NCBI GenBank assembly: GCA_964617525.1
Contig: CAZTWG010000040.1
Coordinates: 1 to 5,924 of the forward strand
From: an uncultured Gammaproteobacteria bacterium
GTDB lineage: Bacteria > Patescibacteriota > Patescibacteriia > UBA2591 > UBA6264
Reading direction: 5' to 3'
DNA length: 5,924 bases
The position numbers were made by a program, and so were the translations under genes. The notes below the pieces were generated by a model, which did not search any database, was not told the DNA's origin, and worked only from the letters and a program-made list of their open reading frames with translations. Positions 1-5,924 of the stretch are shown piece after piece (positions within the stretch are counted from its first letter, which is position 1; each line of letters begins with the position of its first letter).

Positions 1-33
1 GTTCTACGTAAAATTGTTTTTAAGCAAATTAAC

Positions 34-1248
34 TTGAGTCAATTACTTGAAGTCTTGAAACCTTTGGGACTCATGGAAGAGCAAACAAAAAAAATAGCAG
101 TAGAAATCTTAAAACGCAGAGTTTTGCCTTTGAGTGATTATTTAAAAGTTAATACTTTGTTATATATTAAGAAATGGGGAGGTGAAATCCCAGCAGACGA
201 ATTCTCAAAGTTAGTTAAAACAGAATCCCAAGGCAAGATAGATGCAGATAATATTATAGAGCAAATCATTAAAGAAACAGGTTTAGAGCTAAAAGACCAT
301 GTTCTTGAGAATAGATTTAAAAATATAGTTCTTTCGTTTATTCGTAATGTACGTAGCTTTACAGAAACAGCTATTGTTTTGAAAAGGCCCTCAAAAATTG
401 GAGGTATGGGGATTGAACAGGGATTAGTTGATAAGATTATGACTATCTTGCAGAAAGAAGAGCAACAATCTAAGACCGTTTCACTTTCAACAAAAAAAAT
501 CGTTAGTAAAGAAATAGCTAAGGCTTTAATGAGAACTCCAGCTAAGGAATTATTAAAAATAGAGACTAAGGTGCTTAAGGTTGCTCCAAAATTAGAAACA
601 TTTCTTGTTGAATTAAAAACTAAGACCCAAAAACCATTAATAAAAAAAATAGAAAAGATAGAAAAGATAAAAAAGGATAAAAAAATAGATACAGATAGTG
701 AAGAAATGACTCAAGATATAGAAAAGGCAATTAAAAAATTCCAACCACAAAAAGCCTCTCCTCCTCAAAAAAAGATTATTTTAGAAGAAAAGAAGAAACA
801 AATTTCGAAAACCCCAGAGAAGCTTGCAGAAATCAAACCTAAATTTTCTGACGATATTCCTGTCTTGAAGAGGAATATACCGAAACCTGATAAAATAATG
901 GTTGAAAGCGTTAGTAATTATCCTAAAATTTATGGACCAAGCGATGAGCTCAGAAATATTAGTTTAATTGATTGGAGAAGATGGGGAACATCTCGAGAAG
1001 CTATGCTTAAAATTTTAGAAAAAATAAATTTATTGGGAGAAGAATCTTTGATTAAAAAAGCCGAAGGAATTAAATCGTGGAAAGAGTCAGAGATTAATAA
1101 GCTTTATTTAGGCATAGGGGAAGAGTCAATCAACAAAGGTAAATCAGTGGGGAAGATAATTAGTGAACGTCAAAGGGACGGCAGAAAAACTTTAACCCAG
1201 AAAGAGTTTAATGCAGTCGTAGAACTAAATCAGAAATTGCGTTTCTAA
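34..1248 (+). CDS. Hypothetical soluble Lys/Glu-rich protein with three parts: helical N-terminal domain, low-complexity K/E/P linker and Trp-containing C-terminal domain. Possibly 5'-truncated by the window edge.
   Basis: Long uninterrupted ORF ending in TAA at 1246-1248. The same frame has no stop back to position 1, so the TTG at 34 (or the ATG at 73) may not be the true start and the gene may begin upstream of the window. No hydrophobic segment long enough for a TM helix or signal peptide. Central part (about aa 150-290) is K/E/I/P-rich low complexity. C-terminal part (...GPSDELRNISLIDWRRWGTSREAMLKILEKINLLGEESLIKKAEGIKSWKESEINKLYL...LTQKEFNAVVELNQKLRF) looks like a folded helical domain. 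I recognise no catalytic motif. Confidence 0.6.
   Translation: MSQLLEVLKPLGLMEEQTKKIAVEILKRRVLPLSDYLKVNTLLYIKKWGGEIPADEFSKLVKTESQGKIDADNIIEQIIKETGLELKDHVLENRFKNIVLSFIRNVRSFTETAIVLKRPSKIGGMGIEQGLVDKIMTILQKEEQQSKTVSLSTKKIVSKEIAKALMRTPAKELLKIETKVLKVAPKLETFLVELKTKTQKPLIKKIEKIEKIKKDKKIDTDSEEMTQDIEKAIKKFQPQKASPPQKKIILEEKKKQISKTPEKLAEIKPKFSDDIPVLKRNIPKPDKIMVESVSNYPKIYGPSDELRNISLIDWRRWGTSREAMLKILEKINLLGEESLIKKAEGIKSWKESEINKLYLGIGEESINKGKSVGKIISERQRDGRKTLTQKEFNAVVELNQKLRF
649..675 (+). repeat. In-frame 9-bp tandem repeat ATAGAAAAG: two perfect copies and one imperfect copy (ATAAAAAAG), encoding IEK-IEK-IKK.
   Basis: Read directly: ATAGAAAAG at 649-657 and 658-666, ATAAAAAAG at 667-675. It lies in the low-complexity linker of the 34-1248 ORF. 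Confidence 0.6.
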
Positions 1249-1263
1249 CAAATACAAAATATT

Positions 1264-1303
1264 TATAATTCTGACTATATAAGCATATAATTAACTAATT
1301 AAC
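1264..1303 (+). promoter_or_regulatory. Candidate promoter region for the T4SS-like operon, with two TATAAT boxes and a tandem TAATTAAC duplication.
   Basis: 60-bp AT-rich gap between the stop at 1248 and the ATG at 1309. Perfect TATAAT hexamers at 1264-1269 and 1286-1291. TAATTAAC occurs twice in tandem (1288-1295 and 1296-1303). No convincing -35 box at correct spacing, and TATAAT is expected by chance in DNA this AT-rich. Confidence 0.2.
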
Positions 1304-1308
1304 CAACC

Positions 1309-1734
1309 ATGCAGTTTGTAGTTCCTCAATTTATTGACGTTGAACCTAAAATTTTAGGCCCAATTACTCCTCGTCAATTAATTATTATGATAGTTACCTT
1401 TGGGTTAGGTTTTGTCTGTTTTAAATTGTCTGACTTTACTCTTTTTATTTTTGAAGCAATCATCCTACTTGTCGTTGGTGGCAGTCTAGCCTTTTTTAAA
1501 GTTAATCATCGTCCTCTTCATTCTTTTCTTCTTGACGTTTCTAATACACTCAAAAAACCTAAACTAAGAGTCTGGAGTAAAAAATCCTCGCCATTTCCTG
1601 AGAAAGAGCTAAAGGTAAAAAAGGATTTGCCGTCAGAACTAATAGATACCCGTCGCAAACCACTTTTTCGCTCTAGGCTTTCTCAAATAGCTTTACTAGT
1701 TGATACCGGAGGAAGATATGAGGAGGAAGAATAG
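1309..1734 (+). CDS. PrgI-family / VirB3-like small T4SS inner-membrane protein.
   Basis: 141 aa. The N-terminus MQFVVPQFIDVEPKILGPITPRQL followed by two adjacent hydrophobic helices (IIMIVTFGLGFVCFKL and FTLFIFEAIILLVVGGSLAFF) and then HRPLHSFLLDV...LRVW matches my memory of the PrgI family signature (xVPxxIdxExKIxGxLTxRQ + TM hairpin). Its position just upstream of virB4 is the canonical VirB3/PrgI position. Confidence 0.7.
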   Translation: MQFVVPQFIDVEPKILGPITPRQLIIMIVTFGLGFVCFKLSDFTLFIFEAIILLVVGGSLAFFKVNHRPLHSFLLDVSNTLKKPKLRVWSKKSSPFPEKELKVKKDLPSELIDTRRKPLFRSRLSQIALLVDTGGRYEEEE

Positions 1735-1759
1735 AAAACGAATAAACACTAATCCATGG

Positions 1760-1832
1760 ACGAATATACACGAAATACCAACAAGAAATTCGTGATTCGT
1801 AAAAATTCGTTATATAATTCGTAAAAATTTGT
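1760..1832 (+). promoter_or_regulatory. Hexamer-repeat operator-like array (ATTCGT/ACGAAT) overlapping a TATAAT -10 box, upstream of the virB4 N-domain ORF.
   Basis: ACGAAT at 1760-1765 and degenerate ACGAAA at 1770-1775 (reverse orientation). ATTCGT at 1788-1793, 1795-1800, 1805-1810 and 1817-1822, plus degenerate ATTTGT at 1827-1832. A 16-bp unit ATTCGTAAAAATTCGT (1795-1810) recurs as ATTCGTAAAAATTTGT (1817-1832), 22 bp apart. A perfect TATAAT at 1813-1818 sits between the two units, 22 bp upstream of the ATG at 1840. Confidence 0.4.
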
Positions 1833-1839
1833 TTATATT

Positions 1840-2493
1840 ATGAACATAGCATCTACTCAAAAATATTTAGATATTACTGAAATAAAAAATGATTGCATAG
1901 TTTTAAAAGACGGTAGCTTAAGGGCAATTTTACTTGCTTCGTCTATTAACTTTGCCCTTAAATCTGAAGATGAACAAAAGGCCGTTATTCAGTCTTATGC
2001 TCGTTTTTTAAATACACTAGGATTTCCTTTGCAAATTGTTATTCATTCTAGACCATTTAATATTGACCCATATGTTAATGAATTAAACGTTTTGCGACAA
2101 AATCAAACAAATGAGCTTCTTAGAAATCAAACTACAGATTATCGTGATTTTATTAAAGAGTTAATAGATTTAGGAGAGATAATGAGTCGTCGTTTTTATA
2201 TTGTTGTTCGCTATAATCCGCTTGGCGACAAAAAGAAAGGATTTTTATCTAAGATTTCAGACATATTAAGTGCAGCCATTGTAGTAAAAATCAAAAGAGA
2301 AAAATTTGATGCTTGTAGAGAAATGCTTTTCAAGAGAGTTGATAACATTACTTCTGGGCTTTCCTCTATGGGGATTAAGACTAGTCCCTTGGATACCCAA
2401 AGTTTAATTGAATTGTTTTATAATATATATAATCCTGCTGAAGCTAAAAATCAAAAATTAATAGATTTAGAAAAATTAAGAATAGAACAATAA
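1840..2493 (+). CDS. VirB4-family N-terminal domain encoded as a separate 217-aa ORF (split VirB4, part 1).
   Basis: The N-terminal stretch (KYLDITEIKNDCIVLKDGSLRAILLASSINFALKSEDEQKAVIQSYARFLNTLGFPLQIVIHS) matches the opening of monoderm VirB4 homologues as I recall them: a 'dg-i-tkdG-y-..-v-.iNf-L-s-eEq-..i-..f-.fLn-l...iq' pattern in the Tn916 Orf16 / CD1110-type N-termini. It ends at TAA 2491-2493, one base before the ATG of the ATPase ORF. The start is well defined, because an in-frame stop at 1822-1824 leaves ATG 1840 as the first start. Confidence 0.65.
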   Translation: MNIASTQKYLDITEIKNDCIVLKDGSLRAILLASSINFALKSEDEQKAVIQSYARFLNTLGFPLQIVIHSRPFNIDPYVNELNVLRQNQTNELLRNQTTDYRDFIKELIDLGEIMSRRFYIVVRYNPLGDKKKGFLSKISDILSAAIVVKIKREKFDACREMLFKRVDNITSGLSSMGIKTSPLDTQSLIELFYNIYNPAEAKNQKLIDLEKLRIEQ

Positions 2494-2494
2494 T

Positions 2495-4378
2495 ATGTCT
2501 ATAACTCCAGAGAGTTTAATCAAAAAAGAAAAAATTAAAGAAAAGAGAGTGGCTTCTTTGTCAGATAAAAAAGCTCAGGAATTTATTAATACTGAGGAAA
2601 AATATCGACGTGGTCGTTTCAAGGTCCAAGACCTAATTGCTCCCTCAGCTTTAAGAGTAACTCCTCAATATCTTCAACTAGGTGGTAGATATTTGAGGAC
2701 GATTTTTGTGGTAGGGTTTCCAAGATATATTTCTGTCGGTTGGTTTATGCCAGTTATTAACTTTAATGCTTATTTAGACGTAGCTATGTTTTTTTACCCA
2801 GTTAAGGCAAGTGTTGTTCTCAAACAATTACAGAATCGTGTTGGCAATCTTCAGGCAGAGATGAGCATTGCTCAGGAGAAGGGTTTACCTCGAGATCCTT
2901 TAAAGGATACGGCACTTAATGATATCGAGCAATTAAGGGATAGCTTAACTACTGGTGTTGAACAATTTTTCCAATTTGGTTTGTATATAACAGTTTACGC
3001 GAAAGATGAAAAAGGATTAGATTTATTGACTGAAAAAATAGAAAGCCTTCTAGCCTCAAAGTTAATTTACAGCCGAAGAGTCTTTTATCAATCAGAACAA
3101 GGGTTCAATTCTACACTTCCCTTATCTAACGATCGGTTAATGGTCTTAAACAACATCAATTCTTCTCCTTGCGCCTCTAGTTTTCCTTTCATATCTGCTG
3201 ATTTAACTTCAGACAATGGCGTTCTTTACGGGATTAACAGACATAATAATAGTTTGATTCTTTTTGACCGTTTTTCTATGCCTAACGCTAATTTTGTTGT
3301 ATTTGCTACCTCTGGGGCTGGTAAATCGTATTTTTGTAAATTGGAAGTTTTAAGGTCTATGATGTTCGGTACAGATGTAATTATAATTGATCCAGAGCGA
3401 GAATACGAACATCTTTCAGATGCTGTAGGCGGAACCTATGTTAATATTTCCCTTTCTTCTAAAAGCAAAATTAACCCATTTGATTTGCCAAGGTCAGAGA
3501 ATAAGGACATTAGTGCGGCTGATGTGATTCGCACTAGTGTTATTACTGTTAAAGGACTTCTGAGAATTATGATTGGACAAGAGAATAGAGGAGGTGTTAA
3601 AAGTTTTACTTCTCAAGAAGATTCTATAATTGACAGAGCTTTAATTGAAACTTACGCAAAGAAAGACATTGTGCCTGGGTGTGACTTAAGTAGAGTAGAT
3701 GTCCCTACCATGAGTGATTTGCAGGAAATATTAGAAGGCATGGAGGGAGGAAATGACCTAGCGGAAAGATTAAAAAAATATACTGAAGGCACTTTTGCTG
3801 GCTTCCTTAATTATCCTACTAATATAGAAATGGATAACCAGTTAGTTACTTTTTCTGTTAGAGATATTGAGGACGAGTTAAGACCAATGGCTATTTATAC
3901 TATTGTGAATTATATTTGGAATGTAGTTCGGGCAAAGCTAAAGAAAAGAATTTTGTTAATCGATGAAGCTTGGTGGTTGATGCAACATGAGGATTCAGCT
4001 AAATTTATTTTTGCTTTAGTCAAGCGTTGTCGAAAATATTATTTAGGCGTTACCACGATCACTCAAGATGTTAATGATTTTTTGGAATCGTCTTATGGCC
4101 GAGCTATTGTGACTAATTCGGCGCTACAATTACTTTTAAAGCAATCTCCTGCAGCTATTGATGGAGTAGCTAAGACCTTTATGCTTACAGAGGGTGAAAG
4201 GTATTTATTGTTGGAATGTGGGATTGGGGATGGAATATTCTTCGCTGGCTCTAAGCATGCGGCTATTAAGATAGTTGCTTCCTACTCCGAAGACCAATTA
4301 ATAACATCGGACCCTAAGCAATTATTAGAGATTAATGAAGCTAAAAGGGAGTTTGCCAAACAGTACAAAACAAAATAA
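2495..4378 (+). CDS. virB4: VirB4/TrsE/ConE-family T4SS ATPase (middle domain plus C-terminal ATPase domain; split VirB4, part 2).
   Basis: 627 aa. Walker A ATSGAGKS is encoded at 3305-3328 and Walker B ILLIDEAW at 3950-3973, followed by GVTTITQDVNDF (sensor-like TQ motif). The pre-ATPase region DLIAPSALRV..YLQLGGRYLRTIFVVGFPRYISVGWFMPVINF..LDVAMFFYPV and the YGIN..N.LILFDRF..PNANFVVFATSGAGKS context are typical of VirB4-family proteins. The C-terminal GIGDGIFFAGSKHAAIKIVASYSE..LITSDP is also typical. Confidence 0.9.
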   Translation: MSITPESLIKKEKIKEKRVASLSDKKAQEFINTEEKYRRGRFKVQDLIAPSALRVTPQYLQLGGRYLRTIFVVGFPRYISVGWFMPVINFNAYLDVAMFFYPVKASVVLKQLQNRVGNLQAEMSIAQEKGLPRDPLKDTALNDIEQLRDSLTTGVEQFFQFGLYITVYAKDEKGLDLLTEKIESLLASKLIYSRRVFYQSEQGFNSTLPLSNDRLMVLNNINSSPCASSFPFISADLTSDNGVLYGINRHNNSLILFDRFSMPNANFVVFATSGAGKSYFCKLEVLRSMMFGTDVIIIDPEREYEHLSDAVGGTYVNISLSSKSKINPFDLPRSENKDISAADVIRTSVITVKGLLRIMIGQENRGGVKSFTSQEDSIIDRALIETYAKKDIVPGCDLSRVDVPTMSDLQEILEGMEGGNDLAERLKKYTEGTFAGFLNYPTNIEMDNQLVTFSVRDIEDELRPMAIYTIVNYIWNVVRAKLKKRILLIDEAWWLMQHEDSAKFIFALVKRCRKYYLGVTTITQDVNDFLESSYGRAIVTNSALQLLLKQSPAAIDGVAKTFMLTEGERYLLLECGIGDGIFFAGSKHAAIKIVASYSEDQLITSDPKQLLEINEAKREFAKQYKTK

Positions 4379-4397
4379 GAAAAATTAATACTTTGTT

Positions 4398-4961
4398 ATG
4401 AGTAAAAAAAATATTTTTGTTGTAATTATTGTCATTATTCTTTTATTAGCTGGAATTTCTTTGATGCTTTTAAATAATAAAGATGCTGACATTGACGTTA
4501 ACGTCGATGTTAAGCCAGAAGAAAGTATTGCCCCAAATATTCCTTTAGAAGAAAAACAAGAACAAAATGAGAAAGAAGTTGTTGACCCTCTTGTCACTGT
4601 TCAAGGGCAATTAAAAAATAAAGTTCGTTTTTTTGTGGAACGTTATAATACTTATTCTTCAGATAACAATAAAGAGAATTTACGCAATTTATTGTCACAA
4701 ACTAGCAATAAGCTAACGAAAGACATAAAGGTTCGTCTAAATGAAGAAAATAATCAAGATGATGTTTTCTTTTCTTTCCAAACTAAAGTATTGTCTATAG
4801 CATTGTCTGATTTTGTTGATAAGGAAAAAGCGGTTTTCGAATGTCAAATTGAAGAACAAGAAACAAAAGGAGAAATAACAGAGGTTCATTATAAAAAAGC
4901 AATCCTAGAATTTATTTATGAAAATAAAGAATGGAAAGTGGATAGGATTGAGATAAAATAA
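4398..4961 (+). CDS. Signal-anchored extracytoplasmic protein; candidate VirB8/TcpC/PrgL-like (NTF2-fold) T4SS component.
   Basis: 187 aa. N-terminal TM/signal anchor (IFVVIIVIILLLAGISLMLL), an acidic linker, then a domain of about 120 aa. That domain starts with a helix FFVERYNTYSSDNNKENLRNLLSQTSNKLTKDI, resembling the 'F...Y.tw......r...L..y....l' helix pair that opens VirB8-like domains. Alternating beta-like segments follow (VFFSFQTKVLSIALSDF, AVFECQIEEQE, ITEVHYKKAILEFIYENKEWKVDRIEI). It lies directly downstream of virB4. The functional call is inference from pattern and context only. Confidence 0.45.
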   Translation: MSKKNIFVVIIVIILLLAGISLMLLNNKDADIDVNVDVKPEESIAPNIPLEEKQEQNEKEVVDPLVTVQGQLKNKVRFFVERYNTYSSDNNKENLRNLLSQTSNKLTKDIKVRLNEENNQDDVFFSFQTKVLSIALSDFVDKEKAVFECQIEEQETKGEITEVHYKKAILEFIYENKEWKVDRIEIK

Positions 4962-4982
4962 TAAATATTCTAATGATTTGTT

Positions 4983-5573
4983 ATGCCTACTGATTTTGAG
5001 AAAGCTAAACAAGAACAAGAGATAAAAAGGAAGCTTTGGCGTCAACAACAAAAAGCGCGGATGCAAAGACATCTGCCAGGGGGCTTATCAACAAATAATC
5101 AAAACAAAAAAGAAATAGAAGAAAAGGAGGTAGAGGACAACGAAGAGTTTCCATCTGGAATGAGCTTTGAAGCTATTACCGCTAGATTAAGGAAGCAAAA
5201 ATTAGAAAAATTAAGGAAAGGAGAGAATAAGAAGGGAAAAATGAGCAAGATCGCAGAAGCGAAAAAGAAGGTGGAAGATGTTAAAGAAGCCGCAAAGAAT
5301 TTAAAAAATATTTATAGAATAATTAACGGAGTCTCGGCAGTAAGTTTAGCAGGATTAATCATCACCTTTTTGGTTATGAATGCACAACTGATTTTAGGAA
5401 ATTGGCTGAAAGTGAAGTTGGTCCCAGAGTTATCTTTCCCAGAAATCCTTATTATTATATTCATTGATTTTATGATTTTTATAGCATTATTAATATTGTT
5501 TTTGTTAATTTGTTTTATCATCGCTATAATAATGCAACATCCTGTCATAAAAATCATAAAAATGGTAACATAA
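4983..5573 (+). CDS. Hypothetical membrane protein with a highly charged N-terminal region (about 110 aa) and a C-terminal hydrophobic hairpin or multi-TM segment.
   Basis: 196 aa. The N-terminal half is K/E/Q-rich (KQEQEIKRKLWRQQQKARMQRH..., KKEIEEKEVEDNEE, KLRKGENKKGKMSKIAEAKKKVEDVKEAAK). The C-terminal part has hydrophobic stretches VSAVSLAGLIITFLVMNAQLIL and FPEILIIIFIDFMIFIALLILFLLICFIIAIIM. It is tightly packed between the VirB8-like and pilin genes (21-nt and 4-nt gaps). I recognise no family. Confidence 0.6.
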   Translation: MPTDFEKAKQEQEIKRKLWRQQQKARMQRHLPGGLSTNNQNKKEIEEKEVEDNEEFPSGMSFEAITARLRKQKLEKLRKGENKKGKMSKIAEAKKKVEDVKEAAKNLKNIYRIINGVSAVSLAGLIITFLVMNAQLILGNWLKVKLVPELSFPEILIIIFIDFMIFIALLILFLLICFIIAIIMQHPVIKIIKMVT

Positions 5574-5577
5574 AAAT

Positions 5578-5924
5578 ATGATTAATAGAAATAAAAAATT
5601 TTTGCTTATTTTCTGCTTATTCTTTCTGTTTGCCAACTTTTCTTTGGTTATGGCTAAAGATGTCATGTTCAAGCCACAGATAGAAATTCCAGAAGAACAA
5701 ATTGATGGTGTCAATATTAAGCCAGGGCAAGAGATTCAGATTAAGGGTAGGTCGTTTATTGACTATATGATGGCGATTTACAAATGGTCTGTGGGCGCTA
5801 TTGCAATTATTGCTGTAATTATGATTATGGTAGCTGGTTTCCAGTGGATGACTGCGGCTGGTAATGCCTCTACGATTGGACAAGCTAAGTCTCGTATTAG
5901 TTCTTCTTTGATTGGTTTACTTTT
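5578..5924 (+). CDS. VirB2/TrbC-like T4SS pilin precursor, 3'-truncated by the window end and absent from the supplied ORF track.
   Basis: ATG at 5578, 4 nt after the previous stop, with the frame open to the window end. My translation is MINRNKKFLLIFCLFFLFANFSLVMAKDVMFKPQIEIPEEQIDGVNIKPGQEIQIKGRSFIDYMMAIYKWSVGAIAIIAVIMIMVAGFQWMTAAGNASTIGQAKSRISSSLIGLL... It has a classic signal peptide (basic n-region, hydrophobic core, VMA|KD cleavage-type site). A TM helix (AIAIIAVIMIMVAGFQW) follows, then a short loop T-AAGN-..-AK and the start of a second hydrophobic helix. That is the VirB2/TrbC topology, and it matches the '..G...t.aGn......AK..i...l.Gl' motif I associate with the T4SS pilin family common in Patescibacteria. 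Confidence 0.7.
   Translation, partial: MINRNKKFLLIFCLFFLFANFSLVMAKDVMFKPQIEIPEEQIDGVNIKPGQEIQIKGRSFIDYMMAIYKWSVGAIAIIAVIMIMVAGFQWMTAAGNASTIGQAKSRISSSLIGLL

Follow-up and report, generated by a model that had tools for sequence, protein, structure and literature searches.

TrsD is the most abundant component of type IV secretion systems (T4SSs) in Patescibacteria, where 1664 of 2272 TrsD homologues are associated with VirB4, and trsD usually adjoins virB4 (Quinonero-Coronel et al. 2025, PMC12102498). The same study reports that TrsD is remotely homologous to the VirB4 N terminus and that it is essential in Ca. Southlakia epibionticum. The linkage is not tight everywhere, as Gracilibacteria TrsD homologues are mostly not adjacent to virB4 (PMC12102498). 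The statement of homology rests on that study; Guglielmini 2014 (PMC4027160), which is cited for it, does not mention TrsD in its text.

An equivalent layout is found in plasmids of the pSK41/pIP501 type (MPF_FATA, pGO1 subclass), in which a VirB3-like gene is followed by genes for a TrsD/TraD protein of approximately 210 to 230 aa and a VirB4 of approximately 650 to 670 aa. pSK41 carries TrsC-TrsD-TrsE (135, 227, and 672 aa), and pRE25, a pIP501-type plasmid, carries TraC-TraD-TraE (127, 209, and 653 aa). These systems are conjugative and include a relaxase and a coupling protein, whereas Patescibacteria loci mostly have no relaxase, according to the literature. Other VirB4 proteins are single polypeptides, including full-length monoderm VirB4 (CD1110 family; an 866-aa Clostridium sporogenes plasmid protein) and TrwK of R388. 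The division is a different one in the Ced DNA-import system of crenarchaea, where two proteins, CedB and CedD, share a complete VirB4-like N-terminal domain between them (PMC11868833). CedB and CedD are paralogues, both with an ATPase domain, and the N-terminal domain of each corresponds to a different part of that of VirB4.

The two-gene layout is therefore already known, both from Patescibacteria T4SSs and from staphylococcal and enterococcal conjugative plasmids of the pGO1/pSK41/pIP501 class. A preliminary description of the locus studied here had presented the arrangement as new, although the Patescibacteria TrsD-VirB4 pair was already published (PMC12102498). It had also taken monoderm VirB4 homologues, pIP501 TraE included, for single polypeptides of about 800 aa, which is wrong for that class (pRE25 TraD/TraE, pSK41 TrsD/TrsE).

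A Patescibacteria T4SS locus with two adjoining virB4 parts

The window, i.e., the whole stretch of 5,924 nt that was analyzed, is part of a Patescibacteria (CPR) type IV secretion locus with the order prgI(virB3-like)-trsD-virB4-...-pilin (Table 1). Reading of the sequence confirmed the ORF coordinates and the TAAtATG junction as first described, together with a TAG at positions 2483 to 2485 in the frame of ORF2. Since this TAG closes the frame upstream of ORF2, the ATG at 2495 is the first possible ORF2 start, and relatives L005, L009, and L013 align starting at ORF2 residue 1. No Shine-Dalgarno motif was seen on any gene of the window. In addition, a promoter and terminator scan returned nothing between prgI, ORF1, and ORF2 that opposes a single operon. 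The pilin gene serves as context that marks the window as a Patescibacteria type IV secretion locus.

Table 1 Features of the window
Feature	Position	Strand	Basis
PrgI/VirB3-like small membrane protein, 141 aa; gene 1 of the conserved prgI-trsD-virB4 triplet	1309..1734	+	Pfam PF12666 (28.4 bits, above cutoff of 27)
ORF1, TrsD-like, 217 aa; detached N-terminal module of VirB4 (PF26593, "TraC-like")	1840..2493	+	NCBIfam, BLASTP, Foldseek
Junction TAA-T-ATG (TAA 2491-2493, T 2494, ATG 2495-2497); 1-nt spacer, ordinary tight operon junction	2491..2497	+	Sequence reading
ORF2, VirB4-type ATPase, 627 aa, without the first ~170 profile positions of fused VirB4	2495..4378	+	conju_CD1110, Pfam, PDB 4AG5
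Walker A motif of ORF2, S273-G-A-G-K-S278	3311..3328	+	Sequence; inside AAA_10/DUF87 match
Walker B-type motif of ORF2, I486-L-L-I-D-E491	3950..3967	+	Sequence; inside P-loop_TraG match (residues 429-573)
Partial T4SS pilin gene (VirB2-like)	5578..5924	+	Pfam PF18895 T4SS_pilin (E 8.3e-7; 29.4 bits, cutoff 26.6)

Compared to the published Patescibacteria TrsD-VirB4 pair (PMC12102498; Southlakia T4SS, Wang et al. 2023, PMC10633639), the window shows no substantive difference and is one more instance of it. It belongs to the same phylum-level group and has the same gene pair and the same neighbors, with a PrgI/VirB3-like gene upstream and a VirB2-like pilin nearby. The order also equals that of TrsC-TrsD-TrsE on pSK41/pGO1, and the architecture is that of the pRE25 genes, at an identity of only ~24 to 25% to the pSK41/pIP501-type proteins.

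ORF1 and ORF2 are complementary parts of VirB4

ORF2 belongs to the VirB4/TraC/CagE T4SS ATPases, as it reaches a curated VirB4 cutoff and has both Walker motifs. It scores 328.4 bits (cutoff, 325; E 9.3e-98) against NF045971 (conju_CD1110), aligning to positions 170 to 730 of 752, and covers positions 268 to 892 of 894 in VirB4_plasma. Its Pfam matches are P-loop_TraG, AAA_10, and DUF87; CagE_TrbE_VirB is seen at residues 137 to 210 (E 0.0028), at 18.1 bits under a 21-bit cutoff. Residues 238 to 604 match the VirB4 C-terminal domain (PDB 4AG5; E 7.3e-42), and the ATPase domain matches TrwK as well. Along single proteins, ORF2 aligns with residues 283 to 853 of the fused Clostridium VirB4, and its residues 46 to 602 align with residues 36 to 626 of pSK41 TrsE. 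The ORF2 polypeptide has no complete N-terminal domain, and the absent segment is encoded by ORF1. What ORF2 retains is the latter part of the N-terminal domain, along with the entire ATPase domain. In relative L007, an intein is located at the site equivalent to the ORF2 Walker A motif.

ORF1 is a TrsD-family protein that corresponds to approximately the first 170 to 220 residues of full-length monoderm VirB4. Among the NCBIfam profiles, it matches positions 103 to 236 of VirB4_plasma (mycoplasma VirB4, 894 positions; E 3e-10) and positions 2 to 105 of conju_CD1110 (752 positions; E 3e-7). BLASTP aligns it with residues 66 to 227 of the fused Clostridium VirB4 (E 4e-12), and ORF1 residues 18 to 198 with residues 46 to 216 of pSK41 TrsD (E 1e-9). 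Against the TrsD/TraD profile NF041427, it obtains 35.4 bits (E 8.9e-9; profile positions 23 to 163 of 201), short of the curated cutoff of 200 bits, so that by NCBI's threshold it is a homologue without being a member. The TraD of pRE25 likewise stays under this cutoff, at 104.7 bits (E 5e-30). A direct hhalign comparison of the ORF1 profile to pRE25 TraD is weak (probability, 2.6%), and the link between ORF1 and pIP501-type TraD is drawn because both match NF041427 and share synteny. Its size and context are those of TrsD/TraD, proteins of ~200 to 230 aa whose gene follows a VirB3-like gene and precedes a virB4 that is shortened at the N terminus. A precomputed PF26593.2 match is on record for P0001, whose sequence is 100% identical to that of ORF1, and PF26593 is also on record for all of the best 120 among 5846 ORF1 homologues. 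A local Pfam scan of ORF1 yielded sub-threshold matches only (TraC_F_IV, 16.6 bits), with PF26593 not among the output of that copy.

The fold points the same way. When the AF2 model of ORF1 (pLDDT 80.6) was searched against the PDB with Foldseek, the top 14 matches were all TrwK/VirB4 chains (E 3.5e-4 to 9.6e-3; probability, 1.00; TMq, 0.45 to 0.55), and the next matches had probabilities below 0.2. Foldseek gives no aligned TrwK residue range, and the N-terminal placement of ORF1 comes from the profile coordinates. A PDB sequence search with ORF1 returned only a calcineurin chain (E 0.0012) over two stretches of ~10 bits, which was treated as a chance match.

Taken together, the profile coordinates and the alignments to Clostridium VirB4 place ORF1 and ORF2 on full-length VirB4 as collinear and non-overlapping, and the profile and TrwK/VirB4 Foldseek matches bear out the assignment of ORF1 to the VirB4 N-terminal domain. 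Unlike in the CedB/CedD pair, the ATPase domain is confined to ORF2, and ORF1 consists of nothing but an N-terminal module. The breakpoint is equivalent to that of the plasmid systems, where pRE25 TraE begins at approximately position 274 to 294 of the fused VirB4 profiles.

Stability of the split and natural fusions

All 78 related Patescibacteria loci with downstream DNA have a stop codon after the ORF1 homologue (TAA in 63, TAG in 9, and TGA in 6), followed by a separate downstream gene. The split is thus kept across related loci, which supports the genuine two-polypeptide VirB4 that had been proposed as one option. The TAAtATG junction itself is not conserved: the spacer has a median of 9 nt and ranges from -8 to 511 nt (1 to 10 nt in 41 loci, >100 nt in 12), and the three frame offsets are about equally frequent (24/30/24). 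A 1-nt spacer recurs in relatives L013, L064, and L068. Both ORFs are real genes under strong purifying selection, with dN/dS values of 0.043 (ORF1) and 0.041 (ORF2) against the 91%-identical relative L005 at a dS of ~1. Of 80 related loci, 79 encode a PrgI homologue upstream of the ORF1 homologue.

The ORF1 homologues bear Patescibacteria names. The best 120 are all stand-alone proteins of 215 to 235 aa, and the stand-alone form is seen in 149 of the 150 best representatives after 50% clustering. Many TrsD homologues have long disordered N- or C-terminal extensions. In some Patescibacteria homologues, the N-terminal extension was considered as a possible PrgI fusion, which was ruled out, as these are low-complexity tails rich in Q, P, and A.

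Natural fusions that functionally link both parts are encoded by a Berkelbacteria-type lineage, in which ~68 protein clusters of 860 to 910 aa combine PF26593 with VirB4 domains; one such protein is encoded directly after prgI. In the fusion P0263, both parts are joined by a disordered linker of ~100 aa (residues 219 to 324). Its AlphaFold model aligns with TrwK from end to end (E 1.8e-28; ~940 columns), and with a pTM of 0.48 and a TM of 0.51 to TrwK, the model speaks for collinearity only, not for docking geometry. P0336 (582 aa), which is 83% identical to the fused proteins, had been a candidate split form, but its start had been miscalled at an internal site of an uninterrupted ORF of 906 aa. 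Interconversion of split and fused forms among very close relatives was therefore dropped.

Two of the options initially raised to explain the split, pseudogenization and an assembly error, are refuted. A recent frameshift in a once-continuous virB4 could account for two ORFs lying 1 nt apart in different frames, and the existence of fused versions in another Patescibacteria lineage fits such a history. Its probability is nevertheless negligible, given that the split recurs in every one of the 78 loci across many candidate phyla with differing spacers and all three frame relations, that both parts evolve at a dN/dS of ~0.04, that there are thousands of stand-alone TrsD homologues, and that ORF2 has its own conserved start. 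An assembly or sequencing indel, which the A/T-rich stretch around the junction might favor, has an equally minute chance of being correct: the 100%-identical ORF1 protein is recorded on four contigs from four independent sources, relatives assembled independently have stops of their own, and the TAG at 2483 to 2485 blocks the ORF2 frame, confining a clean fusion by a single indel to a 9-nt slot. A programmed +1 frameshift or stop read-through, adding a fused VirB4 beside the two parts, would need to bridge an offset of only 1 nt, and the natural fusions tolerate a covalent link. However, the sole slot, positions 2486 to 2494 (AACAATAAT in the ORF2 frame), has no recognizable slippery site, and its P-site codon CAA would be unable to re-pair in the +1 frame. 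As the 78 loci share no motif or conserved signal, with random frame relations and spacers of up to hundreds of nucleotides, there is no fusion-by-recoding site, and recoding is very improbable.

A further explanation is that TrsD arose from a VirB4 N-terminal fragment but acts as an independent accessory or regulatory protein, without completing the N-terminal domain of VirB4. The unlinked trsD genes of Gracilibacteria (PMC12102498) and the disordered extensions of many homologues are in line with this explanation, and the P0263 fusion model gives no confident docking prediction. We nevertheless consider it rather unlikely. ORF1 supplies exactly the segment that ORF2 lacks, the breakpoint lies within ~10 residues of that between pSK41 TrsD and TrsE, the prgI-trsD-virB4 synteny is kept in nearly all loci, and in a whole lineage the two parts are encoded on a single chain that preserves their ancestral order.

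Proposed reassembly into a VirB4 subunit

The arrangement is probably explained by TrsD and a shortened VirB4 that are translated separately and reassemble into a complete VirB4 subunit. ORF1 and ORF2 would be expressed from one operon, and their products would associate non-covalently, presumably at a 1:1 stoichiometry. TrsD may then supply the membrane-proximal surface, which is wrapped by VirB3 in solved systems, and would dock on both VirB4 and PrgI. The break between the two parts lies in an inter-domain linker that is disordered and poorly conserved. A spacer of 1 nt would allow termination-reinitiation, making translational coupling at TAAtATG possible. In view of the variable spacers and frame offsets among the relatives, such coupling would be at most a local convenience.

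The discovery value of the locus is small, and its residual value is descriptive. What is made explicit here is that TrsD and the VirB4 encoded next to it add up exactly to full-length VirB4, that the breakpoint lies in a disordered linker, and that a Berkelbacteria-type lineage encodes both parts as one chain. The lack of the matching segment in the adjacent VirB4 and the fused forms are small additions to PMC12102498. Split and fused forms constitute a natural pair for testing the docking of the N-terminal module of VirB4 to VirB3/PrgI in monoderm systems. The epibiotic lifestyle of Southlakia requires this T4SS.

It is conceivable, yet distinctly unlikely, that a VirB3-binding N-terminal module carried on its own polypeptide permits the cell to assemble VirB4 subunits of two types, one containing TrsD and one lacking it, or to regulate a reversible docking of the motor to the membrane channel. 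The two types would be the counterparts of the VirB4 copies seen in the R388 hexamer of dimers, of which the "central" ones are bound to VirB3 and the "outside" ones to VirB8. On this reading, the gene fission would be adaptive and not neutral, and different behavior would be expected of the Berkelbacteria fusions.

VirB4 homology of ORF1 and ORF2

The coordinates of ORF1 and ORF2 in the preliminary description, which read the two as one VirB4 split in two, could be confirmed from the ORF calls and by reading the sequence directly. Their matches are collinear and non-overlapping on full-length VirB4. In NCBIfam, both ORFs match two VirB4 models, the CD1110 type (752 positions) and the mycoplasma type (894 positions). 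ORF1 covers 2-105 of the former and 103-236 of the latter; ORF2 matches the former over 170-730 (E 9.3e-98, exceeding its curated cutoff) and the latter over 268-892. Likewise, ORF1 residues 10-198 and ORF2 residues 49-593 align with residues 66-227 (E 4e-12) and 283-853 (E 4e-52) of the same fused 866-aa Clostridium sporogenes plasmid VirB4. ORF2 carries a Walker A (SGAGKS, residues 273-278) and a Walker B motif (ILLIDE, residues 486-491), and its residues 238-604 match a solved structure, the Thermoanaerobacter VirB4 C-terminal ATPase domain (4AG5; E 7.3e-42).

No relative of ORF1 was found in the PDB by sequence. An AlphaFold2 model of ORF1 was built from 84 homologues (pLDDT 80.6, pTM 0.70) and compared with solved structures using Foldseek. 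The top 14 matches are all R388 TrwK/VirB4 chains (probability 1.00, TMq 0.45-0.55), and every match ranked below them has a probability of <0.2. Therefore, ORF1 is the N-terminal module of VirB4, detached from the rest of the protein, which is ORF2.

Features of the window and of related loci (handles beginning with L)
Feature	Location	Strand	Details
404-aa ORF	34-1248		upstream of prgI
PrgI/VirB3-like gene (prgI)	1309-1734	+	upstream of ORF1
ORF1 (TrsD-like)	1840-2493	+	217 aa; ORF list and raw sequence
ORF2 (VirB4-type ATPase)	2495-4378	+	627 aa; ORF list and raw sequence
Partial T4SS pilin gene	5578-5924	+	PF18895, E 8.3e-7, above cutoff; at window end
'TrsD', Planococcus maritimus plasmid NZ_CP101821.1	L001 1181-2215		annotated, 344 aa
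Intein in VirB4 homologue, Patescibacteria group bacterium AH-259-L07	L007 5601-7600		JALLOP010000003.1
Fused TrsD-VirB4, Berkelbacteria-type lineage	L086 469-3165; L087 3029-5749		CP066695.1 (L087)

The pilin gene agrees with published VirB2-like pilins in Patescibacteria T4SS loci. No family could be assigned to the 404-aa ORF (top match DDR_swiveling, 23 bits, under cutoff), which includes a repetitive segment rich in lysine and glutamate, KKIEKIEKIKKDKKI. Between prgI and trsD (1735-1839, 105 nt) lie six of the eight ACGAAT/ATTCGT hexamers of the window, as direct repeats at 22-nt spacing, ACGAAT on the upstream side and its complement ATTCGT on the downstream side. Six copies are also present in the closest relative, L005, and none in more distant loci; the repeats may be a lineage-specific operator.

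Conservation of the split and its junction

ORF1 has 5846 homologues in the database; every one of the best 120 (100% to 56% identity) stands alone, at 215-235 aa. Where named, these are mostly from Patescibacteria or Parcubacteria, with one labelled Thermoplasmata archaeon, and several bear the NCBI name 'TraC family protein'. Among 1.84 billion cluster representatives, a profile search picked out 3643 relatives, and 149 of the best 150 stand alone. A scan of species-representative genomes gave 575 relatives, and the best 80 loci, including Falkow-, Buchanan-, Uhr-, Kerfeld- and Veblenbacteria, Saccharimonadales, and Gracilibacteria, were analyzed. In all 78 loci reaching far enough, a stop codon (TAA in 63, TAG in 9, TGA in 6) ends the ORF1 homologue and an ORF2 homologue comes next; 79 of the 80 have a PrgI homologue upstream. 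In comparison with the 91%-identical L005 (dS ~1), ORF1 has a dN/dS of 0.043 and ORF2 one of 0.041.

Because the split is kept throughout these loci, the homologues stand alone, and dN/dS is low, frameshift pseudogenisation and an assembly indel, both raised in the preliminary description, are excluded. Its remaining option, a genuine two-polypeptide VirB4, is supported by the complementary homology and the conserved split. The split is real and stable: one VirB4 is made up of two proteins whose genes are separate, lie in the same orientation, and are conserved together.

The emphasis initially placed on the TAAtATG junction was misplaced. Here, stop TAA (2491-2493) and ATG (2495-2497) are separated by a single T (2494), and this ATG is the earliest possible ORF2 start because a TAG at 2483-2485 closes the frame upstream. 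The median spacer of the 78 loci is 9 nt (1-10 nt in 41, 11-30 nt in 15, 31-100 nt in 9, >100 nt in 12, and overlapping genes in one), and frame offsets 0/1/2 occur in 24/30/24 loci. No recoding site is conserved at the junction over these loci, and the 9-nt slot proposed for a fusion event contains no slippery sequence. The other operon junctions in the window are likewise tight (4, 19, and 21 nt), and no terminator or convincing promoter was found between genes. This makes TAAtATG an ordinary operon junction; termination-reinitiation may occur there, but is not a conserved property. No Shine-Dalgarno motif is recognizable ahead of any gene start in the window (1309, 1840, 2495, 4398, 4983, 5578), and the A/T-rich leaders suggest Shine-Dalgarno-independent initiation in the source organism.

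Known split systems and natural fusions

The premise that monoderm VirB4 is a single chain of ~800 aa holds for the CD1110/Tn916/pCF10 type but fails for the pGO1/pSK41/pIP501 class, including pIP501 TraE, as seen from the pSK41 and pRE25 gene orders. Plasmid pSK41 has the same order, TrsC (135 aa), TrsD (227 aa), and TrsE (672 aa). TrsD residues 46-216 align with ORF1 18-198 (E 1e-9) and TrsE residues 36-626 with ORF2 46-602 (E 9e-44), so the breakpoint is equivalent. In pRE25 (pIP501-type tra region), a 209-aa protein matching the TrsD/TraD model (E 5e-30) is followed by a 653-aa VirB4 starting at approximately position 274-294 of fused profiles. A total of 425 plasmid records contain TrsD/TraD genes.

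TrsD has been described as the most abundant T4SS component in Patescibacteria (2272 homologues, 1664 associated with VirB4), restricted elsewhere to the pGO1 subclass of MPF_FATA, without an assigned function, and essential in Ca. Southlakia epibionticum (Quinonero-Coronel et al. 2025, PMC12102498). The TrsD-VirB4 pair of Patescibacteria is thus already published, and the two-gene VirB4 seen here is a correct rediscovery, contrary to the presumed novelty. The VirB4 split over two genes is genuine, and the preliminary interpretation is partly supported. One new detail is that the VirB4 next to TrsD lacks precisely the segment that TrsD supplies. Crenarchaeal CedB/CedD, in which two proteins share a VirB4-like N-terminal domain, provides an independent precedent (PMC11868833).

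In a Berkelbacteria-type lineage, TrsD and VirB4 form one chain of ~860-910 aa. Some 68 protein clusters of this size combine PF26593 (the 'TraC-like' family of ORF1) and VirB4 domains, one encoded directly after prgI. Fusion P0263 shares 38% identity with ORF1 (its residues 13-223) and 49% with ORF2 (323-890). Its model aligns end-to-end with TrwK (E 1.8e-28, ~940 columns); at a pTM of 0.48 and a TM of 0.51, it supports collinearity but no particular placement of the TrsD part. P0336, seemingly a close relative of these fusions in split form, was rejected as a misannotation: the ORF is continuous over 906 aa, and in CP066695.1 (Berkelbacteria), the 582-aa NCBI call begins at an internal ATG, leaving ~950 nt unannotated.

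The break between ORF1 and ORF2 lies within a disordered linker. Mean pLDDT falls to 63 for ORF1 residues 201-210 and 46 for 211-217, ORF2 residues ~1-45 are poorly conserved in related loci, and in natural fusions the equivalent segment, ~100 aa rich in P and A, has a pLDDT <50.

Proposed reassembly, and variants in relatives

ORF1 and ORF2 would come together again as a functional VirB4 subunit, in which TrsD probably makes up the membrane-proximal portion of the N-terminal domain and contacts PrgI/VirB3. This is suggested by the invariant prgI-trsD-virB4 order, the natural fusions, and the Planococcus maritimus 'TrsD', in which an N-terminal membrane segment of two hydrophobic helices with a weak PrgI match (E 0.024) precedes the TrsD-like part. 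By sequence, the latter protein may be a VirB3-TrsD fusion. The main rival, that TrsD is a diverged accessory factor no longer completing VirB4, appears improbable to us next to reassembly.

In many Patescibacteria TrsD homologues (profile-search relatives P0138, P0167, P0267, P0142, and P0265), the N- or C-terminus is extended by 90-220 aa in which Q, P, A, and T are abundant; these extensions are of low complexity and have no Pfam match. In L007, a ~666-aa intein (Intein_splicing E 1.8e-20, LAGLIDADG_3 E 4.9e-19) sits in frame within the Walker A loop of the VirB4 homologue (GSGK / S...VHN / SFFAKLEV), at the site equivalent to ORF2 K277/S278.

Follow-up and report, generated by a model that had tools for sequence, protein, structure and literature searches.

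An incomplete gene downstream of virB4 in Patescibacteria predicts a membrane hairpin of the T4SS_pilin family that bears a large outer domain

The DNA analysed here, called the window below, is a stretch of 5,924 nucleotides (G+C content 32.8%) that makes up positions 1 to 5,924 of contig CAZTWG010000040.1 in the assembly GCA_964617525.1 of an uncultured member of the Patescibacteriota. Its plus strand carries a run of genes of a T4SS cluster, the last of which is interrupted by the window end. Two antisense reading frames lie across the 3' part of this run. The features are the following.

34 to 1248, plus strand: 3' part of a Lys/Glu-rich gene conserved in the cluster (homologues of 412-522 amino acids; no family assigned; collinear in six of seven related loci)
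1309 to 1734, plus strand: PrgI-family (VirB3-like) membrane protein (PF12666, 28.4 bits, cut-off 27)
1840 to 2493, plus strand: TrsD-like protein similar to the VirB4 N-terminal region, encoded as a gene of its own (NF041427, E 8.9e-9, below the cut-off)
2495 to 4378, plus strand: VirB4-type ATPase (NF045971, CD1110-family VirB4-like ATPase, 328.4 bits, cut-off 325; PF19044, 95 bits)
4398 to 4961, plus strand: p187, 187 amino acids with an N-terminal TM segment (collinear in seven of seven related loci)
4983 to 5573, plus strand: p196, 196 amino acids, charged at the N-terminus and hydrophobic towards the C-terminus (collinear in six of seven loci)
5505 to 5714, minus strand: antisense ORF of 69 amino acids, overlapping the conserved plus-strand genes at 4983-5573 and from 5578 onward
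5578 to 5924, plus strand: 3'-incomplete pilin-module gene, encoding a T4SS_pilin-family hairpin followed by a large outer domain (first 115 of 387 codons, plus 2 nucleotides)
5578 to 5655, plus strand: predicted Sec signal peptide, residues 1-26 (n-region of charge +3, hydrophobic core, -3/-1 rule)
5617 to 5883, minus strand: antisense ORF of 88 amino acids (stops in the related loci L008, L010 and L012; substitutions follow the plus-strand frame)
5656 to 5772, plus strand: N-terminal linker, predicted extracellular, residues 27-65 (invariant F31-x-P33-Q34-x-x-I37-P38 in alignment A1)
5773 to 5853, plus strand: predicted TM helix 1 of the hairpin, residues ~66-92 (hydropathy; AlphaFold2 helix 60-93)
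5854 to 5895, plus strand: loop AAGNASTIGQAKSR, short and basic, residues 93-106 (two basic residues, none acidic)
5896 to 5922, plus strand: start of predicted TM helix 2, residues 107-115 of ~107-127, cut by the window end

The TrsD-like protein does not reach the NF041427 (TrsD/TraD) cut-off of 200 bits; it also matches the N-terminal regions of NF045975 and NF045971 and carries a precomputed PF26593 TraC-like annotation. A second VirB4 profile, NF045975, is matched by the window's ATPase with 239 bits. The two genes that follow virB4 are less readily named, p187 having no match in Pfam or NCBIfam and p196 only sub-threshold matches in Pfam. Both conserved membrane proteins were considered as further pilin modules and rejected (module HMM E values of 0.08 or more for p187, no match for p196).

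Gene order was compared, by local phmmer searches against six-frame ORFs, in seven related loci taken from different uncultured-genome assemblies. The conserved block reads VirB6-like (884 amino acids), X, PrgI/VirB3, TrsD, VirB4, p187, p196, pilin-module gene, p430 and RadA, where p430 combines a TM segment with a PD40-like propeller. In the gene tables, RecG and TyrRS follow RadA, and Wzy_C is also found among the flanks. One contig, L016, starts at virB4, leaving the block upstream of virB4 uncovered there, and p196 was not detected in it; in another, L001, the call of the Lys/Glu-rich gene runs off the contig start. In all seven contigs, the pilin-module gene is the third gene downstream of virB4, even when it carries a different outer domain. 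Within 10 kb, each locus has a single pilin module, except L016, which has two, and the further tandem pilin paralogues that the initial annotation had proposed to look for were not found within this distance. A small major pilin could be encoded elsewhere in the genome, beyond 10 kb on either side. Relaxase, coupling protein and integrase families are absent from the 14-21 kb gene tables of three loci (L001, L008 and L010).

This very system has been described in a recent survey, where the VirB4 proteins of Patescibacteria group in a clade of their own with ties to MPF-FATA, a monoderm class; TrsD, PrgI/VirB3 and VirB6 are encoded close by and a relaxase is mostly absent (Quinonero-Coronel et al., 2025; PMC12102498). 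The PrgI/TrsD/virB4 order of the window agrees with that survey. Judged from synteny, the pilin-module gene is a fixed component of this chromosomal Patescibacteria-type T4SS cluster. It had been proposed that recognising the gene changes the reading of the locus from an ATPase with hypothetical proteins to a pilus-forming or pilin-displaying apparatus. The gene refines the reading only, since VirB4, TrsD and PrgI already mark a T4SS and since T4SSs of this type, pilin-like genes included, are known from the literature.

The ORF list for positions 5578-5924 holds just the two minus-strand ORFs, 5505-5714 and 5617-5883, as the initial annotation had remarked; the plus-strand frame is missing from it because ORFs that overrun the window edge go unlisted. 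This frame starts with an ATG at 5578-5580, after a gap of 4 nucleotides from the TAA stop (5571-5573) of the upstream ORF, and its translation is stop-free for 115 codons plus 2 nucleotides up to the window end, so that the start and the extent given earlier are both correct. The two other plus-strand frames contain 8 and 12 stops over the same 345 nucleotides, and 200,000 mononucleotide-shuffled versions of the segment yielded an equally long open frame only 28 times. The coding strand was then examined by comparison with the homologous loci L008 and L010 of two other assemblies, the contigs L001 to L004 being unsuited because they show only 0-8 differences from the window. Counted at first, second and third positions of the plus-strand codons, the differences from the window number 24, 17 and 62 in L008 and 20, 16 and 51 in L010, and the frame stays open in both. 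Moreover, the plus-strand product has 39 database homologues, the non-identical ones reaching an E value of 1e-140.

One may still suppose that the minus-strand ORFs, as the sole entries for the region in a mechanical ORF list, are the true genes and that the plus-strand frame is open by chance. Yet the third-position bias is that of the plus-strand frame, the plus-strand product has these homologues as well as a match to a curated Pfam family (see below), and both antisense ORFs overlap conserved plus-strand genes. In addition, the register of the 88-residue ORF is broken by in-frame stops in L008, L010 and L012 within the ungapped block that encodes the hairpin. This supposition is therefore extremely improbable. 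On this comparative evidence, the plus-strand frame is a real gene and the 88-residue antisense ORF, whose register is unconserved in the homologues, is not one. The 69-residue antisense ORF lies mostly over the upstream gene and the variable linker of the plus-strand genes; judged from this overlap alone, it shows no sign of being a gene.

The complete gene was reached through an exact-product look-up with the window's VirB4 (the same look-up with the upstream 196-residue protein gave no match), which led to longer, near-identical contigs, L001 (17 kb, NCBI GCA_053986565.1) and L002. Over the 347 shared nucleotides, the window shows 7-8 differences from these contigs. The 7 that separate it from L001 are all located within 5688-5749, and 5 of them change an amino acid. 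The N-terminal linker is a hotspot of strain-level variation. In L001, the complete ORF occupies positions 5569-6732 and encodes 387 amino acids; the window gene is the first 115 codons of this 387-codon chromosomal gene of Patescibacteria (Parcubacteria-like).

The N-terminus of the protein comprises a positively charged n-region (MINRNKK, +3) and an 18-residue hydrophobic core, followed by V-M-A / K-D in the Kyte-Doolittle profile. The V-M-A site fits the -3/-1 rule, and its Ala26 is kept in at least 90% of the homologues. From these simple sequence rules, we infer that the signal peptide is cleaved after Ala26, and the Sec signal peptide of the initial annotation stands as a prediction. Hydropathy analysis of the full protein indicates three hydrophobic segments, at residues 6-26, ~66-92 and ~107-128. 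The TM helix, the loop AAGNASTIGQAKSR and the beginning of a second helix that had been recognised in the window are thus recovered in the analysis. Completion of the ORF had been proposed as a check for a second TM helix, and this helix is indeed present in the 387-residue protein of L001, with the sequence SSLIGLLLVIGAYSILNFINPSLV (AlphaFold2 helix 97-127).

Helix 2 is followed by about 250 residues containing 16 cysteines, all located past residue 135, so that approximately two thirds of the mature chain consist of a cysteine-rich outer domain. The AlphaFold2 model of the full protein shows a helical hairpin (residues 60-127) and a beta-rich domain. When the outer domain is modelled alone, which gives a confident model (pLDDT 81, pTM 0.77), it is predicted to form a beta-sandwich followed by a cysteine-rich tail. 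The 16 cysteines are probably engaged in disulfide bonds. According to the positive-inside rule, the basic loop would face the cytoplasm and both termini would be outside, and this topology would place the C-terminal domain on the cell surface. Propilins have the same arrangement, with their termini outside and the loop in the cytoplasm.

The fragment of 115 residues passes the gathering cut-off of PF18895 (T4SS_pilin; 29.4 bits, cut-off 26.6), and the full protein passes it with 29.5 bits, residues 64-127 being aligned with positions 9-71 of the 71 positions of the profile. The layout is that of this family, a signal-peptide-like segment followed by two hydrophobic helices with a short loop, and so is the context, since three genes after virB4 is where it stands both in the window and in the seven related loci. 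By contrast, the TrbC/VirB2 profile PF04956 gives 14.0 bits (E 0.061) with the fragment, under its cut-off of 27.9, and is not found among the matches of the full protein at E values up to 0.1. The HMM search suggested in the initial annotation is therefore positive for one of the two families and negative for the other. In a profile comparison by hhalign, the 34-sequence module alignment A2 and an alignment of Agrobacterium-type VirB2 (A4, narrow, with 56-85% identity to its first sequence) gave a non-significant probability of 8.3% over 21 columns, the overlap corresponding to the end of helix 1 with G-x-x-W-M aligned. Among PDB sequences, both the fragment and the 34-sequence module profile met with chance matches only and with no solved conjugative pilin. 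Finally, an ORF of 387 residues, some 260 of them past helix 2, departs from a small pilin, which has ~70-120 residues and is essentially a hairpin. Thus, of the earlier designation as a VirB2/TrbC pilin, the layout is retained and membership in the small VirB2/TrbC proteins is not.

The two families are nevertheless indirectly linked, since a multi-module relative, P0135, passes both PF18895 (223 bits) and TrbC PF04956 (51 bits). A second indirect link is NCBIfam NF045849 (Mbov_0395 family pilin-like conjugal transfer protein), which is matched by 31 of the 34 module sequences (best E 4.8e-9) with scores below its cut-off: the fragment reaches 20.5 bits and the complete module 30 bits (E 3e-7) against an equivalog cut-off of 40 bits, and the match spans positions 10-76 of the 80 positions of the profile. 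On these scores, the protein is related to the NF045849 family and is no equivalog of it. Proteins of Patescibacteria that belong to PF18895 have been treated as VirB2-like pilins (PMC12102498). On the profile evidence, the protein is therefore filed here as a PF18895 member, "VirB2-like", and not as VirB2/TrbC proper.

End-to-end alignment was made for 21 of the 39 homologues, which are 38-63% identical. Conservation is very unevenly distributed along the chain: mean pairwise identity among homologues is 82% for the hairpin module, 52% for the N-terminal linker (residues 27-57), 34% for the outer beta-rich domain and 30% for the cysteine-rich tail. Within the hairpin, G87, K104 and G113 are invariant and an NPSLV motif is conserved; K104, the lysine of the loop, is also invariant in the 34 sequences of alignment A2. 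In the outer part of the full-length homologues, about a dozen cysteines and two tryptophans are invariant.

An exhaustive phmmer search with the 115-residue fragment retrieved 5,183 cluster representatives at E values of 0.001 or below. The best of these matches, together with the earlier homologues, make up the 170 proteins that were examined. Their median length is 357 residues; 144 exceed 250 residues and 7 have 160 residues or fewer, two short relatives proving on reading to be contig-edge fragments. In the single-module relatives among them, the module begins at about residue 58, and the tail behind it has median values of 197 residues and 14 cysteines. The number of tail cysteines is even in 131 of 157 single-module relatives, which fits extracellular disulfides. 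In the examined part of the family, therefore, a hairpin carrying a variable, cysteine-rich outer domain is usual and a bare pilin is the exception. In related proteins, a single chain can contain as many as seven or eight fused hairpins. In L014 and in one of the L016 genes, the C-terminus is VanY-like at a sub-threshold level (18-22 bits), and another relative, P0036, passes the VanY-like profile with 25.1 bits. For specialists, three features deserve a closer look: the extended, headed architecture, the fusions to a peptidase and the multi-hairpin proteins.

Searches with the outer domain point to no named family. Pfam gave none for 19 outer domains, and Foldseek searches of the PDB with the full model and with the outer-domain model returned nothing at an E value of 0.001 or better. 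The best E value for the outer-domain model is 0.014, and the weak matches are generic beta-sandwiches (MD-2, CBM11, CBM86, jelly-roll capsids, a GOLD domain) with TM-scores of at most 0.43; with such TM-scores and no E value of 0.001 or below, assigning a function from them was dropped. An outer-domain profile search, of limited sensitivity, found five members, all belonging to the same pilin-fusion family, and no other scaffold.

Taken as a whole, the finding is a missed gene recovered for a published system; it is neither a classical pilin nor a new system. We consider it moderately probable that the product is a subunit of the T4SS, whose hairpin is recognised by the VirB4/VirB3/VirB6 machinery and either enters a surface structure or is docked at the machine, and whose outer domain faces the host. 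The product would be built from four parts, namely the Sec signal peptide, a linker with the F-x-P-Q-x-x-I-P motif, the PF18895 hairpin and the extracellular domain of ~250 residues. Sec would insert the protein, with cleavage after Ala26. The hairpin would be the part recognised by the VirB4/VirB3/VirB6 machinery, which would extract it into a pilus-like or stalk-like structure, in the fashion of VirB2, or keep it docked at the machine. By either route, the variable outer domain would be displayed on the surface, where it would most plausibly contact the host cell or its envelope.

The near-invariance of the hairpin (G87, K104, G113, NPSLV) suggests that it makes specific contacts. Candidates are contacts with itself, in a filament or a stalk, or with the VirB3, VirB4 or VirB6 homologues. 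A binding role for the outer domain is a guess, as this domain has no significant relative in Pfam or the PDB. To our knowledge, no conjugative pilus decorated in this way has been described. Because heads of 250 residues would crowd a VirB2-type filament, a location at the tip, as a minor component or at the base is as plausible as a homopolymer. Going further, one might tentatively propose an undescribed class of "headed" VirB2-like pilins, in which near-invariant hairpins make up the core of a surface structure assembled by the T4SS and every subunit bears a fast-evolving or swappable outer domain, a proposal that we regard as doubtful. The outer domains concerned would be a cysteine-rich beta-sandwich in this lineage and a VanY/M15-like peptidase in sister lineages.

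The evidence just described can be read in other ways. The hairpin may be a mere anchor that keeps a non-polymerising surface adhesin or enzyme carrier in the cytoplasmic membrane, acting beside the T4SS or independently of it. The varied outer domains agree with this, as does the fact that, among the 170 relatives examined (best matches), 144 exceed 250 residues and the median tail has 197; some relatives have VanY/M15-peptidase-like domains, which fits a generic anchor with its cargo. A pilus has yet to be seen for any T4SS of Patescibacteria and has so far been called an "intriguing possibility" (PMC12857230). However, a plain anchor would require neither 82% identity in the hairpin, when homologues are ~32% identical elsewhere, nor the invariance of G87, K104 and G113 together with a conserved NPSLV. 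The constant position of the gene, three genes after virB4 in seven contigs, also speaks for a function within the machine. An anchor thus seems rather unlikely, though it is the main rival reading.

More distant from the data is the view taken in the initial annotation, that of a classical small VirB2/TrbC pilin forming a bare conjugative-type pilus, possibly with tandem paralogues. The succession of signal peptide, hairpin and basic loop, the PF18895 match and the T4SS context all speak for it. The complete ORF of 387 residues with its 250-residue outer domain does not, nor do the PF04956 score, far under threshold, the hhalign probability of 8%, the single pilin module per locus within 10 kb (two in L016) and the lack of relaxase and coupling protein in the 14-21 kb loci, and we hold a small pilin of this sort to be very unlikely. 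Lastly, secreted proteins that interact with a host typically have variable outer domains rich in cysteine, and the product might be released from the cell, as a substrate or effector exported by the T4SS or by Sec, without being part of the apparatus. Two conserved TM helices past the signal peptide would nevertheless be expected to retain it in the membrane unless it is cleaved, and T4SS substrates are normally cytoplasmic proteins devoid of a Sec signal. Release as an effector is accordingly a highly improbable fate. A T4SS subunit with a host-facing outer domain is the reading retained in what follows.

In terms of annotation, the gain is modest: an edge-cut gene missed by the ORF list is now assigned to the chromosomal T4SS of Patescibacteria. 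The architecture is more useful, since the sole pilin-module gene near virB4 in this lineage encodes a long protein in which the hairpin is nearly fixed and the outer domain is variable or swapped. If the hairpin enters the surface structure of the T4SS, the outer domain would be the prime candidate for the part that contacts the host and, as such, a concrete target for binding, localisation and depletion experiments. The headed design, if true, would parallel, in a conjugative-type system, the way type IV pilins are built and would give a direct handle on how the T4SSs of Patescibacteria touch or breach their hosts. The role of these systems has been described as "completely unknown" (PMC11665869).

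Comparison with known systems starts with the VirB2-like pilins of Patescibacteria themselves. Genes for such pilins (PF04956 or PF18895) were reported from 1,948 assemblies of Patescibacteria; in 1,135 of these they lie close to virB4, and sometimes they form arrays of 2-11 (PMC12102498); the main text of this survey contains no discussion of long pilin-domain fusions. In Southlakia epibionticum, the only species tested, the pilin and other T4SS genes are essential (PMC10633639). The present protein shares with the pilins of S. epibionticum ML1 the PF18895 domain and the layout of signal peptide and hairpin. Likewise, its cluster is chromosomal, with an MPF-FATA-like VirB4 together with TrsD and PrgI/VirB3 and with no relaxase nearby. 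It differs in that a single gene of 387 codons stands where the essential array of Southlakia has 2-11 small pilins, and in that the product bears a cysteine-rich outer domain of 250 residues.

With VirB2, TrbC and TraA (PF04956), the protein has in common a predicted Sec signal, two helices, a short basic loop and the neighbourhood of VirB4, as well as the predicted propilin topology with termini outside and a cytoplasmic loop. Unlike them, it gives no significant sequence or profile match, its mature form would have ~360 residues instead of ~70-100, and it carries a large C-terminal domain in a monoderm host, whereas those pilins belong to diderms. The best-named NCBIfam relative of the hairpin is the Mbov_0395 family (NF045849) of Mycoplasma ICEs. 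The system of this family is also monoderm and of MPF-FATA type, and its VirB4 family, NF045975, is the one that the window VirB4 matches at 239 bits. The Mbov_0395 model, in contrast, covers 80 residues without an outer domain and belongs to an ICE, while the locus studied here is chromosomal. The match to this Mycoplasma ICE pilin-like family suggests that monoderm MPF-FATA-type systems possess pilin-like hairpins of their own, not ones taken over from diderm systems.

Finally, type IV pilins offer an analogy only, in that they too combine a conserved hydrophobic segment with a variable, disulfide-containing head at the surface. They have a single N-terminal helix and a prepilin-peptidase site, in contrast to the two-helix hairpin and the predicted Sec signal of the present protein. 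Fold, processing and assembly machine all differ, and no homology is claimed.

In sister lineages, the cysteine-rich beta-sandwich outer domain of the pilin-module gene is replaced by a VanY/M15-peptidase-like C-terminal domain. This domain is found in the database proteins P0029, P0035 and P0036, and in genes of two related loci:

L014:9986-11197, pilin-module gene with a VanY/M15-peptidase-like C-terminus, third gene downstream of virB4, position unchanged
L016:6518-7639, pilin-module gene with the same type of C-terminus, the second such gene of L016, downstream of p430

In P0036, the peptidase-like domain passes the Pfam cut-off (25.1 bits), whereas the other scores lie between 18 and 22 bits. 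Such a fusion could join a cell-wall hydrolase, having a VirB1-like role, to a VirB2-like hairpin. Both loci, like L012 and L015, are contigs from uncultured genomes; the public records of all four are entitled 'uncultured Gammaproteobacteria bacterium' and all four bear the Patescibacteria-type T4SS block. In all likelihood, this title is a placeholder or was given in error.

The hairpin itself can also be repeated. Five proteins (P0146, 287 aa; P0061, 555 aa; P0096; P0108; P0135, 820 aa) carry three to eight tandem T4SS_pilin hairpins in a single chain. P0135 has eight Pfam T4SS_pilin stretches (223 bits) and is additionally above the cut-off for TrbC (PF04956, 51 bits). They give the impression of pilin arrays joined covalently, or of polytopic membrane proteins assembled from pilin modules.

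Within the 347-nt overlap between the window and L001, the near-identical longer contig, all seven nucleotide differences are confined to 62 nt (window 5688-5749) encoding the N-terminal linker, which is predicted to be extracellular. An amino acid changes at five of the seven, and the hairpin is identical in both. This stretch looks like a hotspot of strain-level variation in an exposed segment.

Three neighbours of the pilin-module gene, whose products have no assigned family, keep their place alongside the T4SS genes, in the same order, in most related contigs:

window 4398-4961, + strand, p187, membrane protein
window 4983-5573, + strand, p196, membrane protein
L001:6771-8063, p430, transmembrane segment and PD40-like beta-propeller

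Conservation of p430 is very strong (E-values down to 1e-261). All three are candidates for unrecognised T4SS components. In its size and N-terminal transmembrane layout, p187, for instance, resembles a VirB8-like protein.

Upstream, the TrsD-like ORF (window 1840-2493), which is similar to the N-terminal region of VirB4 proteins of greater length, is separated by 1 nt from the start of VirB4 (window 2495-4378). A split VirB4 has been reported for Patescibacteria, and this layout agrees with it. The VirB4 of the window has 627 aa and no intein, whereas that of the related Parcubacteria contig L010 (4865-8743) reaches 1,292 aa and contains an intein that includes a LAGLIDADG endonuclease (PF14890, PF14528).
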